A program made the position numbers and the translations under genes. Below the pieces are notes generated by a model. That model was not told the DNA's origin. It did not search any database and was given only the letters and a program-made list of their open reading frames with translations. From Gammaproteobacteria bacterium (lineage in GTDB: Bacteria; Pseudomonadota; Gammaproteobacteria; Francisellales; CACEW01): a stretch of DNA of 64,000 nucleotides. Positions 1-64,000 of the stretch are shown one piece after another (within the stretch, counting starts at the first letter, position 1; every line of letters starts with the position of its first letter). The DNA is taken from positions 397,866-461,865 of the forward strand of contig JAUSAW010000002.1 of NCBI GenBank assembly GCA_030652335.1, written 5' to 3'.

Positions 1-612
1 ATTATCTTTAATGCGACGTTGCGGCATATCTCTAATAAACAACCAAATCAAGACCATAATGGCATAACCGATTAAGCCGACGACGGTTAGCGCCGCTCTC
101 CAACCAAGCACATCGATCAGTTGCGTCATAGGACTCTGCGCCATAAAGCCGCCAAACATACCCATGCCAACTACAAATCCAGTCGCCCTTGCCATATGAT
201 GTGAATCCAGCCAGTTAGCAGCGATTCTCACGTTACCGATAAAACAAAAGCCTCCGCCTATACCCATAAGCAATCTAGCGATAATCATTATCGTTAAACT
301 ATGCGATAGCGAAATCATCAAGACTCCACTCGCGCAGCCAAACATAGCCAGGCAAATTAATTTACGTGGGGAGTAACGATCTAATAGGATACCGGCCGGG
401 ATTAAAAATAAAATATTGGTGTAAAAATCTAAACTGGAAACAAATCCCATCGCAGTGGGTGAAAGATGATATTCAGCGGCAATATAGCTTTCAAGCGAGT
501 CAAATATATTGAATAGACCTAATTCATAAAAGAAAAATAATGACGTAAAAAAAACGACCATAGAAGCTTTCATTAAATCTTTAGTGCTAATCCTTGCATC
601 TGCTGCTTGCAT
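1..612 (-). CDS. MFS transporter, N-terminal 204 codons; the gene runs off the left edge of the window
   Basis: Absent from the ORF track because it is truncated. The reverse complement reads ATG at 612..610 then MQAADARISTKDLMKASMVVFFTSLFFFYELGLFNIF...IPAGILLDRYSPRKLI...ARLLMGIGGGFCF, open to base 1. It has multiple TM segments and an MFS motif-A-like LDRYSPRK. The N-terminus resembles the MFS gene at 7909..9087. Confidence 0.75.
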   Translation of the reverse strand, partial: MQAADARISTKDLMKASMVVFFTSLFFFYELGLFNIFDSLESYIAAEYHLSPTAMGFVSSLDFYTNILFLIPAGILLDRYSPRKLICLAMFGCASGVLMISLSHSLTIMIIARLLMGIGGGFCFIGNVRIAANWLDSHHMARATGFVVGMGMFGGFMAQSPMTQLIDVLGWRAALTVVGLIGYAIMVLIWLFIRDMPQRRIKDN

Positions 613-643
613 AATAATCACCCTTTATAGAAATGATGCTATC

Positions 644-1993
644 TTAACCTAGCTTAGTGGGTTCTGGGAAGCCCACTTCTAGCATCTGTAAAATTAAACT
701 TACTTTATCTTGAGTTTCTTGATACTCAGCCTTAAGCTCAGAATCATGAACAATGCCGCCGCCAGCCCAGCAATATAAGGAGCCCCCTTCTCGTAATAAA
801 CTTCGAATAGCAATATTACTATCCATATGCCAATCCCAACCAATATAAAAAATAGTGCCACAATAAGGACCGCGTTGATTAGGCTCCACTTCATCGATTA
901 TTTCCATAGCGCGAATTTTCGGCGCTCCCGTAATCGAACCGCCTGGGAAACAGGCTTGCAATAAGGCAATAGGACTTAAGCCGGGTTTTAATTTTCCGCT
1001 TACTGTACTAACGAGGTGATGTACGGCCGGCAAACTTTCAATCTCAAAAATAGCCGGTACTTTTACCGAGAATGGCTCACACACTTTACTGAAATCATTC
1101 CGTAACAGGTCAACTATCATTAGGTTTTCTGCCCGATCTTTGGGACTATTCACTAGATCCTCCCTCAAAAAATGGTCTCGGATAGGATCCAAAGAACGCG
1201 GGCGAGTACCTTTAATCGGCTTCGTTTGAGCCCAAGGATAATCGATTTGTAAAAACTGCTCGGGTGAAAAGCTTAATATCTCAAAACCATCCCCCTTAAT
1301 AAAGGCAGCAAATTGTGCACGCGATTTTCGTAAATTCTGATACGCTGCAAAGCTCGAGCCAGTAAAGTCAAAACGCAAGCGTTGGGCTAAATTTACCTGG
1401 TAACAGTCACCCTGACTAATATACGACTTTATGCGCTCAAAACAGGATTGGTATAAGGCAGAAGGTAAATTGCTGCTCGGATTTGAAACCTGAAATTCCT
1501 GAGGCGCTAGTGGAGGGAAATCCGATAGGCGCTCAATCAATTCAGGCCACAATAGAGCAGTAGATGGATGCATGCCAGCTGAATATAAATGGGTCGTATG
1601 ATCAGTATGATCGATAACTAAAGCCCAATCGAATATACCTACGACCATATCTGGGCAAGCATATTCTTTTTTAAGTGTGAGCCGCCCTAAGTCATAGCCA
1701 AGCAAACCCACCGCTCCACCACAAAATAGCACACCAGGCTGAGTGGGTTTACGCTTAGAGAGCATTTCTTCTATTAGTTGCAAAGGCGGCTCACTTGAAA
1801 GCCGGTCTTTAGCATTATGCTCAGTTATGGTAGTCTGCTCGCCATGGGTAATCAGCTGCATAAAGGGTTCGGCAACAATGATGTCATAACGACCAGCGCC
1901 CTGACTATTTAACAATATTGGTAGCTTAAGGCTGGCCAAAGCCTGATAATAACGACTACTATCATCGAAATACTGAATACTATGCTGCAGCAT
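644..1993 (-). CDS. pabB: aminodeoxychorismate synthase component I (chorismate-binding enzyme)
   Basis: 449 aa with chorismate-utilising signatures PIKGTRPR, FPGGSITGAPK and GGGIV. PabB is preferred over TrpE or isochorismate synthase on size only. Confidence 0.75.
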   Translation of the reverse strand: MLQHSIQYFDDSSRYYQALASLKLPILLNSQGAGRYDIIVAEPFMQLITHGEQTTITEHNAKDRLSSEPPLQLIEEMLSKRKPTQPGVLFCGGAVGLLGYDLGRLTLKKEYACPDMVVGIFDWALVIDHTDHTTHLYSAGMHPSTALLWPELIERLSDFPPLAPQEFQVSNPSSNLPSALYQSCFERIKSYISQGDCYQVNLAQRLRFDFTGSSFAAYQNLRKSRAQFAAFIKGDGFEILSFSPEQFLQIDYPWAQTKPIKGTRPRSLDPIRDHFLREDLVNSPKDRAENLMIVDLLRNDFSKVCEPFSVKVPAIFEIESLPAVHHLVSTVSGKLKPGLSPIALLQACFPGGSITGAPKIRAMEIIDEVEPNQRGPYCGTIFYIGWDWHMDSNIAIRSLLREGGSLYCWAGGGIVHDSELKAEYQETQDKVSLILQMLEVGFPEPTKLG

Positions 1994-2034
1994 ATTGCAC
2001 TCCCTTCAAGGAGTCATTATAAAAGAGGGATCGA

Positions 2035-2292
2035 ATGACTTCAAATCAAGAATTACTCGAAATGGACATATTAAAATTTTTCAAACAAAGTTTAATTAAG
2101 TATATCCATATAGATCAGCACCTTGGTTTTCAAAAACACTTTATGGAAAATGCCAGCTATAGTCCAGAGCAAGTTCAAGCGGCCCTATCGAATTTAGTGA
2201 GCACGCAGCATATAAACCGACATGGAAACCTGCTCAGCTTGACGGATAAAGGCTCTGATAAGAGTTGCGAAGGACTTGGAAAAAAATCTTAG
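2035..2292 (+). CDS. hypothetical protein (85 aa)
   Basis: ORF with a GGGA-type RBS a few nt upstream (agagggatcgaATG). No recognisable family. Confidence 0.4.
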   Translation: MTSNQELLEMDILKFFKQSLIKYIHIDQHLGFQKHFMENASYSPEQVQAALSNLVSTQHINRHGNLLSLTDKGSDKSCEGLGKKS

Positions 2293-2405
2293 TAAATTTT
2301 TATGAGCAGTTTTTTACAGCTTTATATTTGAAACCAGCATTTAAAAATATATATTAACTGGGATTTTATATTTAAATAGCAGTCCCAAGCAAAAGGAATC
2401 ATATT

Positions 2406-4565
2406 ATGTATAGCTCACCAGCCCCTGTTATGTATAACTTAAAAGCCCCTGAAGGCTCATTTCAAAATCCGCATGTACTTACCATCCCCTATGATGAAGT
2501 TACGCCACCTCTCATGCTTAAACTATATAACTCATTCACCCACATAAGTTGGGGGGGATGGGGCAGCCCAGATTATAAATATGAACACGTCGTTTTAAAA
2601 TTAAATGCTGATCTATTAAAAGCCTTACTAGCAACTACCGAAATTAAAGGGCTGCAAAAAGATTGGTTAACATTTGTTCTGGATGGCATAAAACGAAGCC
2701 CGATTAAGACTCTTAGGGTCGACGCTTCTGGCATTAAATTTAAATCCACTTCAACGGCTGAAGCAGGAGCTGGGGCAAGCTCTCATTTAGTCAAGGCTTC
2801 CACTGCTACATTCAGTTCTCCTTCATCGACTCGAACCAGAGCAAGCGTAACCTCCCCTTCACCAACCTCAACACTTACTACCGAGGATTTCAAAACTTTT
2901 ATTGATTCCCTTGATACCGTTAATAGGGAACCATCCGTTTACCCTGTATTAGCAAGCTTAGATATTAGCAACTGTAACTTAACTCCAGACGATTTACTTT
3001 ATGCTGTAAGCAATTGCCTCTCTAGCTTCTACAGGGCCCTTGGGAATAAGGGAAATCCTAGCGCTAGCACATTCAAAACTCCTGAGATAGTAAACCGTGA
3101 ACTGCTGGTCTTTCAAGTGCCCGCCCTCATAGAAAATGAACCTACAACCCCCTCAGAAGAACGGAAAAAATTCACGACTTCTACAACAGACTCAACCACT
3201 ATAATCCCCTCTAAAATTTACGAAAATCCCTTTGTGCCTATAGTAACCAGTCACGGATATCCACCCTTTAAATACATTGGCGTAGTTTTTATCGATGAAA
3301 GCACCTATAACGAGGCCATGAAGCCTAAACCAATCTATCCAAGAGATTCTATGGGGAATTTTAGCATCGTTGCATGCAATACAATTAAATCTTCGGGCCC
3401 CATCCTAACCAAGGAACATATCCTATTATTGATCTCTCAATATACTCGACCGGACCCCAGAAACACACCAGAAGAAACCTTGCTGCTAGCAAAGTTTCAA
3501 GACGAAGCGCGTATACGAGCGGATAAACCTGCATTAATGGAAAGTCATAAAAAAATATTGGAAGAAAAAACCAAAGCAGAGAAAATCGCCAAAAAAACAG
3601 ATACATTAGTCGAGACTGTCAAGTCTGCATTGGAAAATGCTAAATCAAAAAAACGCCGGGACCTAACAAACGAAGAAATTGACCAAGTTTATCTTAAGCT
3701 TTCTAGAGCCTGTGTTTTTAATACTCTTAATGAAACATGGGTGCCAAGAGCACTAAAACTCACAATAGAGGCAGCAGTGACAAGAGCGAAACTTGCTGAA
3801 ACTAGTGCCATTGAGAGCGCCAATGAGACGGCAGCAGAAGCAAGGCGAAATGATGCCGCCAAATTGCGTAAAGCCGAAAAAGCTAGATTTGAGAGCCAAA
3901 AGATCGAAGAGATTAGAAGAAATCTTATAACACCCCCAGCCAAAAGCTCGGCTGCAACTATGATTGACAAGTCAACTACTGAGACTTCATCACCTAAGCT
4001 TGCCCCTAAAGCTGCCCCAGCGCCAACTCCCGCCAGCCCTTCTGTCGAGAGCCCTGTTGTGGCTCAAGCTCATTATGGATCATTTGGACAAGCAACAGGA
4101 GCTACTGTAGGCTCCGGCTTGGGGCCTACTTTGCCTGGCGCTGCACCAAAACCTACATTACCTGATCAATCTAAAGCCGGTGGAATTGCAAGCGTAATCC
4201 GCAAGCTGCCAAGGATAGAAGCTAATGAAGCATCGAAGCCACTATTAGAAGAGCAGCGTGCTGCTAAGCAAACCTCTGCAGGAGCAGGCACGGGCGCAGC
4301 CAAAGTGAAGGATGCCGCGCAGCCTAGACGACCTCGATTAAATTTTGATATCATCGCTACTGATGATTATGGGAATCCAATACTTGATGCCAAAGGGAAT
4401 CCAGTGAAATTAGTACCTCTTACCTGCCCAACGTCTTTCTATGATAAACATACTGGCGGTTTATGCTTTCCTGGCTGCTGCCCACTTGAGCCAGAATATC
4501 AAGAGGCTCTACGCTATAAATCAACTGCGGAAGATGATGCTGCAACGGGCGCCTCTAAAGGCTAA
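2406..4565 (+). CDS. large orphan protein (719 aa) with S/T/P/A-rich linkers and a central K/E/A-rich coiled-coil-like region; effector-like
   Basis: Long ORF with RBS aaaggaatcatattATG and a terminator directly downstream. Composition is eukaryote-like: STSTAEAGAGASS..SPSSTRTRASVTSPSPTSTL, the KKILEEKTKAEKIAKK..AEARRNDAAKLRKAEKARFESQKIEE block, and a PKAAPAPTPASPS tract. The C-terminus is Cys-rich (LTCPTSF..GGLCFPGCCPLEPE). Confidence 0.7.
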   Translation: MYSSPAPVMYNLKAPEGSFQNPHVLTIPYDEVTPPLMLKLYNSFTHISWGGWGSPDYKYEHVVLKLNADLLKALLATTEIKGLQKDWLTFVLDGIKRSPIKTLRVDASGIKFKSTSTAEAGAGASSHLVKASTATFSSPSSTRTRASVTSPSPTSTLTTEDFKTFIDSLDTVNREPSVYPVLASLDISNCNLTPDDLLYAVSNCLSSFYRALGNKGNPSASTFKTPEIVNRELLVFQVPALIENEPTTPSEERKKFTTSTTDSTTIIPSKIYENPFVPIVTSHGYPPFKYIGVVFIDESTYNEAMKPKPIYPRDSMGNFSIVACNTIKSSGPILTKEHILLLISQYTRPDPRNTPEETLLLAKFQDEARIRADKPALMESHKKILEEKTKAEKIAKKTDTLVETVKSALENAKSKKRRDLTNEEIDQVYLKLSRACVFNTLNETWVPRALKLTIEAAVTRAKLAETSAIESANETAAEARRNDAAKLRKAEKARFESQKIEEIRRNLITPPAKSSAATMIDKSTTETSSPKLAPKAAPAPTPASPSVESPVVAQAHYGSFGQATGATVGSGLGPTLPGAAPKPTLPDQSKAGGIASVIRKLPRIEANEASKPLLEEQRAAKQTSAGAGTGAAKVKDAAQPRRPRLNFDIIATDDYGNPILDAKGNPVKLVPLTCPTSFYDKHTGGLCFPGCCPLEPEYQEALRYKSTAEDDAATGASKG

Positions 4566-4581
4566 TATATCGTCTATTTTG

Positions 4582-4606
4582 AGTGGTCTTTACGGGCCAC
4601 TTTTTT
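4582..4606 (+). terminator. Rho-independent terminator after the 719-aa ORF
   Basis: Stem agtggtc / ggccact with loop tttacg, followed by TTTTTT at 4601..4606. Confidence 0.65.
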
Positions 4607-4664
4607 GACTTGTACTTTCTCTTTTTGTTCTCTATAATTATTTTATAAAACAAAAGGAAGTACT

Positions 4665-4955
4665 ATGAATATCGTTTGCCAAGCTCCTGACTTGATTAGC
4701 TATATGCTTTCAGCGATCAGCACCTTTCGCAATAGGATGCCACAAATCTCGGATGCCGACTTGGATACCTTAAAACAGGCCATTGAATATCAACATCAAC
4801 TCTTACTAGGAAAAAGCCCCAGGGCCAATTCTTCTCAGCCCATGACTGAAATGAGTTTGAATGAGTTATTTTCTGTAGTCGTGCGCTGTGTAGACTGTGG
4901 CCAAACCCTAGCTCAGGCGTTAAGTGCTAGGGCCTATGACACAATGCATAATTAA
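4665..4955 (+). CDS. hypothetical protein (96 aa)
   Basis: ORF with RBS aaaggaagtactATG. No recognisable family. Confidence 0.4.
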   Translation: MNIVCQAPDLISYMLSAISTFRNRMPQISDADLDTLKQAIEYQHQLLLGKSPRANSSQPMTEMSLNELFSVVVRCVDCGQTLAQALSARAYDTMHN

Positions 4956-6133
4956 GCTGCCCTTAAATCACCTAAGACACTTAATATAGCTTGTAATGCC
5001 GCCTCGCCAAGCTTAATAGAACGGGCTGAGGACCAGCCATATTCGCTATCAGGTAAGTTGGCATTGTCTTTAAAAGGCATCTCTAAAACATACGATAGGC
5101 ATCGAAATTGTTCGCCCACATATTGATTCGCTAACGATAGGTTAGCCTGTGTTGGCAATAGCTTGTCATAACCATAGTGATCCTGTAATTCAGGACTAGC
5201 CTGCATAAAGGCTTGCTTAAATTTCTGTTCTACCGCGTGATGCGCTTTATCATAAGAAGGAATCCCTTCGCAACCTGCTAAAAATACATAGGGCAAACCT
5301 TCATCGCCGTGTACATCCAAGAAAAAATCCACGCCAACTTCATGCATTTTTTGCCTTACCACAAAGACTTCCGGGCTTTTTTCCATACTCGGATTAAGCC
5401 ATTGCCTGTTAAGGTCTTGGCCTGCGGCATTGGCTCGTAAGTTGCCCTTTACGCTGCCATCCACATTCATATTTGGCACAATATAAAAAACCGCTTTTTG
5501 CAGCAGTTGGCGTGAGCAAGGGTCCGCCGAGTCTAAAAGCCGATTCAAAAAACCTTCCATAAACCACTCCGCCATGGTCTCACCTGAGTGCTGGCGAGCA
5601 ATTATCCATAGATTTAATTTATCGGCACCAGCCTCACCAATCCTTAGCAAACTTATATCGTGCCCTTCAAGGGTCGAGCCTAAATCGATTACTTTACAAA
5701 GCGGTGATACCTGAGAAAAGGCGATCAAATCTAGATGACGATCAAAACTATAAGGCTCAAAATAGGCATAATACACTTCACTACAATCGGGGGTATGATC
5801 GATGCGTAGCTCACCATTTTCAAATCGGGTGGCTACGCGAAACCATTCCATTCGATCATAGGATGCAACAGCCTGATATTGTTCCCAGCCCGGCAGATAA
5901 GAAGCTTCCCCAGCATTGACTATAGTAATATTACAGGCCTGGTTTTGGGCGCCTTGCAGGCGAAAATAAAACCATTGCTTAAAATCCGCCTGGCTATCAG
6001 GGCGGATTTTTAACCGAATAGTAGAGGGATCACTGGCCTCGATGACCTCAATATTGCCTCCATCAAATTGCGCGCTAACCTTCATAAGCCCTCCTTTATG
6101 CTGGCGCCAGTATAGCAAAGTCTCTAAGCTCAC
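4952..6133 (-). CDS. M14-family zinc carboxypeptidase (cytosolic-carboxypeptidase-like, with an N-terminal beta-sandwich domain)
   Basis: 393 aa. Zn-binding HxxE motif (ARQHSGETMAEWF), a second His in FLDVHGDEGLPY, and about 130 aa of N-terminal extension, typical of bacterial M14D/CCP-like enzymes. Confidence 0.75.
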   Translation of the reverse strand: MSLETLLYWRQHKGGLMKVSAQFDGGNIEVIEASDPSTIRLKIRPDSQADFKQWFYFRLQGAQNQACNITIVNAGEASYLPGWEQYQAVASYDRMEWFRVATRFENGELRIDHTPDCSEVYYAYFEPYSFDRHLDLIAFSQVSPLCKVIDLGSTLEGHDISLLRIGEAGADKLNLWIIARQHSGETMAEWFMEGFLNRLLDSADPCSRQLLQKAVFYIVPNMNVDGSVKGNLRANAAGQDLNRQWLNPSMEKSPEVFVVRQKMHEVGVDFFLDVHGDEGLPYVFLAGCEGIPSYDKAHHAVEQKFKQAFMQASPELQDHYGYDKLLPTQANLSLANQYVGEQFRCLSYVLEMPFKDNANLPDSEYGWSSARSIKLGEAALQAILSVLGDLRAA

Positions 6134-6173
6134 ACCAAATTGTAAATTCTAGCACATAACTCATATTGAAAAT

Positions 6174-7859
6174 TTAAGAGTAAGCATTTTCATCCTCAGG
6201 CAAGGCTCTATAATCGTTAGGCGAAGCCAATGGTGAAGCGATATTAAGCACCACTGCATTCGCAGTCCTAGCATTCTGCGATAAGGGCACGTCGCTAATC
6301 ATTTCAATTACAGGGGGACTGATCACAGCCAGGCCACTAGTCGATGAAGTTTGGCGATGATGAAATGGCAGGCGAGGAGAAGGTAGTTCGACCGTTCTTT
6401 CAACAGAGTTTGCTTGGACGTCTAATAATGCCTGATTAACTATTTCATGAACCACTTCGGGGCGATCTTCTTCAGGGGCCTCTGATATTTTTACTAATCT
6501 ATCATGTAAACTATCAATCGCTGATTTAAACACATTGACATGATTATTACGCATTTCAATATTATATTGATTCCATACCCCAAGAACGACGGCCGCTAAA
6601 ATAAATACAGCTAAATATATCCTCTCTTTACTCTCTGGATTAGCTAAAGGATCCCCAGGTAATGTTGCTCTATAAATATTATTCATGGTCATCGCTTCAA
6701 ATATAGAGGATGCAATGCCCCATATAATTTTTGTCCAAAACTCCCTAGTGTTTGGTAGCGTACGCTCCCCATAGCCTAAACTACCCTCTGGCGGACATTT
6801 TGGTAAGCCTATTAATAGGCTTGGGTCCCTCACGGCGAGGTCATGATATAATTTCCTATAATCGAGAATTACCGGATCAATTTGAATTTGATAATTAAGT
6901 TCGGATAGAATAGCGCCAGCGGCATAGGCAAGGCAGATGAGAGCACCCACGCCCCACATAAAGCCTTTAAATAGCGCGCATTCCGAATCAATCCCGGCCC
7001 TATTTAATACAAACATAGTCCAATAAAGACCCATTGCTAACCCACCCATGGCACCTAATATACCAGGGATGATCAATCGCGATTTCGCAACCTTAGACTT
7101 TGGCAACCCTTTATAGTATTTCAACCTTTGATTCGGTACCACAGGATGACGGATTCGTATAGATCTAACTAAGGCCTCTTGTGAAAGATAGGATACAAAA
7201 CCAATGCCAAAAAATGCCGCATAGCAGCCTAATTGGATAGTGGGTTGAACTCCTAATCGATTATGGTCAACAAAAACAATGAAATCTGCTAAAGTGCCCG
7301 CAGCAAAAGTGGCATCTAATACTGGATGAAGCAATGCCGCCCATTGTTTTATAGTCAACGCGGTGCCTACATTTTTAAGCCAACCTTGATTATTTTTACA
7401 TTTTTTAATAAGCTGCAGTACGTCATAAATCTTCCCTTCTTCATCTGAGCCCGTTTGCAAATAAACGCTAGATAATGGAGAAGTAGCAATCGTTTCAACC
7501 AAGCTTGAAGGGGCCGGGTGACGAGACTGTTTAAAAACATAGGCTCCATAGGCAACTGTTGTAAACCCTGTTAGAACGGAGAGCATAATTTTTGCAAATG
7601 GTGGTAGGTTCTTAGGATTTAGACCCGCAAATATAACCACCAAGGAGTTTAAATAGGATTGGGCAAAACCAAAACCTGCAGTAGAAGCCAGCCTTGACGT
7701 GCTGGCAAACATATAAGTATGTCGCAGAGCATGATATGTCTTATCCCTACTTAGGAAGTACTGCCAGCGGCTTAATTCGACCAAACCAATTTTAGCGTTT
7801 GCACCCTCATGTGCCTGCGCTACAGTGATATACTTACTACGTGAAAAACAAGATCCCAT
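6174..7859 (-). CDS. orphan multi-pass membrane protein (561 aa) with an N-terminal MGSCFS motif; effector-like
   Basis: ATG at 7859 is preceded by ggaagaggtgcataATG (RBS). There are several hydrophobic helices and a polar C-terminal tail ending ..SPNDYRALPEDENAYS. No recognisable family. Confidence 0.7.
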   Translation of the reverse strand: MGSCFSRSKYITVAQAHEGANAKIGLVELSRWQYFLSRDKTYHALRHTYMFASTSRLASTAGFGFAQSYLNSLVVIFAGLNPKNLPPFAKIMLSVLTGFTTVAYGAYVFKQSRHPAPSSLVETIATSPLSSVYLQTGSDEEGKIYDVLQLIKKCKNNQGWLKNVGTALTIKQWAALLHPVLDATFAAGTLADFIVFVDHNRLGVQPTIQLGCYAAFFGIGFVSYLSQEALVRSIRIRHPVVPNQRLKYYKGLPKSKVAKSRLIIPGILGAMGGLAMGLYWTMFVLNRAGIDSECALFKGFMWGVGALICLAYAAGAILSELNYQIQIDPVILDYRKLYHDLAVRDPSLLIGLPKCPPEGSLGYGERTLPNTREFWTKIIWGIASSIFEAMTMNNIYRATLPGDPLANPESKERIYLAVFILAAVVLGVWNQYNIEMRNNHVNVFKSAIDSLHDRLVKISEAPEEDRPEVVHEIVNQALLDVQANSVERTVELPSPRLPFHHRQTSSTSGLAVISPPVIEMISDVPLSQNARTANAVVLNIASPLASPNDYRALPEDENAYS

Positions 7860-7908
7860 TATGCACCTCTTCCAGAAGTTAACAGCGGTTAACGATATGT
7901 TAATAGTA

Positions 7909-9087
7909 TTATTTAGCTAAAAAACTAATGAAAATAGTTGCAGCCAAACAAAGGGGTAGAATTAATATGGCGCATCCATTTGACCATAGCATTAATCCAT
8001 AACCAAATAGCAATTGTACTCCTCCCACGATGATCATTATAAGCATATTGGTTAAAGCCGCTCCAGTACCTGCAGCATGTGAGGGCACTAGCGAATTGAA
8101 TAGCTTCCACACTAAAATTTGAGCACTTGAAAAAAAACCAAATAGAAACATAAGTAATTCAATATAATCAGTTTTTTCTACATGAGCGCTCACAATTGTA
8201 AAGCTTATGGCGCTGGCAAACAAGGCACATGAGCGAATAATAGGCAGCTCATAATGGATCTTATCGGAAATCCATCCCACTAAAGGACTGCCTACGGCCC
8301 ACCCTAAAAACAACAAACTTATACAATAAGCGCTTCGATCCGGACTAAACGCATAATGATGCGATAAAAAATAGCTCCCGTACAAAGCCGCTAGCGCAGA
8401 AGTTGGCGCATAAAATAATCCCCCTATGCTGGCATTTAGCCATAGTGGCTTATTTTTTAATAATACTTTAAGCTCTTGCCACATTTGGCCCCATGTGAGC
8501 GCGTGGCTTTCATCAAAAGGGCGAATCAGCTTTTTCATGCCTAGCCATAAAACCAGGCTCAATATCAATCCGATTACTATCGATCCAGCAAATAGCATCA
8601 TCCAGTTACTGCCGGCAACAAATCTCATGCTGATGACTTCAACATTAGCTGCCATTAAGGTGCCCAGGGCAATGGTTATACCGACCACCCTGCTAAAATA
8701 GCGCGCCGGCAGATAATCTCGAGTCATTTTTAATACACCCAATAAGGCAAAAGCTGACCCCAGGCCTAACACTATTCGCCCAAGCTCAGCCAGTATAGGC
8801 TCCTTTGATCCAATAAATATCAGCAAACCAAGCACACTAATCAATCCAGCCAATGGCAGCACTCTATTTGCGCCATAACGGTCTAAGATGATTCCCGCTG
8901 GAAGCTGTCCTAAGGCATAACTAAGATAATAACTCGCTAAAATTTCCGTTATGACTAGAGGAGTAACGTTAAAATGCAGCATTAAGGGCCCCAAAATGGT
9001 GCTGGGAAAGATCCTTAAATAGAATTCATAACAATAAAATACTATCGCCACTATGATGACCAAGCATGATAAGCAACGATTATTCAT
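7909..9087 (-). CDS. MFS transporter
   Basis: 392 aa, about 12 TM segments, GQLPAGIILDRYGANRVL motif-A region. Its stop abuts the phrB start. Confidence 0.8.
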   Translation of the reverse strand: MNNRCLSCLVIIVAIVFYCYEFYLRIFPSTILGPLMLHFNVTPLVITEILASYYLSYALGQLPAGIILDRYGANRVLPLAGLISVLGLLIFIGSKEPILAELGRIVLGLGSAFALLGVLKMTRDYLPARYFSRVVGITIALGTLMAANVEVISMRFVAGSNWMMLFAGSIVIGLILSLVLWLGMKKLIRPFDESHALTWGQMWQELKVLLKNKPLWLNASIGGLFYAPTSALAALYGSYFLSHHYAFSPDRSAYCISLLFLGWAVGSPLVGWISDKIHYELPIIRSCALFASAISFTIVSAHVEKTDYIELLMFLFGFFSSAQILVWKLFNSLVPSHAAGTGAALTNMLIMIIVGGVQLLFGYGLMLWSNGCAILILPLCLAATIFISFLAK

Positions 9088-10478
9088 TATAAGGCTTTAT
9101 ACATGGCCAGAGCCAATTGTCTCGACACCTTATAATCGACAATGGGATTGCGGGGCTGGTGGATGGTCTTTTTAGTGCAATCCTCTAGCTCCGGACAAAA
9201 TTGCTTAATAAATTCGCCATCGGGATCAAATTTTTGACTCTGGGTAGTGGGATTAAAAATCCTAAAATAAGGAACGGCGTCGGTTCCTGTCGAAGCTGAC
9301 CATTGCCAGCCTCCATTATTAGCCGCTAAATCGCCATCGATTAAATGCTGCATAAAATAACGCTCGCCCCACTGCCAGTTAATCAATAGCGTTTTTGACA
9401 AAAACATGGCTGTCACCATGCGTAAACGATTATGCATCCATCCCGTGCTATTAAGCTGACGCATGGCCGCATCGACTAATGGAAAGCCTGTTTTACCCTC
9501 ACACCAGGCCTTAAACAATTCGGTATCATTATGCCAAGCCAAGTTTTTCGCTTTTTCTTTAAAGGGCTGAGACTTACTGACCCTGGGGAAGTAAATTAGC
9601 ATCAGCTTATAAAATTCGCGCCAGATCAACTCATCCACCCAAATATTTGGACCTCGATGATGCAATATTTCTTGAGGCCGTTCGGCATCTAACACATCCA
9701 TTATGGCGTAAACACATTGCCTGGCTGAAATAACTCCTTGAGCCAAATAAGGTGATAGGCGGCTGGTCCCTTCAATTGCTGGGAAATCTCGCTGCTCATG
9801 ATATTCAAACAGTCCTATTTCGCAAAATTGCTTTAGCCTATTATGCACATACTCTTCGCCCGCTGGCCAAAGATTAGGATCCAGAGTCGTAGTAAAATCA
9901 GGAATGGAATGTGGGATCTGGCTTGGTTGAGCTAATAGGAATTTCTGTTTTTTTGGCATCGGGCTTAGCATGATATCGGCTCGACTTACTTCAGCCCACC
10001 ACTTGAGTTTAAAGGGAGTAAATACCTTAAACGCTTCATAGTTTTTATTAAGTATACGACCAGGTGCTAGTATTGTTTGCTCATCATAAGCATTCACTGC
10101 TATTTTATGAGCCTGAAATCGCTTAATAAGCAATGCATCGCGCTTTCGTTCGTTATATTCATACTGCTTATTAAAATATATCGCATCGATGGTATGCTTG
10201 CTGGCCAGATCCAGTAAGGCCTTAGCACAGTCTGAAAAATGTGGCAATTCAATAATCAGCAATGGGATATTGAGCTTATTAAGCTTAACTGATAATAACG
10301 CTAGATTTCGTAAGATAAAATCGATTTTACAAGGCGCCTCATCGTGCATGCCCCAGGTCTTGGAACAGATACAATACACGGCGATTAAGCCATCAGTACA
10401 ATCTTGGCTTGCGGCATAAAGCGCTGGGTTATCGCTTACTCTAAGGTCGGCGCGAAACCATATTAGCCCCTTAGCCAT
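9087..10478 (-). CDS. phrB: deoxyribodipyrimidine photolyase
   Basis: 463 aa. N-terminal LIWFRADLRVSDNPAL and the FAD-binding C-terminal signature GGWQWSASTGTDAVPYFRIFNP. Confidence 0.9.
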   Translation of the reverse strand: MAKGLIWFRADLRVSDNPALYAASQDCTDGLIAVYCICSKTWGMHDEAPCKIDFILRNLALLSVKLNKLNIPLLIIELPHFSDCAKALLDLASKHTIDAIYFNKQYEYNERKRDALLIKRFQAHKIAVNAYDEQTILAPGRILNKNYEAFKVFTPFKLKWWAEVSRADIMLSPMPKKQKFLLAQPSQIPHSIPDFTTTLDPNLWPAGEEYVHNRLKQFCEIGLFEYHEQRDFPAIEGTSRLSPYLAQGVISARQCVYAIMDVLDAERPQEILHHRGPNIWVDELIWREFYKLMLIYFPRVSKSQPFKEKAKNLAWHNDTELFKAWCEGKTGFPLVDAAMRQLNSTGWMHNRLRMVTAMFLSKTLLINWQWGERYFMQHLIDGDLAANNGGWQWSASTGTDAVPYFRIFNPTTQSQKFDPDGEFIKQFCPELEDCTKKTIHQPRNPIVDYKVSRQLALAMYKAL

Positions 10479-10629
10479 GCATGCCCAGAATCATGCGCAT
10501 ACCATACACAAAGCCACCGACGACTATAATCGACGCCATATAAATGCCGATAAACCAACCGAGTTTTTTCCACCAAGGTGCGGCATTTTCTTCAGCAGTC
10601 GGAGGCCTGGGATCAATAGTGAATCGCAT
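10471..10629 (-). CDS. small membrane protein (52 aa) translationally coupled to cydB; DUF2474-like accessory peptide
   Basis: Below the track size cutoff. The reverse complement reads ATG(10629) MRFTIDPRPPTAEENAAPWWKKLGWFIGIYMASIIVVGGFVYGMRMILGMHG, with stop at 10473..10471. It overlaps the cydB stop by 17 nt and the phrB start by 8 nt. It has a single TM helix, and the PWWKKLGW motif resembles the small proteins found after cioB/cydB genes. Confidence 0.55.
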   Translation of the reverse strand: MRFTIDPRPPTAEENAAPWWKKLGWFIGIYMASIIVVGGFVYGMRMILGMHG

Positions 10630-11596
10630 CGGTCACTTTCCCTTTAAAAATTTGATAAGCATAGCCGGTATAAACCAATAGTACTGGGATCATAATCGAA
10701 GCGCCGATCAATAAAAACTTTAAGGAACTATCGGGAGCCGCGGCCTGTTCGATGGTAATGGTATTAGGCACGATATACGGCCAGAGGCTAAATGCGAAAC
10801 CCAAGTACCCCGTTAAAAATATGACGACGCTAGACCAATATGGCAGCCAATCATGATGTTTCGCTAACGCACCCCATAATACGGCAAAGGCAATAATGGT
10901 AATAACCGGCAATCCGCATAAATAAAAGGCCGTCATCGGAGTAGACCAGCGAGTCGCCACCAAACTATTCACATAAGGCGTCCAGATCGTGACGATAAGG
11001 ATACAGATAGCTACACCAATACTCGCATAGATGCCGACCTTGGCCATCTTGGCTTTAAGCTCATCGACGGTTTTATAAATTAATCGAGTGGCTCCGAGCA
11101 AGGCATAGCCCAAAACCAAGCTTATTCCGGTCATAATGGTAAAAGGCGTTAGCCATTGAAATTCATCGTTTACCGTCAGATTAAAGCCTTGAATAAAAGC
11201 CCCTAACATCACCCCTTGAATAAAGGCCGCTGCCACTGAACCTATGGTAAAAAGCAGGTCCCAGCGATGTTTTCCGGCAGTGGCTTTTAATCGGAACTCA
11301 AACGATACCCCTCTAAATAATAAGGATACTACCATCACTAAAATCGGCAAATAAAAGATCGGCAATATAATACTAAAAGCCAAGGGGAATGCACCATAAA
11401 GAGAAGCTCCGCCAAGCACTAACCAAGTTTGATTGCCATCCCAGGTGGGCAGTATACTGCTAATGACTAAGTCTTTATGCTGCTCTGGCACAAACGGAAA
11501 TACGATGCCCGCACCCAAGGTAAAGCCATCTAAAATCACATACATCACGAAGATAAAGGCGATAATCGCCACCCAAGCTACTACTAAGTAATCCAT
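10613..11596 (-). CDS. cydB: cytochrome bd-type quinol oxidase subunit II
   Basis: 327 aa polytopic membrane protein. Its start overlaps the cydA stop (TAATG), the canonical position after cydA. Confidence 0.9.
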   Translation of the reverse strand: MDYLVVAWVAIIAFIFVMYVILDGFTLGAGIVFPFVPEQHKDLVISSILPTWDGNQTWLVLGGASLYGAFPLAFSIILPIFYLPILVMVVSLLFRGVSFEFRLKATAGKHRWDLLFTIGSVAAAFIQGVMLGAFIQGFNLTVNDEFQWLTPFTIMTGISLVLGYALLGATRLIYKTVDELKAKMAKVGIYASIGVAICILIVTIWTPYVNSLVATRWSTPMTAFYLCGLPVITIIAFAVLWGALAKHHDWLPYWSSVVIFLTGYLGFAFSLWPYIVPNTITIEQAAAPDSSLKFLLIGASIMIPVLLVYTGYAYQIFKGKVTDAIHY

Positions 11597-12972
11597 TATT
11601 GCTGCTCCGAAATTTGTGCGCCTAAATAATGGAAAGGCACGTTAGTCATATCTTCCGATTTTTCAAGCTCTGGTCCGTGCTCAATTATTTTTCCTAAGTA
11701 ACGGAAATAAAAGATTCCGAAAATTAGTCCATACACTACAACCAGTAACACCAAGGAGATAAGCACCTGGGAGACACTGACATGCGATACCGCATCAGAG
11801 GTCCTAATTAAGTTATAGACCACCCATGGTTGGCGCCCTACTTCCGCCGTTACCCAGCCGGTCCATAAGGCTAGAAATCCTAGTGGGGTGCCCAATAAGC
11901 AAGCCTGTAAAAATAGGCGGTTAGTATAAAGTTTTTTACGTAGTCGCAAATAAAGACCGAATAGCGCCAGTAGGAACATCACTATGCCTGCCCCTACCAT
12001 AATTCTAAAACTATAAAATACGGCCGGTACATAGGGTTGATCGGCTGGAGCCACGGTTTTTAATCCGATTAGTTGACCGTTTAAGGAATGCGTATTTATT
12101 AAGCTTGCGCCATACGGGATGCCTATTGAATACAGATTTTCTTGTTTAGCCATATCGGGATAGGCAAATAGTAATAATGGCGCGGCAGTTTGAGTATTCC
12201 ATACCCCTTCTATCGCCGCGGTTTTAATCGGCTGATAGGTAAATACATTTTGCCCGACGGTATCACCCACCATAATTTGCAAAGGCATGATGATAATTAA
12301 AAAACCCATCGCGAAAGATAGGCATTTTTTGGCAAATTCCACATGTTGATTTTTAAGCAGGTAATAAGCAGCGAGGCCGGCGATGGCAAATAGAGTCGAT
12401 ATATAAGCCGCCAATACCATATGAATAAAGCGAGGGATATCAGTTGGATTAAAAATAACATGAAACCAGCTGGTGACGATATATTTACCATTTACAATAT
12501 CAAACCCCGCTGGAGATTGCATCCAGGAGTTGGCTGCCATAATCCAAAATGCCGATAATGTTACACCGACTACGACTAATAGTGTGGCGAGATAATGCAG
12601 CCTAGGTCCTACTTTATTCCAGCCGAATATCATCACCCCTAAAAAGCCGGCCTCGATAAAGAAAGCGGTTAAGACTTCATAGACGAATAGGCTGCCTAAC
12701 ACATCCCCTATTTGAGCGGTAAAGCCTGACCAATTGGTACCAAATTGGAATTCCATCACGATTCCCGATACTACTCCCATACCAAAAGTTAAGGCAAAAA
12801 TCTTCATCCAAAATTTACAGATCGACAGGTATAAAGGATTTTTGGTTTTTAACCATAAGCCTTCCATTACCGCTAAAAAAGTCGCCAAGCCGATGCTAAA
12901 GGCTGGGAATAAGATATGCATGCTAATGGTGAAGGCAAACTGAATTCGTGAGAGTAACAAGGTGGTAATCAT
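11596..12972 (-). CDS. cydA: cytochrome bd-type quinol oxidase subunit I (short Q-loop, CIO-like length)
   Basis: 458 aa. Conserved N-terminus LSRIQFAFTISMHILFPAFSIGLA and the GRQPWVVY motif. It is shorter than E. coli CydA, consistent with the short-Q-loop or cyanide-insensitive subclass. Confidence 0.9.
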   Translation of the reverse strand: MITTLLLSRIQFAFTISMHILFPAFSIGLATFLAVMEGLWLKTKNPLYLSICKFWMKIFALTFGMGVVSGIVMEFQFGTNWSGFTAQIGDVLGSLFVYEVLTAFFIEAGFLGVMIFGWNKVGPRLHYLATLLVVVGVTLSAFWIMAANSWMQSPAGFDIVNGKYIVTSWFHVIFNPTDIPRFIHMVLAAYISTLFAIAGLAAYYLLKNQHVEFAKKCLSFAMGFLIIIMPLQIMVGDTVGQNVFTYQPIKTAAIEGVWNTQTAAPLLLFAYPDMAKQENLYSIGIPYGASLINTHSLNGQLIGLKTVAPADQPYVPAVFYSFRIMVGAGIVMFLLALFGLYLRLRKKLYTNRLFLQACLLGTPLGFLALWTGWVTAEVGRQPWVVYNLIRTSDAVSHVSVSQVLISLVLLVVVYGLIFGIFYFRYLGKIIEHGPELEKSEDMTNVPFHYLGAQISEQQ

Positions 12973-13078
12973 CGATGCCTCTTAAATATCGTCAAAATTG
13001 AACTTTGATAATACGCCTAATAATTCACTAATCAATTACTTAACACTGACTCAGTATTCGCATTTTATAAATAATCAT

Positions 13079-13816
13079 TTACAGGGAAATTGTTTCCAAT
13101 ACGTTTTGTAATAGGCTGCTGGCACCAAACCGAAAATACTCAGGCATTAAATAATCATCACCCATAATGCTTTGAGCTACATCCAAATAAGCCTCAGCTT
13201 GTTTCACTGTTTTCACTCCGCCAGACGCTTTAAACCCTGCCTGCTTACCGCTAAGTTGCGAATACAAGTTAATTTCGCGCAACATAATATCAGCGGCATT
13301 CGTAGTAGCGCCGACTGGAATTTTTCCCGTAGAAGTTTTTAAAAAATCTGCTCCCGACTCTAAGGCATCTCGACTAGCCATGGCAATAAGCTCAGGCTTT
13401 TGTAAGGCACCCGTTTCTAAAATGACTTTTAAAGTGGCATCCTGGCAAAGCGCTTTACAGGCTTTTACTAATTTTTTAGTGCTGGCTCGATCGCCATTGA
13501 TATAAGCCTGATATGGAATCACCACATCGATTTCATCAGCGCCATTATCTAAAGCTTGTCTAATCGTATTTAAGACTTGTGCTAAGGGTTCATCGCCATA
13601 GGGAAAATTCACCACGGTAGCAATTTTAATGGCAGTACCACTAAGCGCTGAAACTGCTGTGGCCACAAATTCCGGATAGACACATACTGCTGCTACAGCG
13701 GCATAGGGTGTAACCGCTTGTAAACATAAAGCGCGAATTTTCTCTTCAGTATCATCCTGATTGAGCGAGGTTAAATCCATTAGAGCGATAATTTTACTAG
13801 CCAGTGCAAGGTTCAT
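13079..13816 (-). CDS. deoC: deoxyribose-phosphate aldolase
   Basis: 245 aa with the Schiff-base lysine context GADFLKTSTGK. Confidence 0.85.
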   Translation of the reverse strand: MNLALASKIIALMDLTSLNQDDTEEKIRALCLQAVTPYAAVAAVCVYPEFVATAVSALSGTAIKIATVVNFPYGDEPLAQVLNTIRQALDNGADEIDVVIPYQAYINGDRASTKKLVKACKALCQDATLKVILETGALQKPELIAMASRDALESGADFLKTSTGKIPVGATTNAADIMLREINLYSQLSGKQAGFKASGGVKTVKQAEAYLDVAQSIMGDDYLMPEYFRFGASSLLQNVLETISL

Positions 13817-13841
13817 AGCGTTCCTATCAAAATTTGGACAA

Positions 13842-13866
13842 GAAAAAGGGGCCTTAAAGCCCCTTT
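13842..13866 (-). terminator. Rho-independent terminator of the rpsP-rimM-trmD-rplS operon
   Basis: On the minus strand, aaggggc-tttaag-gcccctt is followed by a TTTTTCTT run, immediately after the rplS stop. Confidence 0.7.
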
Positions 13867-13885
13867 ACTATTACATAGAAATTAA

Positions 13886-14284
13886 TTATTCGCTAGCTTG
13901 ATCAGCTTCAACAGCGGTATTAACCGATGTATCTTTAAAGTTAAGTTTTTCTTTAATACGGGCCGCTTTACCAGAAAGTGCACGAATATAATAAATCTTC
14001 GCTTTACGAATATCGCCGCGACGTTTAACTACGATGCTTGCGATTAGCGGGCTATGAGTTTGGAATACACGCTCAACACCTTCACCATGTGAAATTTTAC
14101 GTACGGTAAAGGCAGAGTTTAAACCGCGATTACGTTTAGCAATTACCACGCCTTCGAATGCTTGTAGACGCTCGGTAGCGCCGTCTTTTACACGAACTTG
14201 CACCAACACAGTGTCACCAGCTCTAAATACTGGCACATCCGTTTTCATGCAGGATTTTTCGTAATCTTGAATTATGTTAAACAT
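13886..14284 (-). CDS. rplS: 50S ribosomal protein L19
   Basis: 132 aa with the [44 protein letters not shown] core. It carries an acidic C-terminal extension. Confidence 0.95.
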
Positions 14285-14367
14285 TTATAGTTTCTCCGTA
14301 CTTCGATCTCATTCGGGCAAGATTGTACAACAAACTTGCTTAGTCTGGTAGCTTTTTTTTCACTATA

Positions 14368-14524
14368 CCCAGAACTGATGAAATCTAGTCATTCTAGCAG
14401 AGGGATTATGAGCTGAATAATCAGTTTGGAGCGCCGGGAATAGTAAGACTATTGCCAAGCATCCAAACTGATTAGGTTAAGCCAAAATCACCGGTTAGAA
14501 TGACTAGATTTCATCAGCTCTGGG
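14368..14524. repeat. 157-bp MITE-like nested palindromic element in the trmD-rplS spacer
   Basis: Terminal inverted repeats at 14368..14396 (cccagaactgatgaaatctagtcattcta) and 14496..14524 (tagaatgactagatttcatcagctctggg) match 28/29. An inner inverted repeat lies at 14419..14430 and 14462..14473 (aatcagtttgga / tccaaactgatt), plus a further central stem. The right arm contains the last 7 codons and the stop of trmD. Confidence 0.75.
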
Positions 14525-15196
14525 CATGAGATCGGGTCTTCTTTGCTCAGTTCTGCTTAAAGCTTGCTGCAAACGCCATTTTTTAATCTCAAGATGATTA
14601 CCGCTTAGCAATACCGCAGGCACCGTTTTACCCTGCCATACTTCAGGCCGAGTGTAATGAGGATGATCCAGCAAACCATTTACAAAGGAATCTTCCACCG
14701 CCGATTGCTCATCGTGTAAGACACCGGGAATTAAACGCGCTACCGCATCCATTAAGACCATCGCTGGCAGCTCGCCACCACTCAATACATAATCGCCGAT
14801 AGATAGCTCTTCATCGACCAGCATATCGATTAAGCGCTCATCCACGCCCTCATAACGCCCTGCCAATAAAATTAAATTACCGCTTTCGGATACAGTCTGG
14901 GCTTTAGCTTGAGTCAAGCGCACTCCCTGGGGAGATAGATAGCAAACCTTGGTGTCGGCTCCTAGACTTTTCTTGGCATCTTGGATGGCTTGAAATAGCG
15001 GTTCGGCCATCATCACCATACCAGGCCCACCACCATAGGGTCTATCGTCTACGGTATGGTGAACATCTTGAGTATAATCGCGGGGATTCCAATAGTGGGC
15101 AGAAACCAGGCCTTTTTGCATGGCTCGGCCGACCACACCAAATTTGAATAGCGCATCGAACATTTCAGGGAATAGTGTTATAACACCGAATTTCAT
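14504..15196 (-). CDS. trmD: tRNA (guanine37-N1)-methyltransferase
   Basis: 230 aa with [12 protein letters not shown] and GGGPGMVM motifs, in the canonical operon position. The C-terminal ..MPRADEI plus stop is encoded inside the palindromic element. Confidence 0.95.
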
Positions 15197-15199
15197 TGC

Positions 15200-15718
15200 T
15201 TAATATTCCGGATCCCAATCGACCACAATAACACCCGCGGCCAGGTCTACCTTTTGAATCACATGTTTAAGATAGGGAATTAATCGCTCTCGTTCACCCT
15301 TAACCACGAGCACTTCATTAGCGCCGGTCTCTAAGATATGATCGAGTATGCCATAATCATCGCCTTGAGCATTGAGCACTTTCATGCCTTCAAGATCACT
15401 CCAGTAAAAACCTGAACCTGAATCAGGCAAGTCTTTGCGTGGTACGGCAAGCTCAGCATTAACATAGCGCTTGGCAAGATCGCGATCTTGGCAGTCATTG
15501 AAATGGATAACATAATGGTTGCCCAGCGCTTTAATAGAATAACCCGACATAGGCTGCCAGGTATTATTGACTAAAATATGCCAGTGTTTAAAATCGAGAA
15601 TATTGCTTGATTCAGCAAAAACTTGAAGCTTTAAATCGCCCTTAATGCCGTGCGGCGCGCCAATGCGCGCCACAACGATCAATTTGTCAGGGTTTACCCT
15701 TGGGGCAATAGAATCCAT
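15200..15718 (-). CDS. rimM: 16S rRNA processing protein RimM
   Basis: 172 aa with RimM/PRC-barrel pattern (VARIGAPHGIKGDLK), between rpsP and trmD. Confidence 0.9.
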   Translation of the reverse strand: MDSIAPRVNPDKLIVVARIGAPHGIKGDLKLQVFAESSNILDFKHWHILVNNTWQPMSGYSIKALGNHYVIHFNDCQDRDLAKRYVNAELAVPRKDLPDSGSGFYWSDLEGMKVLNAQGDDYGILDHILETGANEVLVVKGERERLIPYLKHVIQKVDLAAGVIVVDWDPEY

Positions 15719-15724
15719 ATAAAA

Positions 15725-15979
15725 TTAAGCAGCTTGCTCTTTTTGCAGCTTTTTAATTAAGCTGTTAACGCGGTCAGATGCTTGTGCGCCTTGGGAAACC
15801 CAATGGTTCACGCGATCCACTTCAATTTGAAGTTTTACGTCTTGACCTGCGGCTACTGGATTGTAGAAGCCTACTTTTTCGATATAACGCCCACCACGTG
15901 GATAACGCTGATCAGCTACAACTACATGATAGAAAGGACGCTTTTTGGCGCCGGATCTTGATAAACGAATTACGACCAT
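15725..15979 (-). CDS. rpsP: 30S ribosomal protein S16
   Basis: 84 aa, [23 protein letters not shown]. Confidence 0.95.
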
Positions 15980-16026
15980 TGTTTCAATTACTCCGCTTTA
16001 ACGATGTATAAAGTTTAAGGTGGCTT

Positions 16027-16054
16027 ATTATACCGAGGTTTTGGCAAATGTAAA
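16027..16054 (-). promoter_or_regulatory. candidate sigma70 promoter of the rpsP operon
   Basis: Minus strand TTTACA (16054..16049), a 16-nt spacer, then TATAAT (16032..16027), about 45 nt upstream of the rpsP ATG. Confidence 0.55.
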
Positions 16055-16164
16055 CGACAAATTTGCTTATGGGTTTATCAATTAGCAATTGGTCGTCCTC
16101 CTGCCTAATTTTCTAAATCAGGAATCGGGGACCCACGACAGGAATATGCACTATAAAGCCGCTA

Positions 16165-18180
16165 TCAAATGCCAGCAAGCATACACTTAACTCGGTGAAA
16201 AATGCGCTTTAAGAGGGCCTTAATCACTACCTGGAAGGAGTGGATTACTGTTCGGGGGTCGCCACACCTTTCTCTTTCTTTTAACCTAGACCATCTTTGC
16301 TCTAAATGACATACATCGATATCTTTTTTTATCACCTGATCGAGAAAACGCTCCGTCTCTATAGCTACATCTAACCAAGAGCGATCAAATTTTGTCACTG
16401 ACTCTACCTTATCAAAATCTTCCCTCAATATAAGATCTTTAAGCTCATTAAAAGAATGAAACAATGTAATGGCTTCAGACTGTTTACTAAGCAAGTTATT
16501 CATGAGCTCTTGATTAAGCTCATTGTAATGCGCAAAGATTTTTCTTTTTCCACCCCATTTCAAATAATTAATTAAAGGTAAGCCAAACCCCTCATAGAAA
16601 CTAGGAAAAATAAGCGCTTGTGCATTGCGATACAATTGTGCAATTTCATCATCTGAACGCTTACCACTTTTAATACAAAAAATATTCGTTTGTATATAAC
16701 CGTCTTGCCCACCAATTATAATGAAATTATATCGTGGAATATCTTTAATCACCCCTAAAAGAGACTCTATAGCTTTATGCTTATAAGCATTCCCTAATAT
16801 TAAAATATACTGATCAAAAGCCACTTCCACTTTATTTGAATGGAAATCGTTTTGTTGATTAACTCCATGATAAATAACTTTCATAGCAAAATGACTATAT
16901 TTTGAGCAATCCCCGGCAAAATATTTACAATAGTCCCTATACGAATATTCGCTAATAAAAATTAAGCCATCCGCTATTTCAGAGATCATTTTAAAATTAT
17001 AATGTTGATCATTGTTCAAATAAGTACAACGCAAGACTATAATATCTTGCATGGTAAAAACTAATTTCAGTGCCATGTTATTAAGAATAATAAAATCTTC
17101 GGCATAAAAAATTTGAGAAGGCGTAAAAGCCAATTCAAATTTTTGCTCAGGCATTTGATCAGGATAAATGATATTAGGACCATAAATAGAAACCGAATGA
17201 TACTTATCAGCCATTCGATTCACTAGCACGGTCATTTCATATTTTTCTTTAAAGCGCTCATAAAAAAGTTTTAACAAATTTAGATTATATTCTGACGTTC
17301 CATTATGGGCGGCAGGCAGCCTCAACAAATTAAACAAAATTCGAGATTTTTTACCTTCAACTTTTCGGTACAATACCGATGAAAAATGGTCTAGAGGGTG
17401 AAGCCGATACTGCACATATTCAGTAATTGCCTTTGAATAATAGCTATAGCGCTGTATTAAAATTTTATGATTTTTGCTATCGAGCTGGGCTTTTAATTCG
17501 TTTCCAAAACTTACTGAAGCTATATGAAAAACAAAGGCATGATTCGCCATAATGCATGAGTAGCCGTATTCACTAATTCTCATGCAAAAGTCATTTTCTT
17601 CATTATAACCTTTGCCATAGATCTCATCGAACAAACCAAAATTAGCAATTAATTCTCGACGAATTAAAATACAAAAGCCCACTCCTGTTGGGATAATAGT
17701 ATAACGAGGCCAGCTATCGCGATAACTCAAAAACGTTTTGTATGATAGCTCTTCGGTAGTTATTTGATTCGGAAAAGGAACGGATAGTATGCTGGCATTA
17801 TTGCTTCTTGGACATACCACCCCATGTTTTTCAGCGCTATACAGCACCTCCAACATTTCCTCTAAAAACCCTTCCGTAACGCGCGTATCTGAATTTAGTA
17901 ATAGAACATCATGGTCTTTGTATGTATTAAGTTCAAGTACCGCTCGGTTACAGGTTTTAACAAATCCAAGATTATGACTATTTGAATAATACTGATAATT
18001 TGGCAGTCCATGAATGAATGATAGAATTTTCTTTTCAAGCCAATCCGCTTCAGGCCCACAATCATTCACAAGGATTACTTTGTGATGAGCCGCTAAATAA
18101 CGCTTCAATGAATCAAGACAAACTTCTAAGCTAGGCCAGTCCGCATAAACTGGAATAATAACAACAACATTTCTCAACAA
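16165..18180 (-). CDS. two-domain glycosyltransferase (N-terminal GT2/GT-A fused to C-terminal GT4-like/GT-B)
   Basis: 671 aa. The N-terminus has IIPVYADWPSLEVCLDSL...LLNSDT (GT2, DXD-like). The C-terminus has FPSFYEGFGLPLIN (the EX7E-region motif of GT1/GT4 enzymes). The track start is TTG at 18180. Confidence 0.75.
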   Translation of the reverse strand: MLRNVVVIIPVYADWPSLEVCLDSLKRYLAAHHKVILVNDCGPEADWLEKKILSFIHGLPNYQYYSNSHNLGFVKTCNRAVLELNTYKDHDVLLLNSDTRVTEGFLEEMLEVLYSAEKHGVVCPRSNNASILSVPFPNQITTEELSYKTFLSYRDSWPRYTIIPTGVGFCILIRRELIANFGLFDEIYGKGYNEENDFCMRISEYGYSCIMANHAFVFHIASVSFGNELKAQLDSKNHKILIQRYSYYSKAITEYVQYRLHPLDHFSSVLYRKVEGKKSRILFNLLRLPAAHNGTSEYNLNLLKLFYERFKEKYEMTVLVNRMADKYHSVSIYGPNIIYPDQMPEQKFELAFTPSQIFYAEDFIILNNMALKLVFTMQDIIVLRCTYLNNDQHYNFKMISEIADGLIFISEYSYRDYCKYFAGDCSKYSHFAMKVIYHGVNQQNDFHSNKVEVAFDQYILILGNAYKHKAIESLLGVIKDIPRYNFIIIGGQDGYIQTNIFCIKSGKRSDDEIAQLYRNAQALIFPSFYEGFGLPLINYLKWGGKRKIFAHYNELNQELMNNLLSKQSEAITLFHSFNELKDLILREDFDKVESVTKFDRSWLDVAIETERFLDQVIKKDIDVCHLEQRWSRLKERERCGDPRTVIHSFQVVIKALLKRIFHRVKCMLAGI

Positions 18181-18257
18181 CTTTAGGCTCCGAACAAACT
18201 AGCTTAACACTACTTTAACCAGTTACGCATCGCAATGCCATAGAAACAGAGAATAAA

Positions 18258-18290
18258 TTGATGAGAGGCGTACAGTGAGCCTCTCATCAA
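18258..18290 (-). terminator. Rho-independent terminator after the 537-aa membrane protein gene
   Basis: Perfect 12-bp stem ttgatgagaggc / gcctctcatcaa with a 9-nt loop, followed on the minus strand by TTTATTCTC. Confidence 0.7.
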
Positions 18291-18296
18291 GAAGCC

Positions 18297-19910
18297 TTAT
18301 ACATAACCCAGGGCAGCCCCATTCTTGGCCAATAGCCCCAGCTCTAAATCAGGACGATTAAAGACGAAGGCTTGGCTAGGTTTTTCTACAGAAGCTTCCC
18401 TTAATACGACAATTTCTGCAATGAACTCGGCGAAGGTATCTTTATCTAAACCACCTTCTGCTAACTGTGCTTCTAAGTTATCTAGAGTATTGCTAAAGCA
18501 TATCACCCTAGGATCAGTAGGATCGCATTCCTTTAGCCAGCCTACTAAAGCCTTTAACTTCCTATACTCTCCTGCGCTAAAACCGGTGCTTAAGTCAACG
18601 CTATGCTCTTTAATAACCGGGCTCTCTGGCAGCGAGGCCTGATCAGTCGTGCTAGAACCAAAGGCATAGCAAATCGCCTGTTTAGCAGGAACATAGACTG
18701 TTTCAAAGAGTTTTTCTAAAGCCCAGGAATTGACGTTAATAGCCATAACGGATAAAAAATAGGTTTGTAAAAAAACGATTAGAGCTGGCGGTGCTTCATC
18801 CTCAGCATCTCCAGCCTTGGCCCTTTCCACACTTGAGGAATAGGCTAAATAAGCACCTACAACAACAAATACATATTTTGCAATATACTTTACTAAAGAA
18901 TGGTCCTTATCTTTATCGGTAAAAAAACCATCCTCGCCTTTGAGTGCTTTACCACCACGAACAAAAGGATCGACCAGATATAAGAGACCGTCCAACAAAT
19001 AACCCGAATAATTTATACAAGCGGTAATATTAAGGGCCGCAGAGCCTAAAGGAATTCTATCCACCACGGTATTTGATACTAACCAGCTATATAATGGATT
19101 ACCCACTAAAAAGCGCTGAGTTGAATCGGCCATGGTTAAGGCATAGGCAAAACAAATAAAACTAAATGATGAGACTAAACCAATGCTTCGTGCAGTAGAG
19201 ACCGGTTTTTTATAAGCAGCCAGTTCTTTGCCTTCAAGAGCATCGAAGGCGCATATAGCAGGATGATCTGCCCCGGCAATAATAGCGCTTATTTTTTTAT
19301 CTTCTAAGCAAAGCTGCGCCAAGCCGTTTGCCAGCAAATCGAAACTAGCATGTGTTAAAAAAGCCCCTTCTGTAACAACGGTAGCCCAGGTAAAAACTTG
19401 TGAAACCGCGCCACCTTCATCACAGCCTAGCAAATCCTTAAGCGCTACTTGCGTACCTTCTCCAAAAGGCCCTGCCTGCGCATAGCCAAAATATAATGCT
19501 AAGGGCAATAGTAGCAACAGGCCTGAGATATTTTCTTTCCAGTTCTCACGCCCAAGCCTGCCAAAGCTTTTGGTGCTTTTAACCGCGCGAATAATTAAAC
19601 TATCAAGAGAACCTCCCAATATGGCATTTAAGCTCCCCGATATGATCGCGCCAGGCCAGGCTAAATAAATAGGATTCTTATTGCCCTCTAAAGTTTGCAG
19701 AACATAACTACCAAAAAATATACTTTTGACTAGGAAACTTAAGATATTGGCTGTTATTTTTTGGGCCTGTCCTGGCACTCTCGCCCCGCTAAGTGCTGCC
19801 AATAGAATAGTTTGTTGATCTTTAGGCAAGATTTTTACAAGGGTAGATAATTGAGACACAATAGTCCCATCGATACGTCCATTTAACATGATATTTCTCC
19901 GAATAGGCAA
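18297..19910 (-). CDS. orphan polytopic membrane protein (about 530 aa); effector-like
   Basis: The track start is TTG at 19910. An in-frame ATG at 19889 (MLNGRIDG..) is the more likely start. Several TM helices, and a soluble C-terminal region (..LKECDPTDPRVICFSNTLDNLEAQLAEGG..). No recognisable family. Confidence 0.65.
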   Translation of the reverse strand: MPIRRNIMLNGRIDGTIVSQLSTLVKILPKDQQTILLAALSGARVPGQAQKITANILSFLVKSIFFGSYVLQTLEGNKNPIYLAWPGAIISGSLNAILGGSLDSLIIRAVKSTKSFGRLGRENWKENISGLLLLLPLALYFGYAQAGPFGEGTQVALKDLLGCDEGGAVSQVFTWATVVTEGAFLTHASFDLLANGLAQLCLEDKKISAIIAGADHPAICAFDALEGKELAAYKKPVSTARSIGLVSSFSFICFAYALTMADSTQRFLVGNPLYSWLVSNTVVDRIPLGSAALNITACINYSGYLLDGLLYLVDPFVRGGKALKGEDGFFTDKDKDHSLVKYIAKYVFVVVGAYLAYSSSVERAKAGDAEDEAPPALIVFLQTYFLSVMAINVNSWALEKLFETVYVPAKQAICYAFGSSTTDQASLPESPVIKEHSVDLSTGFSAGEYRKLKALVGWLKECDPTDPRVICFSNTLDNLEAQLAEGGLDKDTFAEFIAEIVVLREASVEKPSQAFVFNRPDLELGLLAKNGAALGYV

Positions 19911-20150
19911 CGCTAAATCAAACGAGAACCATTAGATGGCGCTCGGGTTTTATTTCAAATTTGATTTATTCGCTGCACATTCGGCGAGTGAGAGTGACAA
20001 AAGAAATAGCCCACGCACTCTTGCGAGTAGTATTTACACTGCTGTGTAAAATCGTGGCCATTTGAGGTTCCTACTTATCATTAATTAGGCAATATGGCTT
20101 AACTTTGCCAGAAAGCTTGCTGAAAGTATAGAGGCTTCCAGCAAACTTTA

Positions 20151-21728
20151 TTAGCCGTGTTCAGCCTTATAGGAATCGAATTGTGCTTGCACATCAGGCA
20201 GGCGAGTCGCTAAGGCTAGTTTTAATATAATTAAACTAAAGATGCCGATCACCAAGAAATCCCAACCGAATGGAATCACGCCTTTGCCACCAAATGAACC
20301 GAGATAGGACATAAGCACTAAGCCCCCTAAATAAGGTGCCACCCAAATAATAGCCCTTAAATTAAACCGCTCACGGTCTACTCTATTGGTAAAGTAACGC
20401 GCCAATAGATAAACAAAACCGATAACTATAGCGATACCCAATTTGGAAATCGTTTCCCAGCCGATCCAATAGTTCATTAAATTACAGCAATAAAACGCTA
20501 GGGCGCAAAAGAAACCAGCCGCCTTTAATCGAAATGGACGCTCGGCATTTGGCAATTGCTTGCGCAGGCACAATAACGATATAGGCCCAACAGCGTAGGC
20601 GATAACGGCGGCGGATACTAAAAATTCCACCATCTGTTGCCAGCCGGGAAACGGCAAAAATAACATAAGCCCTAGCACAAAGTTTAAAAACACCGCCCAA
20701 TAGGGAAAGCCTTCGGTATTGGTCTTAGAAAATAGCCTTGGGAAATCGCCATTTTTGCTCATACCATAGACGATTCGTGCTGTTGAAGTGGCATAAATAA
20801 AACCGGCCCCCGCTGGAGACACAACGGCATCGGCATACAATAATTTCACCAACCAGGATATGCCTAAAAGACCTGCAATACCGACCAATGGCCCGGTATC
20901 GCCGGGGAAGGATAAATGCTCCCAGCCATCTTTTAGCATGCTGCTATCTAAGGACCCGATAAAGGCGATCTGCAAACCGATATAAAGCGCAAGACAAATT
21001 AGGATAGAGCAGACTATCGCGATGGGCAAAGCAGACTTAGGATTGCGCGTCTCACCGGCTAACTCTACTCCATGCTTGAATCCGGTAAAGGCAAATACTA
21101 CGCCTCCACTCGCTAAGGCGGAGAAAATAGCCGGCCAGCTGCCGGACTTCGATAATGTTTGACCCAAGCCACCAAAGTTAGTACTGATAAACTGAGTATG
21201 AATAATCGCGGTAATAGCGATGATGATAACCGCTATCTTAAAGGTAAATAATATGGAATTAAATCGAATAAGGCCCTTATAGCTGCTGATATTAAATAGC
21301 GAAAACAACGCCATCAATATCACTGCCCAAATCAGACCATGACCGGACAATTCCGTTACGGTATTAACGCTATGCACTAAATTGGGGAAATAAGTCGCAG
21401 CATATTGCAAGGTAGCCTGTACTTCAATAGGGGGCATCGTCACATAGGACAACCAGGTTAGCCAGGTCATAATAAAATTAGTAAATCCACCGTGGGTTAA
21501 TTGCGGGAATCGCGCACTACCACCTGCGATAGGTAAAAAGGCGGAGAGCTCTGCAAAGGTTAAGGCGATTAATATGGTAATTAAACCACCGATAATCCAG
21601 GAGACTAAAGCAGCCGTGCCTGCGATTCTAGCCGCATATAAAGGCGCAAACAGCCAGGCTGAACCGATGGTACCGTTAACGGTAATTAGAATTAAGCTGA
21701 GCGTGGTAAAGCGGCGATTAAGCGACAT
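20151..21728 (-). CDS. APC-superfamily amino acid permease
   Basis: 525 aa, about 12 TM segments, N-terminal GSAWLFAPLYAA..SWIIGGL..AELSAFLPIAGG pattern. Paralogous to 50755..52341. Confidence 0.85.
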   Translation of the reverse strand: MSLNRRFTTLSLILITVNGTIGSAWLFAPLYAARIAGTAALVSWIIGGLITILIALTFAELSAFLPIAGGSARFPQLTHGGFTNFIMTWLTWLSYVTMPPIEVQATLQYAATYFPNLVHSVNTVTELSGHGLIWAVILMALFSLFNISSYKGLIRFNSILFTFKIAVIIIAITAIIHTQFISTNFGGLGQTLSKSGSWPAIFSALASGGVVFAFTGFKHGVELAGETRNPKSALPIAIVCSILICLALYIGLQIAFIGSLDSSMLKDGWEHLSFPGDTGPLVGIAGLLGISWLVKLLYADAVVSPAGAGFIYATSTARIVYGMSKNGDFPRLFSKTNTEGFPYWAVFLNFVLGLMLFLPFPGWQQMVEFLVSAAVIAYAVGPISLLCLRKQLPNAERPFRLKAAGFFCALAFYCCNLMNYWIGWETISKLGIAIVIGFVYLLARYFTNRVDRERFNLRAIIWVAPYLGGLVLMSYLGSFGGKGVIPFGWDFLVIGIFSLIILKLALATRLPDVQAQFDSYKAEHG

Positions 21729-21892
21729 AGAAACCCCTTGAAGTACATCTTTGGACTATAGCAGGGGATTCAGTGCTTTGTCATCTCTAATGACAGATGG
21801 TAGTTCATCCCAAGCAGATCATTCATGAAAGCATCCTTATTCATAAGGACACAAAAGCAGGAATATATACTTATGCAAAAGGATACAAGCTA

Positions 21893-23050
21893 CTATGCTA
21901 AGTGATAAAAAAAAGCTCTAATATCATTAGCCAATAACTCTGGCTCCTCAAAAGCTGGAAAATGTCCACCGCGAGAAAACTCGGTCCAGCGCTGAAGATT
22001 ATAAAAACGCTCGGCCCATTCTTTGACAAGGGGAACATTGTCATTAGTAAAACAAGCGACCGCACATGGGACGGTAATTTTTTCGTTAACGCTCAAAACC
22101 CATGGGTTAGCTCTGCATTCATAATAAAGCCGCATAGAAGAATTAATTGTTTGTGTAAGCCAATAAAGCGTAATCATAGTCAGCAGTTCATCGCGAGAAA
22201 AACGGGTTTCAATCTCGCCATTGCAGTCGCTCCAGCCGCGATATTTTTCAATTAAATAAGCTGCCAAGCCTATAGGCGAATCATTTAACCCGTATGCAAC
22301 AGTTTGGGGCTTAGTACTTTGAATATGAGAATACCCACCCTCACCCTCTAGCCATTTAGCACGGGCTGCAAACATATTTTCTTCTATAGCAGAAGCAGAT
22401 CTTGTACCAGGATAAGGCCTGCCAGGAGTGAAACCATTAACTGAATTGGTATGAATCGCCATGACATGATTAGGGTAAGTAAAACCAAGGCGCGCCGTGA
22501 CGCGTGTGCCAAAATCTCCGCCATGCGCATAAAATCTCTCATAGCCCAATACTTCTGTCATCAGTTTAAACACAATATCGGCTATTTTCTGAATCCCAAA
22601 ACCCTGTTCAGTAGGGCAATCAGAAAAACCAAAGCCAGGCATCGATGGCACAATCACATCAAAAGAATGATTGGGGTCACCTCCGTATTTAGCCGGATCA
22701 GTCAGCATAGGAATCATTGTTATCATTTCAATAAATGAGCTGGGCCAACCATGGGAAATAATTAAGGGCAAAGGGTTTGGCCCTTTGCCACGCTCATAAA
22801 TGAAATGAATATTTAGGCCATCGATCTTAGATATATAGTGCTTAAAGGCATTGAGCTTAACTTCCTGCTCTCGCCAGCTAAATTGAGTCTTCCAATACTC
22901 GGCAAGATCTTTTAGATAGGTTAAATTAGTACCATAATTCCAGTCTGAATTTGAAATCTCGTCCGGCCAACGACTATGCTCTAAACGATGCTGCAAATCG
23001 CTCAAGGCTGTATCGGAAACATCAATAGAAAATGGTTTTATATTTTCCAT
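21893..23050 (-). CDS. epoxide hydrolase (alpha/beta hydrolase with an EH N-terminal domain, microsomal-EH-like)
   Basis: 385 aa. N-terminal FSIDVSDTALSDLQHRLEHSRWPDE (EHN domain) and the oxyanion motif ISHGWPSSF. Confidence 0.8.
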   Translation of the reverse strand: MENIKPFSIDVSDTALSDLQHRLEHSRWPDEISNSDWNYGTNLTYLKDLAEYWKTQFSWREQEVKLNAFKHYISKIDGLNIHFIYERGKGPNPLPLIISHGWPSSFIEMITMIPMLTDPAKYGGDPNHSFDVIVPSMPGFGFSDCPTEQGFGIQKIADIVFKLMTEVLGYERFYAHGGDFGTRVTARLGFTYPNHVMAIHTNSVNGFTPGRPYPGTRSASAIEENMFAARAKWLEGEGGYSHIQSTKPQTVAYGLNDSPIGLAAYLIEKYRGWSDCNGEIETRFSRDELLTMITLYWLTQTINSSMRLYYECRANPWVLSVNEKITVPCAVACFTNDNVPLVKEWAERFYNLQRWTEFSRGGHFPAFEEPELLANDIRAFFYHLA

Positions 23051-23087
23051 AAAATGACTTATCCTCTCTACTCAGAATACGGACTAG

Positions 23088-24470
23088 TTAGCGCCCACCC
23101 ATTCCTGGGGGCATCATTCCGCCCATACCACCACCCATACCACCCATGCCGCGCATCATCTTGCTCATGCCGCCTTTACCCATTTTTTTCATCATTTTTT
23201 GCATCTGATCGAATTGCTTTAGGAGCTTATTGACCTCTTGCACTTCAACACCAGATCCTGCGGCAATGCGGCGCTTTCTCGAGCCATTAATTAAATCGGC
23301 GTTAGCACGCTCTTTTTTGGTCATCGAACCGATAATAGCGCTCATGCTGACAAACATTTTATCGTTGATTTTGCTCTTAGCTTTTTCAGACACTCCGCTC
23401 ATGCCCGGCATTTTATCGAGCAAGGAGCTGATGCTGCCTAAGCTGCTCATCTGTTTTAATTGTTCCGCGAAATCTTCTAGGGTGAAACCCTTGCCTGACA
23501 TGACTTTTTTAGCCATGGCCTGAGCTTTCACTTGATCGACTTTTTGCTCAATGCCTTCGATTAAGCCCAATACATCGCCCATACCTAAGATACGCGCTGC
23601 CATTCTATCGGGATAAAAGGGTTCTAATGCATCGGTCTTTTCGCCCATACCGATAAATTTAATAGGCTTGCCGGTAATCTGGCGAATCGATAAAGCCGCC
23701 CCGCCCCTCGCATCACCATCGGCCTTGGTTAAAATAACACCCGTTAATGGCAGAGCATCGTGAAAGGCCTTAGCAGTATTCGCGGCATCTTGGCCGGTCA
23801 TGCTATCCACTACAAATAAGGTTTCTACTGGATTGGCCGCCGCATGCAGCGCTTTAATCTCATCCATCATTTCGGCGTCGATATGCAGACGACCCGCGGT
23901 ATCGATGATGACAGCATCGAAGGCTTGCTTACGCGCCATATCTAAAGCGCGCTTGGCGATATCGATAGGTTTTTGAGTAGGCTCAGCCGGGAAACATTCG
24001 ACTCCGATTTCCGTGGCTAGCACTTCTAATTGTTGCATGGCCGCCGGACGATAAACGTCGGTGCTGACCAATAATACTTTCTTTTTACGCTGATCTTTTA
24101 ACCAACGCGCTAACTTAGCACTGGTGGTGGTTTTACCCGAACCTTGCAAGCCAGCCATTAATATTACCACTGGAGGCTGAGCGGCTAAATTTAATTCCTG
24201 GCAGGTTTCGCCCATCAATTCGGTTAATTCGGTGCGAACTATTTTAACAAACAATTGACCTGGATTGAGGTTTTTAGCGACTTCACGACCCATAGCCCGG
24301 CGTTTTACTTTGCCGATAAAGTCCTGAACCACTTCGACAGAGACATCCGCCTCTAATAATGATTGGCGTACTTCGCGTAAGGCTTTTTTGATATTGTCTT
24401 CGGATAAGCGGCCCTGGCCACGAATGTTCTTTAAGGTTTCGCCTAAGCGATCGGAAAGTTGTTGAAACAT
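23088..24470 (-). CDS. ffh: signal recognition particle protein Ffh
   Basis: 460 aa. GLQGSGKTTT P-loop, DTAGRL, and a Met/Gly-rich M-domain tail. Confidence 0.95.
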   Translation of the reverse strand: MFQQLSDRLGETLKNIRGQGRLSEDNIKKALREVRQSLLEADVSVEVVQDFIGKVKRRAMGREVAKNLNPGQLFVKIVRTELTELMGETCQELNLAAQPPVVILMAGLQGSGKTTTSAKLARWLKDQRKKKVLLVSTDVYRPAAMQQLEVLATEIGVECFPAEPTQKPIDIAKRALDMARKQAFDAVIIDTAGRLHIDAEMMDEIKALHAAANPVETLFVVDSMTGQDAANTAKAFHDALPLTGVILTKADGDARGGAALSIRQITGKPIKFIGMGEKTDALEPFYPDRMAARILGMGDVLGLIEGIEQKVDQVKAQAMAKKVMSGKGFTLEDFAEQLKQMSSLGSISSLLDKMPGMSGVSEKAKSKINDKMFVSMSAIIGSMTKKERANADLINGSRKRRIAAGSGVEVQEVNKLLKQFDQMQKMMKKMGKGGMSKMMRGMGGMGGGMGGMMPPGMGGR

Positions 24471-24500
24471 GGAAACATCCTCATTTGTTCTTTTTCGGCA

Positions 24501-26417
24501 TTATACAGGCATCCAGGAGCCATGCAAACCAACTGGTATCCGGCGCGGCATTTTAATACGCGCTAGTGGCTCAGCACTTATATTTCGAGCGTCCAAAATT
24601 ACCAGCTCGCTTTGTTCGGTTTGACTATCATATACATATAGCATCAGATAACCATCATCTTCCGACTGCGAATTTTCCTTTGCTGCGAATACCGCCTCGC
24701 CGATCTCAGCATACCGTCCAAAATCATGCACTTCAGAGCCTTGAGTCTTAACATCGTATTTAACCAAGGCATTCAGTAGGCGGCGTTTAACAATATCCGT
24801 CGTTTTAGTTGGAGTGTAAATATAGCGATGCTCTAGAGTATCCATATCTTCACGAATCCTTGGAAATTCTACCAATCTATCATCCAAGGCAACATGCTTA
24901 AGGTTGCCATTCTGCGTATTAATAATGCTGCGATACAACATTGGAGGTACGCCCTTACCTACCGAACTTAAATCCAGTTTCTCGTGGCGCACGAAATCCA
25001 CAATAATCTCATGGCCCTGTTCATAGGCATTAGCAAAATGAAACACGAAGAAAGCCTCGGTTTGAAACCACTGCATCTTGCCACCCGTACGCGGCATAAT
25101 GCCAATTCTTGTGCCAAGCTCAGGCTGCCAGCTTAGCAACGGCCCACCCGCTACCATTTTCTTCAGATCAAACACCATCGGGCAATCAAATACGATGACA
25201 TAATTTTTAGTGAGCACGAAATCGTGAATCATGGTGCTATGCGATTTTTCGATATCCCAGCTTTGCAACAACTGCCCTTTTTTATCTACTTTATGCAGGC
25301 TTAAAAAGGGAGGAGTTATGGAATAATTTACAAACCATAGCTCTCCAGTCAAGGGATCATATCGAGTATGAGCACAGACATCGATAGGCTTCTTGGCCCC
25401 GACCGGGGTCCATTCCCCTTTGGTTTTTAAATCGCGAGTCATCTCATAGGCAGGGCCACCCTCCCATAAAGCCAAATATTGATCGGCATGCCGAATAATA
25501 TGAATAAAAGCCCCATTTTTAACGGCAAAAGGCTCATCTTCGGGCCCAGCCCACTTCGGATCCATAGGTCGTAGATTTAACACCCCACTATATAAAGCCT
25601 TGCCCGCCTTGCGCTCTTTTAATAAGGCATTGGTTTCCACGTAACGATTACGATAATCAGCCTTACCCTCTTTTATAGTGATCGCATGGATCATGCCATC
25701 CCCATCGAAGGGATAGGTATAGGAGATGGGCTCAAACTGAGGATTGGGGCCATTGCGCATATAGACCCCGTTTAAATCTGCTGGAATTTCGCCGATTACC
25801 TTTAAATTCTGAACATCTAATTCATCATGAACTGGGGCGTAACTCGCCATTAAATCCGGGTTTGGCTGAGGGTTAATAATAGGCTTAGTCGCGAGCTTCT
25901 TAGCCCGATACCATTTAGGAAACCACTTAGTAAACCAGATAGCAAAAAGTGTTGGAATATAGCTGATAAACTGCCCTGCCCCGGTATTGAATTTCCAATC
26001 GATTAGCGCCGTTAGCAAAAATGACAGGCCCCAAATAATTGAAACGCTATAGTTGATCTGTCTAAATAACGCCGTTCCCCAAAATGCTTCGGGCACCTTT
26101 TCCTTCGCATACTGCATAGTAAACGGCTGTCTTATTAGCACTGAAAAGCCAACGATAGCGGCCAAGACAAGGTTCGATAGTAAAAAGATATGGCCATCAA
26201 TCCACGGGTTTTTAAATAGCACCGCCGCAATCAGCATAAAGCCAAAGAACAATAAGCTCCCCCAACTTAATATAAAGCCTTGCTTTAAATGCTGACGATC
26301 AAAAATAGCACACATTACAAACGCTAAAATAATCGCCGCATCTTGCCTAATTGGCGAAGCGCCCATTATTAAAGCAAATGCAATCCAGGGTAAAAAATCA
26401 ATGAGTAAACCTTTCAT
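24501..26417 (-). CDS. carotenoid/stilbene cleavage oxygenase (RPE65/CCO family) fused to an N-terminal membrane domain of about 180 aa
   Basis: 638 aa. Residues 1 to about 180 form about 5 hydrophobic helices. The remainder carries CCO signatures FDGDGMIHA, HDFVLTKNYVIVFDCP, FHFANAYE and GLHGSWMP. Confidence 0.8.
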   Translation of the reverse strand: MKGLLIDFLPWIAFALIMGASPIRQDAAIILAFVMCAIFDRQHLKQGFILSWGSLLFFGFMLIAAVLFKNPWIDGHIFLLSNLVLAAIVGFSVLIRQPFTMQYAKEKVPEAFWGTALFRQINYSVSIIWGLSFLLTALIDWKFNTGAGQFISYIPTLFAIWFTKWFPKWYRAKKLATKPIINPQPNPDLMASYAPVHDELDVQNLKVIGEIPADLNGVYMRNGPNPQFEPISYTYPFDGDGMIHAITIKEGKADYRNRYVETNALLKERKAGKALYSGVLNLRPMDPKWAGPEDEPFAVKNGAFIHIIRHADQYLALWEGGPAYEMTRDLKTKGEWTPVGAKKPIDVCAHTRYDPLTGELWFVNYSITPPFLSLHKVDKKGQLLQSWDIEKSHSTMIHDFVLTKNYVIVFDCPMVFDLKKMVAGGPLLSWQPELGTRIGIMPRTGGKMQWFQTEAFFVFHFANAYEQGHEIIVDFVRHEKLDLSSVGKGVPPMLYRSIINTQNGNLKHVALDDRLVEFPRIREDMDTLEHRYIYTPTKTTDIVKRRLLNALVKYDVKTQGSEVHDFGRYAEIGEAVFAAKENSQSEDDGYLMLYVYDSQTEQSELVILDARNISAEPLARIKMPRRIPVGLHGSWMPV

Positions 26418-26425
26418 GATGTCTC

Positions 26426-26971
26426 CTACTTATTGTTTAAAATCTTAATGGTATCTTTACACCAGGCTAACTCAGCCTTTGCGGATTTAAGCCCATAATC
26501 CAAGGTAATTAACCAGTATTGAAGATGGGGAGAATTGCCATGACGCTTAATAAGCTCCTCACGCATCGCAGAATAGGTACCAAGCTCTGCTTCTAGGCGC
26601 TGTTGCTGATGTGCGATATGCTGAAGATTATCAAGCTTAGCCACATTGCGACCGAAAAATAATTTTAATAATAATTCATTGCGAACCAAGGCTTCCTGCG
26701 GCTCTTTTTTAAGCCAGGCTGCCAGCTCTTTTTTACCTGAGGCGGTAATGGAATAGATTTTTTTGGCGCGCTTTGAATCGGCAGCAGCCTCTTTACACTT
26801 AGCCCATCCTAATTTAACGCAAGCGGCAAGAGCAGGATAAAGCTGACCCTCGCTTTCAGCCCAAAAATGATGAGTACTCGATTTAATGGCCTTGCTAATA
26901 TCATAGCCGCTCATATCGTCGATAGTTAACATGCCAAGGATGATGTATTTCGTTCTACTACGTTCGCGCAT
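26426..26971 (-). CDS. PadR-family transcriptional regulator
   Basis: 181 aa with a winged-HTH, ILGMLTIDDMSGYDISKAIK..GQLYPALAACVKLGW. It sits 8 nt upstream of the oxygenase gene and is probably in the same operon. Confidence 0.85.
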   Translation of the reverse strand: MRERSRTKYIILGMLTIDDMSGYDISKAIKSSTHHFWAESEGQLYPALAACVKLGWAKCKEAAADSKRAKKIYSITASGKKELAAWLKKEPQEALVRNELLLKLFFGRNVAKLDNLQHIAHQQQRLEAELGTYSAMREELIKRHGNSPHLQYWLITLDYGLKSAKAELAWCKDTIKILNNK

Positions 26972-26973
26972 AT

Positions 26974-26999
26974 ATACCTCTATTAGATACCTCTAATAG
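26974..26999. repeat. 13-bp tandem direct repeat (x2) abutting the padR start; possible operator
   Basis: atacctctattag (26974..26986) followed by atacctctaatag (26987..26999), 12/13 identical. The first copy contains the padR RBS (GAGGTAT on the minus strand). Confidence 0.5.
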
Positions 27000-27104
27000 T
27001 TATATTAACCTTAAATTGTGCCTAGCGTCAATACGCAGAATCTCTGCTTATGAAATTCATGGTTTATGCTAAAATAAGCAGATAGACCCAAAAGGATTCC
27101 TACC

Positions 27105-28388
27105 GTGACGACTCTTTTTCTGTTAATTGCATTGTTTATTTTATTGATATGCTCAGCTTTTTTCTCGGGCGCCGAAACCAGCATGATGTCATTAAACCGT
27201 TATAGGCTTCGTCACTTAGCCAAGCACCACTATAAGCCTGCTGTTCGCGCCCAGCTGCTATTGCAAAGACCTGACCGACTATTGGGAATCATTTTAATCG
27301 GCAATACTTTTTCGAATATTTTGGCCTCAGCTCTGGCCACCCTTTTAGCCACCAGGCTATTTGGAGATTTTGGCGTGGTGGTGGTGACAGTGTTATTGAC
27401 CCTGGTCATCTTGATTTTTAGTGAAGTGATCCCCAAAACCTATGCCGCCCTTCACCCTGAGACTTGTGCTTTTCCAGCCTCAAGAGCCTTAAAAATATTA
27501 TTAAAACTACTCTATCCACTGGTATGGCTAGTTAACGGCGTCTCTAATGGTTTGCTAAAATTGTGCGGTGTACATGTGCATGCCCATCGCTCCGACCCGC
27601 TTAGCATCGATGAATTGCGCACCGTCGTTCATGCCTCCGGCAATAAATTGCCTGGCGAACATAAAAATATGTTGCTGGGAGTATTGGATTTAGAACAAGT
27701 GACCATGGCCGATGTGATGATACCCAGACATAATATTATCGGTATCGACCTTAATTCGGACTGGAAGGTTATTTTACAACAATTAAAAACCTGTCCCTAT
27801 TCCCGCCTGCCAATCTACCGCGATAGCATCGATAATATTATTGGTGTGTTGCCTCTGCGTAAAATAATTGGCTTAAACGAAAAGCCCTCGGCCTTAATCG
27901 AAACTATCGAAAACTTAGTCGACCCAGCCTATTTTGTGCCCGAAACCACGACGCTACAGAAACAAATTCAAAACTTTCAAAAAAATGCCGAAAAAATTGG
28001 ACTGGTCGTCGATGAATACGGCCATATCAAAGGCTTAGTTACCGTCATCGACATACTAGAAGAAATAGTCGGTGAATTTAATGATCTCACTCAACGCTCT
28101 ACTAAAAAGAGCCTTAAGCGCTATTCAGATGGCTCTTTTTTAGTCGATGCCGAAATGACCATACGCGACATTAACCGCCATCTAAAACTTCAGCTACCCG
28201 TGGAAGGCCCTAAGACTTTGGCAGGATTAATTATCGAACATTTAGAGGATATCCCCTCTGCAGGAGTCAGCGTGTTAATCGAATACTATCCGATTGAAAT
28301 CGTTGAAGTGGAGAACAATTCGGTTAAAACGGCCAGGATTTACCCTAAACTAATCATAGATAACGACAACGCTCATGAGCACGAATGA
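27105..28388 (+). CDS. HlyC/CorC-family (CNNM) transporter: DUF21 + CBS pair + CorC_HlyC domain
   Basis: 427 aa with a GTG start. N-terminal TM domain with GAETSMMSLNRYRL, a CBS region, and a C-terminal transporter-associated domain. Confidence 0.85.
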   Translation: MTTLFLLIALFILLICSAFFSGAETSMMSLNRYRLRHLAKHHYKPAVRAQLLLQRPDRLLGIILIGNTFSNILASALATLLATRLFGDFGVVVVTVLLTLVILIFSEVIPKTYAALHPETCAFPASRALKILLKLLYPLVWLVNGVSNGLLKLCGVHVHAHRSDPLSIDELRTVVHASGNKLPGEHKNMLLGVLDLEQVTMADVMIPRHNIIGIDLNSDWKVILQQLKTCPYSRLPIYRDSIDNIIGVLPLRKIIGLNEKPSALIETIENLVDPAYFVPETTTLQKQIQNFQKNAEKIGLVVDEYGHIKGLVTVIDILEEIVGEFNDLTQRSTKKSLKRYSDGSFLVDAEMTIRDINRHLKLQLPVEGPKTLAGLIIEHLEDIPSAGVSVLIEYYPIEIVEVENNSVKTARIYPKLIIDNDNAHEHE

Positions 28389-29114
28389 AACTTATTAGCT
28401 TAAATATTTGGGGCGGCCATGTGCGCCAAGCCTTATTAGAATTCATAGGCTCTCATCAAGATATCGATATTTTTTGTCTTCAAGAAGTCTATCATAATGC
28501 ACCGGCTAAAATATCGACCGATGAGGAACCTGTTTTTTTAAATATTTTTGTCGAACTGCAAGCCGTGCTTCCAAACCATTTTGGATACTTTAGGCCGGTG
28601 GTAAATAATATTTATGGTATTGGAACGTTTATTAAAAAGGATATCCACGTAGTGGGCGAAGGAGAAATTAGCATTCACGAGCACCCCAACTATCCAGGCA
28701 AAGGCCCTACTCATTCTAGAAATTTGCAATGGCTAAAATGCCAGGTTAACGATCACATTTACGCCATCTTAAATGTACACGGCCTCTGGAACGGCCAAGG
28801 AAAAACCGATAGTCCAGAACGGATAGCTCAATCTCAAAAAATTAAAACGTTTATGGACTCAATAAGAACACCCCAGAATACTCTGTGGTGACTTTAATTT
28901 AAGGCCAGATACAAAAAGCCTACAAATAATTGAAGCTGGCATGGAAAACCTTATTCGCCGCCACCACATTAAATCCACTCGTACCAGCTATTATGCAAAA
29001 GATGAAAAATTTGCAGACTATGTTTTCGTGTCGCCCGATATTAACGTTAATCACTTTAGCGCTATGGCTGATGAGGTTTCAGACCACGCCCCGTTGCTTT
29101 TAGACTTTAATTAA
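28385..29114 (+). pseudogene. endonuclease/exonuclease/phosphatase (EEP) family gene, interrupted by a +1 frameshift
   Basis: Frame 1 (28385..28891) gives MKLISLNIWGG..FCLQEV.. and stops at TGA 28889..28891. The +1 frame continues ..EHPRILCGDFNLRPDT...SDHAPLLLDFN to TAA at 29112..29114, which is the conserved EEP C-terminal half. The switch must lie between 28866 and 28888, and a C4 run at 28871..28874 is the likely site. Confidence 0.75.
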
Positions 29115-29296
29115 ACCAGATAATTATCGGTTCCATCAAAGGCTGGGAAGTTAGTGCAAAATAATCTAACCGGGCTACTTAAATTTGATTTAAGAATATG
29201 ACCTACCCCAGGCTCAACCATTACCGACTGTCCTACTGTCAAAATCTGCATCACTCCATCTAATTCAATTGCCAGCTCCCCGCTTAATACCTTCAA
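29111..29296 (-). pseudogene. cupin-domain fragment (C-terminal half only)
   Basis: 61 aa with a TTG start: ..GELAIELDGVMQILTVGQSVMVEPGVGHIL.. matches the distal cupin beta-strands. The metal-binding N-terminal half is missing, and only 25 nt separate it from zapE. Confidence 0.4.
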
Positions 29297-29321
29297 GCAT
29301 TATTACCTTTGGCATCGCCCC

Positions 29322-30386
29322 TCACTTATTATTTAGATTTTGCCAATATTGTTGAGATTGCATCTCATGTAAACGGCTTATGGTTCGTTTAAATTCGAAT
29401 TGCAAACGTGTGCCGACATACAGTTCTTCTATCGCCACTGCCGCGGATAATACTAACTTAATCTGATTATCATAAAACTCATCGACCATCCCTATAAACC
29501 GACGCGCTTCGTCGTCAACCTCTGCTGATAATTGAGGCACTCCGCTTATCATCACCGAAGTATAGGTCTTAGCCAGTTCAATATAATCGGCCTGCCCGCG
29601 AGGTGATTTACAGAGCTGGGCAAATTCAAACCATGCCACATTAACGGCCCTAGCTATGGCTACAATATTGCGGCCCGCCAATTGAAACACATTATCCAGT
29701 AGAGGCTGATCGCGACGTAATACTTCAAAATGCGAGCGCATAAAGGATTGCTCACCGCATAACGGGAAATAGTAGTATTGATGCAGATTGGCTTTACTAT
29801 CTCGATAATCACTACCATTATCGACATTTACTATTTCGGTATTTTGTTCTAATAGTTTTATAGCAGGCAAAAATTGTTCTCTTTGCAGCCCCCCTTCATA
29901 TAGCTTATTAGGAGGCACGTTGGAAGTCGTTATTAGGCAAACCCCTTCGGCAAATAAATATTCTAATAGTAGACCCAAGATCATAGAATCTGCGATATCC
30001 ACCACTAGAAATTCATCGAAACATAATACTCGAGTCTCTTTGGCAATCATTTTAGCCACAAGCTGTAAAGGATTTTTTTTACCCTGCACGACTCTAAGCT
30101 CATTATGGATTCTTTGCATAAATCGATAGAAATGCATACGCATCTTTGCTTCAAAGGGTAGGCTTTGATAAAAACGGTCCATTAAATAAGTTTTGCCGCG
30201 ACCCACTCCGCCCCACATATAAAGCCCTCTTACTAAAGGCTTTGAACGAGAAAACCAAGATTTTGGTGACCCTGCCACTAATTCATCATAGACCCTTTGT
30301 AAGTGCACAACGGCATTCGCTTGAGCCGGGTCATTAATAAAGCCAGGCTGCTGCAAATCATGCTGATATAACTCAATCAATGTCAT
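29322..30386 (-). CDS. zapE: cell division protein ZapE (AFG1-like ATPase)
   Basis: 354 aa with Walker A WGGVGRGKTYLMD. It lies near yhcB (about 800 bp away, divergently oriented, with an alpha/beta hydrolase gene between them), recalling the E. coli yhcM-yhcB neighbourhood. Confidence 0.85.
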   Translation of the reverse strand: MTLIELYQHDLQQPGFINDPAQANAVVHLQRVYDELVAGSPKSWFSRSKPLVRGLYMWGGVGRGKTYLMDRFYQSLPFEAKMRMHFYRFMQRIHNELRVVQGKKNPLQLVAKMIAKETRVLCFDEFLVVDIADSMILGLLLEYLFAEGVCLITTSNVPPNKLYEGGLQREQFLPAIKLLEQNTEIVNVDNGSDYRDSKANLHQYYYFPLCGEQSFMRSHFEVLRRDQPLLDNVFQLAGRNIVAIARAVNVAWFEFAQLCKSPRGQADYIELAKTYTSVMISGVPQLSAEVDDEARRFIGMVDEFYDNQIKLVLSAAVAIEELYVGTRLQFEFKRTISRLHEMQSQQYWQNLNNK

Positions 30387-31024
30387 GCCGTTAATCTCGG
30401 TTGATAGATCTCAATTAATTTTTGTTTAAGCTCAATGAGTCGACCGTGGAAAAAATGCCCAACGTCTGGCCATTTCACTAATTCATAGCTCGCCTTATGC
30501 TCAGATAACCAAGTATAGACAGCTTCTGGCTCAATGACCTCATCGGCCTCACCCTGAATAATCAACCAAGGCATAAGCGGCTCAATTTTTTGTAAGGCTG
30601 GAAAGCGGGTAATACCAGGCGTGATAGTGAGTAATTGAGCAACTGAGGCGCGATTGGCCGCGCTATAGGCCACCGCCCCTCCAAATGAAAATCCACCCAA
30701 CCAAATACTATGCTCAGGGAATTGCTGCTTGACCCATGTTATAACGCTTAAGCAATCCTCAATTTCACCCAAGCCTTCACCATAAGAGCCTTCGCTCAAA
30801 CCCACCCCACGAAAATTAAAACGTAATGTATGACAGCCCATTTGCTGAAAAGCCTTACATGTCGTTGTGACCACCTTATTGTGCATAGTGCCTTCTTGTA
30901 ATGGATGGGGGTGGCACATAATAAAACAGATGGAATGGGTAGTATCGCCCTGCGCCTGCTCAAAAATAAGCTCTAGCTTACCGGCTGGGCCTTGAATAAA
31001 GCTGGTTTGTGTACTGCTATGCAC
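30383..31024 (-). CDS. alpha/beta hydrolase (COG2945-like)
   Basis: 213 aa with a GFSFGG nucleophile elbow. It overlaps the zapE start by 4 nt. Confidence 0.7.
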   Translation of the reverse strand: MHSSTQTSFIQGPAGKLELIFEQAQGDTTHSICFIMCHPHPLQEGTMHNKVVTTTCKAFQQMGCHTLRFNFRGVGLSEGSYGEGLGEIEDCLSVITWVKQQFPEHSIWLGGFSFGGAVAYSAANRASVAQLLTITPGITRFPALQKIEPLMPWLIIQGEADEVIEPEAVYTWLSEHKASYELVKWPDVGHFFHGRLIELKQKLIEIYQPRLTA

Positions 31025-31165
31025 TCTCGATACTCCGATTTTCAGCCAATTATCCTCGACTCGATCGAAGATGAATAAAAATTATAGCAATAACTGCTGC
31101 CAAGCCACTATGTTTTTTGCAGATTTCTTCTATAATGGGGGCATGATTCTTGGATAGGAAAGACC

Positions 31166-31549
31166 ATGCTAGATGTCATTTTCATTATTCTTGCCGTTGC
31201 AGTCGGCATTGCGGCAGGCTACGTATTGCGGACTTTTCTCTCCGATACCGAGCAACGCATTAGAAGCCTCACTCAAGAATTAGAGCAATCTAAAGCCGCT
31301 TTTCGCCAATATCAGCTTCAAGTAAGCGATCATTTGCTAAAAAGCGCGGATATCCTCAACAACCTCCAGCAAAACTGCCAATCCTTACAGGATCACGTCT
31401 TAACTAGCGCACAGACGCTAAATTTAGACAGCAATAAACAATCCGTATTACAACCGCACTCGCACTACATCCAATACGAAGACACTGAAATGGAAATGGA
31501 TAACGATGTGCCAGCTACCGATTCTACGGTTATGCCACGTAATTACTAA
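31166..31549 (+). CDS. yhcB: YhcB/ZapG-family inner membrane protein (DUF1043)
   Basis: 127 aa with an N-terminal TM helix followed by a coiled coil (RIRSLTQELEQSKAAFRQYQLQVSDHLLKSADIL). Conserved neighbourhood with zapE. Confidence 0.75.
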   Translation: MLDVIFIILAVAVGIAAGYVLRTFLSDTEQRIRSLTQELEQSKAAFRQYQLQVSDHLLKSADILNNLQQNCQSLQDHVLTSAQTLNLDSNKQSVLQPHSHYIQYEDTEMEMDNDVPATDSTVMPRNY

Positions 31550-31555
31550 ACTCTA

Positions 31556-31984
31556 ATGAAAAAACTCCTTGTTATTGCCTTGCTGGCCGCCGCTAATATA
31601 GCCATAGCTACCCAAGCTGTTAATATTGCCGGCACATATAACTGCTCTGTTCATAGCAATACTAATTTTCATTCAACCGTTACTTACACTTTAGACAAAA
31701 ATAATACCGACTTTTCTAAAGGATATAGCGCGTACAGCTTTAAAGGTCTTTCAGAATCCGGAACGATATACCAAGGCCAAGCAATTGCTAATGGCAGCAA
31801 CCTGGCAATTTACTACAAAAATCTAGACCCTACAAAAACAAATGACTATGGAATTGAGATTGTAACGGTTACCCATAATTTTGACTCACAGGACAGACCT
31901 GTTACCATCTTACGTAACATTGGTTATGGCGCACCGTTTAATAGAAATAGCACTTTTCAAATTACCTGTATCAGCAAAAATTAA
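31556..31984 (+). CDS. secreted hypothetical protein (142 aa)
   Basis: Signal peptide MKKLLVIALLAAANIAIATQA, then a beta-rich polar sequence with two Cys. No recognisable family. Confidence 0.55.
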   Translation: MKKLLVIALLAAANIAIATQAVNIAGTYNCSVHSNTNFHSTVTYTLDKNNTDFSKGYSAYSFKGLSESGTIYQGQAIANGSNLAIYYKNLDPTKTNDYGIEIVTVTHNFDSQDRPVTILRNIGYGAPFNRNSTFQITCISKN

Positions 31985-32001
31985 ACTGAATAGGAAAATA
32001 A

Positions 32002-32370
32002 ATGTCATTTGCGATCATCTATCGATTTAAGTTAAAGCCTCATCAAGAAGAAGCTTATCAGAAAAATTGGCATGTAATTGCTACTTATTTTATAGAAAAT
32101 TGCGGAGCCATTGGCTCTTGCTTACATAAAGGAGCAGGAGGCCTGTGGCTCGCCTATTCTCGTTGGCCTGACAAGACGACTCGTGATGCATCATGGCCAG
32201 GCGACAATGTATCCAATGATGCTTTGCCAGCAGAAATCCGTGAAGCTATTCGACAAATGCAGGCTTTAAAACAAGAAAACTCTGATCTTGAACAATATGA
32301 TGAAATCTGCTTAGAAGTTGTTGAAGACCTTTTACTGAACCACCCAATGACTTGTATTAGAAAAATTTAA
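32002..32370 (+). CDS. small ABM/dimeric alpha-beta-barrel-like protein (tentative)
   Basis: 122 aa. MSFAIIYRFKLKPHQEEAYQKNWHVIATYF..LWLAYSRWPD resembles antibiotic-biosynthesis-monooxygenase-type folds. This is weak, pattern-only evidence. Confidence 0.45.
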   Translation: MSFAIIYRFKLKPHQEEAYQKNWHVIATYFIENCGAIGSCLHKGAGGLWLAYSRWPDKTTRDASWPGDNVSNDALPAEIREAIRQMQALKQENSDLEQYDEICLEVVEDLLLNHPMTCIRKI

Positions 32371-32521
32371 TCTCAAGACAACATTCCGATCTTAAGCTAT
32401 ACGATAAAAACTGGTTAGAGCCGGCCATCGTAAATATATTCAATCGAGCACATTAATCTATCATATTATTGAAAAGCCCTTCTTAAAGCTGTGGGATACA
32501 AACTCTCTTAAATCGCATTAA

Positions 32522-33277
32522 TTATACTGGGTTGTCGATATCAATAAATTGGCATTTTACATCAAATTTTTCAGCCAGATGCTCACTCAAGGCTTTCACG
32601 CCATAGCGCTCGGTCGCATGATGCCCGGCACCTATATAAGCGATACCCATCTCCTTAGCAAAATGATAAGTCGATTCCGAGACTTCTCCGCTTAAATACG
32701 CATCCACTCCCTTAAGATGAGCTTGATCGATTAAGCTCTGCGCCCCACCAGTACACCAGGCGATAGTTTCTATTTTGGACTTAGCACCCGCAATCATTAA
32801 GGGCTGGCGATTTAATTTTTTGGCAATAAACTGGCTTAACTCTTCAACACTCATCGCCTGCTTTAATCGACCATACAAACCACGAGCCTGATCGTTTTCA
32901 CTAAATGGCCCAATAGCATCTATTTCCAAGATTTTAGCGAGCTGGCCATTATTGCCTAACTCAGGATGTGCATCCAAAGGCAGATGATAGGCCAGCAAAT
33001 TGATGTCATGGGTTAATAAAGTTTTAAGGCGATTATGCTTAAGCCCAACGACTTGTGGCGCTTCATTTTTCCAAAAGTAGCCATGATGAACCAAAACGGC
33101 ATCGGCTTTTAATTCCACAGCCTTATCGAGCAGAGCTTGGCAAGCCGTCACTCCAGTAACGATTTTACGAATAGCTGATTTGCCTTCGACCTGCAAACCG
33201 TTCGGGCAATAATCTTGAAACTTGCCCACTTCCAACAATTGATTTAAATATGAAACTAATTGATCACGCTCTATCAT
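32522..33277 (-). CDS. Nif3-family dinuclear metal centre protein (YbgI-like)
   Basis: 251 aa with VLVHHGYFW and GAGHHATERYG motifs. Confidence 0.85.
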   Translation of the reverse strand: MIERDQLVSYLNQLLEVGKFQDYCPNGLQVEGKSAIRKIVTGVTACQALLDKAVELKADAVLVHHGYFWKNEAPQVVGLKHNRLKTLLTHDINLLAYHLPLDAHPELGNNGQLAKILEIDAIGPFSENDQARGLYGRLKQAMSVEELSQFIAKKLNRQPLMIAGAKSKIETIAWCTGGAQSLIDQAHLKGVDAYLSGEVSESTYHFAKEMGIAYIGAGHHATERYGVKALSEHLAEKFDVKCQFIDIDNPV

Positions 33278-33304
33278 AAGTCTATTTCCTCTGCCCAGTT
33301 TTCA

Positions 33305-33333
33305 TTGACAAACCTAAGGCCCCACGGTAAATT
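33305..33333 (+). promoter_or_regulatory. candidate sigma70 promoter of tRNA-Leu
   Basis: TTGACA (33305..33310), a 17-nt spacer, then TAAATT (33328..33333), 13 nt before the tRNA 5' end. Confidence 0.6.
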
Positions 33334-33346
33334 AGCCATCCCCATT

Positions 33347-33433
33347 GCCGGGGTGGCGGAATTGGTAGACGCGCTAGTTTCAGGTACTAGTGGGGGTAAC
33401 CCCGCGGAGGTTCGAGTCCTCTCTCCGGCACCA
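33347..33433 (+). tRNA. tRNA-Leu (anticodon CAG), class II with a long variable arm and encoded CCA
   Basis: GCCGGGGTGGCGGAATTGGTAGACGCGCTAGTTTCAGGTACTAGTGGGGGTAACCCCGCGGAGGTTCGAGTCCTCTCTCCGGCACCA. The acceptor stem pairs GCCGGGG with CTCCGGC, with one mismatch. The anticodon loop is TTCAGGT and the T-loop is GGTTCGAGTCC. It is very similar to E. coli tRNA-Leu(CAG). Confidence 0.95.
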
Positions 33434-33607
33434 GTTATAAAAGACTTCTATTTTCTCCTGACTAGACCAGCACCAAACATTCTATCAATATCAACATCTT
33501 CAAACGATACAATCTTTTAGCCTAAGGTTGAAGCCCAAATATCCCACCAAATTTGGTTTTATAATTAATCAAATTAAAGCAAAAACTAATAAAAAATATG
33601 CAAAGTG

Positions 33608-33642
33608 AAAGGCCTTATAGACTAGCATATAAGGCCTTTTTT
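33608..33642. terminator. bidirectional Rho-independent terminator between tRNA-Leu and the ankyrin gene
   Basis: aaaggccttata / tataaggccttt 12-bp stem with loop gactagca, flanked by a T-run on the plus strand and an A-run upstream. Confidence 0.65.
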
Positions 33643-33650
33643 AGTAAACT

Positions 33651-34628
33651 CTATCTAGGATGAGCTTCTTTCCATGCATTCATGGCCGCAAGACGCCTAT
33701 CAAAAGCTAGGGTTTTTATTGTGGTCACAGCGGCCTCAGCGTGAGTGCTGGCAGGATTATTTTCAATAGCCCTAAGCGCAACGCGAAAAGCTTCCATCTT
33801 AACTTCACGGTCATCCGCTCCATGCCTTGCTAGGAATAGAACCGCAGAGGCATGCCCATACTTGAACGCCCCATGGATAAGACTTTTCGCAAAGTCGGCT
33901 CTTTCATCATTGGTCAGCACAGAGCTGGATATTAACAATCGAGCCATCTTATTAACGTTTCCTGTAATAGCGGCATAAGATAAGGCACTATCACCATTAT
34001 TTAAGAGGTATGCCCCATCACCGAATATCTTTTCGTAGAAATACTGCTTCGATCTCCTTGGCGATTCAGCTAATTCTTTTACCACAGCGTGATGCCCGGC
34101 TAATGCGGCTAGATCCAAAGGAGTTAAGCCAGCATCATTTTTAATCGTGCGGGATACACACAAAAGAATCATCGCCTTTACAAAGTCTAAATGGCCATTT
34201 TGAGCGGCGACGTGCAATAAGGTATTACCCAAATTATCAGTAGCGCTGCAATAGGCTCTTTTATGGTAAACTCGGCTAATATCACCATCAAAATAGGCTA
34301 CTGCATCTGATTGCCCAGTCTCAGCAAAATAATGCCATGCAGTTTTACCGCTCGAGTCTCTTAAAATAGTTGGGTCAATAATAATATTCGCATATGGACC
34401 AATACTCCGTTTTGGCGTTAAAAGATAAGCCATTTCGAAATCACCAAGTCTAGCTGCAAGATGTACAGGATACATGCCTTCACCTATATCGGTCGTTAAT
34501 AATTCGTATGCTGTAACATCATCATTTGTCATGCCTTGTCCTAGCCTCTCCAAAATAAATCTAGCCCTTGGAATTGCGTGACCTTCAATTGCAGTAATTA
34601 ATTGTGCCAAGTTCGGATTTGCATGCAT
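33651..34628 (-). CDS. ankyrin-repeat protein (about 6 repeats)
   Basis: 325 aa. Repeats include YPVHLAARLGDFEMAYLL, GNTLLHVAAQNGHLDFVKAMILL, GLTPLDLAALAGHHAVVKELA, GDSALSYAAITGNVNKMARLL and ..GHASAVLFLARHGADD. Confidence 0.9.
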   Translation of the reverse strand: MHANPNLAQLITAIEGHAIPRARFILERLGQGMTNDDVTAYELLTTDIGEGMYPVHLAARLGDFEMAYLLTPKRSIGPYANIIIDPTILRDSSGKTAWHYFAETGQSDAVAYFDGDISRVYHKRAYCSATDNLGNTLLHVAAQNGHLDFVKAMILLCVSRTIKNDAGLTPLDLAALAGHHAVVKELAESPRRSKQYFYEKIFGDGAYLLNNGDSALSYAAITGNVNKMARLLISSSVLTNDERADFAKSLIHGAFKYGHASAVLFLARHGADDREVKMEAFRVALRAIENNPASTHAEAAVTTIKTLAFDRRLAAMNAWKEAHPR

Positions 34629-34951
34629 AATATTATCTCCTTTTTAAGATATCCCCTAGATTCATTGTTTCGCTAAAATAGCTTTATAGTAATATCAGGG
34701 CGCGTCCTTAGCTCCTCACCTTATCTCCATATTTTAATTTGAGATCAGCAGTCAAAAAAACGCCCGGTCGCATTTTATTTAGATAAAACATAGTCCTCAA
34801 CAAGAACAATAATTTAAGAATTTATTTATATAGGGGAAAAAGATGTCGGGTCCTTTTAGTAAAAGATTGCTTCATTTTTTAGTTAGGCTGAGGTTGTAAT
34901 GAATGTGGGGATATAAAGAACTATAATATACTTTTTGGGCTTCTATGCAAA

Positions 34952-35890
34952 ATGATAAGGATAGCGCGTATGTCTGACACTCCAGAAGAACATAAGCTAG
35001 AAATTACCACCCAAATCGTAACAACCCTCATTGCTGAGCAGTTTCCGCAATTCGCACATCTGCAAATCAAGCCCGTCGATCACGGTGGCAACGATAATAG
35101 AACTTTTCGCCTTGGGAATGAAATGTCCATAAGATTACCGAGCGCCGAAGAGTATGTAAGCCAGGTGCAAAAAGAACAAAAATGGTTACCTAAAATTGCA
35201 TCACACTTACCCCTTCCTATTCCTCAGCCTATTGCTATGGGAGTGCCTTCAGTTGACTACCCTTGGAATTGGTCGATATATAAATGGCTAGAAGGAAAGA
35301 GCGCAAATAGTTTAGAGCATAGTGATGCAGATTTAGAGACAATCGCTATGCAGCTCGCACAATTCTTGAGTGATTTTCATAAGCTTAATACTGCTGGCGC
35401 TCCTGCCCCGGGACTTCATAACTGGTGGCGCGCTGCTCATACATCGATCTATGACGCCGAGACAAGGTTCCTCATCGACAAACTTAAGGGTTTTATTAAT
35501 GCTGATGATTCAAGATCACTTTGGCAAAGAGCCTTAAACTCTAAATGGGATAGAGACCCAGTGTGGGTTCATGGCGATGTTGCAAGCGGTAATCTATTAG
35601 TGAAAGAGAATAGACTGAGTGCTGTAATTGACTTTGGTTGCATGGGCATCGGCGATCCAGCCTGCGACTTAACTATAGCCTGGACATTTTTTAGAGGCAA
35701 GAGCAGAGGAATCTTTAAAGAGAATTTGCATCTTGACGAGGAGACCTGGGCAAGGGCACGTGGCTGGGCTATGTGGAAGGCACTTTATACAATTTCAGAG
35801 CTTGAAAATAAGAGCGGCACAGCTCTGGCGAAGCAACAACAGATTATTGATGCTGTTATGATGGAGCACTGTGGCTACTCGAGAATATAA
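34952..35890 (+). CDS. aminoglycoside-phosphotransferase-family (APH / eukaryotic-like kinase fold) protein
   Basis: 312 aa with Brenner motif HGDVASGNLLV and DFGCMGIGDPACDL. The in-frame ATG at 34970 (MSDTPEE..) has the better RBS (aaggatagcgcgtATG) and is the likelier start. Confidence 0.8.
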   Translation: MIRIARMSDTPEEHKLEITTQIVTTLIAEQFPQFAHLQIKPVDHGGNDNRTFRLGNEMSIRLPSAEEYVSQVQKEQKWLPKIASHLPLPIPQPIAMGVPSVDYPWNWSIYKWLEGKSANSLEHSDADLETIAMQLAQFLSDFHKLNTAGAPAPGLHNWWRAAHTSIYDAETRFLIDKLKGFINADDSRSLWQRALNSKWDRDPVWVHGDVASGNLLVKENRLSAVIDFGCMGIGDPACDLTIAWTFFRGKSRGIFKENLHLDEETWARARGWAMWKALYTISELENKSGTALAKQQQIIDAVMMEHCGYSRI

Positions 35891-36011
35891 TGACACAGTC
35901 TAAAAGCAGCAGCCTGAACTTATTGTACACCACTTTATTACTGGAGCTGTAATCTTCCACACCTATAGCTAAACAGGCAAACGCTTGGTTCACAATAGAT
36001 GCTGCCTGTAT

Positions 36012-37307
36012 TTATCCAATAGCAAAGCTTGGCAAAAAGTAGATCTTATTCACAGCATCGTAACGAAATTCGCCTTGATAGATATAAAAACCATACTCAG
36101 CCCCTTCTTCTTTCATAAAATGACATAGGTTCTTTACTTTTTTGCTGTCAATTTTTTGAGTATAGGTCACTTCAAATGGATAGATATTGGGTTTAGCCGA
36201 AAGTACAAAATCTACCTCAGTCCCTGTATGTGTGCGCCAATAATAAATATCAATTTTACGCGCATGGCGGGACTTGGTAATTTGCAGCTCTTTTAAAAAC
36301 CAATTTTCAAAACGGTGGCCAATCTGTCCTGATTTCTCTAATAATGCTAATTGATCTAAGCCTGTTAAATAGCTAATTAAACCATTATTGAGCAAATAAG
36401 CTTTGGGAGATTTGACCATGCGCCTGAGAGATTGATGAATGAAAGGATACACTTCTGTATAAACCAAGGTTGCACTCAAATAATTGCGATATTTTTTTAA
36501 GGTATCTCGCGCAATACCTATGCTATCAATAAGGCGCTTATCATCCCGCAATGAACCGGTCTGCTCAGCAACAACTTCTAGAAGTTTTTGATAGACTGGA
36601 ATATCAATGCGACCCATGCTTCTTACATCTTTTTCAAGATACGTTTGCAGATAGTTGGCAAGGTAACGAATTTTATCAGAATCACTATCTTGTTGCAGGA
36701 CTTCGGGCAGCCCGCCCCAGATTAATTGTAGCTTTAGCGCACTAGAAAGCTCTTGTCGATATAATCGCAATTGATTGACCCGAGGCTCAATCAGATCAAA
36801 TTTCTGCGCGAGAATTAAATCCAATACTGATTGATAGGGAAGTGAGGCATCGACAAGGTTTACCGTTTCCTGCAAAGAAAATTCTTGCAACTGAAATAGC
36901 TCAATTCTTCCTGCAAGGCTCTCAGCACTTAATTGGTGAATATCTAACTGCGATGAACCCGTGATAATGAATTTTAAAAGATCTTGATCTTTAAATTCAT
37001 CATAGAGCGCTTTCACTTCATCAAATATCTCTGGATACTTCTGTGCTTCATCAATCAAAACCCAAATCTTGCTTTGACCAATTTTTTGATGAACTTTTTC
37101 TTCAATGACAACGCGTAAACTTAAGTTATGAATAGCCTGCTGTTCTTTGATTAAATCTAAATTAAGTTGGCAATAGGGCGCTTTATCTTGAAGCAAACTC
37201 TTTACTAAAGTAGATTTCCCCACTCGACGCGGACCCAAAATTCCGGTAATAAAGGACCGATTCATAGACTCTTGAATAACTTTTTGATTGACTCGTGGCG
37301 CTAGCAT
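36012..37307 (-). CDS. AAA-type ATPase with a DUF4143-like C-terminal domain (COG1373-type)
   Basis: 431 aa with Walker A GPRRVGKST and Walker B LIDEAQKYPE. The C-terminal ..YYWRTHTGTEVDFV.. resembles the restriction-endonuclease-like DUF4143 module. Confidence 0.75.
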   Translation of the reverse strand: MLAPRVNQKVIQESMNRSFITGILGPRRVGKSTLVKSLLQDKAPYCQLNLDLIKEQQAIHNLSLRVVIEEKVHQKIGQSKIWVLIDEAQKYPEIFDEVKALYDEFKDQDLLKFIITGSSQLDIHQLSAESLAGRIELFQLQEFSLQETVNLVDASLPYQSVLDLILAQKFDLIEPRVNQLRLYRQELSSALKLQLIWGGLPEVLQQDSDSDKIRYLANYLQTYLEKDVRSMGRIDIPVYQKLLEVVAEQTGSLRDDKRLIDSIGIARDTLKKYRNYLSATLVYTEVYPFIHQSLRRMVKSPKAYLLNNGLISYLTGLDQLALLEKSGQIGHRFENWFLKELQITKSRHARKIDIYYWRTHTGTEVDFVLSAKPNIYPFEVTYTQKIDSKKVKNLCHFMKEEGAEYGFYIYQGEFRYDAVNKIYFLPSFAIG

Positions 37308-37519
37308 AAAGCCTCCTTTTTATGAAATACTACTACATTAGTAGCATTATTTCCATGAAAAAGTGATATTAGACTAGCATTTTTTCACAAAAAATAACCC
37401 TAAGAGTCATTTTATTAGCTGAAAAAATTGGCTTTTAAAGCAAATATAGCGCAAAAATAGTACCTTAGAGTAAGCTACACTACTGAAATCATGCAGGCGC
37501 GCACAAAACCATCAGCAAT

Positions 37520-38929
<1,410 letters not shown>

Positions 38930-38942
38930 TTAATTATGCCGA

Positions 38943-39797
38943 TTAAGGTTTATAGGTATTAAGGTACTGCAGGAATTGGCCCTGAGGCTTGACCAGCATG
39001 ACCGTTTGTTTGTTGGCGAATAATTGTTGGTACAGTTGTAAGCTGCGCCAAAAAGCAAAGAACTGAGGGTCTTTTGCATAGGCCGCATTATAAATCAATT
39101 GCGCCTGAGCTTCTGCTTGACCGCGAATAGTCGCCGCCTGAACCAAAGCATTGGTGCTTACTGCTGATGCGGCTACTAAGCCTTGGCTGGTAATTTGCGC
39201 TGCTTGTTGCTGACCCGCTGTAGTAACCGCTGCCACAGCCTGTTTACTCGTAGCTTGCATTTTTTGGTATGCGGCATTGAGCATATCGGGCGCATAATTC
39301 ACATTCTGCAGATTAACATCGATGATTTGAATACCTAGCTTTTCTGCAGTCTGGTTTAAGCTTGCGCTTAACGAGGCTATCATGGCATTGCTGGTTGAAC
39401 CCAGGACTTGGGCAAGCGTTTGAGTTGCGATTTTTTGTTTCACTATTGGAGTGATGGCTTCTATAAGCGCGGTATTAACCGCTGTATTATCGAGCGCGGT
39501 CGCCTTAGCAAACGTAGTGATATTGCTGATTTTCCATAGCACCGAGACATCGATTAAGAGATCGATTTTATCTTGAGTGGTCACGGCAATCGATTGAAGG
39601 CTGCTGGCCTGATCACGCATATCTACTGGAGTAATCGCATCTAAAATAGGAAGGGTCACATATAAGCCTGGACTTAGAACCTTTTGGCTTTTATTAGCCA
39701 TCACGCCTTGTTGAAAGGGTTGAATTTCCGTGCAAGCGAAGTAGCCGATAATAATAACAAGACCGATTAGGCCTAGAATAATGCTTTTAACTTTCAC
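38943..39797 (-). CDS. hflC: protease modulator HflC (SPFH/band-7)
   Basis: 284 aa with an N-terminal TM helix plus SPFH domain. It overlaps hflK by 11 nt, in canonical order. Confidence 0.85.
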   Translation of the reverse strand: MKVKSIILGLIGLVIIIGYFACTEIQPFQQGVMANKSQKVLSPGLYVTLPILDAITPVDMRDQASSLQSIAVTTQDKIDLLIDVSVLWKISNITTFAKATALDNTAVNTALIEAITPIVKQKIATQTLAQVLGSTSNAMIASLSASLNQTAEKLGIQIIDVNLQNVNYAPDMLNAAYQKMQATSKQAVAAVTTAGQQQAAQITSQGLVAASAVSTNALVQAATIRGQAEAQAQLIYNAAYAKDPQFFAFWRSLQLYQQLFANKQTVMLVKPQGQFLQYLNTYKP

Positions 39798-40884
39798 TGG
39801 CCTGGGCCTCCTTCCATCTTGCGTATGCCGAAGTCTGTGCTGCTGAGGACTGATTATTTGTTAGCGCTGGAGCGCTTGCAGTTTGGCTAGGATTGCTACC
39901 TGCTTGTAATAAACCAGCCGGTAGATTAACCGCGCTATTGGTGTCGACTATAATGACGTGAGCATTACCGTAGACTTTTTCCATGGCGTCGTAATAGAGC
40001 CTTTCTCTGGTTACCTGTGGATTTTGCTGATAAGCCGGCAAGATCGCCAAAAATTCAGCTACTTGCTGCTTAGCCTTTGGCACAGCATTCACGACTTGTG
40101 CCTGCGCCTGGGCTATAATTTGCGCTGCATTGGTTTGAGCGGTTTGAAGCTCGGTCGCTGCTTGTGATTGTGCTTGGGATTGAAGATTTTGACTGGCTTG
40201 TTGAGCACCTTGTAAGCTATTTAACACGCCTTGAACTTGATCAGGAACTTGAATGTTTTGTATGGCTATCGATTTAACTGAAACACCCAGGTTATATTGA
40301 TCGCAGACCTGCTGAATTTGCTGCTGTAAATTTTGCTCGAGGCTCGAATTATCGCCTAGTAATTGCGCTAATGTTAAACTACCAACATCCTGGTTAAGCT
40401 TAGCCTCGATAATTTGCTGTAAAACGCCCTGCATATCCGAGACATTAAACAAATATTGCTTAGCATTAGTTATTTGATACTGCATGCTAAATTCAGCTGA
40501 TAAAACTGCTTGGTCTTTGCTTACTAACGATTCCGTTAAATTGACCGATAAAGCTTGAGTGGTGTCGACACTATATTTTTGTTCAATAAAACGCGCATAC
40601 CAATGCCAACCTGGATTGCTATTTTCCCGTATATGACCAAAGCTTGTGACGATCACTTGCTGGCCTGACTGGATCTGATAGGCCCCTGATACGCCCCAAC
40701 CGCCTAGCAATATTACAGCAATTGCGCCGTATACTTTCCAGGCTTTAACAGGAACTTTTGGCTGCTCTGGCTGGCCAGCAGGCGTAGGCTGTTGTGGCTT
40801 AAATAAGTTTTTAAAAAACTTCTTAAGGTGAGCCTCTAAATCAGGCAAACCTTGAGATGGCTTTTTTTGTGGGTTCCAAGCCAT
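39787..40884 (-). CDS. hflK: protease modulator HflK (SPFH/band-7)
   Basis: 365 aa, MAWNPQKKPSQ.. N-terminus, TM helix, SPFH domain, and a Q/A-rich C-terminal region. Confidence 0.85.
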   Translation of the reverse strand: MAWNPQKKPSQGLPDLEAHLKKFFKNLFKPQQPTPAGQPEQPKVPVKAWKVYGAIAVILLGGWGVSGAYQIQSGQQVIVTSFGHIRENSNPGWHWYARFIEQKYSVDTTQALSVNLTESLVSKDQAVLSAEFSMQYQITNAKQYLFNVSDMQGVLQQIIEAKLNQDVGSLTLAQLLGDNSSLEQNLQQQIQQVCDQYNLGVSVKSIAIQNIQVPDQVQGVLNSLQGAQQASQNLQSQAQSQAATELQTAQTNAAQIIAQAQAQVVNAVPKAKQQVAEFLAILPAYQQNPQVTRERLYYDAMEKVYGNAHVIIVDTNSAVNLPAGLLQAGSNPSQTASAPALTNNQSSAAQTSAYARWKEAQASES

Positions 40885-40993
40885 AATAACTCCAAGGGAA
40901 TTTCGTTAAAAGCATAGTAATCGTTAAAGAGGATTTTGTCGACTGGATAAGCATGCCGGTCACCCCCAACTTAATCGGAAATGACATGACGAA

Positions 40994-42280
40994 TCAAGGC
41001 TTAAAGATTTCATCCAGTATTACGCCCTCTTTTCGGCATAAATCTTCGAGGTCGGCTTTAGGAATTTTAATGGTGAGCTCAGTATTACCTTCCTCATCTG
41101 TGCTTTCGTCAAACACACATTTCTGCTGATACAAGGCTGCCCGCAATTTACCGTGTGAAGGCTTTAAAGTTATTACACCTTGTAAGGTGCTATGCATTAA
41201 GAGTTGAGCGATGGCGTTATGCAATAAATCCATACCTTGGTTTGCATAGGCAGACAGCCATATTTCGCAAGGTTTGCCGGATTCATCTACATCGATTTTA
41301 GGCTCAACATCGGGCATGAGGTCAATTTTATTCATTACTTTTAAACAGGGGTGCTCGGTGGCGCCGATTTCTTCTAATACCAATTCAACTTGGGCCTGAT
41401 ATAAGTCTCGATCTGGGTTACTAGCATCGATAACGTGCAGCAATAAATCCGCTTCGATGGTCTCTTCTAAGGTAGCGCGAAATGCTTGAACTAAATCATG
41501 AGGAAGATTGCGAATAAATCCGACGGTATCAGCAAAAATTACCTTGCCTAAATGCGGTACGATAACTTGTCTTAAGGTAGGATCCAAGGTGGCGAATAAT
41601 TGATTTGCCGCATAGACATCAGAGCCGGTTAAGCGATTAAATAGAGTAGACTTACCGGCATTGGTATAACCGACTATCGATATGGTGGGAATCAATGAGC
41701 GTTTGCGGGCTTGCCTACCTAAAGCTCTTTGTGCCCGCACTTTTTCCAAGCGTGACTTAATCATTTTTAATCGGTTTTTAAGCAAGCGCTTATCGAGCTC
41801 TAGCTGAGTCTCGCCTGGGCCTCGCATACCGATACCACCCTTTTGACTTTCCAGGTGAGTCCAACCGCGCACTAAGCGGGTGGAATTATATTGTAATTGG
41901 GCGAGTTCAACCTGCAGCTTACCTTCAAAGGTATGTGCGCGCTGAGCGAAGATATCCAAAATTAAACCGGTGCGGCTTAATACTCGGCATTCGAATAATT
42001 TTTCTAAATTTCGTTCCTGACCAGGACTTAGGGTGTGATTAAATATAATGAGGTTCGCTTCATGTAATTTAATAAGCTCGCCTATCTCTTCCGCCTTACC
42101 TAAGCCTACAAATAATTTGGCATCAGGAGAGGGACGGCTAGCTTCAACTTGAGCGACGATTTCAGCCCCAGCAGTTAGTGCTAGTTCACGAAGCTCTTCT
42201 AAGTCAGCTTCATCTTTTCCACGTGTAAAATTAACGTGAACTAGTATCGCTCGTTCACCAATATTGGGTCTATCAAACAT
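40994..42280 (-). CDS. hflX: GTPase HflX
   Basis: 428 aa with G1 GYTNAGKSTLFN and G3 DTVGF, in the hfq-hflX order. Confidence 0.95.
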   Translation of the reverse strand: MFDRPNIGERAILVHVNFTRGKDEADLEELRELALTAGAEIVAQVEASRPSPDAKLFVGLGKAEEIGELIKLHEANLIIFNHTLSPGQERNLEKLFECRVLSRTGLILDIFAQRAHTFEGKLQVELAQLQYNSTRLVRGWTHLESQKGGIGMRGPGETQLELDKRLLKNRLKMIKSRLEKVRAQRALGRQARKRSLIPTISIVGYTNAGKSTLFNRLTGSDVYAANQLFATLDPTLRQVIVPHLGKVIFADTVGFIRNLPHDLVQAFRATLEETIEADLLLHVIDASNPDRDLYQAQVELVLEEIGATEHPCLKVMNKIDLMPDVEPKIDVDESGKPCEIWLSAYANQGMDLLHNAIAQLLMHSTLQGVITLKPSHGKLRAALYQQKCVFDESTDEEGNTELTIKIPKADLEDLCRKEGVILDEIFKP

Positions 42281-42283
42281 AGG

Positions 42284-42520
42284 TTAGTCTTCTTGTTCTT
42301 GACCGTGATAATTAATGCCGCGTGACGGAACGATTGTTGAAATGGCATGTTTATAAACCATTTGATTGACGCCATTATTGCAAAGGACGACTACAAATGA
42401 ATCGTAGGATTCAATATTGCCTTGCAGCTTAATGCCGTTGACGAGATAAATGGAAACTGGTACATGCTCTTTACGCAGCACGTTTAAGAATGGATCTTGT
42501 AATATCGCGCCTTTAGACAT
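42284..42520 (-). CDS. hfq: RNA chaperone Hfq
   Basis: 78 aa with Sm1/Sm2 motifs: [46 protein letters not shown]. Confidence 0.95.
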
Positions 42521-42646
42521 GTGTAAACCCTCATATTGTTATTATTTTAACCTTGGGGGCAAGGCTGTTTTACCCGCTGAAAACTAGCAAGTAGGTCAGT
42601 GTAGCAGTATTATTATTTAATCTCAATGTGGGATTATTGGGCGGAT

Positions 42647-42922
42647 TTAATGCTTGTAAATTTCTCGACGATGTCCAACAGTAATGACTAATATCAATAA
42701 CTCTTTATTTTTGATTTCACAGATTATGCGGTAATCGCCAACTCGATAACGCCATAAGCCGGATTTAGTCCCTACCAGAGGTTTTCCCATGGTTTTTGGG
42801 TTATGCCTAATTGCCAATCGCTCTTTTAAGTATTTTAAAATTTGATTTTGTACATGCGGATTTAGCTTTAAGAGATCTTCTAGCGCCTCACTATCAAATT
42901 TTATTTCCCAATTTCCTAACAC
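42647..42922 (-). CDS. RelE/ParE-superfamily type II toxin
   Basis: 91 aa. WEIKFDSEALEDLLKLNPHVQNQILKYL...GLWRYRVGDYRIICEIKNKELLILVITVGHRREIY is the classic RelE/StbE pattern. GTG start, overlapping the antitoxin stop. Confidence 0.85.
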   Translation of the reverse strand: MLGNWEIKFDSEALEDLLKLNPHVQNQILKYLKERLAIRHNPKTMGKPLVGTKSGLWRYRVGDYRIICEIKNKELLILVITVGHRREIYKH

Positions 42923-43115
42923 GCTTCTCCACCTCGTCTAAAGATATTTTAGGATTATTCTTTTCAAGCCTTGCAATGGCTATTAGGTAATCTTCTTGGT
43001 CTTCTAAATATTTCTCCAATGCTTTTTTGGCATAATAAGTTTTGGTACGGCCCGTGAATTCTGCTAAATTTTCGAGGCGCAACTCAAGTTCTTTGGGTAA
43101 ACGTAGGGTTAGCAT
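42894..43115 (-). CDS. ribbon-helix-helix (CopG/RelB-like) antitoxin
   Basis: MLTLRLPKELELRLENLAEFTGRTKTYYAKKALEKYLEDQEDY.. is an RHH fold signature. The likely start is ATG 43115, since the track start at 43151 adds an implausible MYYKSYIYREKK. It is upstream of and overlaps the toxin. Confidence 0.8.
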   Translation of the reverse strand: MLTLRLPKELELRLENLAEFTGRTKTYYAKKALEKYLEDQEDYLIAIARLEKNNPKISLDEVEKRVRKLGNKI

Positions 43116-43293
43116 TTTTTTCTCTCGATATATGTATGACTTGTAATACATATATTACAAATAAAGCGCTTTAAAGTCCAACCTTGTTTAGCATTAACCA
43201 TTGTATATAATTTAATCCATTCAAAAAAGATCATCATTCACCAGGCATAAAAAAAGGCCCTATTCAGGCCCTTCATATTTCAATTTAAAATAA

Positions 43294-44049
43294 CTAAGCG
43301 TGATCAGCAACAGCTGAAGACTCACTTGCCATCATACTACAACCCTTCAAAAACACCGTGGCATTTCCTATGTTTGAGATGGTAGCTTGAGTTGCATTTT
43401 TTAATGCAAGACTAGCTTGCACCGGACCGGTTTCTACATAGGCTCCAGCTGGACTATAACGCGGCGCAGGACCTACTGCCCATACGGACGTTCCAAAGGT
43501 ATGTCCCGCTACAAATGAAGGCGAATCAGAACTTACATCGCAAATTGCATCACAAAGCAGTCCAAAATCAACTCTGGCACAAGCGCCGGGGACAATACTG
43601 GTAAAATCACTAGCAGGTGCATCAAAGCAATCCCCTTCATAGGCATTACTAACTGGAGGTTTGTTTTCATCCCCATCTCTAACACAAACGATTACAACAT
43701 CACGACTACGCACATTAGGATATACCGCTTCGTCAGTGATAGAAAATGAGGTTAGAGGAAAGTCATTATAATAACCTCCAACGATTCCTCCACCTAAATA
43801 ATTTGTAGGAATAGCCATCGTGATTGACATATTGGTAATGGGGTTAGTAGCAGTTACAGTCAGATTGGCAGCGGTATAGAACTGGTTCCGATCATCTACT
43901 TCAGCCGTTTGACATGCAATGCTTCCACCAAAGTCAGCAGTCCATGCCGCTCCATTAGCCGGAATTCGGTGCAAAGTGCTAAATGCTTGACCTGTAGCAG
44001 GGCTCAGTAGACTTGCGATAGCTACTGCTAATGATTTAAATGTTGGCAT
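43294..44049 (-). CDS. secreted Cys-rich orphan protein, paralog 1 (251 aa)
   Basis: Signal peptide MPTFKSLAVAIASLLSPATGQA, RBS aggagaaaattATG, 8 Cys. It shares blocks with paralog 2 (NPITN.S, AYEGDC, VSSDS.S.VAGHT.G.S, ..SN.G...V...GC). Confidence 0.8.
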   Translation of the reverse strand: MPTFKSLAVAIASLLSPATGQAFSTLHRIPANGAAWTADFGGSIACQTAEVDDRNQFYTAANLTVTATNPITNMSITMAIPTNYLGGGIVGGYYNDFPLTSFSITDEAVYPNVRSRDVVIVCVRDGDENKPPVSNAYEGDCFDAPASDFTSIVPGACARVDFGLLCDAICDVSSDSPSFVAGHTFGTSVWAVGPAPRYSPAGAYVETGPVQASLALKNATQATISNIGNATVFLKGCSMMASESSAVADHA

Positions 44050-44079
44050 AATTTTCTCCTAAGGTTAAGTAACCCATCT

Positions 44080-44112
44080 ATATTAAGGGGTAAACCTTAA
44101 GGTTTTATTAAG
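44080..44112 (-). promoter_or_regulatory. PmrA-like promoter, site B: TTAA-N7-TTAA-N11-TAATAT
   Basis: Minus strand cTTAATAAAACCTTAAG (44112..44096), with TTAA halves at 44111..44108 and 44100..44097. After 11 nt comes the -10 hexamer TAATAT at 44085..44080, about 30 nt before the ATG at 44049. Confidence 0.65.
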
Positions 44113-44241
44113 AAAATCCATTATTTAAGATTTTTATAGCTTTATCAACAAACTAGCACCAATCACCAGGCATAAAAAAGGCCCATAAGAAAGCGTTTTT
44201 ACACACTCTCCTCGGAGCCCTTTATATAGTAATTCAAATAA

Positions 44242-45003
44242 CTAAGCTGGATGAACGCTAGTTGCAGACGCTTCTGATAATGGTTTGCAACCACCAAACA
44301 CTACCGCGACAGCACCGAGGTTTGAGACAGTGCCCTGAGTAACATTTAACAGTGGCAGGCTGGCGCCAGCGGGAGTTGCATCAGCATATGTGCCTAGTGG
44401 AACAAGTTGCCATGAAAATGGCGGTGGCACTAGCGATGCTCCAACAGTATGGCCCGCCACCAATGAAGATGAATCTGAACTTACAGCACAAGTCATATTG
44501 CTTTCTGTAGAATTGCTAAAGTGCAGCCTAATACAATCACCAGGAGCTATGACAGTAGTATCATCATATGCTGCATCGACACAATCCCCTTCATAGGCCC
44601 AAATTTCTGGCGTTTGTTGCTGCTTTCCATTTGGTGCACAAGCTATCAATGCACTGCGGCTCGCCACTCCAGGGTAAATTCCAGTATCATTAATAGAATA
44701 AGATGTGTAAGGCAGCTCAGGCGCATAAAAGCTTTCAGCATAAGCGCCTGCAGGACCGAAGGACAGTGGCATAGGGTCAGAAACATTAGTAATAGGATTA
44801 TAAATATTAATGTTTAAATTAATAAACGGAGCGCTTAAGCTGCGATCGTCTTCTTCAGCAATTAAGCAATTGTTAGAGCCTCCAAAAACAACGGTTAAGG
44901 TTCCATTATTGGCTTGAACTCGATGTATGGTGTTATAAACTTGGCCCAGGGCAGTGGCTATGAGGCTTGCCGTGGCGGTTAACAAACTTGCGATTCTTGG
45001 CAT
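44242..45003 (-). CDS. secreted Cys-rich orphan protein, paralog 2 (253 aa)
   Basis: Signal peptide MPRIASLLTATASLIATALGQ, RBS aggagtaatttATG. Colinear similarity to paralog 1, including conserved Cys positions. Confidence 0.8.
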   Translation of the reverse strand: MPRIASLLTATASLIATALGQVYNTIHRVQANNGTLTVVFGGSNNCLIAEEDDRSLSAPFINLNINIYNPITNVSDPMPLSFGPAGAYAESFYAPELPYTSYSINDTGIYPGVASRSALIACAPNGKQQQTPEIWAYEGDCVDAAYDDTTVIAPGDCIRLHFSNSTESNMTCAVSSDSSSLVAGHTVGASLVPPPFSWQLVPLGTYADATPAGASLPLLNVTQGTVSNLGAVAVVFGGCKPLSEASATSVHPA

Positions 45004-45032
45004 AAATTACTCCTTATGTTAAGTGCATGACT

Positions 45033-45065
45033 ATAATAACGACCAAATCTTAAGGTTTTATTAAG
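45033..45065 (-). promoter_or_regulatory. PmrA-like promoter, site A: TTAA-N7-TTAA-N11-TATTAT
   Basis: Minus strand cTTAATAAAACCTTAAG (45065..45049), then 11 nt, then TATTAT (45038..45033). The distal half-site overlaps the miaA stop codon (45061..45063). Confidence 0.65.
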
Positions 45066-45987
45066 AGATAATATTACTTAAGGCTTTTTTCGCTTTATCG
45101 ACTAAATCAGCATCATCGCTGTCCAGCCAGATCAAATCAGGCCAGGCTCTTAGCCAGGTGAACTGGCGTTTGGCTAATTGACGAGTAGCGACGATGGATT
45201 TTTCGATGGCCTCATCGAGGCTTAATTCGCCGTTTAAATACTGACAAACCTGGCGATAACCCACACAGCGAATGGAGGGTAATTTGTCAGTGAGATCACC
45301 CCGCTCTTGTAATTCTTTTACTTCATCAATAAAACCCTGGCTCATCATTAGCTTAAATCGTTCGGCGATTCTGGCATGTAAAATTTTGCGATCTTTTGGG
45401 GCTATGGCGAGAGCAATAATGGGATAAGGCAAAGGCTCCATTCCTGGGACCCATAATACAGATAAGGGGATGCCTGTTAACTCATAGACTTCTAAGGCAC
45501 GCTGAATTCTCTGCGAGTCTGTCGGCTTTATTTTAGCCACCGCATCGGGGTCGATACTTGCTAAACGCTGATGTAAGGCGGGCCAGCCTTGAACATTCGC
45601 CTCTTCCAATAATCTCTGGCGTATAGTCTCATCGGCTTTAGGTAATTCAGACAAGCCCTTACGCAAGGCATTAAAATAGAGCATTGTGCCGCCGACTAAT
45701 AAGGGGATCCGGTCTTTAGACAAACTGCTTTCGATTTCGCGCCTGGCATCATGATAAAAATCCGCCACCGAATAGGACTCAGCAGGGTCTTTTATATCGA
45801 TTAGTTTATGCGGGAATTCTTGTAATATTTCAGCAGAAGGCTTTGCCGTGCCGATTTCCATGCCTTTATAGATCATCGCCGAATCGACGCTAATAATATC
45901 GATGGGATAAAGCTTGGCTAATTCCATGGCTAATGCGGTTTTGCCGCTGGCGGTTGGGCCCATTAAAAAGATGACTGTATTCGTCAT
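45061..45987 (-). CDS. miaA: tRNA dimethylallyltransferase
   Basis: 308 aa with P-loop GPTASGKT, in the canonical position after mutL. Confidence 0.95.
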   Translation of the reverse strand: MTNTVIFLMGPTASGKTALAMELAKLYPIDIISVDSAMIYKGMEIGTAKPSAEILQEFPHKLIDIKDPAESYSVADFYHDARREIESSLSKDRIPLLVGGTMLYFNALRKGLSELPKADETIRQRLLEEANVQGWPALHQRLASIDPDAVAKIKPTDSQRIQRALEVYELTGIPLSVLWVPGMEPLPYPIIALAIAPKDRKILHARIAERFKLMMSQGFIDEVKELQERGDLTDKLPSIRCVGYRQVCQYLNGELSLDEAIEKSIVATRQLAKRQFTWLRAWPDLIWLDSDDADLVDKAKKALSNIIS

Positions 45988-46071
45988 TCTGTGATCGCAT
46001 AGCGAGCCACAGAATCCAGGGTAAGGCCTGGATCCTGACGAACTTCGTTATCAGGATGACAAATTCTCATC

Positions 46072-47847
46072 TTATCTGCCCCTCAAAAACAAACTATCCA
46101 ATTCTTTCATGGAGAGCTTAGTCCATGTTGGGCGCCCGTGATTACACTGGTCGATTCTGGGGGTAATTTCCATATCGCGCAGTAAGGCATTCATTTCCAT
46201 TATAGATAGTTGATGATGGGCTTGTATGGCGCCTTTACAGGCGACACTACCCAATATGGTATCGATATAATCCTGAGTTTGTTTGGAGTGACCAAGGTTG
46301 ACTAAATCGGCAATCACTTCTCGAATTAATGGCTCGACATCCTTTTGCTTGATAATAGAGGGCACCTGGCGAATGGCTAAACTGTTTTCGCTTAGGATAT
46401 CGATTTCAAATCCAAGCTGCTCAAATACCTCTAAATGTTCTTCGACGTAGGCTTTTTCTTTCACGCTTAAGGAAAGTGTGAAAGGCACCAGTAAGGCCTG
46501 AGCACTTAGGCTTTGCTCCTGCCATTGCCGTTTTAAGCGTTCATACATAATGCGCTCATGAGCAGCATGTTGATCGACGATAATTAAGCCTTCTTTGGTT
46601 TCGGCCAAAATATAAATACCATGCAATTGAGCGATAGCATAACCCATCGGCGGAATATCGTGTTGCACTGGCTTAATGCTTGGAGTAACAACCGGCTCGG
46701 CTTGTAAGGTTTGATATAGCGCAATAGTTTCCTGAACTTGCAGGGGGCTATCAAACTGTTGAGGCTTATAATAGATAGGTGTAGCAGGCTGGACACTGCT
46801 AGGCGTAGGAAATTCTGGCATAGCTAATTCGGCAGCAGGTTGAGGCCTGCTAGCAGCGATAGTTCTATGCAAGGAACTAAAAATAAAATCATGCACCAGG
46901 CGCCCTTCTCGAAATCTTACTTCATGCTTAGTGGGATGCACATTTACATCCACCATGCTAGGCTCGCATTCTAAAAACAATACAAAAACCGGGTGCCTGC
47001 CGCCATATAATACGTCTTGATAAGCCTGACGCACCGCATGCGCGACCAGCTTATCTTTAACGATTCGGCCATTGACATAAAAGTATTGGAGATCGGCTGC
47101 GGAGCGTGAAAAAGTCGGCAACCCCACCCAGCCCCACAGCCTTAAACCGGAGGCTTCGATTTCTATTTTCATAGCATGCTTTAAAAAATCTTTACCGCAA
47201 AATTCGCTAATGCGCTGCTCTTGTTGAAGTTCATTTTGTGCGATAGCCGATTGATATACATTTTTGCCATTATGGCTTAATGAAAACCCCACGTCGAAAT
47301 GCGATAAGGCCATACGTTTAACCACTTCGTCGATATGCGAAAATTCGGTGGATTCTTTCTTTAAAAACTTACGCCTGGCGGGAGTATTAAAAAATAAATC
47401 TTGAATATGGATAGTGGTACCGACTGCATGGGCGGCAGGCTTTAGATCGATGCTTTGATCGCGCCCTTCTACCATAATTTGCCAAGCATGCTCGCTATCG
47501 ACCTGGCGAGAGCTTAAACTGGCTCGAGATACCGAACTAATACTGGCCAAAGCCTCGCCGCGAAAGCCTAGAGTGCCTAAGCTTTCTAATTCATGTAAGG
47601 TATATATTTTACTGGTGGCATGTCGGCTAAAAGCCAGGGGCAGATCGTCATAGTGAATCCCCTTGCCATTATCGGTAATTTTAATACTGCTAAGCCCACC
47701 GCTTTCGATGGCGATATCGATATAAGTCGCCCCGGCATCCAGGCTGTTTTCTAGTAGTTCTTTAACGACCGATGCCGGGCGCTCGACGACTTCGCCGGCT
47801 GCAATCTGATTGGCTAATTGAATGGGAAGTAATTGAATTCGCCGCAT
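46072..47847 (-). CDS. mutL: DNA mismatch repair protein MutL
   Basis: 591 aa with GHKL ATPase motifs (VVERPASVVKELLENSLDAGAT, DNGKGI, GFRGEAL) and a C-terminal dimerisation domain. Confidence 0.95.
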   Translation of the reverse strand: MRRIQLLPIQLANQIAAGEVVERPASVVKELLENSLDAGATYIDIAIESGGLSSIKITDNGKGIHYDDLPLAFSRHATSKIYTLHELESLGTLGFRGEALASISSVSRASLSSRQVDSEHAWQIMVEGRDQSIDLKPAAHAVGTTIHIQDLFFNTPARRKFLKKESTEFSHIDEVVKRMALSHFDVGFSLSHNGKNVYQSAIAQNELQQEQRISEFCGKDFLKHAMKIEIEASGLRLWGWVGLPTFSRSAADLQYFYVNGRIVKDKLVAHAVRQAYQDVLYGGRHPVFVLFLECEPSMVDVNVHPTKHEVRFREGRLVHDFIFSSLHRTIAASRPQPAAELAMPEFPTPSSVQPATPIYYKPQQFDSPLQVQETIALYQTLQAEPVVTPSIKPVQHDIPPMGYAIAQLHGIYILAETKEGLIIVDQHAAHERIMYERLKRQWQEQSLSAQALLVPFTLSLSVKEKAYVEEHLEVFEQLGFEIDILSENSLAIRQVPSIIKQKDVEPLIREVIADLVNLGHSKQTQDYIDTILGSVACKGAIQAHHQLSIMEMNALLRDMEITPRIDQCNHGRPTWTKLSMKELDSLFLRGR

Positions 47848-47906
47848 GGTTTACCCTCGAAAAATACTTATAATAGCATAAATATAATTCGCTATTTTAC
47901 AGTTAT

Positions 47907-47938
47907 TTAATAAAACCTTAAGCTTAATCCAGTATATT
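47907..47938 (+). promoter_or_regulatory. PmrA-like promoter, site C: TTAA-N7-TTAA-N11-TATATT
   Basis: Plus strand TTAATAAAACCTTAAG (47907..47922), an exact 16-mer match to sites A and B. After 11 nt comes TATATT (47933..47938), 35 nt before the ATG at 47974. Confidence 0.7.
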
Positions 47939-47973
47939 ATCCCGACAAGCTTAGTAAATAAGGATATCTAAAA

Positions 47974-49173
47974 ATGTATAATCCCTCTGATTTTTTAACG
48001 CAAAAGAAAATTACTGTAGACTTAGCAGTGGCTTTGAACAATAAAGATAGGTCTAAAATTAACGAAATTTTTCAAACCATTCCAAACTCACGCTCTAACG
48101 TCACATTCAAAGAAGATCGTATTAAACAATGCGTAAAACATGCACTCAAAAACCAATTATTAGACCTACTTCAAAATATGATAGATGATAATATAGTTGA
48201 TCTAGCGAAGCTATATATGGATTTTACCGACTTTTCTTTACCAGGATTATCTGCAGCATTTTTGCTTTCCAAAGAGATTAACAAGTATCAAGCTCAAAAA
48301 ATATTTATTAGCATGCTTACTCAAAAGTTTTTTATTACGGCAGAAACAGCTTTTACAGCATTCCCTTCAGCTATTATAGAAAGCGAAGAATGCTTATATA
48401 CTGCCATATGTTATGATGTGGCCTTGGCTGAAAAACTACTAGCTGCTAGGGCAAAATTTGATCCTAATTCCGCTCGGTCTCAACGAGATTTTTACAGGGC
48501 TGCTTGTAGTGGCAACATTGATACTATGTTATTTTTTTTAGAACATGGTTTTAGTATTGATTCTGTTATCGAAATGGCAGTGACTAACTTCTCACAATCA
48601 TATATACAAGGTTTAGACCCCGATCCGTTTAAGGGCTTAGAAAAAAATAAAAAAGGGATACTGTGTTTAGTGCATGAAGGCGCTGATTTATATAAACAGT
48701 CCTCGGACCCGGCAAACAAATCGGCCTTACAAATATTGCATGGAGCAATAGCTCAACTAAATGCAAGTGATAGATTGTCAAAAGCTAATACGCTAAGTGC
48801 ATTTACCAAAGAATTAATTGTTGAATCTGCAAAAGCCAGACGATCAGCGGCAGTATACACACATTTATACACGAACAAACTTAACTCTACTTTTGATGCT
48901 TATCATAAAATGATAATAAATAATGAAATCAAGGAATTAAAACTCTCTTTAGAATTTTTAAAACCTTATAGCTGGGAAATTGCCGCCTTAGAGGAAGTGC
49001 ATAAATACACCACTGACGCCAACCCTGACGCTGGCAAAATCATTGCAAGCTATTTAAGTCTTCATAAAGCCATTGAAGCCGCCCCAATTGCTGTAACACC
49101 TATGCTCGCAGCTTGTGCTGGAGCAGGCATAACGGCTGAAAGCGAGAAGTGCAAGCAAGCAAGCCTAAATTAA
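47974..49173 (+). CDS. orphan protein (399 aa) with degenerate ankyrin-like repeats; effector-like
   Basis: RBS aaggatatctaaaaATG. Ank-like segments are ECLYTAICYDVALAEKLLAARAKFDPN, RDFYRAACSGNIDTMLFFLEHGFSIDS and ..LCLVHEGADLYKQ. It occupies the slot where amiB sits in enterobacteria. Confidence 0.7.
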   Translation: MYNPSDFLTQKKITVDLAVALNNKDRSKINEIFQTIPNSRSNVTFKEDRIKQCVKHALKNQLLDLLQNMIDDNIVDLAKLYMDFTDFSLPGLSAAFLLSKEINKYQAQKIFISMLTQKFFITAETAFTAFPSAIIESEECLYTAICYDVALAEKLLAARAKFDPNSARSQRDFYRAACSGNIDTMLFFLEHGFSIDSVIEMAVTNFSQSYIQGLDPDPFKGLEKNKKGILCLVHEGADLYKQSSDPANKSALQILHGAIAQLNASDRLSKANTLSAFTKELIVESAKARRSAAVYTHLYTNKLNSTFDAYHKMIINNEIKELKLSLEFLKPYSWEIAALEEVHKYTTDANPDAGKIIASYLSLHKAIEAAPIAVTPMLAACAGAGITAESEKCKQASLN

Positions 49174-49622
49174 TGACTCGATCGGGAGCTTATCATAAGC
49201 TCCCTTTTATCATCAGCCAGTATTTCGATATCGATAATTAAAGTCGGACTTGGCATAAAATTGCCGGCCTTTTCTGGCCATTCGACTAGATTAATGGCTT
49301 GATCGTTAAAATAATCACGCCAGCCGATAAACTCCAATTCTTCAGGCTCCGCTATGCGATATAAATCGAAGTGATTGATAGCCTGGTTATTAAGATTATA
49401 AGTTTCCACTAAGGTATAGGTTGGGCTTTTTACAATACCCTTATGGCCCAAGCCTTTTAAAAAACCGCGGACCAAGGTGGTTTTGCCAGCCCCTAATGGC
49501 CCATTTAATACAAGGCAATCCCCAGGCTTGCAGCTTAAGGCAAGCTTAGCACCAAAAGCTTCCATAGCAGTTTCGGATTCGATAATAAAATGACTGGGTT
49601 GAGACATAGGTTTTCTAATCAA
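49170..49622 (-). CDS. tsaE: tRNA t6A37 biosynthesis ATPase TsaE
   Basis: 150 aa with GPLGAGKTTLVRG and SPTYTLV motifs. Confidence 0.9.
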   Translation of the reverse strand: MIRKPMSQPSHFIIESETAMEAFGAKLALSCKPGDCLVLNGPLGAGKTTLVRGFLKGLGHKGIVKSPTYTLVETYNLNNQAINHFDLYRIAEPEELEFIGWRDYFNDQAINLVEWPEKAGNFMPSPTLIIDIEILADDKRELMISSRSSH

Positions 49623-49655
49623 TTTTCAAGAATGCAGAACGGGGTTGTTCAGATA

Positions 49656-50006
49656 TTAATGAGCGGGCTTAAATCCTTCCATTTCTTCGTCAGATAAGCC
49701 GGTCGCTTCTTTTACTACAGCATAACTGATGCCTTTTGCTAGCAAATTTTTAGCAATAGCACAGGCTTTCTCATATTCGCCTTGCTGCATACCTTGTAGC
49801 ATGCCTTGCCGCATACCTTTCTGGACGCCCCATTGTTCGATCTGTTCTGCAATAGTCACCGCTTCACTCCTATATTCTGTCTGTTGCTTGATTACTTCTA
49901 GTATACCAGCAACATCCTGGCTTTCGCCCTCTGAGAGCATGTATTTTATCACATCGATCGCCAAATCGCGACTGACGGTAATTATGTCATTCCCGCCTTC
50001 GCGCAC
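49656..50006 (-). pseudogene. C-terminal remnant of an Rpn/YhgA-like (PD-(D/E)XK) recombination-promoting nuclease / putative transposase
   Basis: ..AVTIAEQIEQWGVQKGMRQGMLQGMQQGEYEKACAIAKNLLAKGISYAVVKEATGLSDEEMEGF is the characteristic Rpn C-terminal module. The nuclease domain is absent. The apparent GTG start lies inside the inverted repeat of the adjacent element. Confidence 0.6.
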
Positions 50007-50665
50007 TAGTGTCCGGTATAAAAGTAAATGGTTAGCGTTATGGGAGTGGTGGGAGGCGATACTAGTTTAACAAATTTGTACGCTTTACGGTTGATATAAT
50101 TCAGAGAGTAATTTCATCTGATCAGTACACATAGCTTTACGTATTCTGATCATCATAGACCTTGCTGTTGGGCGCCGTAGACGTAAGGCTCTTGAGGCTT
50201 GGCAAGATGACAAGCTCTTTTTAGCAATCATCATCAAAGTCATCAACATAAACCATTTTTGAAGTTCAATATGTGAATGATGAAATATTGTACCAACTGT
50301 TACGCTAAAAGATTTACGACAGCCGTTGCAATGGTGTCGTAATTCTGCTGCAAGTGGATTAGTGTTTTCACTTTCACAATAAGGGCATTGGGGAGTATTA
50401 CCCCATCTTCGCTTCTCTAGGTATTTACTGCATTTTTCTTGAGTTGGAAATTTTTGACTTAGCTCTCGAAAATCCATGCTAATTCCTCATAGATTATAAA
50501 CTTCTATGAATATTCTAACAATCTTAACTACTATATCAACCTTAAAGCGTACAAATTTGTTAAATTAGTATCGCCTCCCACCATTCACATAATGCTAACC
50601 ATGCCAATAAAAAAAACGGAAGCATCTCAGTTATACCGGACACTAGTGCGTCTTCGCGGGAATGA
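49987..50665. mobile_element. decayed IS1595-type element (679 bp) bounded by imperfect inverted repeats of about 100-130 bp
   Basis: The left arm (49987..50090) matches the reverse complement of the right arm (50540..50665). The inner 60 nt are 55/60 identical (ccgtaaagcgtacaaatttgttaaactagtatcgcctccc..). The outer block ttataccggacactagtgcg..cgggaatga is shared, with a 22-nt size difference between the arms in the mismatched segment. The element encloses the truncated transposase ORF. Confidence 0.7.
50085..50477 (-). pseudogene. IS1595-family transposase, N-terminal Zn-ribbon/HTH part only (130 aa; DDE domain missing)
   Basis: FPTQEKCSKYLEKRRWGNTPQCPYCES...HHCNGCRKSFSVTVGTIFHHSHIELQKWF matches the Zn_Tnp_IS1595 domain. 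No DDE catalytic region follows. Confidence 0.75.
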
Positions 50666-50754
50666 AAAAACTAACTCGACCCTCATGTTTTACATTGCTT
50701 TTCTCAACTAAACCCGTTTAAATAGAGCACTTGTTAAATGAGTATGAATGGATT

Positions 50755-52341
50755 ATGAAAAGATCGATCTCGGGCTTCGCACTACTACTAACTTCTATTA
50801 GCGCTATTATTGGATCAGGCTGGTTATTTGGGGCTTTTTATACCGCCAGCATTGCGGGACCTGCGGCGATTTTATCCTGGGTGATCGGCGGTGCTATTTT
50901 AATATTTGTAGCGTTTGTGTATGCGGAAATCTGCGGCATGTTACCGATTAGCGGCTCAAGTGCTCGCATCCCTCAATATACACATGGCACCGTGGTGAGT
51001 TTTTTATTTTCCTGGATGATCTGGTTATCTTATTTAGCCTTAATGGCCACCGAAGTGCAGGCCGTTATACAATATGCGAGCTTTTACTTTCCTTACCTAA
51101 CTAAACATAGCGGCGGCTTAACGGCACAGGGCTATATTATCGCCGGCCTATTAATGTTTATGGTAAGTTTTATTAATACCTATTCGCTGCGCTGGCTGAT
51201 TCGTTTTAACAATCTATTAGCCGTGCTCAAATTGATTATCCCCATCGTTATCGTAACGGTTATTCTGGTGTTATTTTTCAAACCCGAACACGTGCTTCAC
51301 CCTGGCAATAGTGCCTTTATGCCGACTGGTTGGCATGGTGTGTTAGGGGCGATGGCTACTGGTGGCATCGTGTTTGCTTTTAACGGCTTTAAACAGGCGG
51401 CGGAGATGGCAGGCGAAGCTAAAAACCCCAGCCGCTCGGTGCCTTTTGCTATTATCGGCTCGGTCTGTATTTGCTTAGTGTTATTTTTACTGATTCAACT
51501 GGCGTTTTTTAGCTCGCTTAATGTTAGCAACCTTATTCACGGCTGGGGTGATATTCAGCTTAGCAATACCAATAGCCCATTAGCCTCTATCGTCGATCAA
51601 GATAATTTGCAGTGGTTATTACCGATTTTATATGTAGGCGCCATTATCGCCCCCCTTGCCGCGGGCTTAATGTATTGCAGCAGCGCCAGCCGCTCCATAT
51701 ATGGCATGAGCAAAAATGGTTACTTACCGGCACTCTTTCAAAAATTAACACCACAGGGTAATCCAGGTACGGCTATTTTGCTTAATTTTATGTTAGGCAT
51801 GTTATTGTTCGCGCCATTGCCAGGCTGGAATAAAATGGTGGCATTTTTAACCTCGCTATTAGCGATTACTTATGCAATTGGCCCTATCTGTATGCTGGCT
51901 CTTCGGCAACAAGCTCCAGATCAAAAACGTCCGCTTAAACTGCCCTTTGGTACAGTTTGGGCCACCGTCGCTTTTTACCTTTGCACCCTGCTCGCCTATT
52001 GGAGCGGCTGGGATACGTTATCCAAACTAAGTATCGCCTTAGCCATCGGTATACTAGTACTGTTTTTATATCATCTATTTGCCAAGGGTAAACATAAGAT
52101 TCATCTAAACTGGCAAGCTTCGATTTGGATGTGGCCTTATTTTATCGGCCTATCGGCTATATCTTATATCGGCAATTATGGTGGTGGTTTAGGATTATTC
52201 CACTCAGCCGTTATTATGGTACTTTTGGCTATACTCTGCATCGTGACGGCTTGGTTATCGGTGAAATTTAAATTACCGGCTGCGACGACTCTAGCCTATA
52301 TCGAAGAATTACAGCTTCATCAACATGACCGCTCTCACTAA
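50755..52341 (+). CDS. APC-superfamily amino acid permease (paralog of 20151..21728)
   Basis: The track start is TTG at 50731, and ATG at 50755 (MKRSISGF..) is the likelier start. GSGWLFGAFYTA..SWVIGGA..AEICGMLPISGS is colinear with the other permease. Confidence 0.85.
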   Translation: MKRSISGFALLLTSISAIIGSGWLFGAFYTASIAGPAAILSWVIGGAILIFVAFVYAEICGMLPISGSSARIPQYTHGTVVSFLFSWMIWLSYLALMATEVQAVIQYASFYFPYLTKHSGGLTAQGYIIAGLLMFMVSFINTYSLRWLIRFNNLLAVLKLIIPIVIVTVILVLFFKPEHVLHPGNSAFMPTGWHGVLGAMATGGIVFAFNGFKQAAEMAGEAKNPSRSVPFAIIGSVCICLVLFLLIQLAFFSSLNVSNLIHGWGDIQLSNTNSPLASIVDQDNLQWLLPILYVGAIIAPLAAGLMYCSSASRSIYGMSKNGYLPALFQKLTPQGNPGTAILLNFMLGMLLFAPLPGWNKMVAFLTSLLAITYAIGPICMLALRQQAPDQKRPLKLPFGTVWATVAFYLCTLLAYWSGWDTLSKLSIALAIGILVLFLYHLFAKGKHKIHLNWQASIWMWPYFIGLSAISYIGNYGGGLGLFHSAVIMVLLAILCIVTAWLSVKFKLPAATTLAYIEELQLHQHDRSH

Positions 52342-53395
52342 AGAAGCCTTAAGTGAACTTGCCCTGGAGATTAAAACCTGGGGCAAGCAACTGGGGTTTC
52401 AAGAAATTGGCATAGCCGATACCGATTTACATCTAGCTGAAACCAGGCTTAATACCTGGCTCGATAAAGGCATGCATGGTGAAATGAGCTATATGCAACG
52501 CCATGGAACTAAGAGAACGCATCCTGAAGAATTAATTCCAGGAACCACGAGAATTATTATGGGCCGCATGGATTATTTGCCAGCAGACCCTGCCTTTAAA
52601 GAAGTGCTTAATAATCCCACTAAAGCCTTTGTTTCACGTTACGCGCAAGATAAAGACTATCACAAACTCATTCGCTCCCGATTGCAAAAATTGGCTAGTC
52701 TGATCGAAGCTAAAATAGGTGAGTTTCAATACCGGGCCTTTGTCGATAGCGCCCCAGTTATGGAAAAGCCACTAGCTCAAAAAGCTGGCTTAGGCTGGAT
52801 AGGCAAGCATACCAATTTAATTAATCCCAAAGCCGGCTCCTGGTTTTTCTTGGGTAGCCTCTATACCGACTTGCCTCTTCCTATCGATGAGACCTTTGAA
52901 AAAAATCATTGCGGATCATGTTCTGCCTGTATCGATATCTGCCCTACCCAGGCTATTATTGGCCCTTACCAGTTGGATGCCAGACGCTGCATCTCCTATT
53001 TAACCATCGAGCTTAAAGGCCCTATTCCCGAAGAATTCCGTAAGATGCTCGGCAATCGCATTTATGGCTGTGATGATTGCCAATTAGTCTGCCCATGGAA
53101 TAAGTTTGCTAAGACCAGCAACGAGATGGCCTTTCAGGCTAACCGTGATTTAAAAAGCCCTAACCTTTTGGATTTATTTACCTGGAGCGAAGCCGAATTT
53201 TTAAAGAAAACCGAAGGTTCGGCGATTAGGCGCATTGGGCATGAAAAATGGTTAAGCAATATCGCCATAGCCTTGGGAAATGCGCCTAGCTCAGCTGAAA
53301 TTATTCAGGCTTTACAAAATAAGCTAGATTATCCCTCAGAATTAATAAAAGAACATGTAAAATGGGCCTTGTCAGAGCATTTATATTCACTCTAA
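52325..53395 (+). CDS. queG: epoxyqueuosine reductase
   Basis: 356 aa with two 4Fe-4S motifs (CGSCSACIDICPT and CDDCQLVCPWN) and a HEAT-like C-terminus. Confidence 0.9.
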   Translation: MTALTKEALSELALEIKTWGKQLGFQEIGIADTDLHLAETRLNTWLDKGMHGEMSYMQRHGTKRTHPEELIPGTTRIIMGRMDYLPADPAFKEVLNNPTKAFVSRYAQDKDYHKLIRSRLQKLASLIEAKIGEFQYRAFVDSAPVMEKPLAQKAGLGWIGKHTNLINPKAGSWFFLGSLYTDLPLPIDETFEKNHCGSCSACIDICPTQAIIGPYQLDARRCISYLTIELKGPIPEEFRKMLGNRIYGCDDCQLVCPWNKFAKTSNEMAFQANRDLKSPNLLDLFTWSEAEFLKKTEGSAIRRIGHEKWLSNIAIALGNAPSSAEIIQALQNKLDYPSELIKEHVKWALSEHLYSL

Positions 53396-53426
53396 CCTTT
53401 CGTTGTTAAAGCAGACAATGCAGGCA

Positions 53427-54398
53427 TCAAATCGATTTTAATTCCCAGGCCCAGGCGTGTTGAATAATATCATGCAAATTTGGATACTCAGGCTTCCAAC
53501 CAAGTTCTTTTATGGCAACGGATGAATCAGCCACTAAACGTGCTGGGTCTCCGGCTCTTCTTGCTTCATCAATCACTTGTATCGATTTGCCCGTCACTTT
53601 AATGGCGGCATCGATGACTTCTTGCACCGAAAAACCATTGCCATTGCCTAGATTAAATTGAGCGCTTTTTCCATTTGATTGTAGATATTCTATAGCTAAA
53701 AAATGCGCCTGGCATAGGTCCATGACATGAATATAATCGCGAATACAGGTGCCATCTGGAGTATCGTAATCCCGGCCGAATACTTTTATAGAACTCATCT
53801 TCCCAGAGGCGGCCCGCAATACTAAGGGGATTAAATGCGTTTCAGGTTCATGACGTTCACCTACTCGGCATTTTGGGTCGGCACCGGCCACATTAAAATA
53901 GCGCAGGCAGATAGACTTTAAGCCATAAGCCTTATCGTAGTCTTCTAAAACTTGCTCCACCATCCATTTGGAACGTCCGTAAGGATTAATGGGGTTTTTT
54001 GGGTGGGCTAAATCGATAGGCACATAGAGTGGCTCGCCGAATATGGCTGCCGTGGATGAAAATATAAATTTTTTCACGCCATGCTTTACCATAGCATTAA
54101 GCAAATTTAAGGTGTTGATAAAATTATTTTGATAATATTTTTGAGGCTCTCGAACCGATTCCCCAACTTGAATAAAGGAAGCGAAATGCATGACGGCATC
54201 GATTTTATATTCTGTAAAGATTCGGTCTAGTAAATCTACATCGGCAAGGCTGCCCTCGACAAAAGTGCTGGCATTAACCGCATCGCGATAACCAGTCGAC
54301 AGATCGTCTAAAACAATAACATTCTGGCCAGCTTGGACCAGCGATAAACACATGTGGGAGCCAATATATCCTGCGCCCCCGACGATTAGATATGCCAC
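53427..54398 (-). CDS. galE: UDP-glucose 4-epimerase
   Basis: 323 aa with a GTG start, GGAGYIGSH Rossmann motif and YGRSK catalytic motif. Confidence 0.9.
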   Translation of the reverse strand: MAYLIVGGAGYIGSHMCLSLVQAGQNVIVLDDLSTGYRDAVNASTFVEGSLADVDLLDRIFTEYKIDAVMHFASFIQVGESVREPQKYYQNNFINTLNLLNAMVKHGVKKFIFSSTAAIFGEPLYVPIDLAHPKNPINPYGRSKWMVEQVLEDYDKAYGLKSICLRYFNVAGADPKCRVGERHEPETHLIPLVLRAASGKMSSIKVFGRDYDTPDGTCIRDYIHVMDLCQAHFLAIEYLQSNGKSAQFNLGNGNGFSVQEVIDAAIKVTGKSIQVIDEARRAGDPARLVADSSVAIKELGWKPEYPNLHDIIQHAWAWELKSI

Positions 54399-54535
54399 TT
54401 AATCCACCTGAAAATCATTGAAACCAAACCTACCGCCATGAGCACAGCAACAGCCTTATAAGTGAAGCCCGGAAGCAACTGATCGATATTCTGCCACAGG
54501 TTTTTTTTAGTCTTAGGCAAGGGCTTTTGATTCAT
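54386..54535 (-). CDS. possible small membrane protein (49 aa) between manC and galE
   Basis: Below the track cutoff. ATG at 54535 is preceded by ggaagatATG. MNQKPLPKTKKNLWQNIDQLLPGFTYKAVAVLMAVGLVSMIFRWIKWHI has one TM helix. Its stop overlaps the galE start by 13 nt. There is no homology evidence. Confidence 0.3.
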   Translation of the reverse strand: MNQKPLPKTKKNLWQNIDQLLPGFTYKAVAVLMAVGLVSMIFRWIKWHI

Positions 54536-54558
54536 ATCTTCCATCCTATTTTCCTTTC

Positions 54559-55959
54559 TTATACCCGAACAATATCATCTTCTTTTACACACTCGCCTAC
54601 CTGGACTTCGATAAATTCCAATAGACCTTCCCCGATATTTTTAATGCTATGCACCATATTAGCCGAAACATAAAAAGATTCATTGGCTTTCACAGTATGC
54701 ACTGCTCCATTATAGTTCACTTCTGCCAAACCACTCACTACGACCCAGTGCTCCGATCGCAGCTGATGCTTTTGTAACGAAATCATCATCTCTGGGTTAA
54801 TAATCACCCTTCTTACTTGAAAATGTTCGCTTTCGACAAGCAATTCATGATGGCCCCAAGGTCGGTAACGAACTCGGTGATACAGTCTTTCAGTTCGATT
54901 GTTTTTTTCTAATTGTTGAACGATATTTTTAACTTGCTCGGCATGGGATTTATCCGCCACTAAAACGGCGTCGGCCGTTTCGATAATTATATGATCTTTA
55001 ACACCGACAACTGCCAATAAGCGACTTTGTGCATAGAGGTAACTATCCGTAACATTATCTACCCAAACATCGCCTTCTGTTATATTGCCGGCGCTATCTT
55101 TAGCGTTAACGTCAAATAAAGCTGACCACGCGCCCACATCGCTCCAGCCTGCATCGAGTGGGACCATAGCGGCTAAAGTAGTCTTTTCCATCACCGCGTA
55201 ATCGATGGATATATTTGGGCTTAAAGCAAAAGCCGTCTCATCTACCCTAATAAAATCCAAATCGTGTTTTCGTAAGCCCCAAGCCTGGCGACAATGTGAT
55301 ACTATCTCTGGCTGGTATCGTTCTAATTCGGCTAAATAAGCCGCGGCTTTAAATACAAACATGCCGCTATTCCAATAATAATCACCAGACTTAAGATAAT
55401 CTTCTGCCAGTTGTAAGCTAGGCTTTTCTACGAACTTAGCCACCTGAAAGGCATTATCGCTTAAGCTTTCCCCGCATTGAATATAACCATAGCCAGTATG
55501 CGCTGAGGTTGGCAGGATACCAAATGTTACTAGGTGATTATCTATTGCATAAGGCAAGGCTTGCTTAACGGCATGCGTAAATTTTGCCGTATCGTTAATC
55601 ATATGATCGGCTGGCAATACCAGCATAATAGCCTCAGGATCCTGCTCCAAAGCAGACAAAGCCGCTATGGCTAAGGCTGGCGCGGTATTACGCCCCATAG
55701 GCTCAAGAATAATGCTAGCCTGATCCAAGCCTATCTCATGCAACTGCTCGGCCACCATAAAGCGTTGGTCTTGATTACAGATCAACATAGGGCCATGGCA
55801 AGGCAGCTCTGCTAAGCGCTCAAGTGTTTTTTGCAATAGGCTTTGTTTATCGATAAGTGGGATCAGGTGTTTTGGGTATTCTTTACGCGATAAAGGCCAT
55901 AACCGCGTACCTGATCCACCTGATAATATTACTGGATAAATCTTTTTGTTAGTGGGCAT
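54559..55959 (-). CDS. manC: mannose-1-phosphate guanylyltransferase / mannose-6-phosphate isomerase (type II PMI)
   Basis: 466 aa with GGSGTRLWPLSR and a C-terminal cupin PMI domain. Confidence 0.9.
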   Translation of the reverse strand: MPTNKKIYPVILSGGSGTRLWPLSRKEYPKHLIPLIDKQSLLQKTLERLAELPCHGPMLICNQDQRFMVAEQLHEIGLDQASIILEPMGRNTAPALAIAALSALEQDPEAIMLVLPADHMINDTAKFTHAVKQALPYAIDNHLVTFGILPTSAHTGYGYIQCGESLSDNAFQVAKFVEKPSLQLAEDYLKSGDYYWNSGMFVFKAAAYLAELERYQPEIVSHCRQAWGLRKHDLDFIRVDETAFALSPNISIDYAVMEKTTLAAMVPLDAGWSDVGAWSALFDVNAKDSAGNITEGDVWVDNVTDSYLYAQSRLLAVVGVKDHIIIETADAVLVADKSHAEQVKNIVQQLEKNNRTERLYHRVRYRPWGHHELLVESEHFQVRRVIINPEMMISLQKHQLRSEHWVVVSGLAEVNYNGAVHTVKANESFYVSANMVHSIKNIGEGLLEFIEVQVGECVKEDDIVRV

Positions 55960-57358
55960 TTTTATTTATAAACCCTTTAAAAATTGTCATAAAAATAATC
56001 TTAATGTCGAACCATAATGACCAATGTTCAATATAGTACAGATCATATTCGACTCGCTTTTGCATTTTATCCAAAGTATCAGTTTCGCCACGAAAGCCAT
56101 TCACCTGCGCCCAACCTGTAATACCAGGCTTTACTATATGTCGCTGCATATACATAGCGACCAAGTCTTTATAATGCTCATTATGCGCAACAGCGTGAGG
56201 TCGTGGGCCCACTATAGACATTCGTCCTTGCAAGACGTTAAAGAATTGGGGCAGCTCATCCAAACTGCTACGGCGCAAAAATAAGCCCAGTGGCGTTATT
56301 CTGGCATCCTTTTTCGTGGCTTGAGTCACTTGACCCTCGGGTTCGTGATGCATGTACATGGAACGGAATTTATAAATGTTAATTAATTTCCCATCGATTC
56401 CATAGCGTTTTTGTTTAAACAAAACCGGGCCGGGGCTGGTGCCTTTAATCGCTAAAGCCACGGTCAATAGTACTGGAGAAATTAATACTAGAATTATAAT
56501 GGCTAAAATACGGTCTTCAATACTTTTAATAAGCGAGCTTAAGCCTCGCATCGGTGATTCACGTAAGGCTAGTGTCGTTACTCCTGCCACATCCGATATC
56601 GAATGATTTAATAGCCCAAGTCCAAATATATCAGGCACCAAACGGATATTTAATGTGCTATGCCGTAAGCCTATCATAATTTCTTTAATGCGCTCCTCGG
56701 CACGTAATGGTAAGGCGATCCAAATTTCATCGACTGGATGCAGAGCCAAATATTCATTCCAATTTTCGGGAATAGCAGAAATAGTTTGTTGGTAAAGTCG
56801 TTCATTGTGCAACTTAGAATTATCATCAAAAAAACCTGTAATGACATACCCTGCCCACTCTGCTTCAAGCATGGTTTTTGCGATATGGCGACCCAGGCTT
56901 CCCGCACCAATTATATAAAGTGTGCGATGGTTATAGCCCTTTTTACGCAAGGTTCGCATCACAAGCAAAGAGGCAATTCTAAATATTACCGAACCGGCAA
57001 AACCGATTATAAACCACTCGCCTAACCATAACCTTGAAAAACTTTCACCGGTTTTAGTAAAAAATGTCAGCAGCGAAAACAGTAATAAAATAGATGCCCA
57101 GGCCAAAAACAGGCGCTTGAATAAGGTTTCGATATGCTTGCCTCTAAGAGGCTCATATAGACCGCATTGATAAAAGCATAAATAAGCTAAAGCACAGCCC
57201 ACCAAGATCGCTAAATTATATAAGGGTGGCACATGCTGTAAATCATTAAAACGTAGAAAATAAGCAAAATAGCCCGAACCAATCACGATCATAGTGTCAA
57301 ATAGGCGGCTGACCATGGAAAATACTGAAGAATACTTTTTTAAAATCCCGATTTGCAT
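55949..57358 (-). CDS. undecaprenyl-phosphate hexose-1-phosphate transferase (WcaJ/WbaP-like initiating sugar transferase)
   Basis: 469 aa with N-terminal TM helices, a central NAD-binding-like domain, and the C-terminal bacterial sugar transferase motif KPGITGWAQVNGFRGE. Confidence 0.85.
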   Translation of the reverse strand: MQIGILKKYSSVFSMVSRLFDTMIVIGSGYFAYFLRFNDLQHVPPLYNLAILVGCALAYLCFYQCGLYEPLRGKHIETLFKRLFLAWASILLLFSLLTFFTKTGESFSRLWLGEWFIIGFAGSVIFRIASLLVMRTLRKKGYNHRTLYIIGAGSLGRHIAKTMLEAEWAGYVITGFFDDNSKLHNERLYQQTISAIPENWNEYLALHPVDEIWIALPLRAEERIKEIMIGLRHSTLNIRLVPDIFGLGLLNHSISDVAGVTTLALRESPMRGLSSLIKSIEDRILAIIILVLISPVLLTVALAIKGTSPGPVLFKQKRYGIDGKLINIYKFRSMYMHHEPEGQVTQATKKDARITPLGLFLRRSSLDELPQFFNVLQGRMSIVGPRPHAVAHNEHYKDLVAMYMQRHIVKPGITGWAQVNGFRGETDTLDKMQKRVEYDLYYIEHWSLWFDIKIIFMTIFKGFINKNAH

Positions 57359-57434
57359 AGGCTTATCCCAAATATTATCGCGTTACTTTATCATAAGCTG
57401 TATTATTAGCCAAACTGACTCTAAGCGTATCACC

Positions 57435-64000: not shown

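Follow-up and report, generated by a model that had tools for sequence, protein, structure and literature searches.

Orphan Cys-rich genes and a RelB/RelE pair in a variable slot between miaA and hfq of a gammaproteobacterial genome

Results

Genes and features at the miaA-hfq junction

The window, meaning the whole 64-kb stretch of DNA that was analysed, carries the gene order mutL, miaA, cargo, hfq, hflX, hflK, hflC and purA. On the minus strand, miaA is followed by two orphan genes, then by a RelB/RelE pair, and then by hfq. The preliminary description of this DNA had placed the end of miaA at 45061 and the start of hfq at 42520, with four co-directional genes inserted into an otherwise familiar mutL-miaA-hfq-hflX-hflK-hflC order; the open reading frames agree with it on the coordinates, on the orientation, all four genes being on the minus strand with the operon, and on the flanking order. 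The features of the locus, from miaA downstream, are as follows.

45061..45987, minus strand: miaA (PF01715, E 3.5e-85); upstream boundary of the slot
45033..45065, minus strand: predicted promoter of paralogue 1, PmrA-box-like (CTTAAT-AAAAC-CTTAAG, 10 nt, TATTAT)
44242..45003, minus strand: paralogue 1, orphan gene for 253 aa (six conserved Cys; signal-peptide-like N-terminus)
44174..44223, minus strand: predicted terminator of paralogue 1: long G+C-rich hairpin (-30 kcal/mol, z = -5.9), then U6
44106..44152, minus strand: non-coding remnant of the 3' end of miaA, from the alignment of repeat D1
44080..44112, minus strand: predicted promoter of paralogue 2, PmrA-box-like (CTTAAT-AAAAC-CTTAAG, 10 nt, TAATAT)
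43294..44049, minus strand: paralogue 2, orphan gene for 251 aa with a signal-peptide-like N-terminus
43249..43274, minus strand: predicted terminator of paralogue 2: 9-bp GGGCC stem, then U7
43141..43160, minus strand: palindrome TTGTAATA-tatg-TATTACAA upstream of the antitoxin gene, unique in the window
42894..43115, minus strand: RelB-like RHH antitoxin, 73 aa (NF048017; DUF6290/TraY), with an alternative ATG at 43151
42647..42922, minus strand: RelE/StbE toxin, 91 aa (TIGR02385, PF05016), with a GTG start
42598..42626, minus strand: predicted σ70-type promoter of hfq from a promoter scan (TTGAGA-17-TACACT); downstream boundary of the slot
42521..42597, minus strand: hfq leader, comprising a variable hairpin, a near-invariant hairpin AGCCTTG-CCCC-CAAGGYT, then AUAAUAACAA and the ribosome-binding site
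42284..42520, minus strand: hfq (PF17209, E 3.8e-30)

The encoded tail of MiaA, DLVDKAKKAL, resembles the tail DVLQRAKSYI of a relative with an empty slot (L012) and is therefore native to miaA. Of the hallmarks of a classical genomic island, no integrase or recombinase was found among the four cargo open reading frames, no tRNA target is present at the slot (the sole tRNA of the window is at 33347), and there are no flanking direct repeats, the only direct repeats being those of an internal tandem duplication. A search of plasmid DNA with the whole island gave no match, and the literature searched describes no cargo at the miaA-hfq junction.

A Cys-rich protein family tied to the slot

The products of the two orphan genes are 42 % identical over their full length (E 2e-58). 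By inspection, both have a hydrophobic, signal-peptide-like N-terminus ending A-x-G↓Q, and this hydrophobicity suggests that they are exported. Neither has a sequence match in Pfam (also at E <= 10), NCBIfam or the PDB, the PDB sequence profile included, and a word-index search with the orphan protein returned the query itself only. Exact-sequence look-up gave no record for paralogue 1 or for the Hfq of the window. In a profile search of 1.84 billion representative proteins, the sole credible homologue was P0003 (E 3.9e-12), which is encoded between miaA and hfq in another lineage, L005; a weak match to an SLH-repeat protein was regarded as spurious. Six Cys residues are invariant in the alignment of the three proteins, which also have in common a length of about 250 aa, the hydrophobic N-terminus, the motifs EDDR, DC, PGxC and SN(L/I)G, and the location between miaA and hfq. 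They define a new protein family, found in the databases searched only at this site. Between the window and its relatives, identity within the family is only 25-27 %, versus 77-80 % for core proteins.

Structure models of the paralogues were poor (pLDDT 30 with two sequences; 53.7, with pTM 0.50, with three). In the PDB, Foldseek matched such a model to botulinum HA70, the SIDT1 ectodomain and various other two-domain β-sandwich proteins, but these matches (TM <= 0.31, rmsd 13-28 Å) were not counted as evidence. A marginal excess of N-X-S/T sequons (P = 0.04, 0.16 and 0.02) was likewise dropped.

The paralogues are the product of a tandem duplication with a unit of about 950 bp, running from inside the miaA tail to the terminator of the gene; in repeat D1, 44078-44152 matches 45031-45105 with 76 % identity. 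The unit takes in the final ~45 nt of miaA, and so the second copy was formed at this site. Four-fold sites of the pair are 37 % identical and dS is saturated at ~2.1, at which level the dN/dS of ~0.26 is unreliable; the non-coding flanks of the copies are nevertheless 74-75 % identical. On these sequence comparisons, the apparently secreted orphan genes are old residents tied to the miaA-hfq slot.

Contents of the slot in related lineages

The junction was compared in lineages with MiaA 77-81 % identical and core proteins ~77-80 % identical to those of the window. Presence and absence vary among them. The slot is empty in L011 and L012, holds one orphan-gene homologue (P0003) without a toxin-antitoxin pair in L005, encodes a 718-aa repeat protein and an outer-membrane β-barrel (OMP_b-brl) protein in L001, L006 and L007, and contains a convergent GDSL lipase gene in L014; in L008-L010, the start of a gene is similar to the cargo of L001, L006 and L007. 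Kinship of the 718-aa protein of L001 to the paralogues was considered and rejected (hhalign probability 0.2 %). The empty site of L012 was found through a metagenome scan with a DNA pattern from the hfq leader, whilst a metagenome scan with MiaA yielded no confirmed locus. L013 matches the window at every position of a 14-kb stretch (100 % identity); it is therefore the same genome and was left out. In the outgroups Shewanella, an Orbaceae bacterium and Zhongshania, only ~125-270 bp separate the aligned miaA end from the hfq start. The description of the 2.4 kb as an accessory insertion thus holds as far as accessory content is concerned, the relatives being empty or carrying other cargo, but not as a single insertion, given the homologue in the slot of L005.

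The tree of the clade is nearly star-like, with the empty-site L011 grouping with the window (90 % bootstrap with five genes, 57 % with two). On this tree, an orphan gene inherited vertically must have been lost at least once and replaced at least once, and slot contents may have been exchanged laterally between lineages. It is conceivable, although we regard it as unlikely, that the lineages of the window and of L005 each captured their Cys-rich genes laterally, for instance through homologous recombination in the flanks after uptake of DNA. This would suit the tree, the different cargo in every lineage, the family identity of 25-27 % against ~78 % for the core, and the GC3 of the paralogues, which is below that of the backbone. 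However, there is no donor among the 1.84 billion representative proteins and the family is known only from the slot of this clade, the promoter appears to belong to a host regulon common to genes elsewhere in the window, and the duplication is ancient and occurred in place.

PmrA-box-like promoters and terminators

Each orphan copy is, by sequence, a self-contained unit with its own PmrA-box-like promoter and intrinsic terminator; the efficiency of the terminators is likewise a prediction. The promoter site noted previously at the end of miaA is real: the box CTTAATAAAACCTTAAG lies at 45049-65, its upstream hexamer CTTAAT containing the TAA stop codon of miaA, and a second copy lies at 44096-112. 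The motif YTTAAK-N5-CTTAAG-N10-TAnnnT occurs five times in the 64-kb window versus 0.00 expected, and all five copies are upstream of, and face, orphan genes without Pfam matches. Three of the five are at other, unlinked orphan genes, which are not duplicates of the paralogue unit. In these predicted promoters, the gap from the box to TAnnnT is exactly 10 nt at all five sites. Box and -10 together were not found in the loci of relatives upstream of P0003 or of other cargo genes.

The comparison with PmrA uses the enterobacterial definition of the box (PMC10570014), in which two XTTAAY hexamers with 5 nt between them overlap the -35 element, rather than the Legionella/Coxiella consensus. CTTAAT-AAAAC-CTTAAG has two such hexamers at this distance, and the box takes the position of the -35, with constant spacing to the -10. 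By analogy, the boxed orphan genes may be regulated by a candidate PmrA-like protein. As a separate observation, ankyrin-repeat proteins are also encoded in this genome.

A reading of the box as an RNA element or a remnant of the duplication, rather than a response-regulator site, with gene conversion accounting for the similarity of the flanks, appears improbable. AAACCTTAAGGTTT is also a perfect palindrome of 14 nt, which might fold into a small hairpin, paralogue 2 has a different σ70-like promoter, TTGATA-17-AATAAT, upstream of the box, and tandem repeats readily undergo gene conversion. On the other side, the three unlinked, non-duplicate orphan genes have the same layout of hexamer-N5-hexamer-N10-TAnnnT, keeping the direct repeat and its spacing but not the palindrome, and five copies are far from the expectation of none.

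The RelB/RelE pair

The antitoxin gene comes first and its end is overlapped by the toxin gene by 29 nt, as in the RelBE family. The toxin matches TIGR02385 RelE_StbE over residues 6-89 of 91 (39.5 bits, cutoff 27.9), PF05016 (58.6 bits, cutoff 23, E 9e-16) and PDB 2khe (E 8e-23), and the antitoxin matches the RelB-like NF048017 (72.9 bits, cutoff 50). The HMMER alignment of the toxin to E. coli RelE (4v7k) is full-length and places R, R and Y at R61, R81 and Y87, the segments being dyR for gyR, hRR for kRe and iY for vY. Reportedly, these are the catalytic residues of RelE as given by Neubauer et al. in 2009. The pair is full-length by sequence and scores above the curated cutoffs; toxin-antitoxin activity is predicted. 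The palindrome upstream of the antitoxin gene overlaps a -10-like TAATAT and is probably the RelB operator.

Homologues of the toxin are present on 967 plasmid records, the best being on a Legionella antarctica plasmid (51 % identity), and in most of the matches listed an RHH, DUF6290 or TraY gene is annotated beside the homologue. The pair is absent from the slot in every relative that was read through to hfq. Its GC content is 0.355-0.369 versus 0.430 ± 0.026 for the backbone, a modest deviation (z = -2.3 and -2.8). The paralogues have z = +0.8 and +1.1 for GC, and z = -1.6 and -2.5 for GC3, below the backbone. Across the whole insertion, composition gives a mixed picture: overall GC is low in the toxin-antitoxin genes, and in the paralogues overall GC is backbone-like and only GC3 is low. 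The toxin-antitoxin pair looks like the recent part of the cargo; that it stabilises the island is speculation.

The promoter of hfq

The promoter and leader of hfq are conserved in L005, L001, L011 and L012, with or without cargo. Since a conserved σ70-type promoter and leader follow immediately after the cargo, we predict that hfq is self-sufficient throughout this clade. The proposal that the insertion uncouples hfq from upstream promoters is supported in so far as two predicted intrinsic terminators lie between miaA and hfq, but there is no demonstrated cost and the gene's own promoter is conserved.

Discussion

Proposed history of the slot

Gene content, homology, synteny, duplication boundaries, motif statistics and promoter conservation were computed; the direction of the evolutionary events at the slot is what we infer. 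It is probable, on balance, that this is a variable slot with two layers, in which the orphan genes are old, relBE is recent, and hfq is expressed from its own promoter. The miaA-hfq junction would be a hotspot of gene content, bounded by the stop codon of miaA and the promoter of hfq. The older layer would be a gene restricted to the clade, with an all-β product that is exported by Sec and probably has disulfide bonds, and it would either have been at the site before the window and L005 lineages split or have moved between both by recombination through the conserved flanks. This gene would later have been duplicated in tandem, from the miaA tail through the terminator, with both copies apparently under purifying selection whilst quickly diverging, and each an independent transcription unit with a PmrA-type direct repeat instead of a -35 and an intrinsic terminator. 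The recent layer would be a mobile relBE with its candidate promoter and operator, inserted downstream of the second terminator and upstream of the hfq promoter. Transcription of hfq would be mainly from its own promoter, with the terminators insulating it from transcription of miaA and the cargo; read-through into hfq would be open only to relBE transcripts, which meet no terminator on the way.

The model of the preliminary description, in which a single recent 2.4-kb island split a contiguous junction, cut off hfq and was kept by its addiction module, is very unlikely: although the junction is contiguous in the outgroups and in L011 and L012, the four genes are co-directional with the operon, terminators are predicted between miaA and hfq, and the toxin-antitoxin pair is full-length by sequence, the model is largely refuted by the secreted-gene homologue without a toxin-antitoxin pair in the slot of L005, and is further contradicted by the miaA tail in the duplication unit, which places the origin of the second copy at the site itself, by the saturated dS between the copies, by low overall GC in the toxin-antitoxin part only, the paralogues being backbone-like, by the lack of an integrase, tRNA or flanking direct repeat, and by an hfq promoter that is conserved whatever the cargo.

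If a variable two-layer slot is accepted, a junction that ranks among the most conserved in gammaproteobacterial operons can become a hotspot of gene content, and would do so without disturbing hfq because that gene has its own compact promoter and leader. The Cys-rich family would also be connected with other orphan genes through a candidate regulon of the PmrA type. Since the PmrA-type regulon marks host-interaction genes in Legionella/Coxiella, the motif offers a cheap means of listing candidate effector or secreted genes of this uncultured lineage. A more far-reaching interpretation, which we think doubtful as a whole, is that the slot is a dedicated site of diversification for secreted proteins that face the host or the environment, combining a new class of exported, disulfide-bonded β-sandwich proteins, a PmrA-like virulence regulon, fast evolution, flank recombination and coupling of relBE to hfq. 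If so, the Cys-rich family evolves several-fold faster than the core and is duplicated, swapped or lost via ultra-conserved flanks, and the relBE promoter couples hfq dosage to toxin-antitoxin de-repression under stress. General understanding is unchanged, toxin-antitoxin pairs and orphan genes being commonplace in variable islets.

Comparison with known systems

The paralogues have signal-peptide-like N-termini, unlike typical Dot/Icm substrates. The genes with a box here are orphan and lineage-specific, which is also true of Legionella effector genes (PMC6989116, PMC4117601). The pmra-box of enterobacterial pbgP, ugd and pmrC likewise has two hexamers with a 5-nt gap, at the -35 position and at a fixed distance from the -10, although the spacing from box to -10 is 10 nt here versus ~8 nt for pbgP, as inferred from the positions in PMC10570014.

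Known plasmid and chromosomal RelBE modules have the same gene order, overlap and palindrome at the candidate promoter, and the module itself is ordinary. Its position is unusual by comparison, 20 nt upstream of the hfq -35 with no terminator between.

Order and orientation of the genes agree with those of the mutL-miaA-hfq-hflX-hflK-hflC superoperon of E. coli and other gammaproteobacteria, and hfq has its own promoters in both. In E. coli, hfq is said, from the work of Tsui et al., to have internal promoters within or near miaA, whereas here the hfq promoter is a short conserved block directly upstream of the gene and the miaA-hfq spacer is a slot that takes 0 to 3.5 kb of unrelated cargo. 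The slot resembles the integrase-less islets between core genes in its conserved flanks, its lineage-specific cargo and the absence of an integrase or tRNA, and, as in known islets, the cargo is rich in secreted and envelope proteins and includes a toxin-antitoxin pair. It differs from the usual islets in being a hotspot inside a highly conserved operon, beside the gene for a global RNA chaperone, and in having one cargo family that is apparently exclusive to the miaA-hfq slot.

Variable gene content between miaA and hfq

The miaA-hfq junction is a gene-content hotspot without an integrase, lying inside the mutL-miaA-hfq operon and holding, in the window, an orphan family that is old and bound to the site, together with a relBE module that is younger. 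Four genes on the same strand split miaA from hfq, as set out in the preliminary description and confirmed by ORF order and by Pfam and NCBIfam matches.

46072-47847 (-), mutL
45061-45987 (-), miaA (Pfam/NCBIfam match to MiaA)
44242-45003 (-), paralogue 1, 253-aa ORF
43294-44049 (-), paralogue 2, 251-aa ORF
42894-43115 (-), small RHH gene, RelB-like antitoxin (NF048017, 72.9 bits; cutoff 50)
42647-42922 (-), 91-aa toxin gene, RelE/StbE (TIGR02385, 39.5 bits; cutoff 27.9)
42284-42520 (-), hfq (Pfam/NCBIfam match to Hfq)

Downstream, hflX, hflK, hflC, and purA follow in this order on the minus strand. The relatives compared share 77-81 % identity with the window in MiaA and 77-80 % in their concatenated core proteins. 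The slot is empty in L011 (~115 bp between called genes) and L012 (~175 bp), and contains a single 254-aa gene in L005, two unrelated genes, for a 718-aa Ala/Glu-repeat protein and, convergently, an outer-membrane β-barrel, in L001, L006, and L007, and a convergent GDSL lipase gene in L014. In L008-L010, three independent assemblies, the contig runs out after the beginning of a similar gene for a repeat protein. A gap of ~125-270 bp separates the aligned miaA end from the hfq start in three outgroups (Shewanella, an Orbaceae bacterium, and Zhongshania). Since slot contents vary among the relatives and the outgroup junctions are short, the cargo is accessory, as had been suggested.

The contig breaks after miaA, all in one lineage, are at L008 9960-10113, L009 7155-7308, and L010 6906-7205. 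The truncated gene starts like that of the L001 718-aa repeat protein and is covered for ~40 nt in L008 and L009 and for ~190 nt in L010; probably, repetitive or strain-variable DNA defeats assembly here. In L001, ~460 nt of non-coding sequence (6180-6640) between the β-barrel gene and hfq seem, by eye, to hold internally similar segments (ccccgat...tcgaggat...).

A Cys-rich orphan family found only at the slot

Paralogues 1 and 2 are 42 % identical over their full length (E 2e-58) and both have hydrophobic N-termini ending A-x-G|Q. Neither has a match in Pfam, NCBIfam, or PDB sequences, and among 5.8 billion proteins a word-index search retrieved nothing beyond the query itself. Among 1.84 billion cluster representatives, a HMMER profile search identified one true relative, P0003 (E 3.9e-12), which is the 254-aa gene of L005, placed between miaA and hfq; a weak match to an SLH/Ig-repeat protein in the same search was considered spurious. 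Six invariant cysteines and several short motifs are common to all three Cys-rich proteins, among which identity is only 25-27 %, against ~78 % for neighbouring core proteins. The best structure model is all-β (pLDDT 53.7, pTM 0.50). Foldseek likeness to assorted two-domain β-sandwich proteins (TM ≤ 0.31) was not counted as evidence. As a working guess, these may be Sec-exported, disulfide-bonded, fast-evolving envelope or extracellular proteins, co-regulated with other lineage-specific genes. N-x-S/T sequons number 6, 4, and 5 in window 44242-45003, window 43294-44049, and L005 3492-4256 (shuffle P = 0.04, 0.16, and 0.02), a marginal excess; two of the positions are common to both paralogues.

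The duplicated unit is ~950 bp. A 75 nt segment upstream of paralogue 2 (44078-44152) is 76 % identical to 45031-45105, which spans the final ~45 nt of miaA along with the stop codon. The window miaA tail is similar to that of L012 and is therefore native, so the corresponding stretch preceding paralogue 2 is a relic, and the unit was duplicated at this locus. The duplication is ancient: four-fold-site identity in conserved codons is 37 %, with dS ~2.1 (saturated) and dN 0.55. The saturation makes the dN/dS of ~0.26 a rough value; taken with the conserved Cys pattern, this ratio argues that both paralogues are real genes under purifying selection. The single 2.4-kb insertion first envisaged is not borne out, given P0003 in the same slot of L005, the in-place duplication with its miaA-tail relic, and the saturated dS.

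A neighbour-joining tree of MutL, MiaA, Hfq, HflX, and HflK from five lineages is nearly a star, in which 90 % of bootstraps pair the window with L011, whose site is empty, and L005 lies outside both. On this topology, vertical descent of the Cys-rich gene requires that it was lost in L011 and replaced in the L001 group; alternatively, slot contents were exchanged laterally through the conserved flanks. Long residence of the gene at this site in the clade is tentatively favoured, and either route would fit the five lineages compared.

The relBE module and the predicted hfq promoter

At the sequence level, the relBE module is full-length: the toxin aligns with E. coli RelE over its whole length, with R, R, and Y at the positions aligned to R61, R81, and Y87. 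A perfect 8+8 palindrome upstream of the antitoxin gene (43141-43160) is the likely relBE operator. Base composition, proposed as a guide to inserted DNA, sets apart only part of the slot: relBE is below the backbone (GC 0.355-0.369 against 0.430 ± 0.026), whereas the paralogues are backbone-like overall (z = +0.8 and +1.1), though with low GC3 (z = -1.6 and -2.5). The module is not in the slot of any relative read through to hfq. Toxin homologues are on 967 plasmid records, the best match being to a Legionella antarctica plasmid (51 % identity), and most of the listed plasmid matches have an RHH, DUF6290, or TraY gene annotated beside the toxin. The module looks like a recent addition.

A predicted hfq promoter (TTGAGA-17-TACACT, 42626-42598) begins 20 nucleotides past the toxin stop codon. 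In its leader, the first hairpin is variable, with three covarying pairs, and the second, of 7 bp (AGCCTTG-CCCC-CAAGGCT), is nearly invariant; an A-rich tract, AUAAUAACAA, precedes the ribosome-binding site. The tract reads as A-R-N triplets and, by comparison with E. coli hfq autoregulation, could be an Hfq distal-face autoregulatory site. The block has no Rfam match.

Location of the hfq promoter-leader block
42521-42626 (-), window
4300-4409, L005
6520-6639, L001
9960-10072, L011

The window, L005, L001, L011, and L012 all retain the promoter, the hairpins, and AUAAUAACAA, irrespective of the DNA upstream, and the slot ends just upstream of the -35 element, where similarity to the relatives restarts. 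It is predicted that hfq has its own promoter in this clade, in which case the cargo does not obviously uncouple hfq from anything needed, contrary to the preliminary description. With no terminator between relBE and this promoter, transcription of relBE could extend into hfq.

PmrA-box-like promoters

Both paralogues end in canonical intrinsic terminators, a -30 kcal/mol fold (z = -5.9) then U6 for paralogue 1 and a 9-bp GC-rich stem then U7 for paralogue 2. Despite saturated synonymous sites, the two units share 74-75 % identity over the ~100 nt upstream and over the terminator region. Upstream of each is CTTAAT-AAAAC-CTTAAG, with a -10-like hexamer (TATTAT or TAATAT) exactly 10 nt further on. 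Five copies of the pattern YTTAAK-N5-CTTAAG-N10-TAnnnT are present in the 64-kb window, where 100 shuffles gave 0.00, and the remaining three face a 399-aa AT-rich orphan (47974-49173) and the divergent orphans 59166-59948 and 60158-60751. All five downstream genes lack a Pfam match. The upstream hexamer of the first copy contains the miaA stop codon, so the reported overlap of 'promoter site A' with that codon stands; the site is read as a predicted activator-dependent promoter of a PmrA-like regulon. Within the limited sequence covered, the box is absent from the relatives' loci.

The 399-aa gene region (47906-49173, +; GC 0.362, GC3 0.288) is flanked by mutL and tsaE, from which it differs in strand, and has the PmrA-box-like promoter TTTAAT-AAAAC-CTTAAG-N10-TATATT. 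In L005, L006, L011, and L012 tsaE adjoins mutL, so the operon neighbourhood has here a second insertion specific to the lineage. The divergent promoter pair (59978-60127) precedes the Pfam-less orphans 59166-59948 (-) and 60158-60751 (+). Nested inverted repeats at 49979-50673 are a suspected IS or MITE remnant: inner arms of 71 nt (93 % complementary; 50028-50098 and 50532-50602) enclose a 433-nt core, which by eye appears to carry a short minus-strand ORF with CxxC motifs, and outer arms of 43 nt (81 %) are at 49979-50021 and 50631-50673. The window also encodes three large Pfam-less ORFs (530-719 aa) and an ankyrin-repeat protein (2406-4565, 6174-7859, 18297-19889, and 33651-34628), and L011 a very large ankyrin-repeat protein; these would fit a host-associated, effector-rich genome.

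The pmra-box consists of two XTTAAY hexamers with a five-nucleotide gap, overlapping the -35 element, as in CTTAAT/CCTAAG of Klebsiella pbgP (PMC10570014), and the window boxes have the same layout of two hexamers, five-nucleotide spacing, and -35 position. Dot/Icm genes and many genes for effectors are activated by PmrA in Legionella and Coxiella (PMC6989116; PMC4117601). Gene-content hotspots are of a kind already known, to which this locus adds an example; of modest further interest are the protein family, found nowhere outside this slot, and a candidate motif for a PmrA-type regulon.

Follow-up and report, generated by a model that had tools for sequence, protein, structure and literature searches.

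Organization of the X1–X2 gene pair

Within the window, a stretch of 64,000 nucleotides from a gammaproteobacterial genome, two colinear genes, herein referred to as X1 and X2, are located side by side on the minus strand. From the ORF list, X2, the copy adjoining miaA, was placed at 44242..45003 (253 aa) and X1, the miaA-distal copy with seven Cys residues, at 43294..44049 (251 aa), both coordinates including the stop codon. The neighbours of this pair are miaA, ParE/RelB, hfq, and mutL. The two proteins were 42% identical over the full length in BLASTP (E 2e-58), indicating that X1 and X2 are paralogs. The first-pass annotation had recognized the same two colinear paralogous ORFs and estimated their identity by eye at 35–40%; the paralogy stood, and the BLASTP value is slightly above the estimate. 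The shared blocks that it had listed, NPITN[MV]S, AYEGDC[FV]DA, VSSDS[PS]S[FL]VAGHT[FV]G, and [IV]SN[IL]G...GC, were each found in the X1/X2 alignment.

The distance between corresponding sites of the two copies is 925 bp for a 3′ block, 948 bp within the CDS, and 953–954 bp for the promoter and ribosome-binding site (RBS) blocks. The duplicated unit, about 0.95 kb in length (927–955 bp) and with indels, begins within the 3′-terminal part of miaA. At its 3′ end is the conserved block GGGCCTTTTTTTATGCCTGGTGA (43225..43262, minus strand; repeat family D3), which lies at and just past the X1 terminator and has its partner at 44150–44187. Upstream of the X1 promoter box lies a degenerate remnant (44113..44165, minus strand) of the final ~50 nt of miaA, seen when this region was aligned with the 3′ end of miaA and also in columns 1–60 of alignment A2, and this relic marks the 5′ boundary of the unit. 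A duplication unit of ~925 bp including the 3′ flank and a PmrA-like promoter had been proposed beforehand, and was borne out by the spacing of the flanks and by the identity of the promoter box in both copies.

Shine-Dalgarno sequences, AGGAGA for X1 (44055..44060) and AAGGAG for X2 (45010..45015; both minus strand), are included in a conserved block (D5). RNA folding predicted an intrinsic-terminator-like hairpin with a 9-bp GC-rich stem and a following U run for X1 (43247..43274, minus strand), and a terminator-like compound hairpin, also followed by a U run, for X2 (44172..44223, minus strand). The 95-nt segment carrying the X2 terminator (44150–44244) folds at −31.5 kcal/mol (z −4.15), and 0 of 200 shuffled sequences was as stable. 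Because a promoter, a Shine-Dalgarno sequence, and a terminator accompany each copy, X1 and X2 are separate transcription units.

The two CDSs are 53% identical in nucleotides overall and 41% at third positions, indicating that the synonymous sites are saturated (pS 0.70) and hence that the duplication is old. With pN at 0.39, dN/dS is about 0.26, an approximate value because dS is saturated, and both genes are under purifying selection. Despite this saturation, the two copies remain 76% identical in the promoter block (with an 18-nt identical core), 86% in the RBS block, and 79% in the terminator block, indicating that the non-coding elements are conserved beyond neutral expectation. The pair thus originated from an old tandem duplication in place. 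That X1 and X2 are instead decaying or functionless duplicates, the flanks being conserved through recent duplication or gene conversion, is hardly credible. Such decay would agree with a family of only three members, with GC3 values (0.29 for X1 and 0.33 for X2) below those of the neighbouring housekeeping genes (0.43–0.47), and with the odd seventh Cys of X1, C166, but both ORFs are intact, and pN is low in spite of the saturated pS. Moreover, the Shine-Dalgarno sequence, box, −10 hexamer, and terminator have been kept in both copies while the coding third positions were randomized, and the six invariant Cys residues described below are all retained even in a relative with 22–25% identity.

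A PmrA-type promoter box upstream of five orphan genes

The sequence CTTAATAAAACCTTAAG, reading CTTAAT-AAAAC-CTTAAG, is identical before X1 (44096..44112) and before X2 (45049..45065; both minus strand), where it overlaps the miaA stop codon (45061–45063). This PmrA/BasR-type direct repeat is followed, 10 nt downstream, by a −10 hexamer, TAATAT for X1 (44080..44085) and TATTAT for X2 (45033..45038; both minus strand). Three more boxes were found in the window, each separated by 10 nt from a hexamer. TTTAATAAAACCTTAAG (47906..47922, plus strand), with TATATT, lies 51 nt before the ATG of the orphan ORF 47974..49173, for which neither Pfam nor NCBIfam gave a match; CTTAATATTTCCTTAAG (59994..60010, minus strand), with TATAAT, lies 45 nt before the ATG of the orphan ORF 59166..59948; and TTTAAGAAAACCTTAAG (60095..60111, plus strand), with TAGACT, lies 46 nt before the ATG of the orphan ORF 60158..60751.

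The core motif TTAAK-N4-CCTTAAG occurs five times in the window against an expectation of 0.07, and none of 100 shuffles reached five. For the looser pattern, a direct repeat of the YTTAAK hexamer with a 5-bp spacer, which follows the consensus of the enterobacterial PmrA box (PMC3973317), ten matches were obtained against 0.87 expected. The combination of the box, exactly 10 nt, and TAnnnT was found for all five intergenic boxes and for none of the other five matches to the looser pattern; in each of the five, the box lies where the −35 element is usually found, at a constant distance from the −10 hexamer. A box within 150 nt upstream was detected for only 5 of the 48 ORFs, always 45–51 nt from the ATG, and all five ORFs are orphans. 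The five promoters of the same layout would place X1 and X2 in a small co-regulated set, of which the other three products are helical or low-complexity orphans without signal peptides. A PmrA-like promoter had already been suggested for the pair, and the box, 10-nt spacer, and −10 hexamer preceding five orphan genes make the case much stronger than it was then.

The half-sites and the 5-bp spacer of the X1/X2 box correspond to those of the experimentally defined enterobacterial PmrA box, for which CTTAAG-N5-xTTAAT and CTTAAT-N5-CCTAAG are verified examples (PMC3973317). As in this window, the PmrA promoters of Legionella pneumophila, Coxiella burnetii, and enterobacteria carry a YTTAAK tandem repeat with 5-bp spacing and an 11-bp period, placed immediately before the −10 hexamer, in the position of a −35 element. 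We infer that X1 and X2 are controlled by a PmrA/QseB-type response regulator of the OmpR family, which was itself not seen in the 64-kb window. The PmrA-dependent ceg/cig systems resemble the present one also in that the targets are lineage-specific orphans dispersed between genes with housekeeping roles. [quoted passage not shown] By analogy, virulence-type regulation of X1 and X2 would assume a biology similar to that of Legionella and Coxiella.

Distribution of the X family

When 1.84 billion cluster representatives, standing for about 15 billion proteins, were searched exhaustively with HMMER, only three true members of the family were obtained, X1, X2, and P0003. The last is encoded by a single-copy gene of a related organism (locus L001) within the same mutL-miaA-X-hfq-hflX arrangement. 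P0003 is 22–25% identical to X1 and X2, as compared with 53–95% for the flanking housekeeping proteins. It is nearer to X2 than to X1 (tblastn E 1e-15 versus 2e-6), and X2, with the same synteny, is the positional ortholog of P0003. The L001 gene starts 38 nt past miaA and carries no box, indicating that box regulation is not ancestral to the X family; the box was likewise missing when 864 kb from other loci was scanned, of which ~60 kb belonged to close relatives.

Scans of genome contigs and metagenome contigs with the family profile detected no relative, and tblastn against plasmids gave no match to X1 or X2. In other relatives, the miaA–hfq gap is filled by a 718-aa gene or by OMP-like genes, both unrelated to X in the hidden-homology test; the gap gene of L086–L095 matches PF13505. 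P0004, a protein with SLH and Ig-like repeats, was set aside as noise, its hmmsearch E-value of 5.7e-5 being summed over four repeats and its hhalign probability being 8%. The relatives of the window lineage are labelled only 'Gammaproteobacteria bacterium', and no publication naming the related MAG or SRA accessions was found. X1 and X2 belong to a genuine orphan family that is lineage-restricted and fast-evolving.

Predicted export and disulfide bonds of X1 and X2

Sec signal peptides were predicted within codons 1–22 of both X1 (MPTFKSLAVAIASLLSPATGQA; 43984..44049, minus strand) and X2 (MPRIASLLTATASLIATALGQV; 44938..45003, minus strand), solely by heuristics for the n-, h-, and c-regions and for candidate −3/−1 sites. 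In both N-termini, the n-region is basic, owing to K5 in X1 and to R3 in X2, and the hydrophobic core spans ~12 residues, with a maximum Kyte-Doolittle value of 2.1 for X1 and 1.7 for X2 at residues 6–17 (window of 11 residues). Small residues at −3/−1, forming AXA-like sites, were found at positions 18 and 22 of X1 and at position 18 of X2, for which cleavage is likely after ATA at residue 18. By this heuristic, the features of SPase I signal peptides, i.e., a basic n-region, an h-region of ~10–15 residues, and small −3/−1 residues, are present in both proteins, in agreement with the signal peptides that the first-pass annotation had assigned to both ORFs. Bacterial lipoproteins were rejected because the lipobox L-x-x-C is missing and the first Cys is residue 46 in both X1 and X2. 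Export of the two proteins through Sec is thus predicted.

Six Cys residues, C46, C122, C141, C157, C170, and C237, are invariant in the alignment of X1, X2, and P0003 (22–43% identical). The conserved Cys positions noticed earlier for the pair are therefore these six, shared also with the sole outside relative, and they are likely to form disulfides. X1 and X2 are acidic (pI about 4.3) and very low in Lys (1.6% and 0.8%, respectively). N-x-S/T sequons, in which both proteins had been described as rich, number 4 in X1 against 2.2 expected (P 0.16) and 6 in X2 against 2.7 expected (P 0.035); the modest excess in X2 stands and the enrichment is marginal overall. Past the last Cys, a 14-residue S/A/E-rich tail is present in X1 (SMMASESSAVADHA) and X2 (KPLSEASATSVHPA) and lacking in P0003, the three C-termini being ...ADHA, ...VHPA, and ...CQPV in the alignment. 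Small and polar residues are abundant in the tail, together with one Glu.

The evidence for export and disulfides applies equally if X1 and X2 stay in the periplasm or envelope, as Sec-exported, disulfide-bonded members of a PmrA-type regulon for envelope remodelling or stress, where they might, for example, inhibit a lysozyme or protease of the host or bind metals or cationic peptides. We regard such retention as possible, if on the unlikely side. A pI of about 4.3 suits the binding of cations or cationic peptides, in enterobacteria, genes for the envelope and for LPS modification are under the control of this box (PMC3973317), and no T2SS gene was seen within the 64-kb window; the three other box-controlled products, helical or low-complexity and without signal peptides, are, however, unlike an envelope regulon. 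The low identity to P0003, set against that of the neighbouring proteins, fits proteins that are exposed at the surface or face a host better than it fits periplasmic proteins with housekeeping roles, and no similarity to known inhibitor families was detected.

Dot/Icm substrates are taken from the cytoplasm, and periplasmic folding is atypical for them. The Sec-type signal together with six conserved, presumably disulfide-forming Cys residues, which point to periplasmic folding, makes it quite improbable that X1 and X2 are Dot/Icm (type IVB) effectors that enter a eukaryotic host in the manner of the products of PmrA-regulated ceg/cig genes; in these two features, two of the five box targets (X1 and X2) differ from typical Dot/Icm effectors. 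Delivery by this route would agree with the co-regulated genes being orphans, with the ankyrin-repeat protein and several large orphans also encoded in the window, and with the box and its place instead of the −35 element, as in the PmrA-dependent effector promoters of Legionella and Coxiella reportedly described by Zusman et al. in 2007. It would also agree with the scarcity of Lys, which would limit ubiquitination in the host cytosol, and with the small and polar tail that P0003 lacks, although the resemblance of this C-terminus to an effector signal is weak. No dot/icm gene was found among the scanned ORFs of the 64-kb window, and no NCBIfam effector model rose above noise.

Family and fold assignment

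X1 and X2 gave zero matches at E ≤ 10 against Pfam-A and NCBIfam, and zero against PDB sequences by phmmer and profile searches at the same threshold. Against PHROGs at E ≤ 1, the only match was X2 to phrog_35842 at E 0.032, which does not amount to family membership. AlphaFold2 runs with two and three sequences gave low-confidence models (pLDDT 45 and 57) that suggest an all-beta fold, with about 18 strands in the model of pLDDT 57. The best Foldseek matches were all two-domain beta-sandwich proteins, with E-values of 1e-5 to 1e-4, probabilities of 0.95–0.99, TM-scores of 0.2–0.3, rmsd of 13–28 Å, and sequence identity of 6–10%, and serve only as a generic fold hint because the models are of low confidence. 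They included CUB1-EGF-CUB2 of MASP/C1r, the SIDT1/2 ectodomain, botulinum HA70/HA3, and the Bacteroides surface glycan-binding protein B. All of these beta-sandwich or jelly-roll binding modules are extracellular, built of beta strands in two lobes, and in many cases disulfide-bonded. The TM-scores are low, the query model itself is of low confidence (pLDDT 57), and no single family stands out. No internal sequence repeat was detected between the two halves of X.

The first-pass annotation had described beta-structured proteins of no recognisable family or fold. No family was indeed recognized by Pfam, NCBIfam, PHROGs, PDB sequences, or Foldseek; the beta structure was recovered in low-confidence models, and these match only generic two-domain beta-sandwich proteins. 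X1 and X2 are thus probably all-beta with two beta-sandwich lobes, as far as the models indicate. The following known classes were rejected: outer-membrane beta-barrels (no Pfam match of OMP_b-brl type and no C-terminal aromatic residue), chaperone–usher fimbrial subunits (no Pfam match at E ≤ 10 and no usher or chaperone neighbours), type IV pilins (the N-termini MPTFKSLAV... and MPRIASLLT... are without the prepilin G/FTLxE motif), and Ig-like repeat proteins, to which P0004 had hinted (no significant profile match).

Proposed role of the X1–X2 pair

We consider it somewhat better than an even guess that X1 and X2 are lineage-restricted, Sec-exported, disulfide-bonded proteins under PmrA/QseB-type regulation, acting outside the cytoplasm. 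A unit of ~0.95 kb, composed of the last ~50 nt of miaA carrying the promoter, the CDS, and the terminator, was copied in place within the normally empty miaA–hfq gap, leaving two functional paralogs there. Transcription would be activated by an OmpR-family regulator of PmrA, BasR, or QseB type through the repeat located 10 nt upstream of TAnnnT. The acidic, lysine-poor, all-beta products would then enter the periplasm by a cleavable Sec-type signal peptide and be locked by three disulfides among the six invariant Cys residues. The most likely final fate would be surface exposure or secretion, e.g., by a type II system, with a role as a binding factor or in interaction with the host or environment. 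Such a fate would explain why these proteins evolved far faster than their neighbours while under purifying selection. The final location and molecular function are proposed in this sense, and no functional residue or ligand-binding motif was identified in X1 or X2.

The 'novel type II-secreted' (Ntt) proteins of Legionella are lineage-restricted T2SS substrates. Like X1 and X2, they are of small to medium size and narrow taxonomic range, carry a Sec signal peptide, and show no recognisable domain; X1 and X2 differ in that no sequence similarity extends beyond the three-member family.

A more far-reaching combination, which we regard as unlikely when taken as a whole, is that X1, X2, and P0003 are the first members of a new family of double beta-sandwich proteins, exported by Sec and held by three disulfides, which a host-associated lineage uses against a eukaryotic host. 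In the window lineage, a PmrA-type box that evolved at the miaA stop codon would have recruited the gene into a regulon with cytoplasmic, effector-like orphans. If true, this combination would imply either that delivery takes two steps, with T2SS or T4SS following Sec, or that 'outside plus inside' attacks are coordinated in one programme. The paucity of Lys and the roughly twofold excess of sequons would hint at a destination in a host compartment.

Secreted orphans and regulons of the PmrA type are each well known, and the current understanding is not overturned by this gene pair. The X family itself is without detectable relatives, its fold being unsolved. If the reading of X1 and X2 as regulated, exported proteins is true, the conserved miaA–hfq junction would provide a natural example of the birth of secreted-protein genes and their wiring into a regulon, in the order of insertion, formation of a response-regulator box atop the miaA stop codon, and tandem duplication together with promoter and terminator. 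The five promoters, each consisting of the box, 10 nt, and TAnnnT, would then serve as a training set for genome-wide prediction of the regulon in this uncultured lineage, and this regulon would then probably be the host-interaction gene set of the organism.

Paralogous X1 and X2 proteins

The genes for X1 (43294..44049, minus strand, 251 aa) and X2 (44242..45003, minus strand, 253 aa) are arranged head to tail, and are flanked by miaA (45061..45987 in the ORF list) and by a ParE/RelB-like pair followed by hfq. BLASTP aligned both proteins over the full length with 42% identity (E 2e-58), bearing out the paralogy proposed in the first-pass annotation, and every shared sequence block that it had quoted was found in this alignment. 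Conserved Cys positions had also been claimed, and six were invariant (C46, C122, C141, C157, C170, and C237), X1 carrying an additional seventh Cys. As judged heuristically, both N-termini have the signal-peptide-like features expected from the same annotation: each contains a basic residue and about 12 residues forming a hydrophobic core, with AXA-like −3/−1 sites at residues 18-22; no lipobox was detected there by the same inspection. Both mature proteins have an acidic pI of about 4.3, and lysine content is strikingly low, 1.6% in X1 (4/251) and 0.8% in X2 (2/253), against 4.7% in P0003, the single outside relative. The suggested richness in N-x-S/T sequons was reduced to a mild excess, with 4 versus 2.2 expected for X1 and 6 versus 2.7 for X2. 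A 14-residue S/A/E-rich tail beyond the last Cys was confined to X1 and X2 of the window.

AlphaFold2 modeling gave pLDDT 45 with two sequences, and pLDDT 57 and pTM 0.47 for mature X2 with three sequences. Both models were all-beta with about 18 strands, in agreement with the beta structure predicted earlier, albeit at these low pLDDT values. Foldseek search of PDB and BFVD returned only generic two-domain beta-sandwich/jelly-roll proteins with TM-scores of 0.2-0.3 (CUB-EGF-CUB, SIDT ectodomains, botulinum HA70, a Bacteroides surface glycan-binding protein, and PHM). No internal sequence repeat linking the two halves of X was found. As modeled, X probably consists of two beta-sandwich lobes, without family assignment.

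Anatomy and age of the duplication

Both direct-repeat analysis and DNA alignment indicated that the similarity of X1 and X2 continues past the coding sequence at both ends. Conserved noncoding blocks were located at the promoter (75 nt, 76% identity, including an 18-nt identical core), at the RBS and start (28 nt, 86%), and at or after the terminator (38 nt, 79%). The spacing between copies was 925-954 bp, matching the duplication unit of about 925 bp, including 3' flank and promoter, described previously. Ahead of the X1 promoter, the last ~50 nt of miaA recur in degraded form (44113-44165), indicating that the duplicated unit began within miaA. The common promoter core is the direct repeat CTTAAT-AAAAC-CTTAAG, and this box overlaps the miaA stop codon in the case of X2. 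A GC-rich hairpin and U run follow both genes, and for the 95-nt X2 terminator segment the fold z was −4.15, none of 200 shuffles being equally stable. Right after each U run (43225..43250 and 44150..44175), the 11-nt sequence ATGCCTGGTGA is conserved between X1 and X2. Next to it after X1, a sequence starting with AATGATGATC faintly resembles GATGATGCTGA of the miaA 3' end, a likeness that may be the trace of a recombination junction.

The duplication is old, because the coding sequences share only 53% nucleotide identity and 41% third-position identity, and pS is saturated at 0.70. With pN of 0.39, the dN/dS ratio, for which a check had been proposed, was roughly 0.26 under this saturated pS. 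The noncoding elements are better kept than the saturated synonymous sites, an argument for selection acting on promoter, RBS, and terminator and for both genes being functional.

Promoter box shared by five orphan genes

The loose pattern YTTAAK-N5-YTTAAK occurred 10 times in the window versus 0.87 expected, and gave no match in 864 kb from 95 other loci; the tighter TTAAK-N4-CCTTAAG occurred 5 times versus 0.07 expected. The box was present within 150 nt upstream of only 5 of the 48 ORFs, always 45-51 nt from ATG. These ORFs are X1, X2, 47974..49173, 59166..59948, and 60158..60751, and none of the five genes has a Pfam or NCBIfam match. Exactly these five carry the box, N10, and a TAnnnT −10 hexamer (TAATAT, TATTAT, TATATT, TATAAT, and TAGACT), while TAnnnT at 10 nt was found for none of the remaining five loose-pattern matches (starting at 4951, 8456, 16208, 37150, and 41766), which are located within coding regions or at their ends. 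The latter five alone outnumber the whole-window expectation of 0.87. The PmrA-like promoter claimed for X1 and X2 was thus recovered as a core common to both, and the same arrangement precedes all five orphans; as read from the DNA, this shared architecture is convincing.

The 399-aa orphan of the 47906..49173 region (plus strand, GC 36%) is located between tsaE and mutL, which are directly adjacent in the relatives L001 and L002, unlike in the window; box, 10-nt spacer, and −10 hexamer precede it as in X1 and X2. The orphans 59166..59948 (minus strand, 260 aa) and 60158..60751 (plus strand, 197 aa) are divergent, and their common 210-bp intergenic region contains two boxes, one per direction (59994-60010 and 60095-60111). 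The C-terminal part of the 197-aa protein is rich in S/A/G/P.

In Legionella and Coxiella, the PmrA element reportedly consists of tandem cTTAATatT copies immediately ahead of −10. In half-site sequence and 5-bp spacer, the window box agrees with the experimentally defined PmrA box, CTTAAG-N5-xTTAAT or CTTAAT-N5-CCTAAG (PMC3973317).

Distribution and divergence of the X family

An X1+X2 profile was run with HMMER against 1.84 billion sequences representing about 15 billion proteins. Besides X1 and X2, only P0003 (254 aa, E 4e-12) and a weak match carrying Ig-like repeats (P0004) were detected, and the latter was dropped at an hhalign probability of 8%. Neither the three-sequence profile nor scanning genomic and metagenomic contigs by pattern added any relative, and the claim that X1 and X2 belong to no known family stands, with three true members. 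P0003 is encoded on a 7.8-kb Logan contig (L001) in the order tsaE-mutL-miaA-X-hfq-hflX-hflK, as in the window. All six cysteines are kept in P0003, and a reading of X1 and X2 as decay or artefact was rejected on this distribution together with the duplication and selection data. The box is absent before the P0003 gene, which begins 38 nt past the miaA stop. Identity between window and contig was 95% for Hfq, 84% for MutL, 79% for MiaA, 76% for HflX, 64% for TsaE, and 53% for HflK; at 22-25%, X is far less similar than all its neighbors. P0003 is closer to X2 (E 1e-15) than to X1 (E 2e-6), and the miaA-adjacent position is common to X2 and P0003. GC3 of X1 (0.29) and X2 (0.33) is lower than that of miaA (0.47) and mutL (0.43), and like that of other orphans. 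The duplication history is well defined for this genuine orphan family of an uncultured gammaproteobacterium, which has three members, X1, X2, and P0003.

The miaA–hfq gap is empty in L006 and L007 (MiaA 77% and 64% identical to that of the window). In several related MAGs (L002, about 3216-6179; L086-L088, L090, L091, and L094), it holds a large protein (718 aa where complete) with an Ala/Glu/Arg-rich repeat, a TM segment, and a Cys-containing C-terminal region, and an oppositely oriented OMP_b-brl gene (232-249 aa), neither product being related to X. Since the gap is filled differently or empty in relatives, it is a hotspot for lineage-specific genes, X being an insertion present in two sampled lineages. 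Between X1 and hfq, the ParE toxin (PF05016, E 9e-16) and RelB/DUF6290/TraY-like antitoxin genes (42647..42922 and 42894..43151, minus strand, 29-nt overlap, GC 35%) form another insertion.

Elsewhere in the window, an ankyrin-repeat protein (Ank_2, E 3e-24) is encoded at 33651..34628 (minus strand), and the large ORFs 2406..4565 (719 aa), 6174..7859 (561 aa), and 18297..19910 (537 aa) gave no Pfam or NCBIfam match, a content reminiscent of host-associated bacteria.

Possible role of X

In the best-supported mechanism, X1 and X2 would each be an independent transcription unit with its own promoter, needing a PmrA/QseB-type response regulator to occupy the −35 position; the product would be a Sec export substrate that forms three disulfides on oxidation and acts outside the cytoplasm. 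PmrAB of L. pneumophila activates about 40 effector genes (PMC6989116), and mutating pmrA/B there changes how type IV as well as type II secreted proteins are expressed (PMC4273665). Identification of X1 and X2 as Dot/Icm effectors is attractive from the promoter type, but is disfavoured because of the predicted signal peptide and conserved cysteines. As a predicted exported protein, X could instead reside in the periplasm, at the surface, or be secreted by T2SS. The first-pass annotation, which had taken X1 and X2 for a possibly novel secreted or periplasmic family under virulence-type regulation, was accurate in its finding and is supported in its interpretation. A role facing the host or the environment is suggested for X by its fast divergence under purifying selection and by its coregulation with other orphans. 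X is of a familiar type, lineage-specific and predicted to be secreted and to be under two-component control, and not a new kind of system.
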